DNA of 64,000 nt from positions 512,001-576,000 of the forward strand of contig CAWGAA010000002.1 of the NCBI GenBank assembly GCA_963820525.1, given 5' to 3'. The DNA comes from an uncultured Spirochaetota bacterium. GTDB lineage: Bacteria; Spirochaetota; Spirochaetia; SZUA-6; Fen-1364. Shown here one piece after another: positions 1 to 64,000 of the stretch. The first letter of the stretch is position 1. The number at the start of each line of letters is the position of its first letter. The notes beneath the pieces are model-generated. The model was not told where the DNA came from. It saw only the letters and a program-made list of their open reading frames with translations, and searched no databases. Position numbers and translations under genes: made by a program.

Positions 1-1
1 G

Positions 2-670
2 GAATCGAGCCTCGAGGAGGCGCTCGGCGCGTGCCGAAGGCAGGGTGTGAGCTGGGGAACGCGCGTGGACGAGGACCGCATCGCCTTCAGTCTCCGGGGA
101 GGATCCGCGGCGGAACGAGATGCCGTGCTCGACGGCCTCATTGCGCTGCTGGGAGAAACCCGCGTGCGAAGGAGCGAGGTCAAGCCCGCCCAGCTGCTCA
201 CGGATGTCCTGCTGGAGCGCGGCCTGATGCTCGTGACGGCTGAATCATGCACGGGCGGGCTTTTGGGCAAATGGCTGACAGATCTTCCGGGAAGCTCTCG
301 CGTGTACTGGGGCGGATTCGTCACCTACAGCAACCAGGCGAAGAGCGGGCTCCTGGGAGTCGGCGCGGCCCTGCTGGAGGAGCATGGAGCGGTGTCGGAA
401 CAGGCCGTGAAGGCCATGGCGCGCGGAGCGCTGGAGGAATCCGGGGCGGACGTGAGCATCGCCGTTTCAGGCATCGCCGGCCCCGATGGCGGAACTTCGC
501 AGAAACCGGTCGGCACGATCTGGGTGGCCGTGGACATGAGAGGGAAAGGGGCAGCCGTTCACCAATTCCTTTTCGCGGGAAGCCGGGACGCGATTCGAAG
601 GAGGACCGCGGTGGCTTCTTTCCTCTTCGCCGAGTCCTGGATTCTCGGGCGGGATTTCTCGATCGGGTGA
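2..670 (+). CDS. cinA: CinA/PncC nicotinamide-nucleotide amidohydrolase, 5' end outside window
   Basis: AESCTGG, SGIAGPDGG and KPVGT motifs; frame is open from base 2. Confidence 0.9.
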   Translation, partial: ESSLEEALGACRRQGVSWGTRVDEDRIAFSLRGGSAAERDAVLDGLIALLGETRVRRSEVKPAQLLTDVLLERGLMLVTAESCTGGLLGKWLTDLPGSSRVYWGGFVTYSNQAKSGLLGVGAALLEEHGAVSEQAVKAMARGALEESGADVSIAVSGIAGPDGGTSQKPVGTIWVAVDMRGKGAAVHQFLFAGSRDAIRRRTAVASFLFAESWILGRDFSIG

Positions 671-676
671 GGCGCC

Positions 677-705
677 TTGACACCCTGACGAAGTGGTACT
701 ATATT
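677..705 (+). promoter_or_regulatory. sigma70-type promoter for rho
   Basis: TTGACA-N17-TATATT about 100 bp upstream of the rho ATG. Confidence 0.65.
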
Positions 706-805
706 ACATATAAAGATTCGTAGTCGTCCTTTAGCCCGGTCGGTCCTCCTATCCGGAAAGCACATTCAACGGAAAGAATGATTAGTTTAGACAACGGAGC
801 ACTAC

Positions 806-2500
806 ATGGGAACAAAAGACCAGGAGAATGAGTCCCTCCAGTCCTCAATGGAGCCCTCTGAGCCGTCCCGCGATCTCGAGCTCACCAACGATTCGCTCTA
901 CAATCAGGAGAACGGAGGCGGTGAGGCCCAGAGCCCTCCCGCTGCCGGCAGGCCCGATTCAGCCGGGCTGAACAGGCCCAAGCGGATGATCAAGCGGCGG
1001 AAGATCCGCGTCGAGCTGATCAAGGATTCGGGCACCGATCGGAGGGAAGAGAAGTCGGAGGCTTCCACAACCGCGGAAGAAGCAGCTTCCCCGGCACCCT
1101 CGGCGGATAGTCTCGCCGCCGTGGGGGGTGATACCCGAAGGCCTGAGGCCGCGGGCCGCATCCCCGGCAATGGGACTCCGCCCGTCGAGGCCGGCGCCAA
1201 GCCGCCCGTCATTGTCGGCAACGAGAACAAGCTCCAGATCAACGATCTCTCCCAGATGAGCATGCCCGACCTTCGCGGTTTGGCCACCAAGATGGGCGTA
1301 AGCCACGAAGCGCTGATCTCCATGAAGAAGCAGGAGATCATTTTCCAGATCCTCAAGGCGCATACGGAGAGGGGAGGAGTCATCTACGCCTTCGGCGCGC
1401 TGGAGATCCTTCCCGATGGATACGGCTTCCTCCGGTCTCCCAACTACAGCTATCTGCCGGGACCGGACGATATCTACATATCGCCGTCGCAGATACGCCT
1501 GTTCAACCTCAAGACGGGCGACACGGTTGCGGGGCAGATCCGCTCGCCCAAGGAAGGGGAGCGGTTCTTCGCGATGCTCAGGGTGGAGACGGTGAACTTC
1601 GATCCGCCGATGGTTGCCCAGACCCGCATCCCCTTCGACAACCTCACCCCGCTGTATCCCGACGAGAGGCTGAACCTGGAGACTTCCACGGAGGACATCT
1701 CGACGCGAATGATCAATCTCTTCTGTCCCATCGGAAAGGGCCAGAGAGGGCTCATCGTGTCGCCGCCCAGGACGGGAAAGACCATCCTGCTGCAGAAGAT
1801 CGCCAATGCCATCACCGCCAATCATCCCGAGGTGGTGGTCATCGTCCTTCTCATCGACGAGCGCCCCGAGGAAGTGACGGACATGCAGAGGAACGTCAAG
1901 GGCGAGGTCGTATCGTCCACCTTTGACGAGCAGTCCACCCGTCACGTTCAGGTGGCGGAGATGGTCATCGAGAAGGCCAAGAGGCTGGTGGAGCACAAGA
2001 GGGACGTCGTCATCCTTCTCGACTCCATTACGCGGCTCGCGCGCGCGTACAACCAGACGGTCCCCACCTCGGGGAAGATCCTCTCCGGAGGTGTCGATTC
2101 CAACGCGCTGCACAAGCCGAAGAGGTTCTTCGGTGCCGCCCGCAACATCGAGGAAGGCGGCAGCCTCACCATCGTGGCGACGGCGCTCATCGAGACGGGC
2201 AGCCGCATGGACGAGGTCATTTTCGAGGAGTTCAAGGGCACCGGCAACATGGAGGTGAACCTGGACAGGAAGCTCTCCGACAGAAGGCTGTATCCGGCCA
2301 TCAACATCAAGAAATCGGGGACCCGCAAGGAAGAGCTGCTCCTGGGCGAGGAGGAGCTGCAGAAGCTGTGGGTCCTGCGCAGGGTGATCAACCCCATGGA
2401 CGACGGGGAGATCATCGAGCTCCTGATTGACAGGATGCGCAAAACCAAGAATAATGAGACATTCCTGAGATCGATGAACACATCGACGGTGGAAGCATAG
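806..2500 (+). CDS. rho: Transcription termination factor Rho with long N-terminal extension
   Basis: DGYGFLR RNA-binding motif, PIGKGQR, PPRTGKT Walker [22 protein letters not shown]. Confidence 0.98.
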
Positions 2501-2552
2501 AGCACGAAAGCCCTGCGCAGAGCTGCGGGGCAAAAACCGAGAGGGAAATCGC

Positions 2553-2753
2553 ATGAAGGCTGATATACATCCCCATTACCAGTTGACGACCATTACCTGC
2601 GCCTGCGGAAACGTCATCGAGACCAAGTCCACCTCCAAGGACATCAAGGTGGAAATCTGCTCGAAGTGTCATCCCTTTTTCACGGGCAAGCAGAAGCTCG
2701 TGGACACGGCGGGTCGCGTCGAGCGCTTCAAGAAGCGCTACAACATCAAGTAG
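2553..2753 (+). CDS. rpmE: 50S ribosomal protein L31 (Zn-binding type)
   Basis: [13 protein letters not shown]...[10 protein letters not shown]. Confidence 0.97.
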
Positions 2754-2821
2754 AGGACTGCCAAGCCCGGTTTTCCACGCGGCACGGGGCCGGGGTCGGC
2801 CCCGTCTTCCGCGAACGCTCA

Positions 2822-3570
2822 TCACACGACATCGCGCCCCAACACCTCGCTGGCGAGCCTCTTGAGCCTCTCCCAATGGGCCCCCCGCCAGAAGACCCTG
2901 CGGCAGGCGGGGCAGCGGGAAAACTCATCGTAGAGCATCCCGACGAGGGGGGGAGCTCGGCGAGAACGCTCTCCTTGCTGGCCCGCACGAGCGGCTCATT
3001 GCATGCGATGCACCGGGAAAACGGCTTCGCCAGCCTCGAAAGATCGAATCTGCGAAACACCTCGGCCAGCTGGTCGCGGGGACGAGTCGTTCTGATGAGG
3101 AATCCGTGCACGACGTATCTCCTCTTCAAGAGGCCCCTGTCGCGCGTCAGGATGATCCTGCCGTCGGAGCGGGAAACCGCCTCCAGCTCCTCGTCGTCGA
3201 AGCCGTTGTCGTACAGAGCATCGAAACCGAAGAGCCGCAGCATCCCCGCGAGTTTCCCGAGGTGCACGTCGCAGACGAATCGGGGATGCCGGAGGGGCTC
3301 CGGGCGGACCTTCGTGAGGCCCGCGATGTCCCATGACTCGAAGGCGGGGTACACGGAAAGCCGGTCTCCGTCCTGGAGCCGGTAGGAGAAGCCGACCGAC
3401 TCGCCGTTGGCGAGGATGAGATCCACCTCCGTATGGGGGACGCCGAGGTCTTCGATGATCGCCTTTGCCGTGCAGCCTTCACGGAACTCGACATCGAAAG
3501 AAAGCTTGCGCCTGGATGAGGGGAGCAGATCGTTGAGCTCCTCGTAGAACCGGATTGAAATTTTGGCCAT
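2822..3570 (-). pseudogene. Mut7-C RNase-domain protein (ubiquitin-like + PIN-like + Zn ribbon), frameshifted at a G7 run
   Basis: IRFYEELND, GVPHTEVDLIL, DVHLGKLA..LR..GFD, LTRDRGL, RCIACN; the expected C-terminus RCPACRRVFWRGAHW is in another frame beyond the run at 2947-2953. Confidence 0.8.
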
Positions 3571-3687
3571 CCCCATGTCCGCGGCGGCCTCAATGCGTAT
3601 GGCCCTTCGGCCCCCGCTTGTGTAGTATAGGCGCATCGGCCGCCGGGGAAAAGATCGACGCCGGCCCGCAGGGGGGAACGGTCCATC

Positions 3688-4137
3688 GTGAACGAGAAAC
3701 CGATCGTGAAGAAGCTGGAGGACAAGAGAGGAGCCGTCTATTTCACCATATACTGGTCCCCGCTTCGAAAGTCCGAGAAATACGAGATCATCGGCTCCGT
3801 GCCTTCGGAGGCCGGAATCTACGAGCTGTACTTCATGGACTTCAAGGGCAAGCTGAACCTCTTCTCCATCGGCAAGTCCTGGTACGGCGGGCTTCGAAAC
3901 GAGCTTCGGCTGCACACGGATCCGGAGCTGGAGCCCGATCTCGAGCGCCGCGCCACGCTTGAAAAGCACGACTGCTATTACCGCTATACGCTGGTGGGCA
4001 GCAATGACGACATGTCCGACATCCTGTTCTTCTTTGCCCGGACTTATTTCCCGGGCTCACAGAAGTACAGGCCCTCCGGCAGGCACGAAAACATCTACGT
4101 CAAGGAAATCTCAAGCGACAAGATCGTCACGATTTGA
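3688..4137 (+). CDS. Hypothetical protein with degenerate GIY-YIG-like motif
   Basis: 149-aa ORF with host-like codon usage; PSEAGIYEL...FSIGKS...LRNEL. Confidence 0.7.
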   Translation: MNEKPIVKKLEDKRGAVYFTIYWSPLRKSEKYEIIGSVPSEAGIYELYFMDFKGKLNLFSIGKSWYGGLRNELRLHTDPELEPDLERRATLEKHDCYYRYTLVGSNDDMSDILFFFARTYFPGSQKYRPSGRHENIYVKEISSDKIVTI

Positions 4138-4229
4138 ATGAGCGCCGCGCCCGGCGCCGCGGACCCGCTTTCGGCGGCGCGCTCTCTTTGAATCATCGCT
4201 TGAGCCGGCGCCGTGGACCGCTTGAGGCC

Positions 4230-4649
4230 CTAGAGGTGAGAAAGCTTCTCCACCATGAGCTTGATGCGGCGGGCAAGCGAGACGAGAAGCCGCCGCGTCC
4301 ACATCGGGCTCGCCGCATAGATGTCCGCGAAGTTCTCCCTGCTGAACTCGAGCACCCGCACGTCGCCCTTCGCGATGACGGTGGCCGAGCGCACCGATTT
4401 GTCGAAGAAGCTCATCTCTCCGATGATCTCTCCCTTGCCGAGGGTCGTGAGCACCTTGTACCTGTCCTCGAGCTTCCTCGTGATATACACTTCACCCTCG
4501 AGGATCCAGAAGATCTTCTGCTGGATATCGCCTTCCCTGATCAGGACCTGCTTGTCGCGGAACCGCTTGCCGAACTTCTCGATCACCTTCTCGTCCAGCG
4601 CCTCTTCGGCCTGGAAGGCGATCCTCATGATCTCGTTGTAGTCTCCCAT
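4230..4649 (-). CDS. Cyclic nucleotide-binding domain protein
   Basis: LIREGD, ILEGEV, GEIIGEMSFF, RSATVIA. Confidence 0.9.
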   Translation of the reverse strand: MGDYNEIMRIAFQAEEALDEKVIEKFGKRFRDKQVLIREGDIQQKIFWILEGEVYITRKLEDRYKVLTTLGKGEIIGEMSFFDKSVRSATVIAKGDVRVLEFSRENFADIYAASPMWTRRLLVSLARRIKLMVEKLSHL

Positions 4650-5044
4650 CAGGACTTGCTCCGCAGCCGCTCGCCGAACTCCGCGTTGAGGATCCGAAGC
4701 TCCCGCGTGAGCCCCGTCGTTGCCGCGAGGGCCAGCTCCCAGGAGACTTCGGCGGCCGTGAAGAAGCTCTCCAGGTCCCAGCGATACACGATGGTCTTCT
4801 CCAGCGAGAGGGCGGAGCAGAGCCTGCCTGATTCCGCGAGGGGCTCCACGAGGCCGAAGATAGCATCGGGAGTCGCGTAGAGAGGGAGCCGGTCCTCGCC
4901 AAATCGGTACTCGATCTTCACAAGACCGGCGATGACGTAGAACACCGGCTTGTCGTCGGGAACGTCCCCCGGCGAGTACATGAGAGTCCTCTGGGGGACG
5001 ACGATCTGCTCGCCGTACTGAAGGTAGCGGGGAAGCGCATCCAT
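4649..5044 (-). CDS. Divergent cyclic nucleotide-binding (Crp-like) domain protein
   Basis: YSPGD, FYVIAGLVKI, IFGLVEPL...RL; stop overlaps start of the next cNMP gene. Confidence 0.7.
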   Translation of the reverse strand: MDALPRYLQYGEQIVVPQRTLMYSPGDVPDDKPVFYVIAGLVKIEYRFGEDRLPLYATPDAIFGLVEPLAESGRLCSALSLEKTIVYRWDLESFFTAAEVSWELALAATTGLTRELRILNAEFGERLRSKS

Positions 5045-5149
5045 TCTATCTATTTCTCGACATTTCGCTCGATTTTTATTGAATTCTTTTCATTTTTCCT
5101 CTATAATCGTTTCCATCCTCGAAAGCGCATCTTCTTGCGGGAGTTATTC

Positions 5150-6304
5150 ATGGATCCGGTCAAACAAAGCCACGTCGAGGAGTACGGCAGAGCGCCGGAG
5201 GTGATTGCCGCCGCTCCCGGAAGGGTCAACCTTATCGGCGAGCACACGGATTACAACGATGGCTTTGTGTTTCCCATGGCGATCGACTTCACGGTCAGGG
5301 TCGCCGTCTCCCGCCGCAAGGACAGTCACGTACACTTCTACTCCGTCGACTTCAAGGACCGAAAGCGCGCCGCGCTTCCTTCCCTCCGCTTTCGCAAGGA
5401 AGATCGCTGGGCAAACTATCCCAAAGGGATAATCAATGCGCTCGCCGCGCGCGGACACCCCATGAGCGGAATGGACATCACCATCCACGGCGACATCCCC
5501 CAGGGGGCGGGCCTCTCCTCCTCTGCGGCCCTCGAGATCGCCACCGCTCTCGCCGTGCAGACCCTCTACCACATCGAGATCGGCAGGGAGGAAGCGGCGC
5601 GCCTCGCCCAGGAGGCGGAGAGCGAGTTCGTCGGCGTGAGGCGCGGGATCATGGACCAGTTCATCTCGCGCCTGGCCAAGGAAGGCCACGCCATGCTCCT
5701 CGACACGAGGACCCTCGTCTATCATTACGTTCCCCTCACGTTCAAGAGCGCCAAGATCCTCCTCACGAACTCCAAGGTTCCCCACGGCCTGGCGGATTCG
5801 GAGTACGCCAAGAGGCGCGAGGAGTGCGCCCGCTGCGTGCAGATCCTCTCCGCGAAGAAACCGGGCACCGCCCTGCGCGACTATACCCCCAGCGACGTGC
5901 GCGACAGCTTGGGACTCATCCCCGAGGCCACGCGCAAGAAATGCCTCCACGTGGTGGAGGAGAACCAGAGGGCCCTTGACGCCGAGGAGGCGCTCAAGAA
6001 GAAGGATCTGGTCACCTTCGGGAAGCTCATGAACCGCTCCCATGAGAGCCTGCGCGACCTCTATGAAGTCTCCTGCCCGGAGCTGGACTGGCTGGTCAAG
6101 AGGGCCTGGGAAACCGAGGGGGTATACGGTTCGCGGCTCACGGGGGCGGGCTTCGGCGGCTGCACCGTCACGTTGATCGAGGAAGAGGCCATCCCGCGCT
6201 ACCGCGAGCATATCGCGCCCTATGAGAGGATTTTCGGTTTTCGCCCCGAGGTCTATATCTGCAAGCCCTCCGGGGGGGCCCGGATCGTGGAGAGCAAGGT
6301 CTGA
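5150..6304 (+). CDS. galK: Galactokinase
   Basis: APGRVNLIGEHTDYNDG, PQGAGLSSSA, GSRLTGAGFGG. Confidence 0.95.
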   Translation: MDPVKQSHVEEYGRAPEVIAAAPGRVNLIGEHTDYNDGFVFPMAIDFTVRVAVSRRKDSHVHFYSVDFKDRKRAALPSLRFRKEDRWANYPKGIINALAARGHPMSGMDITIHGDIPQGAGLSSSAALEIATALAVQTLYHIEIGREEAARLAQEAESEFVGVRRGIMDQFISRLAKEGHAMLLDTRTLVYHYVPLTFKSAKILLTNSKVPHGLADSEYAKRREECARCVQILSAKKPGTALRDYTPSDVRDSLGLIPEATRKKCLHVVEENQRALDAEEALKKKDLVTFGKLMNRSHESLRDLYEVSCPELDWLVKRAWETEGVYGSRLTGAGFGGCTVTLIEEEAIPRYREHIAPYERIFGFRPEVYICKPSGGARIVESKV

Positions 6305-6316
6305 GAGGCTCAGGCG

Positions 6317-7060
6317 ATGCGAATCCTCCTGACCAATGACGACGGCATCGAAGCCCTGGGCCTGAAGGCCCTGCTGGACACGCTTTGCGACCAGCACGAG
6401 GTGTGGGTCGTGGCGCCGGAAAACGAGAGAAGCGGCAGCTCCCATTCCATCACCCTCAGGGATTCCATCCGCATACGAAAGATCGGGCAGAGGATCTTCA
6501 GCTGCCGGGGGACGCCGGCGGACTGCGTGATGATCTCCCTGCTGGGGCTCCTCCCCAAGGGTATCGAGATGATCATCTCGGGGATCAACCACGGTCCCAA
6601 CCTCGGCACCGACATCCTGTACTCGGGGACCGCGTCGGCGGCAAGCCAGGCGGTGCTGATGGGAGTGCCGGCGGTCGCGCTGTCGATCGGCACCTATGCC
6701 CCGCCCTTCGACTTCCGCTGCGCCACCTCCTTCACGGCGAGAAACATGGAGATTTTCAGACGGCTCTCCGACTCGGATCACTACCTCAACATCAACTTCC
6801 CCAGCGCCGAGAAGCCCACGGGAAAGCCGATGGTGACCTTCCCCACGCACAGGATCTACAGGGATGAGCTTCATACCTACACGGCCCCCAACGCGGACAT
6901 CTTCTGTTTCATGGGGGGAGCCACCCCGGATTCGCACCTCGAGGAAGGCTCCGACTACCGGGCCCTCTCTGAGGGCCTCATCTCGATCTCTCCCATCAAC
7001 GTCCATCCCACGAACAGGGATTCCATTGAGGAGCAGTACCGCTCAGCGAGTTTCCTATGA
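6317..7060 (+). CDS. surE: 5'/3'-nucleotidase SurE
   Basis: ILLTNDDG, GTPADCV, SGINHGPNLG, YSGT. Confidence 0.95.
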   Translation: MRILLTNDDGIEALGLKALLDTLCDQHEVWVVAPENERSGSSHSITLRDSIRIRKIGQRIFSCRGTPADCVMISLLGLLPKGIEMIISGINHGPNLGTDILYSGTASAASQAVLMGVPAVALSIGTYAPPFDFRCATSFTARNMEIFRRLSDSDHYLNINFPSAEKPTGKPMVTFPTHRIYRDELHTYTAPNADIFCFMGGATPDSHLEEGSDYRALSEGLISISPINVHPTNRDSIEEQYRSASFL

Positions 7061-7731
7061 ACAAGCAATTCGAAAACGGCGTCAAGCTTTACCATTCCCA
7101 CCGCTACGAGCAGGCCTTGAAGGAGCTGCGCGAAGCCGAAGAGGAGATGCCGCCCACCCCCGAGCTCGACTACTACATCGGGCTGGCGCTCACCCAGCTG
7201 GAACGCTACGAGGAGGCGCTTCTCTCCCTGGAGAAGGTCGTCACCTCTCATTTCAGCTTCCTGCACATCATGCAGGCCCGCATGGTGCTGGGATACATCT
7301 ATGCCATCACCGGCAGGTACAAGCTCGCAGAGTTCGAATTCACCAAGGTGCGCGAGTTCGGCCTCCAGTCATCCCAGGCGCTTGCCGCCCTGGGATTCGT
7401 GTACTACTCCCAGAAGAACATCACGGAAAGCATCGATGCGCTGAAGAAGGCCCTGGAGATCGACCCGAAGAACGCCAACGCCCTCAACTCCCTCGGGTTC
7501 ATATACGCGGAGGAGAAGAAGGATCTTTCCCGGGCCGTATCCCTGTGCAAACAGGCCGTTGAGGCGAATCCCAAGAACCCCGCGTACCTCGACTCCCTGG
7601 GCTGGGCGCTCTTCCGGCAGGGAAGCTATGAAGAGGCCAGAGGCTGCTTCCGCAAGGCCCTCGACCTTGCGCCAGGGAACAAGGAGATCGCCACCCACAT
7701 GCGTCAGCTCCTCGACAAAATGAAAGGATAG
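7057..7731 (+). CDS. Tetratricopeptide repeat protein
   Basis: Repeated TPR patterns (ALNSLGFIY, YLDSLGWAL, KALEIDP). Confidence 0.9.
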   Translation: MNKQFENGVKLYHSHRYEQALKELREAEEEMPPTPELDYYIGLALTQLERYEEALLSLEKVVTSHFSFLHIMQARMVLGYIYAITGRYKLAEFEFTKVREFGLQSSQALAALGFVYYSQKNITESIDALKKALEIDPKNANALNSLGFIYAEEKKDLSRAVSLCKQAVEANPKNPAYLDSLGWALFRQGSYEEARGCFRKALDLAPGNKEIATHMRQLLDKMKG

Positions 7732-7826
7732 GCCTGCGGCGGCGCTCCTCCGCGCCGGGCCGGGGCATTTTTCCCCTTATCACCCCCCGAGTTTACGTCG
7801 AAATTTCAAGATGAGGAGTATGGACT

Positions 7827-7988
7827 ATGAAGGTCGAGAGCGTCATCGTGCCTCGAAAGCCCGCCTCGCCGACGGATGACCTTCCCATCATGAATGCGGA
7901 AGAGATCAAGACCATCCTCTACCTGGGGATCCGCGGCGCAGTCGAGCTTGAGACGGACAAGAAGCACTCCGTAGATATGCTGGCGTGA
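7827..7988 (+). CDS. Small hypothetical protein, 53 aa (not in ORF track)
   Basis: GAGGAG RBS; MKVESVIVPRKPASPTDDLPIMNAEEIKTILYLGIRGAVELETDKKHSVDMLA; fills the intergenic gap. Confidence 0.7.
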   Translation: MKVESVIVPRKPASPTDDLPIMNAEEIKTILYLGIRGAVELETDKKHSVDMLA

Positions 7989-8007
7989 TTTCCGTATACT
8001 GTCCGGC

Positions 8008-10017
8008 GTGAAGAAACCCGCCCTAGCCGCCTGCCTCCTTGCCGCGTGCGCGGTGGGGCTTGCGGCGCAGAATATCGACATCCAACAATCCCGATCCAAC
8101 GATCAGCTGCGCTGGGGAATCCAGGCGTACCACAGGGGCTTCTACAGCGACGCGCTGGTATCCCTGCAGAAAAGCCTCAGCATCATGCCTTCCAATATCC
8201 TCGCCCAGACGTGGCTGGGAAGGGTGTTCTGGAAGTCCGGTTTCGAGGGGGAGGCGCTCCGCACGTGGGAGCGGCTGGATGCTTCCGGCAAGGCCGACAA
8301 CACGATCCGTGACTGGATCCAGGAGCTCCGGCTTCGAAACGGCACGGCCCGCGATGTTCCGCGGGATCCTCTCTTTGTCGTGAGCGCGGAGTTGGGCGCT
8401 GCAACAACGGGAGGGTACCCCTTCAAGCGGCCCGCAAGCGTTCGGCCCCGCGCCGACGGAAGCTTCTACCTCGTTTCCTTCGGCACGAACGAGGTTCTCC
8501 GCTATGACACGAACTTCCGCCTGGTGGAGAGCCTGCGGGGCGGCCTTGCCGGCCTGGATCGTCCCTTCGACGTGCTGGAAGCCGCCGACGGAACCCTGTT
8601 CGTCTCGGAGTACGGCGCCGACAGGATCACCAGGCTTTCCGGCAAAGGCGACAAGATCTCCAGCTTCGGCCGAGCGGGCAGGGACGACGGGGCTCTCCTG
8701 GGCCCTCAGTACATGGCATCCGACGCTCACGGTTTCCTCTACGTCACGGACTGGGGCAACTCGCGGGTGAACAAGTACGATCCCGACGGAAACTTCATCC
8801 TCGCGATCTCCGGCCTCTCCGGCCCATCCGGAATCGCGGTCAGGGAAGAGAGCCTCTTCGTGTGCGAGAAAGCGGCCAAGAGGATCTCCATCTACGATAC
8901 CAACGGCAACTACCTGCGGTCCATCGGAGATGGCACGCTCCAGGCTCCCGAGGGGATCTCCTTCACATCCGAGGGGAAGCTCCTCGTGGCGGATTCGAAC
9001 AAGGTCTGGGAGGCCGACGTCGAATCGGAGCAGTGGCGCGTGAAAGCCGATACGAGCGCCTTCACGACGCGTCTCGTCCAGCAGGCGGAAACGCCAAACG
9101 GCGACCTGCTGGGTGTGGATTTCGACGGAAACGGCCTCGTGCTTCTCTCGGATCCGGTTTCCCTGTATTCCGGGCTCACCGTGCGGGTGGACAGGGTCAA
9201 CTCCGTGCGCTTTCCCGAGGTATTCGTCGACGTGTCTGTCCAGGACCGCCTTGGGCGGCCGGTAGTGGGGCTGGAGATCAATAACTTCATATTCACCGAA
9301 GCCAGGCGCTCGGTGGGGCCGACCTCGATGGTTCGAACCAACACCGACGCCAACTCCATCGACGTCGCCCTGCTCATCGAGAGCTCTCCCGCCATGGCCT
9401 CGATGCGCTCCACCGCGGAGCAGGCGGCGGCTGACCTGTATGCCCGCGCCGTCCAGGGCGGTCGCATCAAGGCGATTTCGGCGGGAGAGATGCCGGTCAA
9501 GGAGACTGATTTCGGGGAGCCGCGCCTGAAGTTCCTCGCCGCGGCCTTCACGGCGCCCCCGTCGGCCAGGTGGAGGTTCGACGTGGGAGCCAGGGTGGCG
9601 GGAGAGGAGCTGATCACCGCGGCGGGAGGCGCCAAGAGGGCCATCGTGTTCCTCACGTCCGGCGCTCTGGGCCCGCGCGCGTATTCGACATATTCCCTGC
9701 TGGATCTCGCCGCCTTCATGCGCAACAATGCGATCGCCTTCTATCCCATCTCCTTCGGTTCCAAAGGCCTCGACGAGGATCTCGCTTACCTTGCATCGGA
9801 AACGGGTGGCAGGGGCTACGCCGTGTTCACGCCGGGGGGGATGGGTGAGGTCATCGGCGCCATCCGCGCGCGAACGACGCCCTTCTACTCCGTGAGGTAC
9901 AGCTCGCCGTCGGCGGCCGATTTCGGGGAGGCCTACATTCCCCTGGAGGTGGAGGTCACCCGACAGAAGCTGAGCGGGAGGGACCAGTGCGGCTACTACG
10001 CCCCCCCGTCACCGTAG
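8008..10017 (+). CDS. Exported TPR + NHL-repeat beta-propeller + vWA-like protein
   Basis: Signal peptide; NHL repeats (LYVTDWGNSRVNKYDPDGNF, PEGISF); C-terminal RAIVFLTSG vWA-like region. Confidence 0.8.
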   Translation: MKKPALAACLLAACAVGLAAQNIDIQQSRSNDQLRWGIQAYHRGFYSDALVSLQKSLSIMPSNILAQTWLGRVFWKSGFEGEALRTWERLDASGKADNTIRDWIQELRLRNGTARDVPRDPLFVVSAELGAATTGGYPFKRPASVRPRADGSFYLVSFGTNEVLRYDTNFRLVESLRGGLAGLDRPFDVLEAADGTLFVSEYGADRITRLSGKGDKISSFGRAGRDDGALLGPQYMASDAHGFLYVTDWGNSRVNKYDPDGNFILAISGLSGPSGIAVREESLFVCEKAAKRISIYDTNGNYLRSIGDGTLQAPEGISFTSEGKLLVADSNKVWEADVESEQWRVKADTSAFTTRLVQQAETPNGDLLGVDFDGNGLVLLSDPVSLYSGLTVRVDRVNSVRFPEVFVDVSVQDRLGRPVVGLEINNFIFTEARRSVGPTSMVRTNTDANSIDVALLIESSPAMASMRSTAEQAAADLYARAVQGGRIKAISAGEMPVKETDFGEPRLKFLAAAFTAPPSARWRFDVGARVAGEELITAAGGAKRAIVFLTSGALGPRAYSTYSLLDLAAFMRNNAIAFYPISFGSKGLDEDLAYLASETGGRGYAVFTPGGMGEVIGAIRARTTPFYSVRYSSPSAADFGEAYIPLEVEVTRQKLSGRDQCGYYAPPSP

Positions 10018-10021
10018 CGGC

Positions 10022-10660
10022 TTACGATCTGAGGAATGCCTTGAATTTGTCGGAGGCGCTCGCGGCGTCCGGCGCGTAGCCGTCGGCCCCGATCTCCTTG
10101 GCGAACGCGTCCGTGAGGGGCGCGCCTCCTACCATGAACTTCACTTTCTTTCTCACCCCCTCCTTCTCGAAACGCTCGATGACGTCCTTCATGCCCGTCA
10201 TGGTCGTCGTGAGGAGGGCAGAGATGCCGATGGCCTTCGCGTCGGGATTCTCCTTGTACGCCTGGAGGAACTTGTCCGCCGAAACGTCTATGCCCAGGTC
10301 CAGCACTTCTATTCCGGCGCCCTGGGCCATCATCTTCACGAGGTTCTTGCCGATGTCGTGGAGGTCTCCCTTCACCGTGCCGACGATGATCTTGCCGATC
10401 GGCTTGACGCCGGCCTTCACCAGCTCCGGCTTCAGGATGTCCATGGCCGCGTTCATCGCCCGGGCGGCGATGAGCACTTCCGGAATGTAGATCTCGTTGC
10501 ACTTGAACTTCTGGCCGACCTTTTCCATTCCGTCGAGGAGGCCCCTGTTGAGGATGTCCGCGGCCGAGTTCTTTTCCGCGAGCAGCGCCGAGGTGAGCTC
10601 CTTTGCCAGAGGCGAGCTTCCCTTCTGAATCGCTTCCGAAAGCTGCCGAAACGTCGCCAC
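10022..10660 (-). CDS. Corrinoid (B12-binding) protein, MtbC/MttC-like
   Basis: GTVKGDLHDIGKNLV, SALLTTTM, GGAP, IGADGY; AAGGAGG RBS before GTG at 10660. Confidence 0.92.
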   Translation of the reverse strand: MATFRQLSEAIQKGSSPLAKELTSALLAEKNSAADILNRGLLDGMEKVGQKFKCNEIYIPEVLIAARAMNAAMDILKPELVKAGVKPIGKIIVGTVKGDLHDIGKNLVKMMAQGAGIEVLDLGIDVSADKFLQAYKENPDAKAIGISALLTTTMTGMKDVIERFEKEGVRKKVKFMVGGAPLTDAFAKEIGADGYAPDAASASDKFKAFLRS

Positions 10661-10731
10661 CGCTCGCCCTCCTTCGCTGTAATTGACGAAAATGCCGCCT
10701 TCTGCGAGTATCATGTTCAAGGAGTTTTTCG

Positions 10732-10965
10732 ATGTCAAGAGGAAGGCCCGAGATCGATCGGGAGAAATGCAAGGGTTGCGCTTTGTGCGTGGGCGCGTGC
10801 CCCGAGGAAATACTTCGGATGAGCGGAAACACCTTCAACAGGCAGGGTCTGCCGTTCGCCGTCTGCTCGGACGAGTCGAAATGCACAGCGTGCCTCTCCT
10901 GCGCCATCATCTGCCCCGATACGGCCATCAGGATCCTGAAGCTCGCGGTTGCGGCGGGAGAGTGA
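10732..10965 (+). CDS. 2x[4Fe-4S] ferredoxin, delta subunit of 2-oxoacid:ferredoxin oxidoreductase
   Basis: CKGCALCVGACP and CTACLSCAIICP. Confidence 0.92.
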   Translation: MSRGRPEIDREKCKGCALCVGACPEEILRMSGNTFNRQGLPFAVCSDESKCTACLSCAIICPDTAIRILKLAVAAGE

Positions 10966-10968
10966 GTC

Positions 10969-12027
10969 ATGGCAGAGAAGATCCTCATGAAGGGAAACGA
11001 GGCCATCGGCGAGGCCGCCATCATCGCCGGATGCCGGTTCTACTTCGGCTACCCCATTACGCCGCAGAACGAACTGCCCGCCTACATGGCGCTCCGCCTT
11101 CCCCAGGTGGGAGGCACCTTCATCCAGGCGGAGAGCGAGCTGGCGGCCATCAACATGGTGTTCGGAGCTTCAGCCGCCGGCGCCAGGACCATGACATCCT
11201 CCTCCTCCCCCGGCGTGAGCCTCAAGATGGAGGGCATCTCCTATCTCTCGGGCGCTGAGCTTCCCGCCGTCGTGGTGAACATGATGCGGGGGGGACCGGG
11301 GCTGGGCAACATCGCGGGAGCCCAGGCCGACTACTTCCAGGCGGTCAAGGGCGGCGGGCACGGCGACTACAGGTGCATCGTGCTGGCCCCCGCCACTGTG
11401 CAGGAGCTTGCAGACCTCACCATCAACGCATTCGATCTCGCGGACCGCTACCGTATGGTGGTGATACTCCTGGGAGACGGTTTCCTCGGCCAGATGTCGG
11501 AGCCCATCGAGCTGCCGCGGGCCTCCGGTGAGAGCTTCGACAAGAGCGCGTGGGTGCTCTCCGGGGCCGAGGGACGGGATCCGCACATCATCATGTCCAT
11601 GCGCTTGAACCCCGAAGACGCGCTGGAGAAGCTCAACCTCAAGCTGCAGGCGAAATACAGGGAAATAGAAGAGAGCGAGTGCCGTTGGGAGGAGCTGGAG
11701 ACGGCGGATGCCGACTACCTGGTGGCGGGCTTCGGGCTGGCCGCCCGAATCTGCCGCTCGGCGGTCCACGCCCTTCGAAAGGCGGGGATCAGGGCCGGGC
11801 TCTTCCGGCCGGTGACCGTGTGGCCGTTCCCCTCCCGCCAACTCGCCGATGCGGCGCGGGGGAAGCGCCGCGTCCTCGTCGTGGAGATGAACGCGGGCCA
11901 GATGGTCGAGGACGTCAAGCTTGCGATTGAAGGCTCGGTGCCCGTCGATTTCTTCGGCACTCTCGGCGGGGCCACGCCTCAGGTCGACGACATCGTGGAA
12001 AGGGTGAAGGGATATGCAGGTAGGTGA
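10969..12027 (+). CDS. vorB: 2-oxoacid:ferredoxin oxidoreductase alpha subunit (VorB-like)
   Basis: [34 protein letters not shown]. Confidence 0.9.
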
Positions 12028-12769
12028 AGCGGTTGAGAAGGTCGTTTATCAGAGGCCGGAGAGCCTGACTTCCCGTCCCACGCATTACTGCCCCGGCTGC
12101 GGGCATGGGATCATCCACAAGCTCATCGCGCAGGCCATCGACGAGCTGGGCATCCGCGAGAAGACCATCGTCATTGCCCCCGTGGGCTGCGCCGTGCTCG
12201 CCTACAATTACATCCTGGTTGACGGCTGCGAGGCCGCCCACGGGCGGGCCCCGGCGGTGGCCACGGGCATCAAGAGGGCGGCGAAGGACAAGGTCGTCAT
12301 CTCCTATCAAGGGGATGGAGACCTGCTCGCGATCGGCACCGCGGAAACCGTCCATGCGGCCAACCGCGGCGAGAAGATCACCGTGGTGTTCGTGAACAAC
12401 GCCATCTACGGGATGACGGGCGGACAGATGGCGCCGACGAGCCTCAATAAGCAGAAAACAAAGACAACCCCATACGGCAGGGACCCCTCCGACGTGGGAA
12501 GCCCGATCCGGGCGTGCGAGCTGCTCAATACACTGGAGGCTCCCGTGTTCATCGAGCGATGCGCGGTGAACAGCGTGAAGAGCGTGCTGAAGACCAAGCG
12601 CGCCATAGTCAAGGGCTTGAAAAACCAGATCGCGGGCAAGGGGTATTCCTTCATCGAGGTGCTCTCGATGTGTCCCACGGGCTGGGGGATGACGCCGCCG
12701 GATGCCGCCCGGTGGATCGACGAGGCGATGATCCCCTACTTCCCGTTGGGGAACTTCAGAGACAGGTAG
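12014..12769 (+). CDS. 2-oxoacid:ferredoxin oxidoreductase beta (TPP-binding) subunit
   Basis: [22 protein letters not shown]...[11 protein letters not shown]. Confidence 0.92.
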
Positions 12770-12780
12770 GGGAGGGCATC

Positions 12781-13317
12781 GTGTACGAGGGAATCTTCTT
12801 TGCCGGCTTCGGCGGACAGGGCGTCATCCTCGCGGGGAGGCTTCTCTGCCTCGCTGCCATGAAGGAAGGAAAGTTCGTCTCCCATATCCCTTCCTATGGC
12901 GCCGAGGTCCGCGGGGGCACGGCGAACTGCTCCGTTGTGGTATCCGACGAGCAGATCGCTTCTCCCCTGGTGGCGCATCCCAGCATCTGCGTCGTGATGA
13001 ACTCCCCGTCGTTCGTCAAGTTCCAGCCCTTCGTGAAGCCGGGAGGGCTTTTCATCTACAACTCCTCCCTTATTGAGCTTGAGCCCGAGCGCGCCGACAT
13101 CGAGGCGCTGCCGGTGAAGGCCAACGCCATCGCCGAGGAGATCGGCTCGTACAGGGCCGCCAACATGGTCGCCCTGGGGCTGCTCCTGAAAAAGAGGCCG
13201 GTGGCATCCCTGGAGGCCGTGCTCGCGGCCCTGGACGAAGCGGTCTCCGCCAGAAACCGCGCGCTCAACGAGATCAACCGCAAGGCCCTCAGGAGAGGGT
13301 TCGATGGGGCAGCCTGA
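12781..13317 (+). CDS. 2-oxoacid:ferredoxin oxidoreductase gamma subunit
   Basis: AGFGGQGV, PSYGAEVRGG, ANMVALG; GTG start after GGAGG. Confidence 0.92.
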   Translation: MYEGIFFAGFGGQGVILAGRLLCLAAMKEGKFVSHIPSYGAEVRGGTANCSVVVSDEQIASPLVAHPSICVVMNSPSFVKFQPFVKPGGLFIYNSSLIELEPERADIEALPVKANAIAEEIGSYRAANMVALGLLLKKRPVASLEAVLAALDEAVSARNRALNEINRKALRRGFDGAA

Positions 13318-14002
13318 CAGGTCCCACTACAGATTCCTGTTCTGGCGCACCGACTTCGTCGGGGTCGCCATGATCCTGAGCGGCCTGTTCTTCATCCTGG
13401 TCAATTTCAGGGTAATCCCGGTAAGCGACTTCGTGCTTGCGCGCGTTCTGGGGATCCTCTTCATCATTGGAGGGCTGATCTTCGTTTTCTTCACGGGCGC
13501 GGGCGGGTGGCTCTCCTGGTTCGTCATTCCCGCGGGGGTCCTCATCACGGGCGGGGCCACGACCCTGATTCTCGGCGCCTCGCTGTTCATCAGCATCACC
13601 TCCGCCATCATCTGTTCCACGGGGATGGGGCTCACGTTCCTGTTCGTGTTCGTGACGCGAAAGAACAATTGGTGGGCGTTGATCCCGGCGTGCACCTTCT
13701 TCGGCCTCGCCGGATGGGCGCTCTTGTCCAAGAGCTTTCCCTCCATCGGCTACCATCCCGTGTTCCTGATTTTCGCAGTCGGGGCCGCCTTCCTCATCAT
13801 CTACCTCAACTCATTCCAGAAAGCGCAGATGCGCTGGAGCCTGTTCACCGGGACTCTCATCGTGACGGTATCGCTGGTCTACTTCCTCGTGATCCTGCTC
13901 TCCCGATGGAGCGTTCTCTGGCCGGCGGTTCTGCTTCTCATCGGCTTCCTCCTCCCCGCCGGGCTCGTGATAGCGGAGAGGCGCTTCCGAAGGAAGGAAT
14001 GA
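13304..14002 (+). CDS. Multi-pass membrane protein of unknown function
   Basis: About eight hydrophobic segments; WFVIPAG and WWALIPA repeats. Confidence 0.75.
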   Translation: MGQPDRSHYRFLFWRTDFVGVAMILSGLFFILVNFRVIPVSDFVLARVLGILFIIGGLIFVFFTGAGGWLSWFVIPAGVLITGGATTLILGASLFISITSAIICSTGMGLTFLFVFVTRKNNWWALIPACTFFGLAGWALLSKSFPSIGYHPVFLIFAVGAAFLIIYLNSFQKAQMRWSLFTGTLIVTVSLVYFLVILLSRWSVLWPAVLLLIGFLLPAGLVIAERRFRRKE

Positions 14003-14113
14003 TGCCGCCGGCGCGCGGGTGATCCTCTCTCCCCGCTGCCGCTCCCCGGCACGCCAGGCTTGCAAACAGCGCCGCGACGGGCGTATACTCGAAAGAGGAA
14101 AGGGAAAGTGCCT

Positions 14114-14467
14114 ATGGCCGAACGAAGAAAAACGAACCGCAGGGCGCTGCTCGTCACCACGATCATCAGGAAGGCCGCATCCGGCGGGTCCAAGGATTTC
14201 GAGATCATGGAGTTCCGCACCCACGACATGTGCAGTGGCGGGATCTTCATCTCCACGGAGGATCTTTCCATCTTCGACCTCGGCGAAGAGGTGGAGATCC
14301 TCGTTGACGACAACGGCACGCGCTACTACGAGGGCAAGGCCCGCGTCGTGCGCTCGGCGCGAATCTTCACCGAGGAAGGAAACCCGGTTGAAAGCGGCTT
14401 CGGGATGATGTTCATGTCTCCCGACAACGAGTTCATGGGCATGATCTCCCGAAAGCTCAAGGACTGA
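14114..14467 (+). CDS. PilZ-domain (c-di-GMP-binding) protein
   Basis: RRKTNR (RxxxR), DMCSGGIFI (DxSxxG-like), ARVVR, GFGMMF. Confidence 0.8.
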   Translation: MAERRKTNRRALLVTTIIRKAASGGSKDFEIMEFRTHDMCSGGIFISTEDLSIFDLGEEVEILVDDNGTRYYEGKARVVRSARIFTEEGNPVESGFGMMFMSPDNEFMGMISRKLKD

Positions 14468-14473
14468 AAGGCC

Positions 14474-15916
14474 GTGGCCGCCGACAGCGCGCCTTCCGTC
14501 AGCTTTCTGGGCGCTGCGCGCAGCGTGACCGGATCGCGATATCTCCTGCAGGCGGCCGGCAGGTGCATTCTTGTCGACTGCGGCCTGAATCAGGAGCGCG
14601 ACCAGGAAGCCCGCAACTGGGAGCCATTTACCGTCTCACCGGACGCAATCGATTGCCTCCTGCTCACCCATGCCCACCTCGACCACTGCGGTCTGATCCC
14701 TCGTCTGGCCAAGGAAGGCTTTCGCGGGACGATCTTCAGCACGGGCCCCACCGCGGAGATCGCGCGGATCGTGATGCTCGATTCGGCGCGCCTGCAGGTG
14801 GAGGACGTGGAAAACAAGAAGAAGCGGCACCAGCGGGAGAACAGGGAGGCGCCGCATCCCCTCGTCCCCCTGTACACGGAAGCCGACGCGGAAAAAGCGG
14901 CGTCCCTTTTCAGGACGGTCCGCTTTGGAGAGTCGGTGCGCATCGGCGACGGCATCGAGGCCGATTTCACGGAAGCGGGCCATATCCTCGGCTCCGCTTC
15001 CATCAGGGTTCGCGTGGCCGGGGGGGATGGAGGAGCCCGCCGCCGTGGCGGGCCTGAGCGGAGCATTGTTTTTTCCGGAGACATCGGAAGGTGGGACAAG
15101 CCCATCCTGAAGGACCCCAACCCCTTCGACCGGGCCGACTACCTCCTCATGGAGTCCACCTACGGGGACAGCGTGCACGAGGGAGAAGGAGAGATCCAGT
15201 CTCGCCTGCGCGAGATCATCACCTCCACCGTGAAGGCGGGAGGCAATGTCGTGATCCCCAGCTTCGCCATCGAGCGGTCGCAGGAGGTTCTCTTCTACCT
15301 CAACAAGCTTCTCATGGCGAACGAGATTCCCCATCTCCTCGTCTTCCTCGACAGCCCCATGGCCACCCGCGTGACGGAGATCTTCGGCCGCTTCCCCGAG
15401 TTCCTCGACGCGGAGACTCTGGAGCTGATCCGCCGAAAGAGCTCCCCCTTCGACATCCCGGGGCTCATGACGACGAGGAGCGCGGAGGATTCGAAGGCGA
15501 TCAACCGCATCACGGGCAGCGTCATCATCATCGCGGGGGCAGGAATGTGCACGGGCGGCCGCATCAAGCACCACCTGGCCAGGAACATCGAGCGGCCCGA
15601 AAGCGCCATCCTCTTCGTTGGCTACCAGGCATCCGGGACGCTGGGGCGGGAGATCCAGGATGGGGCGAAAGAGGTGCGGATTCTCGGGGAAAACCACCCC
15701 GTGCGGGCCCGCGTGTTTCGCATCGGCGGCTTCTCGGCCCATGCGGACAGGAACGAGCTTCTGAGGTGGGCGGGGTATCTGAAGGCCGCTCCGCGGGGCG
15801 TGTTCATCACGCATGGCGAGCCCGAGACGGCGCAGCATTTCAGGGATTTCCTCGCCGCGGAGAAGGGCTGGGAAGTCTCGGTTCCCTCGCCGGGACAGGT
15901 CGTCCAGCTCGCCTGA
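14474..15916 (+). CDS. Metallo-beta-lactamase / beta-CASP ribonuclease
   Basis: VTGS, THAHLDHCG, AGHILGS, FSGDIG, MESTYG, FSAHAD, HGE. Confidence 0.93.
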   Translation: MAADSAPSVSFLGAARSVTGSRYLLQAAGRCILVDCGLNQERDQEARNWEPFTVSPDAIDCLLLTHAHLDHCGLIPRLAKEGFRGTIFSTGPTAEIARIVMLDSARLQVEDVENKKKRHQRENREAPHPLVPLYTEADAEKAASLFRTVRFGESVRIGDGIEADFTEAGHILGSASIRVRVAGGDGGARRRGGPERSIVFSGDIGRWDKPILKDPNPFDRADYLLMESTYGDSVHEGEGEIQSRLREIITSTVKAGGNVVIPSFAIERSQEVLFYLNKLLMANEIPHLLVFLDSPMATRVTEIFGRFPEFLDAETLELIRRKSSPFDIPGLMTTRSAEDSKAINRITGSVIIIAGAGMCTGGRIKHHLARNIERPESAILFVGYQASGTLGREIQDGAKEVRILGENHPVRARVFRIGGFSAHADRNELLRWAGYLKAAPRGVFITHGEPETAQHFRDFLAAEKGWEVSVPSPGQVVQLA

Positions 15917-15987
15917 ATCGGGCTTCGGCCGGCGCGGCGCCGCCCTGGCCTCGGTCTAGGCCCGTGCGGCGCCGCCGTGCCCCCGCT

Positions 15988-17646
15988 CTAATAGCTGAAC
16001 TCGCTTTCCCCGATGAACTCCCGAAGGATCGAAGTGGGGGGAACCCACCGCGGATGCAGGGGCGCGAAGTTCGCCAGGAACGACATGAGCGTGCGGGCGT
16101 CCTGATATTCGGGGGTGTCGGGCTTCACCGTGGCCAGGAGAGGCTCCGCGTATACCTTGAGCACGGCCAGCTCGTAGTCCAACGCCGAGTTGAAGGCAGA
16201 ATCCGCCATGTTCTGGAAGGGGAAGATGTTCCTGTCCTCTCCCCGACGGACCGACGGCCACATGGAAAGGGTGGTGAGCGCGGAATGCCCGCGGAACTGG
16301 TTGTCCCTCACCAGCCGGCGCAGGAGCCTGTTATCAGTCGTTGCGATGCGGTTGTGGTCGTCGAGGTTGAGCTGGGTGAGGGCGGACACGTAGATCTTGT
16401 ACTTGGTCTCCCTGTCGATCAGCGGCGTGAGCGCGTCGTTGAGACCGTGGATTCCCTCGAGGATCAGCATGGCGCGCTCGGGAAGCTTCAGCGGCTTGCC
16501 CTTGGGCTTGCGGGATCCGCTCATGAAGTCGAAGGAGGGTATCTCGACCTCCTCCCCCTTGAGAAGCGCCAGTATATGCTGGTTGAGCAGCGTGACATCG
16601 AGTGCTTCCAGTGCTTCGAAGTCGTAGTTGCCTTCCGCATCGCGGGGGGTGCGCTCCCGCTCCTGGAAGTAGTCGTCCAGCGAGATGGTCACGGGGTTCC
16701 TGCCCACGACGCGCAGCTGGATCATCAGCTTCTTGGAGAAGGTGGTCTTGCCCGACGAGGAGGGCCCCGCGATGAGAACGACGCGGACCTGCCCCCGCTT
16801 CTCCGTTATCCTGTCCGCCATCTGGGCGATCTTCTTGTCCTGGAGCGCCTCGGCCACCTGGATGAACTCCTTGATTCTCCCCTCGCGGATGAGCTCGTTG
16901 AGGCTTCCCACGGAGCTGATTCGAAGTATCTTCCCCCAGTTCTTGTATTCCCTGTATATGGAGAACAGGACGGGGTTCTCCTCGAAGGGGGCGAGGGAGG
17001 CGGGGTCATCAGCGGGAGGGTAGCGCAGGAGGAAGCCCGGCGGATAACCTTTGATGCCGAACACGGAGAGGATCCCGGTTGAGGGCACCAGCGGCCCGTG
17101 CGTGAGGTCGAGGAATCCCTCGCAGGAGTTGAGCCGGATCCGAGGCTCGTTCAGGTTCTTCAGGAGAAGCAGGGTATCCGGCTGGTTGTTCCTCTCGAAG
17201 TAGCGCACTGCGTCGAGGTAGGAGAGAACGATGCAGCGGATGGGAAGGTCCTCGGAAGCGATCTCGCGCATCCGGCTCTCTATCTTCGCCAGGTCCCTCT
17301 CGGCCGCCTCCTCCATCCCGTCGAAGTAGTAGAAGTACCCCTGCCCGAGGGAGTGGCCGATCACGAGGCGGCGTTTCGGGAAAACCTGCCGGGCGGCCAT
17401 GGACAGGAGGAAGCACAGCGATTTCCTGTAGATCGACACCCCGGCGGGTGATGCGAGGTCCACCGGGGCCAGGCTCGTGTTCACTTCCAGCTGATGCTGG
17501 AGGTTGACGACTTCACTGTTGGCCAGCATCGCCACCAGCGGAAAGCCTGTTGTCGGGAAGGCGGGATCGGAGAGAAGCTCGCCGACGGGCGTGCCGGCAC
17601 GGACCTCGCGGGCTTCTCCGGAGGGCAGGAGAACCCGGACCGTCAT
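15988..17646 (-). CDS. Nucleoside (uridine) kinase with N-terminal TGS/ThrRS-like domain
   Basis: AGPSSSGKTT, LDDYF, EGIHGLN, RRLVRD. Confidence 0.9.
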   Translation of the reverse strand: MTVRVLLPSGEAREVRAGTPVGELLSDPAFPTTGFPLVAMLANSEVVNLQHQLEVNTSLAPVDLASPAGVSIYRKSLCFLLSMAARQVFPKRRLVIGHSLGQGYFYYFDGMEEAAERDLAKIESRMREIASEDLPIRCIVLSYLDAVRYFERNNQPDTLLLLKNLNEPRIRLNSCEGFLDLTHGPLVPSTGILSVFGIKGYPPGFLLRYPPADDPASLAPFEENPVLFSIYREYKNWGKILRISSVGSLNELIREGRIKEFIQVAEALQDKKIAQMADRITEKRGQVRVVLIAGPSSSGKTTFSKKLMIQLRVVGRNPVTISLDDYFQERERTPRDAEGNYDFEALEALDVTLLNQHILALLKGEEVEIPSFDFMSGSRKPKGKPLKLPERAMLILEGIHGLNDALTPLIDRETKYKIYVSALTQLNLDDHNRIATTDNRLLRRLVRDNQFRGHSALTTLSMWPSVRRGEDRNIFPFQNMADSAFNSALDYELAVLKVYAEPLLATVKPDTPEYQDARTLMSFLANFAPLHPRWVPPTSILREFIGESEFSY

Positions 17647-18815
17647 AGATTGCTTTTCACCTCGCGGGCCTCTTCGCTGCCCAAAACGCGTACGATCGAG
17701 ATTCCCTTGCCTTCCATTCCCTCCGAGGTCTGGATGAGGGGCTGCTCCGCCAGCCTCTTGCCCTCGGGATCGATCGTGACCTTGACCACGGGGCAGCGCG
17801 GCTTCTCGGAGTCCGCCTTGATGACCACCCCCTTGCTCTGGTTGGTGAGGAGCACCGCGGTTCCCACCGGGTACACGGAGAGGGTATAGACGAGCGCCTT
17901 GAGCACGCGGTCGTCGTACTGCTTTCTGTTTTTCTGCAGAAGATCCTTGATGGCGGAATGGCCGTCGAGACCGGCGGCGCGGAACGGCCGCTTGGAGACG
18001 ATGGCGTCATAGGAGCAGGCGACCGCGATGATGCGCGCGTACTCCGTGATCTTCTCCCCCATGAGGTTGCGCGGATAGCCGGTCCCGTCCATCCGCTCGT
18101 GGTGCTCGATGGCGGCCAGGGCCACGTTCTCCGGCGCGGAGAACCCCTTCAAGATTCTGTAGCCGAGCACCGTATGCGTGATGATCACCTTCCGCTCCTC
18201 TTCGTTGAGCTTCTTGGCGGAGCGGCGAAGCTCCGCGGGGAGCTTGAGCATCCCGATCTCGTGAAGGAGGCACGCGTTTCCCAGCTCGATCAGCCGATGG
18301 GGGGGAGCCTTGAGGTAGTCTCCGATTATCGAAGCGAGGATGGTGGAGTTGACGGAGTGGCTGACGAGGTAGTCGTCGACGCTTCCGTCCATCTCGACGG
18401 CGCGAAGCAGGTAGTCGCGCCGCTCGCGGACCATCTGAATGGTCTTCTTCACCCACTCGGTGACGGTGGCGAGATTCAGGGTCCCGTCCGCCGCGAATTG
18501 CGTGAAGAGCCCTGCCGTGAAGAGCCGCATCTCGGAATAGAACTTGCGCGCCGTTATGAGGTGCTCGCGCTCCTTGATGTCCTCGTCGAGGGTCTGGGAG
18601 GTGAGGCTCAGGTGATCCGCTCCGGAGAGATAGCTCGGGATGTCCTTGGCCTTTCCCTCCGTGAGCACCTGGAGGTATTTCCACTTCTTCAGTCTCTTGA
18701 TCAGGTCATCCGTGACGGGGGAGTCGGGTGTGAGCAGGATGTAGTTCTCGTCGAGGAATACGGGCTGATCGAAGTAGAGGTTGGCAGACAGCGTAGAAAC
18801 CGCCACTGTGTTCAT
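17643..18815 (-). CDS. HD-GYP domain protein (c-di-GMP phosphodiesterase family)
   Basis: LLHEIG, HHERMDGTGYP, ARIIAVACSYDA. Confidence 0.88.
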   Translation of the reverse strand: MNTVAVSTLSANLYFDQPVFLDENYILLTPDSPVTDDLIKRLKKWKYLQVLTEGKAKDIPSYLSGADHLSLTSQTLDEDIKEREHLITARKFYSEMRLFTAGLFTQFAADGTLNLATVTEWVKKTIQMVRERRDYLLRAVEMDGSVDDYLVSHSVNSTILASIIGDYLKAPPHRLIELGNACLLHEIGMLKLPAELRRSAKKLNEEERKVIITHTVLGYRILKGFSAPENVALAAIEHHERMDGTGYPRNLMGEKITEYARIIAVACSYDAIVSKRPFRAAGLDGHSAIKDLLQKNRKQYDDRVLKALVYTLSVYPVGTAVLLTNQSKGVVIKADSEKPRCPVVKVTIDPEGKRLAEQPLIQTSEGMEGKGISIVRVLGSEEAREVKSNL

Positions 18816-18888
18816 TCAATTTCACTCTCTTTGGTTGACTGGCAAGGGGCATTTCCCCTACACTCAGGCTCTATTATAGGAGTTTTTG

Positions 18889-19851
18889 ATGAAATTGAAA
18901 GCGATATTCGCCCTTTTCAATGGGGTTCTGCTCGCATCATTTCTCCTGATCTTTTTCATGCCGCTGTTCCTCCTTGGCTCCGACTACTTCCTCCAGTTCT
19001 GGGCAAGCAAGAACTGGGCTATCGCCGCCGTATTCCTCATCACCCTGGGCCTTCTCAACGCGTATTTCATCATGAACTGGGGCCTGTTCAAGCACCTGGA
19101 GCGCGAGGATTGGCCGGCGCTCGTCTCGTACCTCGAGGAGCGCATCCTCGGCCGGGGCATGGTCCGGCCGATGTATGTGCGGATGATCCTCAATGCCTAC
19201 CTCATCACGTCCAACACGGAAGGGATCCTCGCCCTGGAAGCGTATCTCAAGAGCAAGAAGCCGAGGCTCATCGCCAGGTACGGCCTTCAGTTCGGGATCC
19301 CATACTTGTTGATGAAAGATCCGGCGGTCTCCGAGGCCTTCTTCGCCTCTCTTTTGGCGAACGCGCGGGTTTCGGACCGGGACTGGGTGCGATGGAACCA
19401 TGCCTTCAGTCTCCTCCAGCAGGGCAGGAGCGAAGATGTGAAGAGCGAGCTCGCGGGCCTGCTGGAATCCGCGCGCGACCCCGTGCTGCGCATGCTCACC
19501 CTGTACCTGCTCGATGTATTCGGCCAAGGCGACGCCCAGGTGGGACGCCGGGTGACGGAGGGACGGGAACGCCTCACGGGAGAGCTCACGGCGGGCGAGA
19601 TGAACCGGAGAATCGAAAAGTCGGGAGAGAACATGGAAGTCGTCGTGCTCTCCAAGATCGTCTCGGATGCTCGGGATTGGCTCTATTCGCCGCGCGCCGG
19701 CGCCGCAGGGCTCCCGGCCGCGAGCGGCGCGGGCGATCCCGCATCCGCCCAGGCAGGCGCTGATGTCGGATCCGCTCCGACCGGCAGCGATGCCGGACCC
19801 GCCCCGGCCGACGATTCCGGGTCCCCGACCGGCGGCGGTCAGCCACGCTGA
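18889..19851 (+). CDS. Hypothetical membrane-anchored protein
   Basis: Two N-terminal TM segments, helical body, low-complexity A/G/P tail; AGGAG RBS. Confidence 0.75.
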   Translation: MKLKAIFALFNGVLLASFLLIFFMPLFLLGSDYFLQFWASKNWAIAAVFLITLGLLNAYFIMNWGLFKHLEREDWPALVSYLEERILGRGMVRPMYVRMILNAYLITSNTEGILALEAYLKSKKPRLIARYGLQFGIPYLLMKDPAVSEAFFASLLANARVSDRDWVRWNHAFSLLQQGRSEDVKSELAGLLESARDPVLRMLTLYLLDVFGQGDAQVGRRVTEGRERLTGELTAGEMNRRIEKSGENMEVVVLSKIVSDARDWLYSPRAGAAGLPAASGAGDPASAQAGADVGSAPTGSDAGPAPADDSGSPTGGGQPR

Positions 19852-20426
19852 AACAGGTCTCGCGGCTCGTTGAGGGTCTGATAACCGATCTCGTTTCCCA
19901 TGCGGATAAGGACGGGCGCCCATAGGCTCTGGGAATAGTAGAACCCCAGAGCGCACAGGATACCCATCGCCGCGGAGCCGATCCAGACCAGGGGCTTCCG
20001 CGAAGAGACGACCGTCAGCATCGTGGAAAGGGCGGTGGAAATCACGATCGCCGTGAAAGTGCCCCAGATCGACGTCAGGCGCGCGAAGAAAACTCCCCTG
20101 TAGAAGATCTCCTCCACGGGAACGAAGAAGAAGAGGATGAGTAGCTGGGAGAGGATGAATGTCCTGGTCAGCGTCGCCGCCGCGATGCGCGCTCCCCGGA
20201 AGTGCAGGAGCTGGACCGCCATGCACGACACCCCGACCCCCGCTCCCGTGATGAGCCCTTTCGGGGTGGGAGCCAGGAAAGCGGGAGACGAGGTGAGGAT
20301 GATAGCCAGTGCGAAGGCGAGCTGCACGAACCCCACAATTGAATCGATGAACAGGTTCTTGAACGAGTAGGGCAGCGCCCACAGGTGGATCATGAAGGCG
20401 AGCGAAAGGATCAACAGGTCGAACAC
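19839..20426 (-). CDS. CPBP (CAAX/Abi) family intramembrane protease-like protein
   Basis: EEIFYRG and SLWAPVLI; the conserved His positions look substituted. Confidence 0.7.
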   Translation of the reverse strand: MFDLLILSLAFMIHLWALPYSFKNLFIDSIVGFVQLAFALAIILTSSPAFLAPTPKGLITGAGVGVSCMAVQLLHFRGARIAAATLTRTFILSQLLILFFFVPVEEIFYRGVFFARLTSIWGTFTAIVISTALSTMLTVVSSRKPLVWIGSAAMGILCALGFYYSQSLWAPVLIRMGNEIGYQTLNEPRDLFQRG

Positions 20427-20514
20427 GAGGTTGAAGGCTAAAGGCTTGGTCTCCGGAAGTCAAGCAGACGTTTGACGCCGCGCGAATCCTCCGTGACGGC
20501 GGAGCCGCCGGATG

Positions 20515-20544
20515 TTGACAGCTGTTGCGGGAGGCGGGTATCAT
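20515..20544 (+). promoter_or_regulatory. Possible sigma70 promoter of the ABC importer operon
   Basis: TTGACA-N18-TATCAT. Confidence 0.5.
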
Positions 20545-20560
20545 CGCATCCACTCTCGAG

Positions 20561-21511
20561 GTGGCAGTACTGAAAACCGGCGCTCTCCTCCTGCTTTTTA
20601 TGCTCCTGTCGGTGTCTGGAGCGCTTTGCCAGGAGCAAGGCTTTCCGCGGACGGTTGCCGACGATCTGGGCGGGACCCTCACGTTGCGGGAAAAGCCGCG
20701 GCGGATCGTCTCCGTCACGCTGCCCACCGACGAAATCCTCCTTTCCCTCGTGGGCAGGGGCCGGCTGGTTGCCGTGACCCCCTTCTCCCATGATCCCGGC
20801 GTCTCCAATGTCGCCTCCGAAGCATCCGACATCCCTCAGGCGACGCTGAACGTCGAGCTCATCGTCTCGCTCAAGCCCGACATGGTGTTCGTGGCTGATT
20901 GGAGCGATGCCGGGAGCGTCTCCCAGCTCAGGGGAGCCGGTGTTCCCGTCTACCTTTTCAAGAGCCCAACAACGGTGCGCGAGGTGGAAGAGAGCATTAC
21001 GCGGATCGGCACGGCGGTGGGCGAGGAGACGAAGGCTTCCCTGCTTGTGCAGGGGATGGAGGGGAGGCTAGCCGCCGTAGAGCGGCTTACCGGGAAAATT
21101 CCGCACGCCAAGCGCTTCACCGTCATTGATTACGGGGCTTCGGGCATTTCGATGGGGAAGGGCTCTTCATGGGATGAAATCGTTCTCCGGGCCGGCCTTC
21201 GCAACCCCGTTGACGATCTGGCATCCGACAGGTGGGGTCAGGTGCCCGTCTCGAAAGAGGAGCTTCTCAAGCTCGACCCCGATATTCTGGTCCTCCCCGA
21301 CTGGGTTTACGGAAATCCGAAGGGATCGGATTCGCTGTACGCCGCCGTGGTGGCTGATCCAGCCCTGAGGGGATTGAAAGCCGTGCGGGACGGCAGGGTG
21401 TACCGGATGCCCGCCCGCCTCATGTCGAGTACGGATCAGTACATCGTCTCTGCCGTGGAGGAGCTTTCGCGCCTGGCGTATCCCGGGCTCTTAAGGCCGG
21501 AGTCGCCGTGA
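20561..21511 (+). CDS. ABC importer substrate-binding protein, BtuF/FecB family (start uncertain)
   Basis: Signal peptide; FPRTVADDLG, PRRIVS, NVELIVSLKPD, LKAVRDGRVY. Confidence 0.88.
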   Translation: MAVLKTGALLLLFMLLSVSGALCQEQGFPRTVADDLGGTLTLREKPRRIVSVTLPTDEILLSLVGRGRLVAVTPFSHDPGVSNVASEASDIPQATLNVELIVSLKPDMVFVADWSDAGSVSQLRGAGVPVYLFKSPTTVREVEESITRIGTAVGEETKASLLVQGMEGRLAAVERLTGKIPHAKRFTVIDYGASGISMGKGSSWDEIVLRAGLRNPVDDLASDRWGQVPVSKEELLKLDPDILVLPDWVYGNPKGSDSLYAAVVADPALRGLKAVRDGRVYRMPARLMSSTDQYIVSAVEELSRLAYPGLLRPESP

Positions 21512-22539
21512 AGCTGAAGACGCCGCTCACCTTCTCGGCTCTCATCGCGGCCCTTGCCATCGCGATCGTTGCCGCCGCCGGCATCGGCGCCGTCGCCGTT
21601 CCTCCCCTCACGTTTCTCAGGATGATTCTATACGGCATCGGCGTCCACTCCGTCGGGCTTCCCGCGCCCATTGACGTTACCATCATCGTGATGCTTCGGC
21701 TCCCCAGAATCGCGGCTGCCCTGCTTGTCGGCTCGGCGCTCGCCATGTGCGGTGCGGTCATGCAGGGATTGTTCAGAAACCCCATGGCCAGCCCCGAGGT
21801 TCTCGGCCTCTCCGCCGGCGGAAGCCTCGGAGCGGTCATCGCAATCACGTCAGGGCTGGGAAGCGCGAGCCTTTTCTCCCTCCCTCTTTTGACGGTCGTG
21901 GGCGCCCTCTTTGCCGCGGCCGTCATCTACTGGATCGCCAGCCTGAAGGGGGCCACCTCGCTTCTGTTCGTGGTGCTTGCGGGCATGGCCGTCTCCTCGC
22001 TGTTGGGTGGAATCACGTCGGCCCTCCTCTTCTTATCGCGCGAGCAGGAGGTGAGCCAGTTCGTGTTCTGGACCATGGGGGGGCTGGATGGGCGGACGTG
22101 GCGGCATGTCCTGCTCGCGGCCCCCGTCCTCATACCCGGCATGGCGGGGCTCGCCCTGTTCTCCCGCGAGCTGAATGTCTTCAGCCTCGGAGAGCAGAGC
22201 GCCGCTTCCCTCGGGATGAGCGTGGAGAATACCAAGCGCGCGCTCTTGGCCCTCTCGGCCGTCGTGACGGGAACCGCGATAGCGGTGAGCGGGCCCGTCG
22301 GTTTCATCGGGCTTCTGATCCCGCACTTCTTCCGCCTCATTTTAGGGCCGGATCACAGGACTCTCCTTCCCGCATCTGCCCTCGGCGGAGGCCTCTTCCT
22401 CATCGCCTCCGACCTCGTGGGCAGGGCCATCGCCCCGCCCTTCGAGATCCGCGTCGGAATCATAACGGCCATCCTGGGAAGCCCCTACCTGCTCTTCCTC
22501 GTTGTGCGCTCGCAGAAACGGAGGGCAGCCCCTCAATGA
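21508..22539 (+). CDS. ABC importer permease, BtuC/FecCD family
   Basis: LRLPR, QGLFRNPMASP, GPVGFIGLLIPH. Confidence 0.92.
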   Translation: MKLKTPLTFSALIAALAIAIVAAAGIGAVAVPPLTFLRMILYGIGVHSVGLPAPIDVTIIVMLRLPRIAAALLVGSALAMCGAVMQGLFRNPMASPEVLGLSAGGSLGAVIAITSGLGSASLFSLPLLTVVGALFAAAVIYWIASLKGATSLLFVVLAGMAVSSLLGGITSALLFLSREQEVSQFVFWTMGGLDGRTWRHVLLAAPVLIPGMAGLALFSRELNVFSLGEQSAASLGMSVENTKRALLALSAVVTGTAIAVSGPVGFIGLLIPHFFRLILGPDHRTLLPASALGGGLFLIASDLVGRAIAPPFEIRVGIITAILGSPYLLFLVVRSQKRRAAPQ

Positions 22540-23786
22540 ACGGCAGGGAGGATAAAACGCGGCTCCTGGAATCCGATGGAATGGGCTTTTCAGTCGGAGA
22601 GAAGCGCATTCTGCATGATGTGAGCTTCAGCCTGGGGAGGGGAGAGCTTGTCGGCGTCATCGGGCCGAATGGGGCGGGGAAGACCACGCTCCTGCGCCTC
22701 GCGAGCGGGCTGCTTCCTCCTTCCTCCGGCAGCGTCTCTTTTTCGGGAGAGAAGCTCGCCGCCCTGCGCCCGCGCACGAGGGCGCGTCTTGTATCCTTCA
22801 TGAGCCAGGACATACCACAAGAGATCTCTTTCTCCGTGCTCGAGGTCGTGCTCATGGGGCGCTATCCCCACCTCGCCCGGTTCCAGAGGGAATCCGCCGA
22901 AGACATCGAGAAGGCGCGCCGCATGCTCGCCTACGTCGGGCTATCCGGCTTCGAGGAAAGGCCCTTCGGCGAGCTTTCAGGGGGCGAGCGGCAGCTGGCG
23001 CTCTTCGCCCGCGTCCTGGCGCAGGAGGCGGAGCTTGTCGTGCTCGACGAGCCGAGCTCGCACCTGGACTTGCGTCATGAAGACGCAATCTTCTCCATGG
23101 CCCAGGAGCTCGCGCGGGAAGGCCGGGGGGTGCTCGCCTCCGTGCACAACCTCAACGTCGCCTCCCACTACTGCGGGCGCTTGATTCTACTGGACAGGGG
23201 CATGGTCGCCGCAGCTGGAAAGGCCGAGGAGGTGCTCGCGCCGGCGCTCCTCCAGCGGGTCTATGGGGTGAAGGCCATTGTGTCGAGAAGCGCGGCCACG
23301 GGAAGCGTCATGGTGAGCGTTGTGCCCTTGCGAGTGGAGGGCAGGGGCGTCCGCATTCACCTCATCGGCGGGGCGGGCTCCGCCGTGAACCTCACGCGCG
23401 AGCTCTACCGTCTGGGATTCGCTCTGACCGGCGGAATCGCTCACGCCCGAGACTCGGATGAAGCGCTGTGGAAGAGCCTGGGGATAGAGTGCTTCTCCGT
23501 GGACGCGTTCTCACGGATCTCGGATCGCGATGTCGAGCACGCGGCCGCCCGTGTCGAAGCGGCGGAGCTGGTAATCCTGTGCGCTTTTCCCATAGGGTTA
23601 GCAAACGTGGCAAACCTGAGGCTCGCCGCGCGGGCCCGCCGGCTCGTCATTCTGGAGCCGGGCCCCGGTGACCTGCAAAGGAGCTATTTCACGGACGACG
23701 CAAGCCGACTTTTCGAAGCGCTTGGAAAGTCCGCGGAAACGAGGAAGCAGAACGAGCTGGTTTCAGAGCTTGTCGGCGGCGCGTAG
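22536..23786 (+). CDS. ABC importer ATPase, BtuD/FecE family, with C-terminal extra domain
   Basis: GPNGAGKTT, LSGGERQ, LDEPSSHLD; ATGA overlap with the permease. Confidence 0.92.
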   Translation: MNGREDKTRLLESDGMGFSVGEKRILHDVSFSLGRGELVGVIGPNGAGKTTLLRLASGLLPPSSGSVSFSGEKLAALRPRTRARLVSFMSQDIPQEISFSVLEVVLMGRYPHLARFQRESAEDIEKARRMLAYVGLSGFEERPFGELSGGERQLALFARVLAQEAELVVLDEPSSHLDLRHEDAIFSMAQELAREGRGVLASVHNLNVASHYCGRLILLDRGMVAAAGKAEEVLAPALLQRVYGVKAIVSRSAATGSVMVSVVPLRVEGRGVRIHLIGGAGSAVNLTRELYRLGFALTGGIAHARDSDEALWKSLGIECFSVDAFSRISDRDVEHAAARVEAAELVILCAFPIGLANVANLRLAARARRLVILEPGPGDLQRSYFTDDASRLFEALGKSAETRKQNELVSELVGGA

Positions 23787-23877
23787 CAGGCCCGCTAGCG
23801 GCGACCCGCTTGCAGCTTGCCCGGGACGGCGCGGAGCGGCGCCCCGCTTGCCACATCGGTTTTGTCACAAGACAGGC

Positions 23878-23934
23878 TGCCGGAGACGGGACTTGAACCC
23901 GTACAGCCCTTGCGGGCCGGGGGATTTTAAGTCC
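23878..23934 (-). repeat. att site: 57-bp duplicated 3' part of tRNA-Leu
   Basis: Identical to 32513-32569; identity stops within the anticodon stem. Confidence 0.95.
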
Positions 23935-24114
23935 GTTTTCAATTCCCCACGCGCATACCCCTATTTACTTATGTATACTATTGATATAGAATTAACGCAG
24001 TAGGATAAATCGTGGTATGTCTAAAAAGATGAGAATAGAAAAGGTTCTTCTCAGAAATCATCTCATTTTTCCAGGTATTAAGAGGTAGAGAATCAAGCAA
24101 TAAGGGCGAGAAAT

Positions 24115-26241
24115 ATGATGAAACTCAAGAGGTTTCAAGTAACCGGCTTCCGATCAGTTAGCGATAGCGGCCCAATCGAGACCGATGACGTGACGGCGCT
24201 TATCGGAACGAATGAAGCGGGCAAAACCAACATTCTTCTGCCGCTCTGGAAATTAAGTCCTGCAAAGGAAGGCGAGATCGTGCCTACCGCGGACTACCCG
24301 AGAAAACTCTACAACATTCTTAGAAACCAAAAGCCGAAACCTGTGTTCATAAAAGCCGTATTCGAGGCTGATGACGCGGTCGCACAAGAGCTTTCGGCCA
24401 AGACTGGGATGCCAAAAGACGCCATGAGCGAGATAGAGGTTTCCCGCCGTTTCGATACTGAGTACGAAGTGGATTTTCCGAACGCCAATCCGCTCCGATC
24501 GATCAACACAGAAAGGGCCGCAACGATCATTCAGGGCGGAGAGAGGGAAATCGCTGCCATGGCAGCGGTCGAGGGTGAGAGCGATCTCAAGACGCTCATC
24601 GTGACCTCCCTTCGCACTGCGAAGGAGTCTTTTGGCAACAAGACTGAGGTCAACGCGGCCGATCTGGACAGTGCTCTTGCCGTTATGGGGGGCGTGAAGA
24701 TCGACGCCGCTCCAGCAACAAGCACTATTGCGCCTAGATTTCGCCAAGTGCAAGAGCAGATCGGCGAATTGCGAAAAGGAATTTCTCGGCCTCACCCGCG
24801 AGAAGTCGATGCTGCTGTGAAGATCGTTCTAAAGAACATGCCCAAGTTCGTATATTACTCAACGTACGGAAACCTGGATTCCGAAATCTATCTTCCCCAT
24901 GTGATCGCAAACCTCAAGCGGTCTGACTTGGGCTTAAAGGAACAAGCCAAGGCAAGGACACTTAAAGTGCTTTTCGAGTTCGTGAAACTCCAACCGGAGG
25001 AGATCCTTGAATTGGGCCAAGATTTCAAGGTTACGAACCGTCAGCCCACGGAAGCCGAGATAGCAGCGATCGCCGAAAAAAAGAAACAAAGGAGCATCCT
25101 ACTTCAATCCGCCTCAACTCTCCTAACTACTCAGTTTCGAGAATGGTGGAAGCAGGGGGAATACAGATTCAGGTTCGAAGCGGATGGTGACCACTTCCGG
25201 ATCTGGGTCTCGGATGATAAGCGGCCGGAGGAGATTGAACTCGAGGGCCGCAGTACAGGGCTTCAGTGGTTCCTGAGTTTCTACCTCGTCTTTCTGGTTG
25301 AAAGGGCGGATGCCCATGAGCAGGCCATCCTCTTGTTGGATGAACCAGGACTGTCCCTACATCCACTCGCACAACGCGATCTTTCGCAATTCTTCAATGG
25401 GCTCGCGAGCGACAACCAACTCATATACACGTGCCACTCGCCATTCTTGGTCGATGCTGACCGCCTGGATCGGGCGCGAAAGGTGTATGTTGGCAACGAC
25501 GGCACTAGCAAGGTCACTCCTGATCTGAGAGCATCTGACGATCCGCCAGGGCAACGGGGTGCTGCATACGCAGTTCACGCTGCACTAGGGCTGAGTGTAG
25601 CCGAGAGTTTACTTCTTGGATGCGAGCCCGTTGTAGTGGAAGGTCAATCAGATCAGCACTACCTCACTGCAATCAAGAACCTTCTCATAGCCGCAGGCCG
25701 GTTAAAGCCCGGGCGAGAGCTAGTATTTCCGCCTGCGGGGGGTGTCAAGGGAGTAAAGGCGGTTGTGAGTATTCTCGGAGGGCGAGACGAAGAGCTGCCC
25801 GTTGCTCTATTTGATAGCGATGAACAGGGCCATGCTACGGCGCAAGCGCTTCGAATAGGTCTCTACACTGCCTGTCCAGAACTGGTGTTGGAAATGAAGG
25901 ACTATGCGGGGTTCGAACATGCTGAGGTGGAGGACTTGATCCCACCCGAGGTGATAGCTCGGCAGCTTGATCGTTGGCAGCGAGGCGCGGAAAAGCCATT
26001 TTCTGAGACGGTGAGACAAGGGGAACCCATTGTTGCTCAAATTGAGGCGTGGGCGAAGAACAACCGTGTCACCCTTGAAGTCCCAGGTTGGAAGGTCGAG
26101 CTCTCAATTCGGGTCAAGCGGCAGATGCTATCTGACGGGCCAGCGGCCATTAAGGCTGAAGTTGCGGATAAATGGGTGAAGTTATTCGAGACGTTTCGGG
26201 ATTCTCGGGCAACTGCCCGGGAGCGACAGGCGGGAGAGTGA
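24115..26241 (+). CDS. OLD-family ABC-type ATPase with C-terminal TOPRIM nuclease domain
   Basis: Walker A GTNEAGKT, signature RSTG, Walker B LLLDEPG, CHSPF; TOPRIM VVVEGQSD and FDSD. Confidence 0.85.
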   Translation: MMKLKRFQVTGFRSVSDSGPIETDDVTALIGTNEAGKTNILLPLWKLSPAKEGEIVPTADYPRKLYNILRNQKPKPVFIKAVFEADDAVAQELSAKTGMPKDAMSEIEVSRRFDTEYEVDFPNANPLRSINTERAATIIQGGEREIAAMAAVEGESDLKTLIVTSLRTAKESFGNKTEVNAADLDSALAVMGGVKIDAAPATSTIAPRFRQVQEQIGELRKGISRPHPREVDAAVKIVLKNMPKFVYYSTYGNLDSEIYLPHVIANLKRSDLGLKEQAKARTLKVLFEFVKLQPEEILELGQDFKVTNRQPTEAEIAAIAEKKKQRSILLQSASTLLTTQFREWWKQGEYRFRFEADGDHFRIWVSDDKRPEEIELEGRSTGLQWFLSFYLVFLVERADAHEQAILLLDEPGLSLHPLAQRDLSQFFNGLASDNQLIYTCHSPFLVDADRLDRARKVYVGNDGTSKVTPDLRASDDPPGQRGAAYAVHAALGLSVAESLLLGCEPVVVEGQSDQHYLTAIKNLLIAAGRLKPGRELVFPPAGGVKGVKAVVSILGGRDEELPVALFDSDEQGHATAQALRIGLYTACPELVLEMKDYAGFEHAEVEDLIPPEVIARQLDRWQRGAEKPFSETVRQGEPIVAQIEAWAKNNRVTLEVPGWKVELSIRVKRQMLSDGPAAIKAEVADKWVKLFETFRDSRATARERQAGE

Positions 26242-26266
26242 CCGCCCTTAGAATAGGAGCAAGTCT

Positions 26267-26557
26267 ATGCCAACTTCGGTGAGGAACGTAGCAGGAACCG
26301 CAGATCTTTCCTGCAAATGCGGTTCGTGGATCAAGCATTGGGAGAGAGGATCTGGCAAGAGCGCTCTTGGATGTGGAGTTGTCGGATGTACCGGTCCTGC
26401 TGAAGTTGGCGCGCATGTCACGAAGGTGGGATCTCAAGACAGGGGCAGGTACATAGTGCCGATGTGCACAACCCACAATTTCTACACTTCTATGGACTTA
26501 TCGATCAAGGACAGCGTGCCACTCATTTCGGTCAATTGGCAGAATACTTGCGCGTGA
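26267..26557 (+). CDS. Small Cys/His-rich protein, putative HNH/His-Me-finger nuclease
   Basis: AGGAG RBS; CKC..W..HW, CGVVGC, GAHV, YIVPMCTTHN. Confidence 0.6.
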   Translation: MPTSVRNVAGTADLSCKCGSWIKHWERGSGKSALGCGVVGCTGPAEVGAHVTKVGSQDRGRYIVPMCTTHNFYTSMDLSIKDSVPLISVNWQNTCA

Positions 26558-26880
26558 GGATCCTGTGGCGGGAATCGCACTCGCCACCTCACAGAGATTG
26601 AGACGCACTTTCGCCAACACCTGCGCGGTTTCCCGCCTCAGCGATCTCCTCAAGGGGTAATCGCCCGCCGAAGGCCTCCGATAGCACGCCTGCCACCTGA
26701 ACCGCCCCGGCCTCGGCATGAGCACTGCCAGGGGAAGGCCTGCTCCATCATGAAGGAGGCGGACCGTGCGGTTCATCAATTCGCCGCCCATGCCTGAGCT
26801 TCCGCCCGATTGAGCTGCATGAGCAGCCGTGGCCGGGGAGCGTGCCCGCCATCCCGGATGGCCACCAGGAGCCAAGGGCT
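26498..26880 (-). pseudogene. GC-rich remnant of two coupled small ORFs
   Basis: Headless frame (26776-26880) whose TGA overlaps the ATG of a 92-aa ORF (26498-26776). Confidence 0.35.
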
Positions 26881-27448
26881 TTATAAAGGTGAACTACGAG
26901 CAACCGAAAAGCATTTAGCGAAAGGTGCGCTAATGTATTTCGTTCGCCTTCAGATGGCACATCTCACTGAAGGAATGAAGGTTCTTCAACAGCTTGAAAC
27001 TGTTCCCAGTTTTAAAAGAGTCTTTTCTTCCTGTCGCTCATCTGCGCAAGAAGCATATAAGCGTTTAATACCTTTCACTCAACCAGGACCAGAAAAAACG
27101 TGGTTCGATAATAATGTCGCTACTACGCGTAGTAACTTGACTTTTCACTATCATGAATCAGGAAAATGGATAAACTGGGCATTAGCAGATAGGGCTTCCA
27201 GAGCAGTGGCAGAGCGATCATCAATAACATACGGTGATCACGGACATCTCTGGCGTTTCCATATTGCAGACAATATTCTTGATAGTATTATGTGTCGTAA
27301 AATCTGGAAAATACCCAAATCATCTGATGTACAGAAAGAAGCAGATATAGTAATCAGCAAAATCTATAATATCTATCGCAACTTTATCAACTTTGCATTA
27401 GTATTTATGTTAGAATATTTGAAGCAGACTATTGTAGCCTTGAAATAA
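26877..27448 (+). CDS. Cassette 1 ORF, HEPN-like, probably 5'-truncated
   Basis: AT-rich helical ORF with RSNLTFH (Rx5H); stop 7 bp before attC1; first ATG in the AT-rich part at 26933. Confidence 0.55.
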
Positions 27449-27455
27449 TCTTGGC

Positions 27456-27570
27456 GTCTAGCATGCTGTTGGAGTGACAGAATAGGCTGTCGCCGTGACT
27501 TATAGTTACATGAGTTATGACCTTTTGTACTTAGATGATTCGGGGCGGCAACTCAACAGCGTCGTTGCAC
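27456..27570 (+). other. Integron attC-like site 1 (115 bp)
   Basis: R'' GTCTAGC, L'' arm ATGCTGTTGGAGT pairing with ACTCAACAGCGT with one extrahelical G, R' GTTGCAC. Confidence 0.85.
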
Positions 27571-27620
27571 GCATTTAGACAAGGTGATGTAATACTCCAG
27601 TATCATGCGGGAGGTTATGA

Positions 27621-28520
27621 ATGAACAATAGATTCGATGAAGTAAAAGAACATCTCAGGAAACTTTCAATAATCAAAGAAGCACTGCAAGCTCTTATCCA
27701 TTTCAACGAAGAGGCAATAAGTTCTTTGTCGTGGCAGAATCGGTTCCTGGGTAATAGTTTGATAAGCACATCCTTCGCGATCGATCTATATGGCTCTCTT
27801 GTTGAACCAAAAGTGAATGAGATGTCGGAAACTGACTTCAGAGGGATGATGAATCCACTATCGAACATGGTCCGGTTTGGAACTACGTTCATCACGCTCC
27901 ATAGAACAAAAGACGTAAAGAGCTACTTGCAGACATTTGAGGCAACTGCAAGCGGTGGCTCAGCAGTTTTCTCAGCATCAGTGGCAGATAGCACTGTCAA
28001 TTTCATTGGATTTACACACCCCCAAGAACCGGAGAGAGCTAGAATTCAAGGTCTGCTTGAAACATACTTCAGCCAGCTGAAACCAGAAGAAGACATTAGG
28101 TATATTGAAGAAAGGCTTCCGAAGATTCTCCCAAACGTTGCTGAAGACTTCAAGCACTTCCTTGCCAATTACTACGCGTCAAAGCAGAATGAACTCAAGT
28201 ATCAGGAACTGATTGCATTCAGAACCATCTTTTTTATGAAACTAGTCGAGGAATTTGCGAAATTGCATGGATGTCCAGATTCTGTATCACGGAAAGAGAA
28301 GATTACGTTTTTTGCATTCAAATCTTCGAAAACCACCGACCCCAATGCAGAGAAAATAGCCGAGGCCGCATTCTCTTTATGGAAAACGCTATCTACTCAA
28401 GATAGCTCGGCTTTAAGCGTAAAGATGGGAAACGTCACCGCCAGTTATATCGATTTGCTATTTCACAATGTTCTTATCGTGGCAGCTACGCTCCTAAGGC
28501 AAAATGAGAACTATTGGTAA
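27621..28520 (+). CDS. Cassette 2 ORF, 299-aa hypothetical protein
   Basis: GGAGG RBS; single ORF between attC1 and attC2. Confidence 0.8.
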   Translation: MNNRFDEVKEHLRKLSIIKEALQALIHFNEEAISSLSWQNRFLGNSLISTSFAIDLYGSLVEPKVNEMSETDFRGMMNPLSNMVRFGTTFITLHRTKDVKSYLQTFEATASGGSAVFSASVADSTVNFIGFTHPQEPERARIQGLLETYFSQLKPEEDIRYIEERLPKILPNVAEDFKHFLANYYASKQNELKYQELIAFRTIFFMKLVEEFAKLHGCPDSVSRKEKITFFAFKSSKTTDPNAEKIAEAAFSLWKTLSTQDSSALSVKMGNVTASYIDLLFHNVLIVAATLLRQNENYW

Positions 28521-28535
28521 TATGAACACAAATGC

Positions 28536-28631
28536 GTGTAACATGCGATTGGAGTTGTTCGCCAAGTCTACGCGTGTTGAATCATTTACACATAGATGAT
28601 TCGGGGCGGCAACTCATCAGCTTCGTTAGGT
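28536..28631 (+). other. Integron attC-like site 2 (96 bp)
   Basis: R'' GTGTAAC, GGAGTTG/CAACTCA arms, R' GTTAGGT; 24 nt identical to attC1. Confidence 0.85.
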
Positions 28632-28644
28632 GGTCATAGATTCA

Positions 28645-29652
28645 ATGACATTCGCCCAGCTGATAAACCGTATCCGCACTGAGACCAGATACAAGTCCTG
28701 TTTCGTTAGTGATTCCTCTTGCTCAACAAGAATAGTTAGGTCGCATTCCATTCAGAATTCTCGGATACTTAGGCGTATTTCCTTGAACGGCATGGTCTTA
28801 ACTATTCAAGCATCAGATCGGATACTCGGCTTTTCTTCCGTTGGCCGCAAGACCGCATCGACCTTTTCGGGATTCTGCTCGTTTCACGACGATAAGATTT
28901 TCAAACTGATAGAGACCGACGATTTCTCTCCTATTGATGCCCACTTCGTACGGCACGCTTACAGGGCACTCGCTCTTGAATACAACAAAAAAACTTCAAT
29001 CCTCAGAATGTACACTAAAATTCTTGAGTTGATGGAAACAAAACAATGGCAGAGATACCTTCGTGACTGCACAGATATAAAACCTTCGCGCGCAAGTCCC
29101 GCCGAAACTTACAGAGATGTCGTTTCATACATTACTGGATCTCAGATTGAACTCGACAATATGAATAGGTTCCGAGCGCTGTTCGATGTTTTCTTTGAGA
29201 CCTCCCACAACGACTTCTTGTCTTCCTTCTCAGTATCCTTTCCCTCTGAGTATCCCATCGCTGCCACATCGTCGATAACGATTGAGCATGACTTTCGAGG
29301 TAACCCAGTAAACGTTTTCCCTAAATCGGACATCTGCGATGAATCGAAACCGCTCTATCTAACTATTTTTCCACAAAACGGGCGTACACATGTTCTCCTC
29401 TCTCACTATGAAAGGGACCGCGACACCTACCGACCTTTAAGAAATGATCTGAAGAGTATGCGCATTAGAGATCTGAAGGTTGCAGTGACAAATTTGATTG
29501 CAAATCACATTGAGAACTTCTATGTCTCACCGGTTTATTGGAAGAGACTGGACGAACAAACAAAAGTCCATTTTCTCGAGGTTTTTCGGCAAACGCTTTT
29601 TTTCGCTGGGAGCGACTTGGCTCAACTTAAAGATATCAATATCTTCGTCTGA
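28645..29652 (+). CDS. Cassette 3 ORF with N-terminal Cys/His (HNH-like) domain
   Basis: C-x6-C, SHSIQN, ASTFSGFCSFHD..IF..IE pattern. Confidence 0.7.
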   Translation: MTFAQLINRIRTETRYKSCFVSDSSCSTRIVRSHSIQNSRILRRISLNGMVLTIQASDRILGFSSVGRKTASTFSGFCSFHDDKIFKLIETDDFSPIDAHFVRHAYRALALEYNKKTSILRMYTKILELMETKQWQRYLRDCTDIKPSRASPAETYRDVVSYITGSQIELDNMNRFRALFDVFFETSHNDFLSSFSVSFPSEYPIAATSSITIEHDFRGNPVNVFPKSDICDESKPLYLTIFPQNGRTHVLLSHYERDRDTYRPLRNDLKSMRIRDLKVAVTNLIANHIENFYVSPVYWKRLDEQTKVHFLEVFRQTLFFAGSDLAQLKDINIFV

Positions 29653-29654
29653 CC

Positions 29655-29680
29655 GTCTAGCATGCTGTTGGAGTTGACCG
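29655..29680 (+). other. Left half of attC-like site 3 (no right half found)
   Basis: CGTCTAGCATGCTGTTGGAGT, 21 nt identical to the start of attC1, directly after the cassette 3 stop. Confidence 0.7.
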
Positions 29681-29953
29681 CTTAAGCTACCTGTCTTTAG
29701 GCCGCCCTTGACCAGTCGGGCTCGGAGCTAAAGTTTCAATGAGTTTCGATTTGCATGGAATGCTCTGATTGAGTTGTTTAGAAGACAGATATAGAAGGTG
29801 TATCAATCTGGAGTTCCCCCGATTTCGTGGACACCCTGAATTGCACCTGCGTCTCGGTTTCGGGGGGGTATCCAAACACCACCTGCCTTCCGAAAACGCA
29901 ACCACGGCCCTCTACGCGCAAGGCTTTTTCCTCACTCTGGCTTGGATCGTCAA

Positions 29954-30823
29954 TCATGCCGTCTTCCGCTCCTCGAGCTCCTCATATTCGGTCGGTGTGA
30001 GGTAGCCGAGGTACGAGTGAAGCCGCTTGCGATTATAGAAGATCTCCACGTATTCGAATATTGCTCTCCTGGCCTCCTCTCTGCTTCGGTAGATCTTGTC
30101 CCGAATCAACTCTGCTCTCAAGGTCTTGAAAAACGTCTCCGCGCACGCGTTGTCCCAACAGTCGCCCTTACGGCTCATGCTTTGAATGAATCCGTGCCCT
30201 TTGGCAAACTTTTCAAACTGACCGCTGGTATACTGCACACCGCGATCGGAATGAAACAACAGTCCCCGCGGCGGGCGGCGACGAATCGCGGCCATGACTA
30301 CCGCCGTCAGCACCAGCTCGGCACTCAGCTCGCAGCTCAGCGACCAGCCCGCCACTCGACGTGAGTACAGATCCAGTACGATGCATAAATACATCCACCC
30401 TTCGGCTGTCGCAACGTAGGTTATGTCGGACACCCACACGCGATTCGCCGCGGAGGCTTCGAAGTTCCTGTTCACTATGTTTTCGGCCACTTCCTGGCCG
30501 TCTTTCGAGTGCGTGGTCACTACAAACCGCCTCTTCGGCTGCGGCCCAAGGGCATTCTCTCTCATGATTCGGGCAACTCGGTTCTTCCCCACATGCCGCC
30601 CACGCCTCAGCAGTTCTTCCCGCATGCGCGGGCTTCCGTAGCTGTGACGCACCTCGCCCTGGATCTTCCGGATCTGCTCGATCAGCTCCTTCTCCTCGAG
30701 TGCTCGTGCACTCTCTTTACCGTCGAGCCAGGCATAGTACCCACTGCGCGCTACTCCCAATACTTCCGCCATCTTCTCCACGCCGTGGGTTCCCCGCTGT
30801 TTACTCATGATCTGGTACTTCAT
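29954..30823 (-). CDS. IS3-family transposase OrfB (DDE)
   Basis: YGSPRM, WVSDITY, FHSDRGVQY, SRKGDCWDNA..E, YNRKRLHS.LGY. Confidence 0.95.
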   Translation of the reverse strand: MKYQIMSKQRGTHGVEKMAEVLGVARSGYYAWLDGKESARALEEKELIEQIRKIQGEVRHSYGSPRMREELLRRGRHVGKNRVARIMRENALGPQPKRRFVVTTHSKDGQEVAENIVNRNFEASAANRVWVSDITYVATAEGWMYLCIVLDLYSRRVAGWSLSCELSAELVLTAVVMAAIRRRPPRGLLFHSDRGVQYTSGQFEKFAKGHGFIQSMSRKGDCWDNACAETFFKTLRAELIRDKIYRSREEARRAIFEYVEIFYNRKRLHSYLGYLTPTEYEELEERKTA

Positions 30824-31110
30824 CTCGGGGGTCTGGAGAAGATGGCTGTTGCTTTTCTTAGGATGTCCCGTTCCTCACGCAACTCCTTGTTCTCTTTGCG
30901 CAAGGCGGCCAATTCCTCGTCACGGGACCTGCCGTTGCCTGGGAAAGCTCGTGTCCCGTCCTCACTGAATTGCTTCCTCCAGCGGTAGATCTGTCCGCTG
31001 CCGATTCCCAGATCCCGTTCAATCTCATGTCCCGGCTTTGTCCCTGACTCCAGGAGCCGGATGGCATCGAGCTTGAACTCTTTGGTGTATTTCTTCCTCG
31101 TGTCTGCCAT
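30820..31110 (-). CDS. IS3-family transposase OrfA (HTH)
   Basis: RKKYTKEFK, RDLGI...IYRWRK, ERDILRKA; orfB in the -1 frame with ATGA overlap. Confidence 0.93.
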   Translation of the reverse strand: MADTRKKYTKEFKLDAIRLLESGTKPGHEIERDLGIGSGQIYRWRKQFSEDGTRAFPGNGRSRDEELAALRKENKELREERDILRKATAIFSRPPR

Positions 31111-31380
31111 TGCCTTTCCTTACCCCTCTAAAATACTGCTTAACCATGTGTCTATGAAATCGGGGTAGGTCCAATCTCTACCTTGGCAGCTGAAGATCAA
31201 GAGATATTAAAGACAAATAGTGACTTTTATGTCGTGTTCTCTCTGCTATCTTTGGCTACGGTCGCATCCTCAGCATATGCGATGTCTACATGGAACGCAA
31301 CCTTTCAATTCTTCGGCTTGCATTCTAGCCCTTTCTTCCACTAAACTCAACAATTATCAGAAAGCAAGGAGGAAACGTTT

Positions 31381-32370
31381 ATGTCTAAAGGCGTGATTGA
31401 CAGACCTATTCTTGAAACCCCCATCGCGATCATCGACTTCGAGACAACGGGGCTTGCACCTGGGCCAGACCGCGTCGTGGAAGTCTCCGTGGTCCGTGCT
31501 GAACCTGGAAAGGAGCCTGTTCTTGTTCTCGATACGCTAATCAATCCTGATCGCCCTATGGCAGCCACGGAAATCCATGGAATTACAGATCGTGATGTTG
31601 TTGACGCTCCCAGGTTTTTCGAGATAGGCGGCGACTTTATTAGGGCGATCTCTGGCTGTGTTGTTGCTTCCTATAATGTCTATTTCGATATTGGCTTTCT
31701 TACCTATGAGCTTCGTAAAATTAGAGTTGCTTGCGTGCCGCCCCATGTTTGTCTTATGTATTTAAGGCCACTACTTGAAATGGGAAAACGCTGCTCCCTA
31801 TTTACAGCTTGCTGTGAGTCAGGGATCCCGCTTCCTCATGCTCACCAATCCGCCGCTGACGCATTCGCGTCAGCACAACTTTGGAAAATATATCTGAGTG
31901 CCATGGAAGAGCATGGGATGCAGAAGTTCAAGGATCTTTCCCAAAAAAAACAATACAAATTTCTTAATAGTCTTGAAGCGGATCCGCTATCACCGCCAAC
32001 CGAAGCTGAAATGCCCCATCTGGCCAACGTAAAATCACGTTCTGTGAAGATGCAACAAGAGTATCATAGAGGCGGAGCTCAGCCGCCCACACAAACAGTT
32101 GACAGGCATGATGTTATCCACCGTTACTGGAGTGAGCTCACCACAGTCCTCTCAGATTTAGAACTTACTCGTGATGAAGCCAATGGACTCGCCAAGCTGA
32201 GGAATCAACTGAAGTTGACACAAGAAGAAATCAAAGGAATGCATGCTCGCGTTTTTGCGGATCTTCTACTTCTTACGATCGAAGACAGAATCATAAGCGC
32301 TGACGAACAAAACCAGATTCAGCGCCTCTATAGGTGCCTCGCGAAGCTCGGATGGGCACCGGGACAGTAA
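31381..32370 (+). CDS. DEDDh (DnaQ-like) 3'-5' exonuclease with helical TerB-like C-terminus
   Basis: IDFETTG, YNVYFD, HQSAADA; AAGGAGG RBS. Confidence 0.85.
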   Translation: MSKGVIDRPILETPIAIIDFETTGLAPGPDRVVEVSVVRAEPGKEPVLVLDTLINPDRPMAATEIHGITDRDVVDAPRFFEIGGDFIRAISGCVVASYNVYFDIGFLTYELRKIRVACVPPHVCLMYLRPLLEMGKRCSLFTACCESGIPLPHAHQSAADAFASAQLWKIYLSAMEEHGMQKFKDLSQKKQYKFLNSLEADPLSPPTEAEMPHLANVKSRSVKMQQEYHRGGAQPPTQTVDRHDVIHRYWSELTTVLSDLELTRDEANGLAKLRNQLKLTQEEIKGMHARVFADLLLLTIEDRIISADEQNQIQRLYRCLAKLGWAPGQ

Positions 32371-32512
32371 AAGCCATAGTTATCTCCGTACGTGCATCCC
32401 AGTCGTCAAAGTAGGCTTGAGAGATTCACTGTCGATCGATTGACCCTATCGTTGCACTAAATCTGGCGTTTATGTGATGCGGAGGAGCGACTTTATATTA
32501 TAAAGAATTGTA

Positions 32513-32598
32513 TGCCGGAGACGGGACTTGAACCCGTACAGCCCTTGCGGGCCGGGGGATTTTAAGTCCCCTGTGTCTCCCAATTCCACCACTCCGGC
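32513..32598 (-). tRNA. tRNA-Leu(TAA)
   Basis: 86-nt cloverleaf: GCCGGAG acceptor stem, GGGGA-CTTAAAA-TCCCC anticodon arm, long variable arm, GGTTCAAGTCC; CCA not encoded. Confidence 0.97.
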
Positions 32599-32687
32599 GC
32601 ATGGACGTGCAAGGGCGGCCGAGACAAGGATGTCGGAAGGCCGCCCCGACGCATGGACGTGCGCGTGCGCTGCAAGCCAAGGATGGC
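32599..32687 (+). repeat. Cluster of four ANGGA-loop hairpins
   Basis: GCATGGACGTGC twice, GACAAGGATGTC, GCCAAGGATGGC; homologous to 63762-63810. Confidence 0.6.
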
Positions 32688-32913
32688 GGTCTGCGGTGGC
32701 CCGGCGCATTCAACTGATTGCAGTAAAGAGAGTTAGCCGCCCGCCAATTCCTCCAACGTCATGTAGTCTTCCATCGGTTCATCAATGTGTCAAGCTTCCT
32801 ATTGCAGAATCTTGTGATCAAGGATTCATGCCCCACAGAAAGTCTTACCCTATATGTGATTATAGTATATACCCAATGTAGCTACATGATACGGGGGCAA
32901 CGGGAGGAATGCG

Positions 32914-33732
32914 ATGGCAATAAAGGGTGAATGGATTCGCTACGAGGATCAGACAGGCTACTTTGCGGTGCCCGACCGCGCGGCGGAGCCGCTGCCCGCT
33001 GTCGTGGTCATCCAGGAAGTCATGGGGGTGAACGAGCATATCGAGGACGTGACCCGCCGCATCGCGGCGGCCGGCTATGCGGCCCTTGCTCCGGATCTTT
33101 TCGCGGTCGGGGGGGCGCGACCGGCGCCTCTCACGCGGGAGCGGATCGCGGAGAGCATGGCTTTCGGCGCCAGGCTCCCTCCTGGCGCGGCGTTTGACCC
33201 GGCCAGGAGGCAGGAGGCGCTTGCGAAGCTTCCCGAGGCGGAGCGGATTCGAATAAGCGAGACGTACCAGCAGATGTTCGGGTCTGCCGCGCCGGGGCGG
33301 ATGGAAACCCTGGTGGCCCCTTTGAAAACCGCCGTTCGCCACCTGCTCACGCGGCAAAAAGAAACACGCGGGCAGAGGGTCGGCTGCGTGGGCTTCTGCA
33401 TGGGAGGCGGGCTTTCAGCTCTCCTGGCCTGTGAAGAAGAGGATCTCTCCTGCGCCGCCGTCTATTACGGAAACACGCCTGCCCCCGAGAAGATCGCAAA
33501 GGTCCATTGCCCGGTCATCGCCTTCTACGGCGCCGCTGACCAGCGGGTCAACGCGGGCATTCCCACTTTCCAGGAAGGGATGAAAAAGGCAGGCAAACCT
33601 TGCGAGCATCACATCTATGAAGGAGCCGGCCACGCGTTTTTCAATGACTCTGCGCCTTCGTATAACGTGAAGGCGGCCAGGGATTCCTTTTCGAGACTGC
33701 TTGCCTTCCTCCTGAAGAACCTCAGCGGGTAG
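32914..33732 (+). CDS. Dienelactone hydrolase family protein
   Basis: VVIQE..GVN, GY.ALAPDL, GFCMGG, AGHAF. Confidence 0.93.
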   Translation: MAIKGEWIRYEDQTGYFAVPDRAAEPLPAVVVIQEVMGVNEHIEDVTRRIAAAGYAALAPDLFAVGGARPAPLTRERIAESMAFGARLPPGAAFDPARRQEALAKLPEAERIRISETYQQMFGSAAPGRMETLVAPLKTAVRHLLTRQKETRGQRVGCVGFCMGGGLSALLACEEEDLSCAAVYYGNTPAPEKIAKVHCPVIAFYGAADQRVNAGIPTFQEGMKKAGKPCEHHIYEGAGHAFFNDSAPSYNVKAARDSFSRLLAFLLKNLSG

Positions 33733-33740
33733 GCGGGGAG

Positions 33741-34892
33741 GTGAGTCTCCATCGCGAATGCCTTGTGATGGCAAAGCCCGCGGGCCCCCTCTGCAACATG
33801 CGCTGCCGCTACTGCTATTACCTGGGCAAGGAGTCCCTGTTCCCCCGCGGATTGGGCCGGATGGATGACGACCTTCTGGAGAGGTACATCAGCCAGCGGC
33901 TGCAAACCTCGCCCGGGCCCGTCACTCATTTCGAGTGGCACGGCGGGGAACCGACCCTCCTCGGGCTCGAGTATTTCGGGAAGATTGTCAATATCCAGAA
34001 AAAATGCCTCCCGCCGGGACGAACCGTAACGAATGGGCTTCAGACCAACGGCCTGCTCTTGGATGAACAGTGGGCCGGCTTTCTTGCCCGTGAGGAATTC
34101 TCCGTAGGCTTGAGCCTGGATGGCCCCGCCGGGCTTCATGACGTGTACAGACGGACCGCGGAAGGAGCGCCCACCCACGACCGCGTTGTGACAGCCTTCA
34201 GATTGCTCAAAGTGCGCAAAGTCTTTTGTAACGTGCTCTGCGTTCTGCATGCCAAAAACGCATCGAAACCGGATGAGCTCTACGACTTTTTCAAGAGCAT
34301 CGGTGTGACGCATTTGCAGTTCCTTCCTGTCGTCTCTCCCATGGCACGAGGCGGCGTGAGCCCCGTGACAGCCTCACCTGAGGTGATCGGGGCGTTCCTC
34401 TGCAGGATCTTTGATCGATGGATACAGCGGGATGTGGGACGGATCGTGATTCAGAGCTTTGACGAAGCTCTGCGCCCAATCTACGGCGTTCCGCACGCCC
34501 TCTGCGTCCACAGGGAAACGTGCGGAGATGTCGCCGTATTGGAGCACGATGGAGGATTCTATGCCTGCGATCATTTTGTCGATTCCCGGCACTTCATCGG
34601 GAACCTGCGGGAACGAAGCCTGGCCGAATTGGCCTCCGATCCACGGATGATCCAATTCGGCAAAGCCAAAAAAGACTCGCTTCCCCGGGTCTGCCTCGGA
34701 TGTGACGTCCTCTCTTCGTGCAACGGAGGCTGTCCCAAGGACAGGGTGATGATGTCCCCTGACGGTGAGGCCGGGCTGAACTACCTCTGCCCTGCATACC
34801 AGAGGTTCTTCCGCCACAGCAAACCGATCCTCACTCGCCTGGCGGCCCACATGAAGGCGGGACTGCCCCTGAGGGAATTTTCCACCCCGTAA
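33741..34892 (+). CDS. Anaerobic sulfatase-maturase-like radical SAM/SPASM protein
   Basis: KP.G..CNMRCRYCYY, WHGGEPTL, YACDHFV, CNGGCPK. Confidence 0.92.
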   Translation: MSLHRECLVMAKPAGPLCNMRCRYCYYLGKESLFPRGLGRMDDDLLERYISQRLQTSPGPVTHFEWHGGEPTLLGLEYFGKIVNIQKKCLPPGRTVTNGLQTNGLLLDEQWAGFLAREEFSVGLSLDGPAGLHDVYRRTAEGAPTHDRVVTAFRLLKVRKVFCNVLCVLHAKNASKPDELYDFFKSIGVTHLQFLPVVSPMARGGVSPVTASPEVIGAFLCRIFDRWIQRDVGRIVIQSFDEALRPIYGVPHALCVHRETCGDVAVLEHDGGFYACDHFVDSRHFIGNLRERSLAELASDPRMIQFGKAKKDSLPRVCLGCDVLSSCNGGCPKDRVMMSPDGEAGLNYLCPAYQRFFRHSKPILTRLAAHMKAGLPLREFSTP

Positions 34893-35056
34893 GGACTGAT
34901 ATTTCGGAGCGTCGGCTCCGTGAACTGGGTCATTATAGTTCCTCTCGGCGGGCTGGCAAGCGGTGGCGGGACGGCCGAGAATGGGTACAGGCTGGGCGGC
35001 GAGGCGCCCAGTCAAGGCTATATCGTTAATCGCCGAACATAAACGTAGGCTTTTCC

Positions 35057-35893
35057 ATGGACAGCCGTATCATAAGAATAGTGCTCATCGTCTTTCTCAC
35101 GCTCCCTGCGGCGGGCCTCTCCGCCGAAACCTCGACCTATACCATTCAGGAGGGTGAAACCCTCTTCGGCATCGCGAAAAAGATCCAGGTGCCTGTCGAG
35201 GTCCTGTGCGCCTACAATGCGATTGGAGATCCGAGCCGCGTCAAGGCCGGCGCCGTCGTGCGCCTTCCCCGGGCCTACAGCGTAAGGAAGGGCGATACAC
35301 TGTTTTCCATCGCGCGCTCTTTTTCCGTGCCGCTCGACGAGCTTTTGGCCCTCAACAAGATGCGCGAGTCCTCGCGCATCAAGCCGGGGACCAAGCTGTT
35401 CATTCCCGGTCCCAACAGGCAGGCGGCCGCGGCTTCCGAGCAGGTCAAGGGAGGGGAGGATCCCGGGCAGACGCGGGCTTCGTCACGTGCCGCCGCTCAG
35501 GATGGCGCGCCTGCCGTCGCGGACGATGCGAACGAGCGCATTGTCTGGCCTCACCCCGGCAAGCGGGAGCCGTTCTCCGGGAAGATCTCCGGGCTGGTAT
35601 TCCATGGAAACAGGGGGGACAGGGTCGTCTCCGCGAGCGGCGGAGAGGTGAAATGGGTGGGACCATACTGGGGGTGGGGCAAGACGATCATCGTCAGGGA
35701 CGACGGGGGCCTGCTCTTCATCTACGCGGGAAACGAAGACCTGATGGTGAACGTCGGAGACCGCGTGAAGCCCGGAACCGAGATCGCCAGGCTCGGCGCG
35801 AGCCCCCAGGACGGCGCGGCGCGGCTGTATTTCAGCATCCAGCAGAAAAACGGACAGGCCTTGAACCCGGAGAAGTACGTCTCCAGGGGCTAA
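35057..35893 (+). CDS. LysM x2 + degenerate M23 domain protein (NlpD-like)
   Basis: YTIQEGETL and YSVRKGDTL; M23 fold without Zn ligands (RLYF in place of HLHF). Confidence 0.85.
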   Translation: MDSRIIRIVLIVFLTLPAAGLSAETSTYTIQEGETLFGIAKKIQVPVEVLCAYNAIGDPSRVKAGAVVRLPRAYSVRKGDTLFSIARSFSVPLDELLALNKMRESSRIKPGTKLFIPGPNRQAAAASEQVKGGEDPGQTRASSRAAAQDGAPAVADDANERIVWPHPGKREPFSGKISGLVFHGNRGDRVVSASGGEVKWVGPYWGWGKTIIVRDDGGLLFIYAGNEDLMVNVGDRVKPGTEIARLGASPQDGAARLYFSIQQKNGQALNPEKYVSRG

Positions 35894-35912
35894 GATAGGG
35901 GTGAGGGTAGAT

Positions 35913-36905
35913 ATGGGAAGGAACCTGTACAAGGGGGAAGCGGGAGCCTTGGTCGACGTGTTCGAGAGGCAGGAATCTCCCGAAGAGAAGGATCTCCTTG
36001 CGATGTACATCAAGCAGATCGCGCGATACCCGCTGCTCACCGCTGCCGACGAGCAGGAGATCGGGGAGGGGATCCAACGGACCCGGGAAGGGCTCTCCAA
36101 GCTGGACAGGGAGGGCACGGCCGGAAAGATCCAGCGCCGGGCGTTCCTGGGCAAGAAGACCGCCGCCGAAAGGTCCCTGACCCTATTGAAAAACAGGCTC
36201 ATCATGGGAAACCTGAGACTGGTGGTTTCAGTTGCCAAGAAGTACCAGCACCGCGGGGTATCGCTTCTGGACCTGATCGATGAGGGGAATATCGGTCTTA
36301 TCGAGGCCGTGGAGCGCTTCGATTACAGGAGGGGATGCCGGTTTTCAACCTATGGCACCTGGTGGATCAAGCAGGCCGTGATCAAGGCGCTGGCCGAGAA
36401 TGGAAAGGCGATCAAGATCCCCATTCACCTCCTCAACACGATCAAGAAGTGCTTTTCCATTGCCCGCCAGCTTACCCAGGAGCTGGGGCGGGAGCCCAGC
36501 AAGGCGGAGATAGCCAAATACCTCCGCGTCCCCACGTCCAAGGTGGAGGAGCTGATCAACCTCTCCAGCGAGCCGACTTCCCTTGATATGACTGTGGCGG
36601 GGGAGAACCCCACCAAGCTTTCGGACCTCATCAAGGATGAGAACACTGAAGAGCCGTTCGAATCCGCGTTCGCCATCGCGCTCCAGGATACCCTCTGCAT
36701 GGTGCTGGACAAGCTCAATGAGCGCGAAATGCGGATCATAAAGCTTCGATTCGGGCTGGATGGGGAAGGTCCCTTCACTCTCGAGGAGACGGGGAGAATC
36801 CTGGGGATCACCCGCGAGCGGGTTCGGCAGATCCAGGAACGGGCCATCTTCAAGCTGAAGCAGCTTCACCTTTCCCGCGAGCTGAAAGACTTCATGCAGG
36901 TATGA
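35913..36905 (+). CDS. Sigma70-family factor lacking region 1.1 (RpoS-like)
   Basis: NLRLVVSVAKKY, EGNIGL, RFSTYGTWWIKQ, TRERVRQIQ. Confidence 0.9.
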   Translation: MGRNLYKGEAGALVDVFERQESPEEKDLLAMYIKQIARYPLLTAADEQEIGEGIQRTREGLSKLDREGTAGKIQRRAFLGKKTAAERSLTLLKNRLIMGNLRLVVSVAKKYQHRGVSLLDLIDEGNIGLIEAVERFDYRRGCRFSTYGTWWIKQAVIKALAENGKAIKIPIHLLNTIKKCFSIARQLTQELGREPSKAEIAKYLRVPTSKVEELINLSSEPTSLDMTVAGENPTKLSDLIKDENTEEPFESAFAIALQDTLCMVLDKLNEREMRIIKLRFGLDGEGPFTLEETGRILGITRERVRQIQERAIFKLKQLHLSRELKDFMQV

Positions 36906-36949
36906 AGTGATGACTGACCGCCGTCATGCCGATACTCTAGGCGGAAAGC

Positions 36950-36978
36950 TTGACATGCGGCTATGCCGAATTTACAAT
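36950..36978 (+). promoter_or_regulatory. sigma70 promoter
   Basis: TTGACA-N17-TACAAT. Confidence 0.75.
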
Positions 36979-37004
36979 AGGCTTGCATCTCAGAAGGAAA
37001 ATGC

Positions 37005-38240
37005 ATGCTCAACTCCTATGTGATGAGCGGTCTTACTATCGTCACCCCCGATACCGTCATTCCAGCTGGAAGCGTCCAGGTGGATCAGAGGAAGCTCGGT
37101 CGTCTCGGTGGCAAGAGCAAGCACGACATACGCTTCTCCTCGGGATATGCCGCGTTTCCCGCCCTCATCAACCTCCATGACCACTTCAACGGCAACTATT
37201 TGCCGAAGGTCGGTCCCCAGCCGGGGGAGTATTACCTGAACTGGGCCTATTGGGACAAGGATTTCAAGAACTCCCACGTGATCAGGAACGAGCGGTCGAA
37301 GATCAGTGTCGACGATCGCTACTTCCTGAGCGCCTACAAGAACCTCTTCGCGGGAGTCGTGACGGCGAACGATCACTTCCCCCACGAGTTGAACGAGCCT
37401 TTCATCCCGCGCATGCCCATGCGCGCCATCCGCAACTACTGCCTGTCTCACGCCTGCTCCTCCTTCGACCTGAAATGGGGAGACGGGTTCGAGATCGAGC
37501 ACCAGAGGGCGAAGGAAAGCGATTTCCCCTTCATCACCCACCTGGAGGAGGGCTTCGACCCGGAGACGATGAGGGGAGTCGAGACCCTGGATGAGAAGGG
37601 ATGCCTCGACGAGTACGACATTCTCATACACTGTGTCGCTTTCTCCGACGAGGATATCGAGAAGGTGAAGAGGGCGGGGGCCACGGTGGGCTGGTGCCCC
37701 AACTCCAACGTCTTCATGTACAACCTCACCTGCAAGATCAAGAAGATCCTCGCGGCGGGCATCAATGTGGGGCTGGGCACCGACTCGACGGCAACCGGCT
37801 CCGTCAACCTCCTGGAGGAGATGCGCTTCGCCCGGGAGATCTATCGCGCGATGTACGCGGAAGAGCTTTCAGCGCGGACGCTTGTGGACATGGTGACGGT
37901 GAACCCCGCGCGGGCGTTCCGCATGCAGAAGGAGATCGGAAGCCTGTCCGAGGGGAAGCTGGCCGACGTGCTGATCATCCGCCAGACCAGGGACGATCCC
38001 TACGAGTCGCTGGTGGAGCTCAGATTCGAGGACATCGAGCTTCTCATTCAGGAGGGCACGCCCATCTTCGGCGCCAAGACCCATGAGGAGCTTTTCGTAT
38101 CCCGTGAAGCGCAGTGTAAGGCCGTGAAGGTCAAGGGGAGGGACATGCTGGTGAAGGGCGATCCCGCCGCTCTCATGGAGAGGGTGCGCGCGGCGGTCGG
38201 TTTCCGCAAGTTTCTTGATTTCATTCCCCTCGATACATAG
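37005..38240 (+). CDS. Amidohydrolase-superfamily enzyme (deaminase-like)
   Basis: INLHDH, THLEEG, IHCV, CPNSN, LGTDS, GKLAD. Confidence 0.88.
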   Translation: MLNSYVMSGLTIVTPDTVIPAGSVQVDQRKLGRLGGKSKHDIRFSSGYAAFPALINLHDHFNGNYLPKVGPQPGEYYLNWAYWDKDFKNSHVIRNERSKISVDDRYFLSAYKNLFAGVVTANDHFPHELNEPFIPRMPMRAIRNYCLSHACSSFDLKWGDGFEIEHQRAKESDFPFITHLEEGFDPETMRGVETLDEKGCLDEYDILIHCVAFSDEDIEKVKRAGATVGWCPNSNVFMYNLTCKIKKILAAGINVGLGTDSTATGSVNLLEEMRFAREIYRAMYAEELSARTLVDMVTVNPARAFRMQKEIGSLSEGKLADVLIIRQTRDDPYESLVELRFEDIELLIQEGTPIFGAKTHEELFVSREAQCKAVKVKGRDMLVKGDPAALMERVRAAVGFRKFLDFIPLDT

Positions 38241-38263
38241 CTTGTTTCAGGAGCGAAGCGAAA

Positions 38264-39298
38264 GTGCCCAAGCCGATCCAGTATAGAGCCAACTCGATCA
38301 TCTACTTCAAGGGGGACGTGAGCGACAAGATCTTCGTCCTCAACGCGGGAAAGATCAGCCTGAACTACATCGATATCGAGACCGGCCAGGAAGTCCATGA
38401 CCTGATCAAGATGGGAGAGTTTTTCGGCGTGAAGTCGGCTCTGGGCAGGTACCCGCGGGAAGAGACAGCCGTTGTCCTGCAGGACTCCACGGTCATGGCC
38501 ATGACGGTCCCGGAGTTCGAGCTCCTCGCCCTGAAGAACACGCGCATCGTCACCAAGATGATGAAGGTGTTCTCCAACCAGCTCAGGCGGATCCAGCACC
38601 AGGTGCAGAACCTCCTGGCGGGAGACGAGCAGGTCAACCCCGAGACGGGGCTGTACAAGATCGGGGAGTACTACCTGAAGAACAAGCGCTACGCCCAGGC
38701 CCTCCATGCGTACCAACGCTACCTCGTGTACTACCCCAGCGGCTCGTTCGGGGCCGACGTCACGAGGAAGATCGAAATGGCGGAGGACTTCCTCGCCAAG
38801 TACGGGCAGGGGCAGGCGGTGGAAGTACCCCCGTCCCCAGCCCAGGCATGGGCGGCGGCCTCGGAGGCCCCCAAGGGAGGCCAGGGCGGCTCCGGCGGAG
38901 AGCTCTCCGAGCTCGCGCAGCAATACTACAATGCGGTGAGCCTCGTCAGCCAGGAGAAGTACAACGAAGCCTTCAAGGGCTTCAAGAAGATCGCAGAATC
39001 GGGGGGCGACCAGGAATACACGTCGAAAGCCGAGTTCGAGATGGCCAAGTGCCTTTTCTACCTCAAGCAGTTCGACTCCTGCGTGCGCGGCTTCACCTCC
39101 ATCATTCAGAAGTTCCCCAAGCACCCCGAGTTGAAGGAAGCCCTCTTCTTCGTGGGCCGCTCCTATGAGGAGCTGGGAGACAAGGCCAAAGCCGGCGGCC
39201 TGTACAAGAAGATCCTCACGATGGCCCCCGAAGACGACCCTGTTGTCCGACGCGCCAGGAAGGCGTTGAAAGCCATGGAGGGAGGAGAAAAGGCGTGA
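38264..39298 (+). CDS. cNMP-binding domain + TPR protein
   Basis: IYFKGD, GEFFG...REETA; C-terminal TPR helices. Confidence 0.85.
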   Translation: MPKPIQYRANSIIYFKGDVSDKIFVLNAGKISLNYIDIETGQEVHDLIKMGEFFGVKSALGRYPREETAVVLQDSTVMAMTVPEFELLALKNTRIVTKMMKVFSNQLRRIQHQVQNLLAGDEQVNPETGLYKIGEYYLKNKRYAQALHAYQRYLVYYPSGSFGADVTRKIEMAEDFLAKYGQGQAVEVPPSPAQAWAAASEAPKGGQGGSGGELSELAQQYYNAVSLVSQEKYNEAFKGFKKIAESGGDQEYTSKAEFEMAKCLFYLKQFDSCVRGFTSIIQKFPKHPELKEALFFVGRSYEELGDKAKAGGLYKKILTMAPEDDPVVRRARKALKAMEGGEKA

Positions 39299-39951
39299 GT
39301 CCCGCAGGCCTCGATCTCTCGATGTTCAACCGCTTCCAGGTCACCTTCCACAAGGGGGACATCATCTTCTGCGAGTACGAGCCCGGCGACACCTTCTACC
39401 TCATCCAGTCCGGCAGGGTGCAGATCGTGCGCATCATCGGGGAGCTGGAGAAGAACATCGATATCCTTTACCCCGGTGAGGTTTTCGGCGAGATGGCCAT
39501 CCTGGAGGAGGCGCCCCGCTCCGCCACGACGATCGCCCTCGACGACGTGAAGGCGCTCGAGTTCAACAGGGAGAACTTCGAGATCCTCATGATGGGAAAC
39601 CCCCAGATTGCCATGAAGCTCTTGAAGCTCTTCATCAAGCGCATCTACGACCAGAAACGGCGCTTCATGATCCTCACCCTGGAAGACGTCGAGGCGAAGG
39701 TGGCGGACGTGTTCCTCATGCTGGCCGAGAATCAATCCATAAGCACGACGTCAGCGGATTCCATCGACTTCAAGACAACCGTTGACGACATGGCGCATTG
39801 GGCGGGCATTCCGCCGGCCCAGTGCAAGGAAGTTCTCAACCACTTCGTCTCCCAGCGAAAAATCGAGCTTCATCCGGACAAAATCGTCGTAAAAAATATC
39901 AACGACATTGCCCGGTTCGTCAACTCCCGCCGGAAACACCAGGAAAAATAA
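39295..39951 (+). CDS. Crp/Fnr-family regulator
   Basis: FYLIQSGRV, GEVFGEMAIL, PRSAT; C-terminal HTH-like segment. Confidence 0.9.
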   Translation: MSPAGLDLSMFNRFQVTFHKGDIIFCEYEPGDTFYLIQSGRVQIVRIIGELEKNIDILYPGEVFGEMAILEEAPRSATTIALDDVKALEFNRENFEILMMGNPQIAMKLLKLFIKRIYDQKRRFMILTLEDVEAKVADVFLMLAENQSISTTSADSIDFKTTVDDMAHWAGIPPAQCKEVLNHFVSQRKIELHPDKIVVKNINDIARFVNSRRKHQEK

Positions 39952-40735
39952 GGAACTCAAGCAGCTTTTCCGCGAAGTCCACGGGACTCTCGAGGGCGGG
40001 GCTATGCCCGGAGCCGCGCACGATAGCCAGGCGCGCACCGGGGATGAAAGAAAGCGCCCGCCTGGCGATGGAGACGGGAACCACGGGGTCGCGCTCGCCC
40101 CAGAGCAGGAGCGTGGGCCTTCCGATCTCCCGGAGCCGCTCCGGGGGAATCCTCGGCAGCCCCTTCCAGCCCGTAGCACGCAGAATCCGACGGGCCAGAT
40201 TCCTGTCGAACGAAGGCCTTCCCCCGCGTCTCTCCCGGTCGGCAGGCGGGATATCCGCCGGGTTTCTCCAGAGGATTCGCCGAAGGATGAGGCGGGTCAG
40301 GGGGTTGGAAGGCACGACGAAAAGGGCGGCGGCGATCAATCCCAACGGCCTCATGCCGAGGCCGACGGAATCCGAGAGAACGAGCCGTTCGACGCGCCCG
40401 CTTCTTTCGATGGCGAATTGCGCCGCGATGGCGCCGCCGAGCGAATGTCCCACGATGTGGGCGCGCGAGATGCCCATGGCGTCCATGAAATCGGCAAGCC
40501 ACGCGGTGAGGGACGGCGCCGGGGACGCCGGCGAAAGGGTGGATGAGCCGAAGCCGGCGATATCGGGGGCAAGAACGAGGAAGCGCTCTGAAAGTCTTTC
40601 CAAGACGGGCTGCCAGAATCCGCCATGAGCCCCCATGCCGTGCAGGAGGATGACGGGAAAGCCGGCGCCGGAAGTCAGGCAGCTGGTTCGAACGGAGCCT
40701 GCCTGGACGAGTCGTCGTTCCGCCGCGGCGCGCAT
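39920..40735 (-). CDS. Alpha/beta-fold hydrolase
   Basis: LLHG, PDIAGFG, GHSLGG, WGERD, SGH. Confidence 0.88.
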   Translation of the reverse strand: MRAAAERRLVQAGSVRTSCLTSGAGFPVILLHGMGAHGGFWQPVLERLSERFLVLAPDIAGFGSSTLSPASPAPSLTAWLADFMDAMGISRAHIVGHSLGGAIAAQFAIERSGRVERLVLSDSVGLGMRPLGLIAAALFVVPSNPLTRLILRRILWRNPADIPPADRERRGGRPSFDRNLARRILRATGWKGLPRIPPERLREIGRPTLLLWGERDPVVPVSIARRALSFIPGARLAIVRGSGHSPALESPVDFAEKLLEFLIFPGVSGGS

Positions 40736-40741
40736 GCCGGG

Positions 40742-41446
40742 TCAGACCCCCAGGTACGCCGATTTGACCTGGGGATTGTCGGAGATCTCCTTCGCGGTGC
40801 CGGACAGAACGATCCTGCCCGTCTCCAGGACGTAGGCCCTGTTGGCGATGGACAGCGCCATTTGCGCGTTCTGCTCGACCAGCAGGATGCTGGTGCCCTG
40901 CTTGTTGATCTCCACGATGATGCGGAAGATCTCCTCCACGAGGATCGGGCTTAAGCCCATGGAAGGCTCGTCCATGAGAAGAATGCTGGGCCTGCTCATC
41001 AGGCCGCGCGCCGTGGCGAGCATCTGCTGCTCTCCCCCGGAGAGGGTGCCCCCGTACTGCTCGGCCCGCTCCTTGAGGCGGGGAAAGCTCTGGTAGATCC
41101 GCTCCAAGGTCTGCTGGATCTCCGCCGGATCCGTGCGGGTGAAAGCGCCCATCATCAGGTTCTCCCTCACCGTGAGGGGCGCGAAGATTTTCCTGCCCTC
41201 GGGGACCTGGCTGATGCCGAGCTGCACGATCTGCTCGGCGTGCACCGTCGTCAATTCCTGGTCCCGCAGAGTGATGGACCCCGTGCGGGGGCGCAGGAGC
41301 CCGGAAATCGTTCGAAGGGTCGTGGACTTGCCGGCGCCATTGGCTCCGATCAGGGTGACGATCTCACCCTCATCGACCTGGAACGAGATGCCCTGGAGTG
41401 CGTGGATGGCGCCGTAGTAGACGTTCAGGTTCTCAACTCGCAGCAC
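40742..41446 (-). CDS. livF: Branched-chain amino acid ABC transporter ATPase
   Basis: GANGAGKST, VPEGR, LSGGEQQM, DEPSMGL. Confidence 0.92.
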   Translation of the reverse strand: MLRVENLNVYYGAIHALQGISFQVDEGEIVTLIGANGAGKSTTLRTISGLLRPRTGSITLRDQELTTVHAEQIVQLGISQVPEGRKIFAPLTVRENLMMGAFTRTDPAEIQQTLERIYQSFPRLKERAEQYGGTLSGGEQQMLATARGLMSRPSILLMDEPSMGLSPILVEEIFRIIVEINKQGTSILLVEQNAQMALSIANRAYVLETGRIVLSGTAKEISDNPQVKSAYLGV

Positions 41447-42236
41447 TTCTGGCCACTCCTTTGCCGAGGTATGCCTCAATAACGGTCGGGTCGTTCTGGA
41501 TTTCTTTCGGCGTTCCGCGGGCGATCACCTCGCCGAAGTCCATCACGGTGATCCTCTCGCAGATCCCCATAACGACGCGCATCTGGTGCTCGATGAGCAG
41601 GATGGTGAGCTTGAAACGGTCCCTGATGAAATGGATGAGGTCCATCAGCTCGAGGATCTCCCTCGGGTTCATTCCGGCGGCGGGCTCGTCGAGGAGGAGA
41701 AGGCTCGGGTTGCACGCCAGGGCCCTGGCGATCTCCACGCGCCTCTGCTCTCCGTAGGGGAGGTTTTTCGCGATCTCCCCCTGGATGCCATCCAACTTGA
41801 AGATGGAGAGAAAATCCAGCGCCTGCTCGGTGAGCTCGTTCTCCTTCTTGAAGAACTCCGGAGTGCGGAGAATCCCGTCCGAAAGCGAATAGCCCGCGTG
41901 CGCATGATAGGCAATGCGCACATTGTCCAGCACCGTCAGGTTCTGGAAGAGCCTGATGTTCTGGAAGGTACGGGCGATTCCTTGTTGAGTTATCTCGAAG
42001 GGCTCCAGGCCGTCGATCTTCTGGCCGTGGAAAGAGATCCTTCCCGCCGAAAGAGAAATCAGTCCGGTGATGAGGTTGAAGACGGTGGTTTTCCCCGCCC
42101 CGTTGGGTCCAATCAACCCCCACAACACGCCGCGGGGAAGGCCCAAGGCAAAGTCCTTGACGGCGCAGAGGCCGCCGAAAAACTTCGTCAGCTCCGTGAT
42201 ATCGAGCAAGGGCTGGTCTCTCTGTTCATCTGCCAT
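41433..42236 (-). CDS. livG: Branched-chain amino acid ABC transporter ATPase
   Basis: FGGL.AV, GPNGAGKTT, RTFQNIRLF, LPYGEQR, DEPAAG. Confidence 0.92.
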   Translation of the reverse strand: MADEQRDQPLLDITELTKFFGGLCAVKDFALGLPRGVLWGLIGPNGAGKTTVFNLITGLISLSAGRISFHGQKIDGLEPFEITQQGIARTFQNIRLFQNLTVLDNVRIAYHAHAGYSLSDGILRTPEFFKKENELTEQALDFLSIFKLDGIQGEIAKNLPYGEQRRVEIARALACNPSLLLLDEPAAGMNPREILELMDLIHFIRDRFKLTILLIEHQMRVVMGICERITVMDFGEVIARGTPKEIQNDPTVIEAYLGKGVARSAAS

Positions 42237-42259
42237 CCTGCATACCTCTCTCAAATCTT

Positions 42260-43726
42260 TCAGGGTTTTACGGGCTCTGAAGCCTGTTTGACGGCTCCGC
42301 CGGAGCCCGACGGTCCGCCATCGGCAGATCGGGCCTTGTTGAAGATCCGTCCCGCTTTCAGGAAACCCCATTCTACGCTGCCCAGGAGACCTTGCGGCCG
42401 CAGGAGCATCAAGAGGATCAGCGCGATGGGATACAGCACGAAGCGCCAGGTGGGCGCTTCGGGGCCCAGCTGGCCCAAAAGCACTCGCAGGAAGCCTTCC
42501 AGGAAGAAGATCCATCCAAAGGAGGCGACAATGGTTCCCGTCATGCTTCCCAGGCCGCCGAACACGACGATAATGAGCGGGTTGAAGCCGGCAATGAAGC
42601 TGAAGGTGCCGGGGCTCAGGAACCCGATGTAATGGGCGTAGACCGCGCCGCCGATGCCCGCAAAGAGGCTTCCAACCACGAACGCGAGCAGCTTCGACCT
42701 CGCCACGTCGATCCCCATGGCCTTGGCCGCCGTTTCGTCCTCGCGCACCGAGATGATGGCCCGGCCGGTGCTGGAGCGGATGAGGTTCCGCATGATTACG
42801 GTCACGATCACCAGAAAGACGAACGCCCAGAGCCAGATGGTGGAGAAGGAAACGGAGGTGAGCCAGCTCAAGAGCGACCCCTGTTGGACCGGGACATCCC
42901 ACGACCATATCGGCATCTTGGGGATGCCGATCATTCCCCTTCCTCCCTTCATCTCGGGGAAGGGGAGGATGGTGTCGGAGTTCACCATGAGGGTTTGTAC
43001 GACGATTGCGAACCCAAGGGTTGCTATCCCGAAATAGTCGGAGCCGAGGGTGAGCACGGGGAGGCCGAAGAGAAAGCTCACCTCCGCTGCGAACACGCCG
43101 GCAATGATGACCGACAGGAAGAAAATGACCTGCTGGACGGCGGGGGACAGGAACCACCCCGATACATCTGCCGTGCCGAATCCGGAGGCCAGAAGCGGCG
43201 CAATGGCATTGCCCGCGATCACCGCGATGACTCCCGCCGCGATTGCCGCGATCATGTAGAAGGTGAAGGCTGAAAGGACGGGAATGCCCCTCTTGAGCCG
43301 GAGCAGTCGACCGACGCCGATAAGGGCGATGCCGCCGAGAATTACTCCGATGCCGGCAACGAGGATTCCGCTGGGGTCCCCGTTGGCCCAGCGAAACGTA
43401 ATGTCGGCCGCGCAGTACGCGCCGATCCCGTAGAAACCCCACTGTCCCAGGCTGAACTGGCCGTTGAACCCGTAGATGAGGTTCAGCCCCAGGGCCACCA
43501 TGGCCATGGTGCAGGATTGGATGAGAAGGCCCTGATCGAAACCCGAGAAGATCTGGAATTCGCCGAAATGCAGGGAGAGGACGATCTGGATGACGGCGAA
43601 CGCGCCGAAGATCCCGAGGGCCTTGACCCATTTCTCCTTTCGACCGAGCACCCAGAGAAGTCCGAAAATGTAGGCGAGAAGCGCGCCCATCTTCAGAATT
43701 GTGCTGAAAAGGTATGCGAGGTTCAT
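42260..43726 (-). CDS. livM: Branched-chain amino acid ABC transporter permease
   Basis: GQFSLG, DYFGIATLGF, REDETAA..MGI, GGLGS. Confidence 0.9.
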   Translation of the reverse strand: MNLAYLFSTILKMGALLAYIFGLLWVLGRKEKWVKALGIFGAFAVIQIVLSLHFGEFQIFSGFDQGLLIQSCTMAMVALGLNLIYGFNGQFSLGQWGFYGIGAYCAADITFRWANGDPSGILVAGIGVILGGIALIGVGRLLRLKRGIPVLSAFTFYMIAAIAAGVIAVIAGNAIAPLLASGFGTADVSGWFLSPAVQQVIFFLSVIIAGVFAAEVSFLFGLPVLTLGSDYFGIATLGFAIVVQTLMVNSDTILPFPEMKGGRGMIGIPKMPIWSWDVPVQQGSLLSWLTSVSFSTIWLWAFVFLVIVTVIMRNLIRSSTGRAIISVREDETAAKAMGIDVARSKLLAFVVGSLFAGIGGAVYAHYIGFLSPGTFSFIAGFNPLIIVVFGGLGSMTGTIVASFGWIFFLEGFLRVLLGQLGPEAPTWRFVLYPIALILLMLLRPQGLLGSVEWGFLKAGRIFNKARSADGGPSGSGGAVKQASEPVKP

Positions 43727-43734
43727 GGGCTCTC

Positions 43735-44868
43735 CTAGGCTTTTTCCTTTGCCGGCTCTCCAAAGATGCCGGTCGGACGGATGAGCAGCACAATAATCAG
43801 TATTGTAAACGCCACTGCGTCGCGCATTGGCGTGGAGATATATCCCATGGTAAGGGCTTCAGCCTGTCCCATGATGAGGGCGCCGATGAAAGCTCCGGGG
43901 ATGCTCCCAATCCCGCCAAGAACCGCGGCCACGAAGGCCTTGAGGCCCGGCAGGATCCCCATCTGCGTGTTGATCGAGCTGTAAGCGATTGCATAGAGAA
44001 CCCCGCCCAGACCGGCGAACGCCGATCCAATGGCGAACGTGAAGGATATGATCCGGTCAACGTTGATCCCCATGAGGCGCGCCGTGGGTTTGTCGAAGGA
44101 AGTGGCGCGCATGGCGACGCCGATTTTCGTCCTGTGCACGATGAATTGAAGGATTATCTGGACCACGATGGAAGCGATCATGATGAAAACGAGGATGTTC
44201 GAGAAAGTGATGGAGTTCGCCGGCGCTTCCACTCCCGGCATGATGCGCTGGATGCCGGCGCTCGAGGTGTACCACGCCACCACGTCGAAGGGCCTCTGGT
44301 AGGGAATGAAGCGGGGAGAAAAGACGAAGTACAGGGCGCCGAAGAACTCCAGGAAAAAGGAGACGCCGATCGCCGTGATGAGCGCGGCAATGCGGGGGGC
44401 ATCCCGCAGGGGCTTGTAGGCCACCCTCTCGATGGTGACCGCCAGAAGCACGCACACGAGCATGGAGAGCAGGATGACGGTCAGGGAGCCGACAATAATG
44501 GATATTCCCATGGGCACGCCGGGGAAAAGAGCCTCGGGCCACCGATGGAGGTTGAAACGCGTCACGGCGTAGAAGCTCGTGAAGGCGCCGACCATGAAAA
44601 CGTCGCCGTGGGCGAAGTTGATCAGCTTCACGATCCCATACACCATGGTGTAGCCCAACGCGATGAGGGCGTACACGAAGCCGAGCTGGAGACCGTTGAT
44701 GATGTTCTGGACGAACAGGCTGGGGTTGGCCCGCAGGTTGGAAACAAGGATGTAGAGAATCAAGACGGCGAGCGCGATCAGAACAACCTGACCTACCCAG
44801 GAGAAAGGGGCCCGGCGCTTGGATTGCCGGATTGTCGCCTCGGGTGCGATTTCTTTGGTTTGTGGCAT
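43735..44868 (-). CDS. livH: Branched-chain amino acid ABC transporter permease
   Basis: YALIALGYTMVYG, INFAHGD, KAFVAAVLGGIG. Confidence 0.92.
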   Translation of the reverse strand: MPQTKEIAPEATIRQSKRRAPFSWVGQVVLIALAVLILYILVSNLRANPSLFVQNIINGLQLGFVYALIALGYTMVYGIVKLINFAHGDVFMVGAFTSFYAVTRFNLHRWPEALFPGVPMGISIIVGSLTVILLSMLVCVLLAVTIERVAYKPLRDAPRIAALITAIGVSFFLEFFGALYFVFSPRFIPYQRPFDVVAWYTSSAGIQRIMPGVEAPANSITFSNILVFIMIASIVVQIILQFIVHRTKIGVAMRATSFDKPTARLMGINVDRIISFTFAIGSAFAGLGGVLYAIAYSSINTQMGILPGLKAFVAAVLGGIGSIPGAFIGALIMGQAEALTMGYISTPMRDAVAFTILIIVLLIRPTGIFGEPAKEKA

Positions 44869-44896
44869 TGGCTCTCCGCTATTCGTGATCGTTACG

Positions 44897-44928
44897 AAAA
44901 GAGAGGGCAACCGGACGGCTGCCCTCTC
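44897..44928 (-). terminator. Hairpin with short U-tract after the binding-protein gene
   Basis: GAGAGGGC...GCCCTCTC followed by TTTT on the minus strand. Confidence 0.6.
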
Positions 44929-44952
44929 GATAAGACAACAATGCGCGAGTCC

Positions 44953-46092
44953 TTACGGGTTGACCACAGCCTCGAACTTGATGGCCTCAGGAGTCACCTT
45001 CAGGATTGTCGCCGACTTCACAGGGTTGTGCTGGGCGTCAAAGGTGATCTTGCCCGACACTCCGTTGAACGTGATCTTCTCCAACGCCACCCGCACCTTG
45101 TCGGTGTTGTCCGCGCTGGCGGCCTTGATGCCGGTAAGCAGCAGGTTGGTGGCGTCATAGGCGAGGGCCGCGAGGGCGTCCGGGACCTTGGGGTTGCCGC
45201 TGTCGTCCTTGAACGCCGCGCCGTAAGACTTGAGGAAGTTCTGGACCGCGGGCCTCGGGTCGTCCGGCGAATAGTGATTGGTGTAGAACCCGCCGGCCGC
45301 CGCTTCCTTGTCCAGGTCCGAGGAATCCCATCCATCTCCACCCATGAAGGCTACCGTGATTCCCTTCTCCTTGGCCTGCTTGGTCGCCAGGTTCACGATG
45401 TTGTAGTAGTCGGGCAGGTATACGATGTCAGGCCTCGTGTCCTTGACCTTCGCGAGGATGGCGGAAAAGTCGGTGTCCGTGGCGGTATAGGTCTCCTTGC
45501 CGATAATGGTTCCGCCCAACTTCTTGAAGGAACCTTCGAAAGCCTCAGCGAGCCCCTTCACGTAGTCGTTGGCCTGGTCCAGCATGATGAAAGCCTTGCG
45601 GGCCTTCAGGTTCTTGTACGCGAAGTTCGCGCCGACCAGCCCCTGGAAGGGGTCGATGAAGCATGCGCGGAATACGTACGCCTTGGTCTTGTTCTTGGAG
45701 TCCACGGTGACCGCGGTATTGGTGGAGGTGGGGCTGACCTCGATGACCTTGTTCGCGTTTGCGATTTCCGAGATCGGGATCGAAGCCTTGGAGCATACCT
45801 CTCCAATGATGTAATGGACCCTATCCTGGTTGATGACCTTGTTGGCCGCGTTGACCGCGGGGTCCGGGGTGCACTGGCTGTCCTCAATTATGGGGACGAT
45901 CGTCATTCCCAGCACTCCGCCCTTGGCATTCCACTCCTTGATAGCCAGAAGAGCGCCGTCACGGGTGGAGACGCCGAAGGTGGGCACGGGGCCCGACAAG
46001 GGAGCAAGAATGGCGACTTTGAGGTCCGCGGCCGTGGCCGCAAACGCAACCGCCATTCCCAGGATCAGGACCACAGCAAATAGACGCTTCAT
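44953..46092 (-). CDS. Branched-chain amino acid ABC transporter substrate-binding protein (LivK/LivJ family)
   Basis: Signal peptide; PLSG, FRACFIDPFQG, DTDFSAIL, GGDGWDS. Confidence 0.92.
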   Translation of the reverse strand: MKRLFAVVLILGMAVAFAATAADLKVAILAPLSGPVPTFGVSTRDGALLAIKEWNAKGGVLGMTIVPIIEDSQCTPDPAVNAANKVINQDRVHYIIGEVCSKASIPISEIANANKVIEVSPTSTNTAVTVDSKNKTKAYVFRACFIDPFQGLVGANFAYKNLKARKAFIMLDQANDYVKGLAEAFEGSFKKLGGTIIGKETYTATDTDFSAILAKVKDTRPDIVYLPDYYNIVNLATKQAKEKGITVAFMGGDGWDSSDLDKEAAAGGFYTNHYSPDDPRPAVQNFLKSYGAAFKDDSGNPKVPDALAALAYDATNLLLTGIKAASADNTDKVRVALEKITFNGVSGKITFDAQHNPVKSATILKVTPEAIKFEAVVNP

Positions 46093-46325
46093 TCAGTCCT
46101 CCTTTTCTCTTGATTTGGTGAATATTCAAGCACCGCGAAAGTATCTGGGACTCTTTCAGGCTGGTCGGGCCCTGCACGAACAATCCGACTCATCAAACCG
46201 GGCCACCTCCTCGCGGAAGCGCGCATTCAAGAAAGAATTGAACGAAACAACTATGACCCCTGCCGAATCCCCTGTCAAGCCCTGACTGATTTTCCGAGGA
46301 ATAATGGCTCTTTTTCACGGCGGCG

Positions 46326-46721
46326 CTATTCAGCAAGTCGAGACCGCACTTCGGGAAGCTCGCAGTACCAGAGCTCGAAGACCGAGAGCAGCATGGAGAG
46401 GACAGCGAGCACAACCCACCCTGCATTGAATCTCTGGACTCCCTCCACATTCATCGTGGCGTGCGGAGCAAGCATCATGAGGCGGCTGATGATGTTGAAG
46501 CCCTGTGCAAATGATATGAGGTACCAGGGCCAGGCCGATTGGCTCCTGCGGCTGAGCAGCTGGACAAGGGAAAGGATGACGAGGAGCGTCATGAGGGTGG
46601 GCAGCCACCATTCCTGGGAAGCGAGGGTAAAGGAGGAGAGTGGAAAGATGATAATCGGGACTACCTGAAGGCAGAGCACGATGGGAATGGCGACGCGGCT
46701 GGAAAGCATTCTCCGAAGCAT
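46326..46721 (-). CDS. Small membrane protein of unknown function
   Basis: About four hydrophobic segments. Confidence 0.7.
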   Translation of the reverse strand: MLRRMLSSRVAIPIVLCLQVVPIIIFPLSSFTLASQEWWLPTLMTLLVILSLVQLLSRRSQSAWPWYLISFAQGFNIISRLMMLAPHATMNVEGVQRFNAGWVVLAVLSMLLSVFELWYCELPEVRSRLAE

Positions 46722-46800
46722 GGTCCTACGGTACCATACGCCTTCGCATTTTGTCGAGAAAAAAAATCAAGATGGCAGTGGAAGCCGGTCCAGGCGGTTT

Positions 46801-47649
46801 TCAGCAAAGCACCTGCGTCATTCCACGCGACCGGGCATACCCGATGACATCGTCCATCTCCGTCCGTGTGGGCCGTCGCGATAGGGCGGGGTATTCGGAC
46901 GCCCTGTAGGCGGGATGATACTGGTCCATGATGTTGAGGTACGTGTCGGTCGAAAGCTCAGCCAGAAAGTCGATAACGGCCCGCGAACCGGAGATGCCCC
47001 CCGGGAGCACGAGGTGCCGGACCAGAAGTCCCCTCCGTGCGACTCCCCGCGCATCCATGCGCAGATCTCCCACCTGGCGGTGCATTTCCATCAGGGAAGC
47101 CGTGCAATACTCCACGTAGCGCTCCACCCCGGAGAAGGAGCTTGCCTGTGTGTCGCCGCCGTATTTGAAGTCGGGCATATAGATATCGACGAGGCTGTCC
47201 AGCTCCCGCAGGAGCGCCGGATTCTCGTATCCGCCGCAGTTGTAGACGATGGGGATCGCGAGGCCTTCGGCGCGCGCACGGCGTACCGCTTCGAAGATCT
47301 GCGGCGCCTGGTGGGTGGGGGAGACGAGGTTGACGTTCTCGGCGCCCCGCATGCGAAGGGAGAACATGAGGCGAACCAGCTCTCCCTCCCCGATTGCGGC
47401 GCCGCGGTCGAGGGCGCTGATTTCCCAGTTCTGGCAGAAGACGCAGGAAAGGTTGCACGCCGTGAAGAAGATCGTGCCCGAGCCGCCGCTGCCGACGAGG
47501 CAGGGCTCCTCGCCGAAATGGAGATCTGCGGAGGAGACCACGATTTTGTCCAGGGTGCGGCAGCGGCCCGTCTCTCCCGCTCTCCTGTTGACGCGGCAGA
47601 AATTGGGGCAGACTTCGCAGGTTGTAAGCCAGTCAAGAAGGGTGCTCAT
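46801..47649 (-). CDS. Radical SAM protein, PflX-like
   Basis: HFGEEP, GSGTIFF, CNLSCVFCQN, DIYMPDFKY, RHLVLP. Confidence 0.9.
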   Translation of the reverse strand: MSTLLDWLTTCEVCPNFCRVNRRAGETGRCRTLDKIVVSSADLHFGEEPCLVGSGGSGTIFFTACNLSCVFCQNWEISALDRGAAIGEGELVRLMFSLRMRGAENVNLVSPTHQAPQIFEAVRRARAEGLAIPIVYNCGGYENPALLRELDSLVDIYMPDFKYGGDTQASSFSGVERYVEYCTASLMEMHRQVGDLRMDARGVARRGLLVRHLVLPGGISGSRAVIDFLAELSTDTYLNIMDQYHPAYRASEYPALSRRPTRTEMDDVIGYARSRGMTQVLC

Positions 47650-47749
47650 TGAAAGGACAGCGGCTCTCGCGCGGCCTAGCGCGGCATCCCCAGCCTTTCG
47701 GCATCCAAAACGGCGGAATGCCGCCGTAGGCCTCGGGCGGGTTACGGGG

Positions 47750-48006
47750 TCCCTATGGAATTCCCCAGCGCTTCTGCGGCCTGCTTCTCATGCCCCCTTT
47801 CGCGGCGCGGTAGCGCCGCTGTCGGGCAAAGGCTGCCGCGCCGGGGCTCCCTTGCACGCGGCTATGGCGCGCTTGTCACCCGGCTCCCGCCATCCCTGGC
47901 TCCGCCGGGTTTCGGCCTCCCTGCGGGGTATCCCCAGCGCTCCCGCCGTTTGCTTCGCAAACGTCTGCTGCGCCGGGGCCCCCTTCCGCGCGCCTACGGC
48001 CCGCTT
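47750..48006. repeat. Degenerate duplicated palindromic (REP/BIME-like) mosaic
   Basis: Two copies of TCCCCAGCGCT...CTGCYGCGCCGGGGCYCCCTT with nested hairpins. Confidence 0.55.
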
Positions 48007-48007
48007 C

Positions 48008-48080
48008 AGCCAAGACTGGGAATTGAACCCAGGACCTGCGCATTACGAGTGCGCTGCTCTACCAGCTGAGCTACCTTGGC
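48008..48080 (-). tRNA. tRNA-Thr(CGT)
   Basis: 73-nt cloverleaf; GCGCA-CTCGTAA-TGCGC anticodon arm; GGTTCAATTCC. Confidence 0.97.
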
Positions 48081-48203
48081 GTGCCGGGCAAGGATAGCGG
48101 AATTGACGAAAAATGGCAACACTGCGGCGGCTTCCAAGCGCGGGGCGCCCCCTGAACGCCGCACTGCGGCGGCTCGGCCGCGTCGGCTCGGCTGCGTCGG
48201 CGC

Positions 48204-48253
48204 GAAGCGCGACACAGCCATAGAAGCGCGACACAGCCATAGAAGCGCGACAC
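48204..48253. repeat. 19-bp tandem repeat, about 2.6 copies
   Basis: GAAGCGCGACACAGCCATA twice plus a 12-nt partial copy. Confidence 0.85.
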
Positions 48254-48355
48254 GGCCCGAGGAGCGCCGAAACCGCGCAACGAGGGCCCAGGGCGGCAGC
48301 GGTTTGCGAAGCAAACTGCGAGAGCTCTGGAGGCCAGGTCCGCCCTGTTCCGTCG

Positions 48356-48382
48356 TCAAGGAACCTCCAGGGCTACCGATAA
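48356..48382 (+). promoter_or_regulatory. sigma28 (FliA)-type promoter
   Basis: TCAA-N15-ACCGATAA directly upstream of the flagellar rod operon. Confidence 0.7.
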
Positions 48383-48407
48383 TGAGAGTGAGAAAACGGA
48401 GGAATCT

Positions 48408-49256
48408 GTGGTACGAGGCTTGTTCACGGGCGCCAGCGGCATGATCGTTCAAATGGACCGCATGGATGCCATCGCCAACAACCTGGCAAACGTCGACCTC
48501 ACGGGCTACAAGAAGGACACGGCGGTCACGAAGGCGTTCCCCGAGATGCTGATGCGCCGATTCAACGACGATGGGGTCTACCGCTTTCCCATCGGCTCCG
48601 TGGACACTTCCCCCATCGTGGGGAGGCTGGGCACCGGCGTCGAGCTGAACGAGGTATACACCGTGTTCGAGCAGGGTGCCATGAAGCAGACGGAGAACGA
48701 CTTCGATCTTGCCCTCGAGGGGCAGGGCTTCATGACGATCCAGACCTCCCGCGGCGAGCGGCTGACGCGAAACGGCGCTTTCCTCGTCAACGCAGATGGA
48801 TACCTTGTCAACGAGCTGGGAGATTTCGTCCTGGGAGAGAAGGGGCCGATCAAGATCAAGAAGAACAACTTCGTCATCGACCAGGACGGCACGGTCTGGC
48901 AGAACGCGGCCTTTGCGGGAGACGACAAGCGTCTGGTGTCCCAGCAGGAGAACGAGTGGGAGAACATCGAAAAGGTCGACAGGCTGCGGATCGTGGACGT
49001 GAACAGGAAGCGCTATCTCCAGAAGGAAGGAAACTCGTACTGGCGAACGACCGGGGAATCGGGTGATGCCCAGATCGTGGACGGCTCCGCCCGGCCGCGG
49101 GTCCGCCAGGGCTTTCTCGAGTGCGCCAATGTGAATGCCGTGCGCGAGATGGTGGACATGATCGAGGTAAACCGCGCCTACGACGCGAATCAGAAGCTGA
49201 TCCAGACCGAGGACACCCTCCTGGGAAGACTGCTGAATGAGGTGGTGAAGGTATGA
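48408..49256 (+). CDS. flgF: Flagellar basal-body rod protein FlgF/FlhO
   Basis: IANNLANVD..GYK, DLALEGQGF, TRNGAF, QGFLE.ANV. Confidence 0.85.
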   Translation: MVRGLFTGASGMIVQMDRMDAIANNLANVDLTGYKKDTAVTKAFPEMLMRRFNDDGVYRFPIGSVDTSPIVGRLGTGVELNEVYTVFEQGAMKQTENDFDLALEGQGFMTIQTSRGERLTRNGAFLVNADGYLVNELGDFVLGEKGPIKIKKNNFVIDQDGTVWQNAAFAGDDKRLVSQQENEWENIEKVDRLRIVDVNRKRYLQKEGNSYWRTTGESGDAQIVDGSARPRVRQGFLECANVNAVREMVDMIEVNRAYDANQKLIQTEDTLLGRLLNEVVKV

Positions 49257-50047
49257 TGAGATCGCTGTGGACGGCCGCGTCCGGAATGATCGGACAGCAA
49301 TTCAATATTGACACGATCGCCAACAACCTGGCAAACGTGAACACGACCGGTTTCAAGCAGAACCGGGCCGACTTCGAGGACCTGCTCTACCAGACGGAGC
49401 TCCTCGCCGGGACGCCCGCCACCGAGGTGACGGTGGTGCCCACGGGCATCCAGGTCGGCCACGGAGTGAAGCCCGCGGCGACCCAGAAGATATTCACCCA
49501 GGGCGCCCTGCAGTCCACGGGCAACGTCTCGGATATCGCAATCGAAGGGGAGGGCTTCTTCCGCGTTCTTCAGTACGATGGTACCTATGCCTATACGCGG
49601 GACGGGTCGTTCAAGATCGATTCAAACGGGCAGATCGTCACTTCCAACGGCTACCGCCTCCTGCCGGAGATCGTGCTGCCGGAGGGCTTTGTCCACGACA
49701 GCCTCGCCATATCCCAGGATGGAAGGATCACGGTGAAGGTGGCGGGAAGCGACGATCCCATCGAGGTGGGCCAGATCGAGCTCTACAGGTTCGTCAATCC
49801 GGCGGGCCTCCAGGCCATCGGGGAAAACCTCCTGAAGGTCACTAACGGCTCTGGAGAGGCGATCGCGGGCCGCCCCGGGTTCGAAGGCATGGGAAAGGTG
49901 CTGCAGAACTTCCTCGAGATGTCCAACGTCTCCGTCGTCAAGGAGATGGTGAACATGATCGTGGCTCAGAGGGCCTACGAGCTGAACTCCCGGGCCATCC
50001 AGACCTCGGACAACATGCTCGCCACGGCAACCAGCCTCAAGAGGTAA
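49253..50047 (+). CDS. flgG: Flagellar distal rod protein
   Basis: SLWTAASGM, NNLANVNTTGFK, YTRDGSF, AQRAYELNS. Confidence 0.96.
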   Translation: MMRSLWTAASGMIGQQFNIDTIANNLANVNTTGFKQNRADFEDLLYQTELLAGTPATEVTVVPTGIQVGHGVKPAATQKIFTQGALQSTGNVSDIAIEGEGFFRVLQYDGTYAYTRDGSFKIDSNGQIVTSNGYRLLPEIVLPEGFVHDSLAISQDGRITVKVAGSDDPIEVGQIELYRFVNPAGLQAIGENLLKVTNGSGEAIAGRPGFEGMGKVLQNFLEMSNVSVVKEMVNMIVAQRAYELNSRAIQTSDNMLATATSLKR

Positions 50048-50059
50048 GGCCGGCTCTCC

Positions 50060-50917
50060 ATGAGAAAGCCGCCGTTCGCCGCGATACTCCTGATGCTCCT
50101 CCTGGCATCGGCGCTCTGTGACGCTGCGGCCGTCACGTTGTACGTGAGGCGCGTGGTGGTGGCTCAGCCCGGCGGCCTCACCGTGGGCGATCTCGTTCAG
50201 ACCTCGGGGGAGGTCTCCCAGGAGCTGCGCGAGGCTCTGGCGCGAAGCGTAGCGATCCTCTCCGACCGCCTCCTCATAATCCCCTCCGGGCTGTACAGCG
50301 GGCTCTTCGAGCAGAGCCTCGGCGGCGGCCTCATTCTTGTGGGCAAGCGCACCCTTGTGGTGCCCCAAGGCTCCCTCGCCGATGCCGCCCTCCAGCTGGT
50401 CGACAGGCTTGCCGATTACCTGGAGAATCAGGGTGGAATCGGAAGGGGGAGGGTGGAGCTCGAGGTGGGGCAGGTATCCGGGCTTCCCGCGGGCATGCCC
50501 CCTTCGGGCCTCGTGTTCACAACCATCCGCGCGGAGAGGAAGGCCGGCCTGTTCTCCGGTCCGGCGGAGTTCAGCTTCAGTTATGCGGGACAGAATCCGG
50601 GCCAGTTGGGAGGCTTCATTGCCTTGAAGATCACCCAGGTGGAGACTCCGGCACCCTCCGCGCCCGGCAGCGTAAGCACGGGTGACGGCATGGTTCTCGG
50701 CAGCCTTGCCGGGGCGATGGCGGGGGATGCGGGAGTGCGCGAGAACGACCCCGTTTCCGTCTTCTTCAGAAAGGGCGCCATCACGATCGAGATGCCGGGC
50801 AGGGCCCTTCAGTCCGCGCACCTCGGCGAGCAGGCGAAAGTCTTCATCCCCGAAAGCCGCTTGAGCTTTTCGGGGATCGTGGTCGGGAACAAGGCGGTGA
50901 GCGTTGAGATCAGATAG
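50060..50917 (+). CDS. flgA: FlgA-like P-ring assembly chaperone
   Basis: Signal peptide; C-terminal GAITIEMPGRALQSAHLGE; lies between flgG and flgI. Confidence 0.7.
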   Translation: MRKPPFAAILLMLLLASALCDAAAVTLYVRRVVVAQPGGLTVGDLVQTSGEVSQELREALARSVAILSDRLLIIPSGLYSGLFEQSLGGGLILVGKRTLVVPQGSLADAALQLVDRLADYLENQGGIGRGRVELEVGQVSGLPAGMPPSGLVFTTIRAERKAGLFSGPAEFSFSYAGQNPGQLGGFIALKITQVETPAPSAPGSVSTGDGMVLGSLAGAMAGDAGVRENDPVSVFFRKGAITIEMPGRALQSAHLGEQAKVFIPESRLSFSGIVVGNKAVSVEIR

Positions 50918-51944
50918 GCTTTGCGGTTTTTCGCGGTTCGGCGCCGCAATCGTCGCCGCGCTTTTGCTTCTTGTAGCTTTCAGCGCCGCGGCCGCCCCTA
51001 CCGTGCGGATCAAGGATATTGCGTACCTTCGCGGCGTACGGGGAAACCAGATTCTCGGATTGGGGCTGGTCACGGGGCTCTCTGGAAAGGGGGACTCCTC
51101 CAACTCCAGCATGCTCCAATCCTCCCTTTCCACCCTCATGTCCAACTTCGGATTCACCGTTTCTCCTCAGGATATCAGGAGCAGGAACTGCGCCGTTGTC
51201 ATGGTGAGCGCGGAGCTGCCCGCCTTCTCACGGCCCGGCGACACCATCGACGTGACGGTGTCGAGCATTGGAGACGCACGGGACCTGGACGGCGGGATCC
51301 TCCTCCAGACCAACCTCCAGGCGGCGAATGGACAGACGTACGCGGTGGCCCAGGGCAAGGTGATGAGCACGCCGGACCCCTCCGGCGTTCGGACCGTGGG
51401 GAGCATTTCCCTGGGCGCGATCGTAGAGAAAGAGGCCGTTTCGCAGTACGTCCAGAACAACACCGTCTCATTGGTGCTTCGAAACCCCGACTTCGTTACG
51501 GCAAGCGCGGTTCAGAAAGCCGTGGAGGCGGCGTTTTCCGGAATCAAGACGACGAGCCGGGACCCCTCCCTCCTGGAGATCCAGATCCCCGACGCCCAGA
51601 GCTCCAATCCCGTCGCGTTTCTCGCTCAACTGGAGGCTCTCACGCTTACCCCCGATGCCAGCGGCAAGGTGGTGATCAATTCCTCAAGCGGGGTCATCGT
51701 GATGGGAGACAGGGTGAGAATCGGCAAGGTGGCGGTCTCCTATAAAAGCGCCCGCGTCACGGTGGGCGCCTCCGCGGCCCAATCCGCGACGCAGCCCGAC
51801 ATCTTCGTGGTCGGGGATACCGCTACCGTGGACGACTTCGTTTCTTCACTGAAATCCGTGGGCCTGAAAACGGATGCCATCATCGGCATCCTCCAGGCTA
51901 TCGAGAAGGCGGGCGCCCTCTTCGGGACGCTCGTGATCATGTGA
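50904..51944 (+). CDS. flgI: Flagellar P-ring protein
   Basis: RIKDIA, GLVTGLSGKGD, VSSIGDA, YAVAQG, AGAL. Confidence 0.95.
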   Translation: MRSDRLCGFSRFGAAIVAALLLLVAFSAAAAPTVRIKDIAYLRGVRGNQILGLGLVTGLSGKGDSSNSSMLQSSLSTLMSNFGFTVSPQDIRSRNCAVVMVSAELPAFSRPGDTIDVTVSSIGDARDLDGGILLQTNLQAANGQTYAVAQGKVMSTPDPSGVRTVGSISLGAIVEKEAVSQYVQNNTVSLVLRNPDFVTASAVQKAVEAAFSGIKTTSRDPSLLEIQIPDAQSSNPVAFLAQLEALTLTPDASGKVVINSSSGVIVMGDRVRIGKVAVSYKSARVTVGASAAQSATQPDIFVVGDTATVDDFVSSLKSVGLKTDAIIGILQAIEKAGALFGTLVIM

Positions 51945-51954
51945 GGGACTGGAC

Positions 51955-52254
51955 ATGATAGTAGCGAGCGCCGGACATTCCTCTTCATACCCGTTGAATC
52001 CCTCCCAGGTGAGGAAACCTGTGGACAAGAACAGCGAGTTGTACAAGGCATGCCTGGACTTCGAGTCTCTTTTCGTAAAACAGATGCTCGACGTCATGCG
52101 AAAGACCGTTCATAAGGATGGCATCCTGGACGGCGGCATGAGCGAAGAGATTTTCGAAGACATGCTATATGACCAGTATGCAAGAAAAATGGCTGAAACC
52201 GCCCAATTCGGGCTTGCGGAAACCATTTATCGTCAGGTATCATCAAAAGCATAG
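51955..52254 (+). CDS. flgJ: Single-domain FlgJ (rod-binding)
   Basis: ACLDFESLFVKQMLDVMRKT, IFEDML, GLAE.IYRQ. Confidence 0.85.
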   Translation: MIVASAGHSSSYPLNPSQVRKPVDKNSELYKACLDFESLFVKQMLDVMRKTVHKDGILDGGMSEEIFEDMLYDQYARKMAETAQFGLAETIYRQVSSKA

Positions 52255-52260
52255 TGCCAC

Positions 52261-52282
52261 TCTGTATGAAAAAACATACAGA
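52261..52282. promoter_or_regulatory. Perfect palindrome, candidate activator-binding site
   Basis: TCTGTATG-A6-CATACAGA (TGT-N12-ACA). Confidence 0.5.
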
Positions 52283-52371
52283 ACGAGGCCAATCAATGCC
52301 TGTCCGAGGGGTAAGATAAAATAATTAATTATAATATAAATAATTAGATGTTATTCGTATGCTCTCCCTCT

Positions 52372-52386
52372 TGGCATGGTACTTGT
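52372..52386 (+). promoter_or_regulatory. sigma54-like -24/-12 promoter
   Basis: TGGCAT-N5-TTGT (GT instead of GC at -12), preceded by an AT tract. Confidence 0.5.
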
Positions 52387-52409
52387 TTATATAAGGGCAG
52401 GAGCTATTG

Positions 52410-53255
52410 ATGGGTAGGAAGAGGGAGATGACGACATCATTCGATGACAACCTCCACGCTTACTTCAGCCAGATTAAGAAGGCCAAGCTCCTGACCTTCG
52501 AGGAAGAGCTCGCCCTTTCCAAGAGAATCCAGGCCGGCGACGAGGAAGCCAGAAACATCCTGATCGAGGCGAACCTCCGCCTCGTCGTGCGCATCGCCAA
52601 GAGCTACATTACGCCGGAGGTTTCAATCCTCGACCTCATCCAGGAGGGCAACCTCGGCCTCATGAGGGCGGTCTCCAAGTACGACTACAAAAAAGGCGTG
52701 CGCTTCAGCACCTATGCCTCCTGGTGGATCAAGCAGTCGATCGTGAGGGCCCTCTCCAACAAGAGAAGGGTCATCCGGCTTCCCCACAGGCAGGAGGAGA
52801 AGCTGCGCAAGATCAATAAAGTCTACAACAATCTCTCCCAGGTCCTCATGCGAGAGCCGACCCTCGTGGAGATCGCCGAGGAAATCGGCCTGGAAGAGGA
52901 GGAGATCGCTTCCATTCTCAACTCCTCCAGCTCCGTAGCCTCCCTCGACTCCACGGCATCGGACGATTCGGGAAGCCTCCACGATGTTGTCGAGGATCTC
53001 TCGTACAACCCCGACAAGGAGCTGATGAAAAAGAACCTCCGCGAAGACACCCTGCGGTTCCTCCAGGGTCTCCACGAGAAGGAGAGGCGGATATTGCTCT
53101 ACAGGTTCTCCTTCATCGGCGGCAGGCGCTACACCCTGAAGAAGATCGGCGATGAGCTGGGCATCTCCCCGGAAACCGTCCGTCAGATCGAGATTCGCGC
53201 CCTCAAGAAACTGCGTTCCTTCTCCGATGAGCTGAAAGAGTACGTTTACAGCTGA
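52410..53255 (+). CDS. rpoS: RpoS-like sigma factor at a Borrelia-type locus
   Basis: [37 protein letters not shown]; no region 1.1; between flgI/flgJ and deacetylase-tsaD. Confidence 0.78.
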
Positions 53256-53270
53256 CGCTCCGGAGTCAAG

Positions 53271-54200
53271 ATGGCTTCCATACCGAAGGCAAAGGCGCGC
53301 TTCGCCTTCGTCTTTCTCACCCTCTGCGCCGTTTCGCTCTTCATCGTCCTGGCAACCTGTCTGCCTTCAAAGCCCGAGGCGTCCAGGGCCCGGCCGCAGC
53401 GCCCATCGGCCGGTGCATCCGAGGTCCAACCCCAGGCGCCCGCCGAGGTGGGCGTCACGCGTCATGAGCCTGAGCGGCTTTCCGCCCAGCCTTCCCTGCC
53501 CGCCGCCCCACCCCAGCGTCCGGCGCCGGAAAAGGGAGGAAGGATGGCCGTCATCATCGACGATGCGGGCTACAAACTCGAGGACCTCCAGCCCTTCCTC
53601 GATTTCCCACCGCCCGTCACGATCGCCGTCCTGCCGAATCTCGCCAACAGCGGCGAAGCGGCACGGCGGGTTTTAGCCGCCGGCAAGGGTCTTCTCCTCC
53701 ACTGTCCGATGGAGCCCCGCAACGGGGAGGATCCCGGTCCCGGAGCCCTTCGAACTGACCAGACCGACGCCGAGATCGAGGGGCTCCTCGCCGCGGCCTT
53801 CAGATCCGTTCCCGGAGCCGAGGGGTTGAACAACCACATGGGCTCCCGGGCCACGGCCGACGAGCGGCTCATGACCGATGTCATGGCCTACTTGAAGAAG
53901 GAAGGGAAGCTGTTCGTCGACAGCAGGACCACCGCGGATTCCGTGGCGGAGCGGATCGCGGCCGGCTTCGGCGTGCCCTTCCTCCAGCGCGACGTCTTCA
54001 TCGACAACGAGCGGGACGCGGCGGACATCGAGCGCGCCATTGCCGCGGGCGTCGAGCGGGCGAGAACCGGGGGAAGCGCGATCCTCATCGGGCATGTACA
54101 TACCCCGGAGATTCTCGCTATATTGAAGAGGGACCTCTCGAAGCTCCAGGAATCGGGAGTCCGGCTCGTGAGCCTCCCTGAAATCCTCGGAAGCGAGTGA
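53271..54200 (+). CDS. Divergent polysaccharide deacetylase family protein
   Basis: AVIIDDAG, LHCPMEP, NNHMGS, FVDSRT, RDVFID, IGH. Confidence 0.93.
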   Translation: MASIPKAKARFAFVFLTLCAVSLFIVLATCLPSKPEASRARPQRPSAGASEVQPQAPAEVGVTRHEPERLSAQPSLPAAPPQRPAPEKGGRMAVIIDDAGYKLEDLQPFLDFPPPVTIAVLPNLANSGEAARRVLAAGKGLLLHCPMEPRNGEDPGPGALRTDQTDAEIEGLLAAAFRSVPGAEGLNNHMGSRATADERLMTDVMAYLKKEGKLFVDSRTTADSVAERIAAGFGVPFLQRDVFIDNERDAADIERAIAAGVERARTGGSAILIGHVHTPEILAILKRDLSKLQESGVRLVSLPEILGSE

Positions 54201-54212
54201 GGAACCGCGAGA

Positions 54213-55226
54213 GTGAAGATCCTCGGGATAGAAAGCTCGTGCGACGAGTGCTCGGCCGCCGTGGTCGAGGACGGACGGCGCATACTCAGCAACATCGTCT
54301 TGAGCCAGGTCGATTTCCACAAGCCCTTCTACGGGGTGGTCCCCGAGATCGCCTCCCGCAAGCACATCGAGTGGATCCAGCCCGTCGTCTCGGACGCGCT
54401 CGCCGAGGCCGCGATGGGGATCGGGGACATCGATGCTGTAGCTGTCACCTACCGCCCGGGGCTGATCGGCTCCCTGCTCGTCGGCCTCTCCTTTGCCAAG
54501 GGGCTGGCGTACGCTCGCGGGCTGCCGCTGGTGGGAGTGGACCACATCCTTGCCCACCTCTACGCCCCGCACCTTGAGCGGGACATTCGCTACCCCTATC
54601 TCGGCCTCCTGGTTTCCGGGGGGCATACCATCATCGCCCGGGTGGATGACTACGATAGGATGGAAGTGCTGGGCACCACGATCGACGACGCATGCGGCGA
54701 GGCATTCGACAAGGTGGCCAAGCACTACGATATCGGGTTTCCCGGCGGGGTTGCGATCGACCGGCTTTCCCGGGAGGGAAACCCACGGGCCTTCCGCTTT
54801 CCTGTTCCGACTCTCGACAAGGGGCAGGCCCTCTACGATGTCTCCTACTCGGGGCTGAAGACGGCCGTCATCCATCAGGTGGATCGGTTTTGGGACGGCA
54901 AGTCGGAAAAGAGCATGGCCAACATCGCAGCGTCCTTCCAGAGGGTGGCAATCGATATCCTGGCCGACAGGGTCATTCGGGCCGCGAAGGACCAGAAGCT
55001 CTCCTGCATCGTGGCGGGGGGCGGTGTTGCCGCCAACAGCTATCTCAGAAAGAGGCTGGGGGATGAGAAAGACTTCGAGGTGATATTCCCCTCGCTCAAG
55101 CTGTGCACCGACAATGCCGCAATGGTGGCCGGCTTCGGATTCCGCGCACTCAGGGATGGAAAAACATCGGATTTCAGCCTCAACGCTTCCGCCCGCGTGC
55201 CCATGTTCAAGCGGACGTATCCCTAG
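54213..55226 (+). CDS. tsaD: tRNA N6-threonylcarbamoyltransferase
   Basis: LGIESSCDE, GVVPEIASR.H, VSGGHT, GEAFDK, TDNAAM. Confidence 0.96.
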   Translation: MKILGIESSCDECSAAVVEDGRRILSNIVLSQVDFHKPFYGVVPEIASRKHIEWIQPVVSDALAEAAMGIGDIDAVAVTYRPGLIGSLLVGLSFAKGLAYARGLPLVGVDHILAHLYAPHLERDIRYPYLGLLVSGGHTIIARVDDYDRMEVLGTTIDDACGEAFDKVAKHYDIGFPGGVAIDRLSREGNPRAFRFPVPTLDKGQALYDVSYSGLKTAVIHQVDRFWDGKSEKSMANIAASFQRVAIDILADRVIRAAKDQKLSCIVAGGGVAANSYLRKRLGDEKDFEVIFPSLKLCTDNAAMVAGFGFRALRDGKTSDFSLNASARVPMFKRTYP

Positions 55227-55310
55227 AGCTCAAGCGGTCCCGCGCATCCTCTCGCCCGCATTGTTGTCCCGGAACCGGGGCTGACGGTAACTTTCACATA
55301 TCGGATTCCC

Positions 55311-56309
55311 GTGATGATGAGACGGAAGCTTGGCAGGACGGGGCTGGTCGTGACGCCCGTCGGGTTGGGGTTGGCCGCCTTGGGGCGGCCGGGCTACATC
55401 ACCCTGAAGCATGACGAGGATCTCGGCTTTGAATACGGCATCAAGGACATGGAGTCGCATGCCCACGACGTTCTGGATGCCGCCTGGCAGGCGGGAATCC
55501 GCTATTTCGACACCGCCAGATCATACGGCCGCGCCGAGTCATTCCTGGCTTCCTGGCTGCGCACCCGAAGGATCAGTCCCGGCGAAGTCTCGGTGGGCTC
55601 CAAGTGGGGGTACACCTACACGGCGGATTGGCTCGTCGCGGCACCGGTTCATGAAACCAAGGAGCATTCCCTGGAGGTGCTGCGGCGGCAGCGGCAGGAA
55701 AGCGAGGGGAATCTAGGGCGCTACCTTCGGCTCTACCAGATCCACTCCGCCACTCTGGAGAGCGGAGTGCTGGCGGACAGGGACGTGCTTGCCGAGCTCG
55801 CCCGCTACCGTGATGAAGGTCTCGCCATCGGACTGACGGTGAGCGGGCCGGGGCAATCGGAGACTCTCTATCGGGCTTTGGAGATCGCCGTCAACGGGAG
55901 GCCGCTTTTCGAGTGCGTTCAAGCCACCTGGAACATCCTCGAGCCGTCTGCGGGCACGGCCCTGGAGGTGGCGCATCGAAGCGGCGTTGGCGTCATCGTC
56001 AAGGAGGCACTGGCGAATGGGCGCCTGACGGGGAAAAACGCGGATCCCGCGTTCTCGCCTAAGCTCACCGCGCTTCAAAGCATCGCGGCCGGACTCGACG
56101 CCGGAGTCGACGCCGTCGCCATTGCAGCAGCGCTGGCGCAGCCGTGGGCGGACGTGGTCTTAAGCGGAGCCGCAGTTCGCGAGCAGCTGTCCTCCAACCT
56201 GACAGCCGAGGAAGTGATCCTGACGGGGAACGAGCTCGAGCGGCTGTCTGAGCTTGCCGAAAACCCGCAGGAATACTGGGGCAAGCGCAGCGCCCTGCCG
56301 TGGAACTGA
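55311..56309 (+). CDS. Aldo/keto reductase
   Basis: GIRYFDTARSYG, SKWG, LYQIHS, KEALANG.L. Confidence 0.92.
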   Translation: MMMRRKLGRTGLVVTPVGLGLAALGRPGYITLKHDEDLGFEYGIKDMESHAHDVLDAAWQAGIRYFDTARSYGRAESFLASWLRTRRISPGEVSVGSKWGYTYTADWLVAAPVHETKEHSLEVLRRQRQESEGNLGRYLRLYQIHSATLESGVLADRDVLAELARYRDEGLAIGLTVSGPGQSETLYRALEIAVNGRPLFECVQATWNILEPSAGTALEVAHRSGVGVIVKEALANGRLTGKNADPAFSPKLTALQSIAAGLDAGVDAVAIAAALAQPWADVVLSGAAVREQLSSNLTAEEVILTGNELERLSELAENPQEYWGKRSALPWN

Positions 56310-56380
56310 AAGACCGGCAAGAAAAGCAGAGACCTGGGTGACAGATTGCGGCCTTCTCCGGGTTGAACTCTTCACGATAT

Positions 56381-57247
56381 ATGAAGACGCTTCGAATGCT
56401 CTCCATTGCCATCACGAGCGCTTTCCTCCTTGCCATGGCCGGCTGCGTAGATCCGGGCTGGAGCTTTCCCACCGGCTATGATTCATTCACGGCCCCCCAG
56501 GGCTACGATACCGGGAGTTGTACTCGCTTTCTCAATGCGGCGGCGGTTTGCATGCGGTCCGAAAAATCGGATAAGGCGGCGAACCTCGCTTCCATCCGCG
56601 ATATGACGGCTCTCATCATGGCGGAGCACTCGGATACCGACGTGATCGTGTTCCCCGAACTGTGCACGAGCTGGCTCTGGGACCCGGCGGATCCCGTCTC
56701 CTATTACGCCTCCGTGGCGGAGCCGGTTCCCGGCCCTTCCACGGCGTATGTATCCGGCCTCGCGTCCCAGTACGGCGTCGCCATTGTCTTCGGTCTGGCG
56801 GAAGTCGAGAACGGCGCTTATTACAGCTGCCAGGCGATGTTGAAACCGGACGGAACGCTTGTGAAATACAGAAAGCGCGGCCTGAACAGCGGCGATAGGG
56901 CAAACGGCTGCACGCCGGGAGCCGCGCGCGCCGAATCCGAGGTCAAGGGAGTGACCGTGGGCTTCCTCATCTGTTCGGACTACCAGGATGAGGCGGTCAT
57001 CCGCGACCTTTCCACGGGAGGCGCTCCCGTGATCCTCGCCAGCATCGCAACCGAGACACGGCTGAACAATGGCGTCGACTTCCTTGCCCGCTCCCTCTCC
57101 CGATGGGTTGTCTATTCCAACGGCGGCGGCACGCAGGGAGATGTATCGCTTCCGGGCCACGTCTTTGTCGCGGATCCAACCGGCACCGTCCACGATCCTG
57201 AAAGCGGGCCGGGAGCCTACTCCTGGTTCCGCATCGGGGTGTATTGA
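56381..57247 (+). CDS. Carbon-nitrogen hydrolase (nitrilase-fold) lipoprotein
   Basis: Lipobox MAGC; triad motifs VFPE, YRK, LICSD. Confidence 0.82.
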   Translation: MKTLRMLSIAITSAFLLAMAGCVDPGWSFPTGYDSFTAPQGYDTGSCTRFLNAAAVCMRSEKSDKAANLASIRDMTALIMAEHSDTDVIVFPELCTSWLWDPADPVSYYASVAEPVPGPSTAYVSGLASQYGVAIVFGLAEVENGAYYSCQAMLKPDGTLVKYRKRGLNSGDRANGCTPGAARAESEVKGVTVGFLICSDYQDEAVIRDLSTGGAPVILASIATETRLNNGVDFLARSLSRWVVYSNGGGTQGDVSLPGHVFVADPTGTVHDPESGPGAYSWFRIGVY

Positions 57248-57855
57248 TGAAGAAACACGCCGCATGTCTCCTGCTCATGGCTGCTGTCGGGATAGCGACG
57301 GCGCTTGCTGACACGCAGCAGCGCGAGCCTTTCCTCTATGTCGCCTGGAATCCGGGCGCCGCCCTGTCGTTCTTTCCAACGGAGTTCGTGACCCGCTCCA
57401 TTCTGCCCACCGTCTTGTTCAACCAGGAAGCCGGCGTGGCGCTCGCCGCGGGGTTTTACCGGGACAGCCAGGTGCTTGAGGGGCGGGCGGCTTTCGGCAA
57501 CTCCAACGCCTACTATTTCGTGATGCAGTTTCAATTCGGCTGGAGCTGGTTTTTCGCGGAGTCGCGGGGTTGGATGGACAAGGGTCCATACGCGGGCGCC
57601 TGCCTGCGCTACTGGGACCTCATCCAGGTGTACAGCGGCGTCCAATCGCACAACATCGCGCCGATGCTCGATGTCGGCTGGTGGTTCGACCTGGGGGGGT
57701 GGTTAATTGATATACGGATGAGCCAGGTCTTCGCCGTGGCATCTTTTTCAAGCATTCCCTACTCCCGGCCGGGCATTGCCTTCATAGCGAGCCCGATTCC
57801 CGGAATCTCGCCCGTGATGCCGATCGGGCTCGTCCAAATCGGAATCAAGCTTTAG
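57247..57855 (+). CDS. Exported hypothetical protein, possible outer-membrane beta-barrel
   Basis: Signal peptide; alternating aromatic/Gly strands; ends VQIGIKL. Confidence 0.6.
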   Translation: MKKHAACLLLMAAVGIATALADTQQREPFLYVAWNPGAALSFFPTEFVTRSILPTVLFNQEAGVALAAGFYRDSQVLEGRAAFGNSNAYYFVMQFQFGWSWFFAESRGWMDKGPYAGACLRYWDLIQVYSGVQSHNIAPMLDVGWWFDLGGWLIDIRMSQVFAVASFSSIPYSRPGIAFIASPIPGISPVMPIGLVQIGIKL

Positions 57856-57901
57856 GCGAAGGGCACGCCTCGCACGCGCCCCGACCCAGCCGCGCCGCCC
57901 T

Positions 57902-57930
57902 TTGACAAGCCGATGGTCGCATATTAGTAT
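57902..57930 (+). promoter_or_regulatory. sigma70 promoter
   Basis: TTGACA-N17-TAGTAT. Confidence 0.65.
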
Positions 57931-57945
57931 AAAAAGGGGTTAGGC

Positions 57946-58389
57946 ATGGAAAGCTTGTTCATTACCTATGCATCGGATTCTCCCGAGGGCATGTCGATCA
58001 TCGACGAGCTGCGCTCCGCCTGCGATGAAATCCATTGTACCGCAGCGGTGAAAAAAGCCCTCGAATCCTCGATTCCGGATCTCGCGGCCGCGGCGATCCT
58101 GGTCTTCGGCGTCCAGAAGACGGGCCAATCGGAGCTGCCCGCCGATTTTTCGCGATTGGCCGAAGCCATGAAGGGCGCCAACTTCGCGGGCAAGACCGCG
58201 GCGTTCATCTCCTTTGGAGGCAATGGGGCTTCGGCCCGGTTGCGCATCATCCTCCGCGACACCGACATCGCGCAGTTCGACGAGGAGCCGGTCTTCGCCT
58301 CGCCGGGCTCCGCCCGGACCGCGAACCTGCGGGAATGGGTCAAGAAGCTGATGACTTTCCACCAGGGGAACCACGGTGCGGGAAAATGA
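57946..58389 (+). CDS. Flavodoxin-fold-like hypothetical protein
   Basis: FITYAS, ILVFG, FAGKTAAFISFG; no clear FMN phosphate loop. Confidence 0.55.
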   Translation: MESLFITYASDSPEGMSIIDELRSACDEIHCTAAVKKALESSIPDLAAAAILVFGVQKTGQSELPADFSRLAEAMKGANFAGKTAAFISFGGNGASARLRIILRDTDIAQFDEEPVFASPGSARTANLREWVKKLMTFHQGNHGAGK

Positions 58390-58915
58390 GCTTCTCGACT
58401 CAGTTATCAGGAAGATTCCCGACTTTCCGAAGCCCGGAGTCCTTTTCTACGATATCACGGGAATCCTCGTAAACCCTCCCGCCTTCATATCCTGCATCGA
58501 CCTCATGATGGAGATCTACCGGGAGACGCCCATCGACGCCGTGGCTGCCATTGAGTCGCGCGGCTTCGTGTTCGCGGCACCCTTCGCGTACAAGCGGCAG
58601 GTCCCGCTGATCCTCCTTCGAAAGAAGGGAAAGCTTCCGGGAGATACCTTCAAGATGCGTTTCACCCTCGAGTATGGAGAGGACGTCCTGGAGGTGCATA
58701 AAAGCGACGTGCGCCCGGGGATGCGCGTTCTCCTGGTCGATGACCTGATCGCCACCGGAGGAACCTTGAGCGCATCGGCGAAGCTCCTCACCCAGGGGGG
58801 AGCCCGGGTAGCCGCGGTGTTCGGTGTTGTGGGGCTGCCCTTCCTCCACTACGAGAAGGCCCTCGCGGGCCTGCCGGTGACCACTCTCATCCAGTACGGC
58901 AGCGAGAAGGCCTGA
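58376..58915 (+). CDS. apt: Adenine phosphoribosyltransferase
   Basis: PDFPKPGVLFYDIT, IESRGF, RKKGKLP, LEYG, VDDLIATGGT. Confidence 0.96.
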   Translation: MRENELLDSVIRKIPDFPKPGVLFYDITGILVNPPAFISCIDLMMEIYRETPIDAVAAIESRGFVFAAPFAYKRQVPLILLRKKGKLPGDTFKMRFTLEYGEDVLEVHKSDVRPGMRVLLVDDLIATGGTLSASAKLLTQGGARVAAVFGVVGLPFLHYEKALAGLPVTTLIQYGSEKA

Positions 58916-58922
58916 AGAGCTT

Positions 58923-59933
58923 CTAGCAGATTCGCGGCAGGAGCAGACCGCGGGGGAAATCCAGGACCCTTCTCCCGCCGATCCGCGTCGTGAGGGTCAC
59001 CGTCCCGGGAAACGCTCCCGTCACATCACCCACACAACATGCGCCGGCGCCCAGCGGGTGTGCGCGGAGGATCGTGAGGGCGGAATCGAGAGTCGAAGCC
59101 GAAACCACCGCCACCATGACCCCCTCGTTGGCTATCTCCAGGGGGCTCAAGCCGAGGATGTCCGCCGCGGCGGTGACGTCCTCGGACACGGGGAAGGCGT
59201 TCTCTTCCGCTTCTATTCCCCACGCGGCGTTGCCGGCCATTTCGTTGAGTATCGCGGCAACCCCGCCCCGGGTTGCGTCGCGCATGAAGCGCAGGTCCTC
59301 GCCCAGAGCGAAGAGCCCCTGGCACAGCGGAAAGAGCGGCGCCGCGTCCGAGCGGAGGGTCGGCCCCACCGGGAGAGATTCCCTGGCGGCTAGGATTGCG
59401 AGGCCATGGCTGCCCAGGGGGCCGGAAACGATCACGCGGTCGCCCACACGTATGCGAGCGGGCGAGATGGGGTGGGGGAAGACCCGCCTGCCGATCCCCG
59501 TGGTCGTGAGGAAGATGCCTCCGCCCTTTCCGCGGGGGACCACCTTGGTGTCGCCGGTCACGACGCGCACCCCCACCTCGGCCGATGCCGTGGCCACGGA
59601 CTCGACGATGCGCCTCATGTCGTCGAGGGGGAATCCTTCTTCAACTATGATGCCCAGGGCGATGCAGAGCGGCCGCGCGCCCGACACCGATAGATCGTTG
59701 CACGTGCCATAGACGGCGAGCCTGCCGATGTCACCTCCGGGGAAGAAAGGCGGATCGACCACGTAGCCGTCCGTTGTCACCATGAGCTCGGATCCGGGCT
59801 CAACAGCGCTCGCATCGGCAAGCTCCGGGTACGCGTCGCTCTTGAACGAGGGGTAGATGACGCTCTCCACCAGCTCTCGCGAGAGGGCCCCGCCGCTTCC
59901 ATGCTCGATCCTCACCGGGCCGGACTTTTTCAT
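58923..59933 (-). CDS. hypE: Hydrogenase maturation protein HypE
   Basis: HGSGG, FFPGGDIG, GDTKVV, RDATRGG, C-terminal LPRIC. Confidence 0.96.
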   Translation of the reverse strand: MKKSGPVRIEHGSGGALSRELVESVIYPSFKSDAYPELADASAVEPGSELMVTTDGYVVDPPFFPGGDIGRLAVYGTCNDLSVSGARPLCIALGIIVEEGFPLDDMRRIVESVATASAEVGVRVVTGDTKVVPRGKGGGIFLTTTGIGRRVFPHPISPARIRVGDRVIVSGPLGSHGLAILAARESLPVGPTLRSDAAPLFPLCQGLFALGEDLRFMRDATRGGVAAILNEMAGNAAWGIEAEENAFPVSEDVTAAADILGLSPLEIANEGVMVAVVSASTLDSALTILRAHPLGAGACCVGDVTGAFPGTVTLTTRIGGRRVLDFPRGLLLPRIC

Positions 59934-61117
59934 TTCTTTCCTCCGCTTTTCCCGCCCTCGCTCCGGGCCCGGCCTGCGAGCTCGGAGGCCTGTCGGGCGC
60001 CGCGCGCGGTCCCGCCGACGGCCGGCGCGCGGGACACGTATCTCAGGTAGGCCGCGCAGGTCCCCTCGGAGGAGACCATGCAGGGGCCGATGGGATCGTC
60101 GGGAGTGCATGCCGCGGCAAACAGGGAGCAGTCGGTTGGAAGGGCTTCTCCCGTTATGACCTTTCGGCAGAGACAGCGGGGGTTGTCGTGCTCCCGAACC
60201 TCGGGAAGCGGGAAGCGCTTCTCGGCGTCGAGAGATGAAAGCTCCGCCTTCAAGCCGAGCCCGCTCGCCGGGATCACCCCGAGTCCCCGCCACAGGGCGT
60301 CCCGCGGCTCGAGCATCTCCTCCATCATGCGAAGGGCTTTCGGGTTTCCGCCGGGCTTCACGGCGCGCGGGTAGGCGTTCTCTACCTTGTTCTCCCCGCG
60401 GGCGATCTGGCGCAGCAGCATGAGAACTCCCAGGAGCATGTCGAGGCCCTCGAAGCCCGTTATCACTCCGGGAAGACCGCCTTTCTTTTCTAGAAAGGCG
60501 TACGGCTCCGGCCCCAGGATCACCGACACGTGCCCGGGAAGGAGAAAGCCATCCACCCGCCGGGCGGGGTCTGCGGCGAGGATGCGAAGAGCGGGCGGGA
60601 TGACCTTGAAGGCGGAGTAGAGGAAGAGGTTTGCGATCCGCTGCTCGAAGGCGCGGCGGAAAACCGCGATAACCGCCGGTATCGTGGTCTCGAACCCGAT
60701 CCCCAGGAAAACGACCGGTTTCTTCTCTCCCGCTGCCAGGGACAAAAGCTCCAGGGGCGAGTACACGAGCCTGACGCCCCCCGTGCCGGAGAACGAGACA
60801 AGAGCCTCTCCGTTGGATCCCGGCACCCGCAGCATGTCCCCGAAACTCGCGATGACAACCTCTCCGCTACCGGCTAGGGAAATGGCGTTGTCGATATACC
60901 CGCTGGGTGTGACGCACACGGGACATCCGGGACCGGAAACGAGGGTAATCTTGGCGGGCAGAAGGGAGTGCACCCCCTGCTTTCGAAGCTCCACCGTATG
61001 CGTTCCGCAGACCTCCATCAGCTTGACGGGACGGCCGATCTCCTTGACCACTTTCTCTATTTCGGCGACGAGCGAGCCCGCGAGCCTCTTCTCTTCGGTC
61101 AAGGCCTTGTCGTTCAT
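59930..61117 (-). CDS. hypD: Hydrogenase maturation protein HypD
   Basis: MEVCGTHT, GPGCPVC, GFETT, PGHVS, CMVSSEGTCAAY. Confidence 0.96.
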   Translation of the reverse strand: MNDKALTEEKRLAGSLVAEIEKVVKEIGRPVKLMEVCGTHTVELRKQGVHSLLPAKITLVSGPGCPVCVTPSGYIDNAISLAGSGEVVIASFGDMLRVPGSNGEALVSFSGTGGVRLVYSPLELLSLAAGEKKPVVFLGIGFETTIPAVIAVFRRAFEQRIANLFLYSAFKVIPPALRILAADPARRVDGFLLPGHVSVILGPEPYAFLEKKGGLPGVITGFEGLDMLLGVLMLLRQIARGENKVENAYPRAVKPGGNPKALRMMEEMLEPRDALWRGLGVIPASGLGLKAELSSLDAEKRFPLPEVREHDNPRCLCRKVITGEALPTDCSLFAAACTPDDPIGPCMVSSEGTCAAYLRYVSRAPAVGGTARGARQASELAGRARSEGGKSGGKK

Positions 61118-61350
61118 CCCGCCTCGCCCCGCATGAGCTCGCCCATCTTTCGGAAGAGCTCGAGGCGCTCCTCGGCTTCCTGCAAGGAGAGGATCTCGAT
61201 CGCAAAACCGGCGTGGACTATCACATGGTCGCCGGGATTCGGCTGCTCGAGAAGTGAAACGTCGATCTCGAGCTCGCCGCTGCCCTGGGCGACAATGGCC
61301 TTGCCGCCTCCAAGCAGGCGGAGGATTTTCACGGGAACCGCAAGACACAT
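61114..61350 (-). CDS. hypC: Hydrogenase maturation chaperone HypC
   Basis: MCLAVP, GDHVIVHAGFA. Confidence 0.95.
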   Translation of the reverse strand: MCLAVPVKILRLLGGGKAIVAQGSGELEIDVSLLEQPNPGDHVIVHAGFAIEILSLQEAEERLELFRKMGELMRGEAG

Positions 61351-61361
61351 GAGAGCACCTC

Positions 61362-63692
61362 TTACTGGGGGATGAAATATACCTGGCCGAGGGAGAGCCC
61401 CCCATCCCCGGGCGGAACTCTTTCATTGAGGTAAACCTCAAACCCGTCCTGTTTCAAGAGGGGAACCAGGAGCTCCCGAAGGAGAAGGTTCTGGAACACC
61501 CCTCCGCTCAGCGCGATGCGGCCCATTCCCGTGCTCTCCCTCATGCGGCGGGCCCCTTCGAAGGCCGCCTGGCTGATTGCCTGGTGGAAGAGCAAGGCAA
61601 GCTCGCCGACGGAACTGTCAGCGGGCCGGTGAAGCAGGTATGCGATGAGGGGTGCGGGGTCGATCGTGAAGATCCGTTCCTCCTCCACAGGCGCCTCGAA
61701 CGGGAGAAGCTCCGTAGCCCGTTCCGCAGAAAGGCCCCGCCTCCCCTGGAAGAGCGCTTGCAGCCCCACACCTTCCAGCCGTATCGGTCCTTCCCCCTCA
61801 TAGCTTGTCGTCACCACCAGCCCAAGCGCGGCTGCCGCGGCGTCGAATATTCTTCCCAGGGAAGAGGTGGGAGGCGAATTGAGCCGCTTTTCAAGCATTA
61901 CGCGAACGAGCGCCTCGTCCCTGGCGGGCAGTCCGGGGATGGGGCCGGCGGCCAGGCTCGAACCGCCCGGGCGAGTCGGATCGGCCACGATCGCCAGCGC
62001 GATGCGCGGCGGGTTCAATACGGCGGCATCTCCACCGGGAAGAGGGAAGGGGCGGAAGCTTCCCAACCGCCGGAAGCCCCTGCGGGTGGCGTGGAGGAAC
62101 TCCCCGCCCCATATCGAGCCGTCGGTGCCGTATCCCGTCCCGTCGAACGAAAGCCCGATGACCTCCTCCAGACCGTGCTCCGCCATGACGGAAAGCATGT
62201 GGGCAAAGTGGTGCTGGATGGCGACGCGCCTCGGAAAATCGGCGCGCTCTGCCCACTGGGTTCCGCGGTACTGCGGATGAAGATCGTGCACGACAAGATC
62301 CACCTGCGCGTTGTAGAGGTCCAGGAGGCCGCGGATCTGCGCCTCGAACTGGGTCATCGTCTCGCGGTCGTCCAGGTCCCCGATGAAAGGGCAGAGGTGC
62401 ACGTCCGTGCCGCGTGCCAGAGCCGGGGCGTTCTTCAGGTCGCCGCCGATTCCCAGAATCGTCCCCCTGACCGGCTCCCTCAGTGTGATCAGGCGTGGCA
62501 CATAACCTCGAGAGCGGCGCATGAGAAACGATGGAGTCGAGCCTCCCCGCCTCGCGATTGAATCGTCAGAACGGAAAAGAATCCTCCTGTCGTGCATGAG
62601 AAACAGGTCCGCAGTGTCGGAGAGCCTGGCCAGCGCCTCCTCGGGGCTCGTGACAATGGGCTCGCCTGCCCGGTTTCCCGACGTCATCACGAGGTGTCCG
62701 CTGTGCAGGAGGGCTTCCGGGTGGCGAAAGATCAGGAGGTGGAGTGGAGAGTATGCAAGCATGACGCCCAGGGTGTCGGTTTCTGATACGCGGCGCAGAT
62801 GCTCGGGGGAGCCGGGCTTTCGGGGGGCAATGATGATGGGACTTTCGACGGAGCGGAGCATCCTCTCTTCCTCCTCGGACAAGAGGCATAGGCTCCTTGC
62901 TTCCTCGAGACCGCTTGCCATGAGGGCGAAGGGCTTCCGCTCCCTCTCTTTGGCCTTTCGCAGGCGATCCATCGCGCGGTCGCTCGACGGATCCGCGGCG
63001 AGGTGAAAGCCGCCGATCCCCTGCAGGGCAATGATGGCACCTTCATTGAGGGCGGCGATTGCCCGCTTCACCGGATCGCCTTCGATCGGGATGCCGCGGC
63101 CGTCTGTCACGCGAAGACGGGGTCCGCAGACTGGACAGGAATTGGTCTGGGAGTGGAAACGCCTGTCCGAAGGGTCCCCATACTCCCTCAGGCATTCGGG
63201 GCACTGCGCGAAGTCGCGCATCGACGTGGTCTCGCGGTCGAAGGGAGTACTCTCTACGATGGAATAGCGCGGCCCGCATTGGGTGCAGGTAATGAAGGGG
63301 TAGAGGTAGCGGCGGTCCGCGGGGTCCAGAAGCTCGCGGGCGCAGTCCGGACAGATGGCAAGGTCTGGAGGGATGGGCGGAAAGCTGTAATCGGACGGCG
63401 CGCTGTGCTCGATGCGGAAGGCTCGGCCGGAGGCGCTTCCTTCAAGCGGCTTGATGTCGAGGGCTTCCACCGAGGCGACATGGGCGACGGAGGGGAGGCT
63501 TCGGTTGAGGAGCTCTGCAAAGCGCCCCACCGATCCGTCTTCACCCTCGACCTCCACGATGACCTCTGACCTTCGATTCTGCACGAATCCGGCCAGGGAA
63601 AGCGATGTGGCCACCCGGTAGACGGTCGGCCTGAACCCCACCCCCTGAACCGTGCCGCGAAAGATGAAGCGCCGTCTTGAAACCCTTTTCAC
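61362..63692 (-). CDS. hypF: Carbamoyltransferase HypF
   Basis: VQGVGFRP, CxxC Zn fingers, GGFHL, QHH.AH, DGTGYG, GDGGLSLGQ; GTG start at 63692 after GAGGGG. Confidence 0.96.
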   Translation of the reverse strand: MKRVSRRRFIFRGTVQGVGFRPTVYRVATSLSLAGFVQNRRSEVIVEVEGEDGSVGRFAELLNRSLPSVAHVASVEALDIKPLEGSASGRAFRIEHSAPSDYSFPPIPPDLAICPDCARELLDPADRRYLYPFITCTQCGPRYSIVESTPFDRETTSMRDFAQCPECLREYGDPSDRRFHSQTNSCPVCGPRLRVTDGRGIPIEGDPVKRAIAALNEGAIIALQGIGGFHLAADPSSDRAMDRLRKAKERERKPFALMASGLEEARSLCLLSEEEERMLRSVESPIIIAPRKPGSPEHLRRVSETDTLGVMLAYSPLHLLIFRHPEALLHSGHLVMTSGNRAGEPIVTSPEEALARLSDTADLFLMHDRRILFRSDDSIARRGGSTPSFLMRRSRGYVPRLITLREPVRGTILGIGGDLKNAPALARGTDVHLCPFIGDLDDRETMTQFEAQIRGLLDLYNAQVDLVVHDLHPQYRGTQWAERADFPRRVAIQHHFAHMLSVMAEHGLEEVIGLSFDGTGYGTDGSIWGGEFLHATRRGFRRLGSFRPFPLPGGDAAVLNPPRIALAIVADPTRPGGSSLAAGPIPGLPARDEALVRVMLEKRLNSPPTSSLGRIFDAAAAALGLVVTTSYEGEGPIRLEGVGLQALFQGRRGLSAERATELLPFEAPVEEERIFTIDPAPLIAYLLHRPADSSVGELALLFHQAISQAAFEGARRMRESTGMGRIALSGGVFQNLLLRELLVPLLKQDGFEVYLNERVPPGDGGLSLGQVYFIPQ

Positions 63693-63761
63693 AACCCCTC
63701 GCCAGCCAATGCTACTATGCCGCCCGCCGCATTGACCACCCCCGTTGGGGCGTGTACCCTG

Positions 63762-63810
63762 GCCACGGATGGCTGAGGTCGGCTGAGGCAGGGATGCCGG
63801 CAGGCCGACT
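63762..63810 (+). promoter_or_regulatory. Two ANGGA-loop hairpins in a 5' leader (CsrA-site-like)
   Basis: GCCACGGATGGC, then GGCAGGGATGCC nested in GTCGGC/GCCGAC, just before a GGAGG RBS. Confidence 0.5.
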
Positions 63811-63825
63811 TTTCGGGAGGAGCGC

Positions 63826-63999
63826 ATGGCGAACATCGTTTTAAAGGCCCACGACCTCGACGGTTTCTTGAGCCCTTCCGACAAGCGGATCATCGAAGAG
63901 GTCAACGCGCGCTTCACTCACGCCCTGGAGTATTTCCGCCTGCTGTCGGATCCCGAGAAGATCGCGAGCCACGACGGCGCGACGAGCGAGCTCATCACC
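63826..63999 (+). CDS. Hypothetical protein, runs off the window
   Basis: GGAGGAG RBS; MANIVLKAHDLDGFLSPSDKRIIEEVNARF... open to the end. Confidence 0.7.
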   Translation, partial: MANIVLKAHDLDGFLSPSDKRIIEEVNARFTHALEYFRLLSDPEKIASHDGATSELIT

Positions 64000-64000
64000 C

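Follow-up and report, generated by a model that had tools for sequence, protein, structure and literature searches.

According to the IntegronFinder paper (Cury et al. 2016, PMC4889954), a cluster of attC sites lacking an integron integrase is designated a CALIN. Integron cassettes encoding phage defence have been described in recent reports (10.1101/2024.07.02.601719, PMC12614218), whose accounts fit the setting of the locus described here. The window (the whole stretch of DNA analysed, 64,000 nt) lies on contig C2 of an uncultured Spirochaetota genome. Judged from its sequence, the region 26.88–29.70 kb is very probably a stranded, broken and decaying fragment of an integron cassette array, that is, a CALIN, with the attC family of the genome's own integrons. 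The CALIN status follows from attC sites of an integron family and no integron integrase nearby; the definition takes no intI within 4 kb, with a pseudogene search within 10 kb. The element is of a known kind, and the case leaves the knowledge of integrons unchanged. The fragment includes (i) a HEPN-like gene reduced to its 3' three quarters, with its own attC site; (ii) one complete 1061-bp cassette, composed of a 299-aa near-orphan gene and its attC site; and (iii) a 335-aa gene of an uncharacterised family, behind which the attC site breaks off after ~44 nt. The G+C content is 0.39–0.44 over 27200–29599 and 0.59–0.67 in the chromosome flanks; the value of the fragment (0.425) matches that of the resident array (0.443), and that of the whole genome is 0.60. 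The features of the fragment and its left border are as follows.

26558–26876, no strand: left flank, G+C-rich (0.658), outside the cassette-body range of 0.297–0.552
26858–26880, no strand: left break, inside the ORF1 gene; ORF1-family homology begins at positions ~30–36 of ~225
26933–27448, + strand: ORF1, 171 aa from the first ATG, 5'-truncated member of a HEPN-like family
27456–27570, + strand: attC site 1, nhmmer 69.0 bits, E 9.6e-19; R'' GTCTAGC, inner L stem lost, right half intact; decayed
27565–28625, + strand: cassette 2, 1061 bp, G/TT crossover points 27564/27565 and 28625/28626
27621–28520, + strand: ORF2, 299 aa, near-orphan with one homologue at 59% identity
28536–28631, + strand: attC site 2, nhmmer 60.4 bits, E 4.5e-16; R'' GTGTAAC and R' GTTAGGT intact
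28645–29652, + strand: ORF3, 335 aa, widespread uncharacterised family with invariant Cys/His/Asp positions
29655–29699, + strand: attC site 3, nhmmer 25.9 bits, E 2.1e-5; left half, R'' GTCTAGC, no R'

A preliminary description of this DNA had placed three co-oriented ORFs here, each followed within 2–15 bp by a related palindrome. All coordinates and counts hold, and the ORF stops (27446–27448, 28518–28520 and 29650–29652) lie 7, 15 and 2 bp before the respective attC sites; the ORFs are co-oriented as described, but ORF1 is only the 3' three quarters of its gene.

The resident attC family and the three sites of the fragment

The genome carries, on another contig (C1), a sedentary chromosomal integron of 141 kb (C1:682092–824376), in which a first intI gene (C1:682092–683030) heads an array of 177 attC sites on a single strand (C1:683758–824376). 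A second intI gene (C1:1954228–1955157) is followed by 6 attC sites of the same family. Both genes are full length, scoring 410.7 and 448.6 bits with TIGR02249 against the curated cut-off of 265, with the model covered and no stops. An IntI elsewhere in the genome had been anticipated in the preliminary description, and these two genes answer to it.

The attC sites were called with a profile of 107 seed sites of the genome's own, together with pair counts, in place of the IntegronFinder covariance model. The nhmmer search with this profile gave 188 matches in the genome, 3 of them in the window (+ strand, 27456–27568, 28533–28631 and 29656–29699; two full length and one left half). At E-values of 1e-18, 5e-16 and 2e-5, the palindromes are integron attC sites, as had been proposed. 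In the family, R'' AAC and R' GTT are each present in 173/173 aligned sites, and the stems are 96–100% Watson–Crick with compensatory changes: pair 23/106 is G-C in 109 cases, C-G in 51 and A-T in 7; pair 26/103 is T-A in 91 and C-G in 78; and pair 27/102 is T-A in 135, A-T in 30 and C-G in 4. These compensatory changes support the attC hairpin. The R''/L'' arm has two unpaired bases, 6 bp apart, and the bottom strands fold accordingly. The far extrahelical base is T in 137 of the 173 sites and A in the other 36, and the L'' base is C, not G, in all 173. A published description (PMC5027507) gives the extrahelical bases of the bottom strand as usually G (L'') plus a conserved T; since it says "usually", the L'' C is counted as a variant and not as a failure. 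The attC motif occurs 131 times forward and once in reverse in this genome, compared with 0–7 times per strand, about the control level, in the others of 92 genomes of the order, and is thus private to this genome among them.

An 11-mer that the preliminary description had singled out has 2 matches in the window, a number reached in 46/100 shuffles, but the 22-mer around it is found in 85 copies genome-wide, all forward and 0 in reverse (backwards control, 0 and 0). A 17-mer of the left half has 3 occurrences at ≤3 mismatches, and 3 were reached in 0/100 shuffles.

Site 2 carries both R'' AAC (box at 28536–28542) and R' GTT (box at 28625–28631), with a variable part 20 nt shorter; site 1 has GTT (R' GTTGCAC, 27564–27570) but AGC for AAC (R'' box, 27456–27462). 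The same AGC stands in the R'' triplet of site 3, which covers only profile positions 9–52 of 124, ~44 nt. An identical 24-nt run, within a 43-nt match at 88%, is common to sites 1 and 2, and 21 identical nt are common to sites 1 and 3; both shared runs had been described before and are confirmed. In addition, resident sites match 43 nt of site 1 at 97.7% identity. Watson–Crick pairs amount to 14/23 in site 1 as aligned (16/23 with the R' tail read by eye) and 16/23 in site 2, compared with a resident median of 20; values of ≤15 occur in 12/177 resident sites. The expected bottom-strand folding stands for the family and for site 2, the R box of which is paired and which is also found by a crude hairpin detector, but not throughout site 1, in which the outer and middle L stems keep 10/11 pairs, the inner stem keeps 2/5, and the R box of the bottom strand has 4/7 Watson–Crick pairs. 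The three profile scores compare with a resident median of 101.3 bits (32/177 resident sites score below 69) and are still inside the resident range.

These site changes would fit relaxed selection, that is, a decaying array. The decay is apparently partial, with site 2 and the right half of site 1 well kept, so that excision of cassette 2 may still be possible. A GTCTAAC-type R'' box is present in 6/173 sites of the resident array and the AGC variant in 0/173. Because two random mutations poorly explain the same GTCTAGC in sites 1 and 3, this box may be a variant inherited from another array rather than a product of decay. That GTCTAGC is shared by these two sites and by none of the 173 resident ones is a hint of an origin in another strain.

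The cassettes and their genes

Upstream, the frame of ORF1 continues without a stop as far as 26810, in unrelated G+C-rich DNA, and translation from this in-frame stretch could yield a chimeric protein that may still work. For ORF1, 199 relatives were obtained at E ≤0.001; the full length in the family is ~225 aa, and residue 1 of ORF1 aligns at ~60. The HEPN signature is R-x4-6-H, carried on a core of four helices; among 53 sequences of the ORF1 family, F130 and H131 are invariant and R125 nearly so, forming an R-x5-H motif. A model of a full-length ORF1 relative resembles the integron cassette protein Vpc_cass2 (3jrt_A; Z 9.8, rmsd 4.1 over 147 residues) and the HEPN toxins of HEPN-MNT pairs (7ae2_A, Z 7.8; 5yep_B, Z 7.4), with Z values inside the range, below ~13, that is common among unrelated helical bundles. 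In contrast to these structures, ORF1 of the window has no N-terminal helix. Foldseek gave nothing at E ≤0.001 for the family, and there was no Pfam HEPN match. Taken together, the modelled fold and the motif make the family look HEPN-like, and an anti-phage role of the cassettes is a lead.

Cassette 2 is the only unit still between two R' boxes. As had been described, the cassette ends cross-match: the 13 nt from 27564 are complementary at 12/13 to 28530–28542, and, for cassette 3, the 12 nt from 28625 pair with 29650–29661 at 9/12 positions by Watson–Crick and at 12/12 with G-T. The start of cassette 1 is missing, and no complement of its R'' flank is present in 26200–27000.

ORF2 and ORF3 match no known family in four libraries. 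ORF2 was considered as AbiJ-NTD3, an assignment rejected at an Atlas cluster score of 0.80 with all scores ≤0.82, below the evidence level. ORF3 has 8 homologues and, in addition, 32 distant loci in many phyla. Its model (pLDDT 93) has no Foldseek match in the PDB at E ≤0.001, and a wide VIA search reached a best Z of 5.5 with a helical hairpin only, so no solved fold was matched. Beside the ORF3 homologues, a relaxed hairpin detector, which finds 36/40 resident sites, called attC at 3/35 loci (L038, L049 and L051) compared with 9/175 shuffles, which is not above chance; the scan took in 35 of 38 loci (the other 3 were not on file or had <120 nt downstream), without the two closest relatives (54% and 46% identity). 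Most of the distant ORF3 relatives (22–30% identity), several of them in Firmicutes, are thus not visibly cassette-borne.

No second copies of the three fragment genes were found, whether in the 141-kb array or in the rest of the genome; the lack of a copy in the array is another hint toward an origin in another strain. Promoter-like sites number 4 against 5.4 expected and give no signal. Cut off from attI and the cassette promoter, the genes of the fragment would be expressed only by local or read-through transcription.

The tRNA-Leu island and the ends of the fragment

The fragment is inside a tRNA-Leu island of 8.6 kb, which has no integrase and is flanked on both sides by 57-bp repeats. 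The other features of the island are as follows.

23878–23934, no strand: distal boundary repeat, 57-bp copy of the tRNA-Leu 3' end, 100% identical to 32513–32569
24115–26241, + strand: OLD-family ATPase-nuclease-like gene, 708 aa; Pfam AAA_15 6e-21 and AAA_21, PADLOC Old 1.4e-22 and AriA 4.5e-21
26267–26557, + strand: 96-aa ORF from the ORF list, no family in four libraries
29809–31173, − strand: IS3-family insertion sequence with rve and HTH_Tnp_1 domains and 26-nt terminal inverted repeats
31381–32370, + strand: DEDDh exonuclease gene of defence-candidate type, island cargo; Pfam RNase_T 1.3e-18, PADLOC PDC-S48 6.8e-58
32513–32598, − strand: tRNA-Leu(taa), attachment site, called by ARAGORN; its 3' 57 nt are repeated at 23878–23934

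The location in a tRNA island, which the preliminary description had asserted, is borne out by the tRNA-Leu gene, the 57-bp repeat and an empty site in 8/30 relatives (G001, G002, G004, G007, G011, G013, G014 and G018), in which an ABC-transporter gene adjoins tRNA-Leu. In five relatives (G005, G006, G008, G010 and G017), DNA like the distal 140–200 bp of the island lies beside the same ABC-transporter gene, and related elements seem to recur at this tRNA site. These related island ends at the same tRNA site are themselves a hint toward an other-strain origin of the fragment. In relative G005, the ABC-transporter gene and tRNA-Leu are separated by 34 kb, in which there is no tyrosine recombinase. 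A six-frame search of the whole genome, which reads through stops, gave no TIGR02249 or PF00589 match on contig C2 except at C2:15458–15859, ~520 kb away. Thus, the earlier claim that the array has no integron integrase, which makes it a CALIN, holds for integron integrases and tyrosine recombinases within ~500 kb on the contig. No PF00589 match lies in the island or the window, and the neighbour of tRNA-Leu is the exonuclease gene. The OLD-like gene is island cargo and not a cassette.

The insertion sequence is flanked by a 3-bp direct repeat, ATC, at 29806–29808 and 31174–31176, and has a copy of 99.85% identity at C1:1965736–1967100, ~2 kb past the array of the second integron. On sequence grounds it is a later simple insertion, and its intact 3-bp target repeats and the 109-bp distance from the break show that it did not cause the truncation. 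A transfer from the second integron mediated by this element was rejected, as the copy in the window has intact target repeats and sits 109 bp beyond the break.

The drop in G+C coincides with the left break, the position of which is uncertain by ~20 nt (tblastn alignments reach 26840–26861, and the composition shifts at ~26877). At the right break, the third attC site is cut before its R' box, inside the variable part. Short public contigs, possibly from the source sample, run across both breaks with no difference. Part of this DNA is present in six public runs of two studies, with no RNA run listed; the contigs of four of these runs, of low depth and thus prone to lose rare variants, show no joint across 27565–28625 and no excised or circular form. 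An apparent joint of 29690 to 27523 in public contigs, with 33 letters between, was rejected as a resident-array attC lying on two half-sites. The 125-aa minus-strand ORF of the left flank has no homologue, and the segments 26242–26880, 29700–29808 and 31174–31380 match nothing else in the genome when words as short as 7 nt are used. Nor was a donor scar found, there being no second copy of the missing 5' part of ORF1 anywhere in the genome. Restoration of a gene across the fragment was also rejected: removing the fragment and the insertion sequence opens only a minus-strand frame of 165–167 codons, which is mostly the 125-aa ORF without a homologue.

Origin of the fragment and comparison with known elements

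An intact, shuffle-ready array, as pictured in the preliminary description, finds no support: the left end cuts ORF1, the right end cuts the third attC site, and sites 1 and 3 carry AGC. The two ends of the fragment, within a gene and within the variable part of an attC site, are not cutting points of IntI, and the fragment is therefore not a clean IntI insertion. It would have arrived by break-and-join or rearrangement, or the array would have been eroded later by deletions on both sides. An origin in another strain's integron, within the same lineage, rather than in the resident array, with arrival on the tRNA-Leu island, is quite improbable. If so, recurrent integrase-less islands would be vehicles that carry chromosomal-integron cassettes, possibly with defence genes, between strains; cassettes could then move without the need for IntI and become fixed outside an integron. 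As for the present, the two IntI elsewhere could fold the bottom strands of sites 1 and 2 and cut at the R' boxes, whereupon cassette 2 would be released as a circle and re-inserted at an attI. Precise excision is not open to cassette 1, which lacks a site upstream, or to cassette 3, which lacks an R' box; shuffling in trans would thus be possible for cassette 2 alone.

Two full-length intI genes, a common attC family, and a cassette 2 with both R' boxes and ends complementary at 12/13 would suit an intact satellite of the integron, the cassettes of which are regularly excised and re-inserted in trans by IntI of the other contig, and exchange between CALINs and integrons was proposed in the IntegronFinder paper (PMC4889954). 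Such a live reservoir is unlikely: the gene of cassette 1 is truncated and no site precedes it, the R' box of cassette 3 is missing, site 1 departs from the invariant triplet with AGC, has lost its inner stem and pairs at only 4/7 in the R box, and exchange has left no trace, as no second copy of the three genes exists in the array or genome. Somewhat unlikely is the insertion by IntI of a three-cassette circle at a secondary site of the island, followed by deletions that trimmed cassette 1 at its start and the third attC at its end. Secondary-site insertion is an origin of CALINs given in the same paper (PMC4889954), and the ~55 nt of A+T-rich DNA before the ORF1 ATG are similar to the 56-nt leader of cassette 2. 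However, two further independent deletions are required, neither a GTT/GWT junction nor the complement of the R'' flank of cassette 1 is present near 26877 (the best local match, with a score of 12, is an 8-nt chance match far away), and, by the family alignment, the loss goes beyond the leader into coding sequence.

The same source (PMC4889954) also gives loss of intI as an origin of CALINs, and the island lost, or never had, an integrase of its own; a complete integron belonging to the island, from which intI and attI were deleted, is nevertheless very improbable, because the contig near the window has no remnant of intI or a tyrosine recombinase at E ≤0.01, the left flank is unlike the intI-proximal region of either integron, and the first unit is cut inside its gene and not at attI. 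That the palindromes are ordinary intergenic repeats or terminators resembling attC, for which the 11-mer alone being not above chance in the window could be cited, is almost certainly wrong given a family with 183 sites behind two intI genes, covarying stems, invariant AAC/GTT boxes and the complementarity of the cassette ends.

Read as a stranded and decaying array fragment, the locus is a clean example of the way in which a CALIN can form and deteriorate beside a very large resident integron. Its attC family fixes its origin in this lineage, its breakpoints show that an integrase did not place it, or at least did not leave it as it now is, and the site changes show what erodes first after cassettes leave the array. 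Three uncharacterised cassette genes are thereby located in a defence-gene neighbourhood.

Compared with the resident sedentary chromosomal integron, which is likened, as a type, to the Vibrio cholerae superintegron, for which PMC5027507 gives 179 cassettes, the fragment is alike in attC family, low G+C and gene-plus-attC units, but it has no intI, attI or cassette promoter, and its sites are in the lower fifth of the resident score distribution. Like tRNA-anchored genomic (defence) islands, the island has the tRNA 3' end directly repeated at each border, is low in G+C, carries defence-type cargo and is absent from relatives; unlike them, it has no integrase gene. With CALINs as characterised in the IntegronFinder paper (Cury et al. 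2016, PMC4889954), the fragment shares at least 2 co-oriented attC sites, no intI nearby, small size (83% of CALINs have <6 sites), cassettes of unknown function, IntI encoded in the same genome, and an IS close by. By contrast with the usual CALIN, both of its ends are broken away from recombination points, 2/3 of its sites are altered at the otherwise invariant R'' triplet, and it is embedded in a tRNA island amid defence-type genes.

attC sites of the window and the integrons of the same genome

The region from 26500 to 30200 of the window contains 3 co-oriented ORFs in DNA of 0.39–0.44 G+C, compared with ~0.60 for the chromosome, as read from the sequence and its composition. Each ORF is followed, after 2–15 bp, by an imperfect palindrome that is related to the other two:

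Site 1, behind ORF1: from GTCTAGC at 27456 to GTTGCAC at 27564–27570
Site 2, behind ORF2: from GTGTAAC at 28536 to GTTAGGT at 28625–28631
Site 3, behind ORF3: starting with GTCTAGC at 29655

A repeat finder matched sites 1 and 2 over 43 nt at 88%, including 24 identical nt, and sites 1 and 3 over an exact 21 nt, of which site 2 has a third copy at 81%; the left-half 17-mer occurs 3 times in the window at ≤3 mismatches, a count reached by 0 of 100 shuffles. The cross-matches between cassette ends noted in the preliminary description were borne out on reading the sequence (12/13, and 9/12 plus three G-T pairs). The 11-mer that it had singled out is, alone, not above chance in the window; the surrounding 22-mer occurs 85 times on the forward and 0 times on the reverse strand of the genome (backwards control, 0).

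The whole genome (the window lies on contig C2), searched in all six frames with the curated model TIGR02249 (cut-off, 265 bits), yielded 2 full-length integron integrase genes without stops, both on C1 and above the cut-off (C1:682092–683030, 410.7 bits; C1:1954228–1955157, 448.6 bits), and no match on C2; an intI elsewhere in the genome had been suggested beforehand. An attC profile built from the genome's own array (107 seed sites, 124 positions) yielded 188 nhmmer matches over the genome at E up to 0.001. Most of these (177) lie on a single strand in C1:683758–824376, directly behind the intI at C1:682092–683030, and this series is a 141-kb sedentary chromosomal integron, hereafter the resident integron; 6 lie behind the second intI, and 3 are the window sites (69.0, 60.4, and 25.9 bits). 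The window sites belong to the attC family of the integrons in this genome.

The resident cassettes have a median length of 425 bp, small near-identical cassettes are numerous, and 8 partial attC matches within the integron suggest insertions into sites. The other 2 nhmmer matches are isolated attC sites at C2:54094–53981 (minus strand) and C3:828844–828965; ~2.2 kb from the latter lies a short tyrosine recombinase (C3:825829–826608; 97 bits, below the IntI cut-off). Across the 92 genomes of the order that were searched, the attC motif occurs 131 times forward and once in reverse here versus 0–7 times per strand elsewhere, about the control level, and is private to this genome among them; a related motif variant at cassette-like spacing is present in the relative G004.

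The R'' AAC and the R' GTT are invariant in all 173 aligned resident sites, the stems are 96%–100% Watson-Crick with clear compensatory changes, and folding of the bottom strands gives the expected hairpin.

Compensatory stem pairs in the resident attC sites (profile positions, pairs, and counts)
23/106: G-C 109, C-G 51, A-T 7
26/103: T-A 91, C-G 78
27/102: T-A 135, A-T 30, C-G 4

The R''/L'' arm has 2 unpaired bases (profile columns 22 and 29, C1:683758–824376), with the canonical spacing of 6 bp. The family agrees with attC as PMC5027507 describes it, except for the extrahelical L'' base, which is usually G in that description, whereas on the bottom strand here it is C in 173/173 resident sites. 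The far extrahelical base of the bottom strand varies between T (137 of the 173 sites) and A (36).

An integrase-less array inside a tRNA-Leu island

The 3' 57 nt of a tRNA-Leu(taa) at 32513–32598 are exactly repeated at 23878–23934, and this repeat delimits an island of 8.6 kb. Contig C2 has no integron integrase or other tyrosine recombinase save one at C2:15458–15859, ~520 kb off; therefore, the stretch is a CALIN as defined in PMC4889954, that is, attC sites clustered together without an integron integrase. The integrase-less integron cassette array in a tRNA island put forward in the preliminary description is thus confirmed by the attC profile matches, the lack of an IntI on C2, and the 57-nt tRNA repeat. 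In addition to the cassettes, the island carries the following:

OLD-like ATPase-nuclease gene (PADLOC Old, 1.4e-22)
96-aa ORF
DEDDh exonuclease gene (PADLOC PDC-S48, 6.8e-58)
29809–31173: IS3-family element with intact 3-bp target repeats

The IS3-family element is a simple insertion of later date. Three more copies (98%–99.85% identical) are located at C1:1965736–1967100, C1:1284616–1285940, and C3:333437–334804, and one of these lies ~2 kb past the final attC behind the second intI.

Among the 30 relatives searched, 8 have an empty site, in which the ABC-transporter gene to the left of the island directly adjoins the tRNA-Leu. Five others (G005, G006, G008, G010, and G017) carry, beside the ABC-transporter gene, DNA that is 73%–81% identical to the distal 140–200 bp of the island; this match includes the tRNA repeat in 4 of them, and in G005 no more than the last 12 nt of the repeat remain. 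The remaining relatives have the flanks on separate contigs or did not yield both. The distal end of the island, the first ~140 bp inward of the repeat (window 23878–24076), is A+T-rich. Related elements seem to turn up repeatedly at this tRNA-Leu, and they may constitute an integrase-less family.

Broken ends and worn sites of the cassette fragment

The array is, however, a two-ended fragment, probably in decay, with a 5'-cut ORF1, a site 3 that lacks the R' box, and worn sites. ORF1, taken as the 171 aa that start at the ATG at 26933, was searched exhaustively without a profile and gave 199 relatives, most of which are ~225 aa long and place residue 1 of the query at their position ~60. When the open frame from 26810 was aligned whole, similarity started only at ~26858–26880, where the G+C content also falls; in place of the N-terminal helix of the family, in which an M, an N, and a D are nearly invariant, the window has unrelated DNA of 0.658 G+C, and no other part of the genome contains the missing 5' portion. 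The unrelated DNA (26558–26876; 319 bp), which separates the 96-aa ORF from the cassette fragment, has a G+C content above that of the genome. It matches nothing else in the genome or the relatives, and its 125-aa minus-strand ORF has no homologue. At the other end, site 3 covers only positions 9–52 of the 124 profile positions, without the right arm, and 109 bp matching nothing separate its end from the IS. Both breaks are bridged without difference by short contigs of public freshwater-sediment runs (possibly the source sample) and are therefore not assembly errors. IntI cleaves at the G/TT of R', and neither break lies at such a point; the fragment probably did not arrive through a clean IntI reaction.

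The resident sites have a median score of 101.3 bits, and 32 of the 177 score below the 69.0 bits of site 1. Site 1 lacks one base as well as the inner arm CCGCC of the stem, and of 23 stem pairs it retains 14 in the alignment, or 16 with the R' tail placed by eye; site 2 retains 16 of 23, and its variable part is 20 nt shorter. The resident sites have a median of 20 pairs, with 15 or fewer in 12/177. A crude hairpin detector that finds 36/40 resident sites finds site 2 and misses site 1. In sites 1 and 3, AGC replaces the invariant AAC, which creates an A-C mismatch on the bottom strand beside the cleavage point. The resulting R'' box, GTCTAGC, is identical at 27456–27462 and 29655–29661. Because its parent type GTCTAAC is rare in the resident sites (6/173) and the AGC variant is absent from them (0/173), 2 independent hits are unlikely. 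The shared box may reflect descent from a different array; taken as a whole, the pattern hints at either such descent or conversion between both sites.

Only cassette 2 (27565–28625; 1061 bp) is flanked by an R' box on either side; cassette 1 lacks an upstream site, and cassette 3 lacks an R' box. In principle, cassette 2 could be excised in trans by either IntI and re-inserted at an attI; no more than one cassette would still be mobilisable. The resident arrays hold no second copies of the 3 window genes. No promoter signal above chance was found; GGGAGG lies ~6 nt ahead of the ATG of ORF2.

Cassette genes and comparison with known systems

An R-x5-H motif is nearly invariant in the ORF1 family. 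A confident model of a full-length ORF1 relative (pLDDT 96.1) aligned best with a Vibrio integron cassette protein (3jrt_A; Z 9.8, RMSD 4.1, 147 residues), followed by the HEPN toxins 7ae2_A (Z 7.8) and 5yep_B (Z 7.4), Z values that are within noise for helical bundles; Foldseek gave no match to this model at E up to 0.001. A HEPN-like ORF1 family is a lead only. ORF2 has a single homologue (59% identity) and no family match. ORF3 (28645–29652; 335 aa) belongs to a sparse uncharacterised family across many phyla, with members at 22%–30% identity in Firmicutes, Pseudomonas, Nitrospira, Chloroflexota, Saccharimonadales, and others. In 30 sequences, H34, C78, H81, and D82 are invariant and C26 is nearly so; some members have a C-terminal SEC-C motif. 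The ORF3 model is confident (pLDDT 93) and matches no solved fold. The hairpin detector, applied downstream of the homologues, gave no visible sign that the distant ORF3 relatives are cassette-borne. At 2 of these loci, L038 (a Chloroflexota MAG; −23.4 kcal/mol, 111 nt) and L049 (a Minwuiaceae MAG; −30.5 kcal/mol, 145 nt), strong hairpins bounded by AAC and GTT lie 110–260 nt past the homologue and might be attC sites belonging to other integrons.

The resident integron (C1:682092–824376; 177 attC profile matches, 141 kb) is comparable in size to the Vibrio cholerae superintegron and lies in a genome with a G+C content of 0.60. PMC4889954 has already described CALINs, the fact that they co-occur with complete integrons, and the ways in which they may originate, and the element in the window belongs to this known kind.
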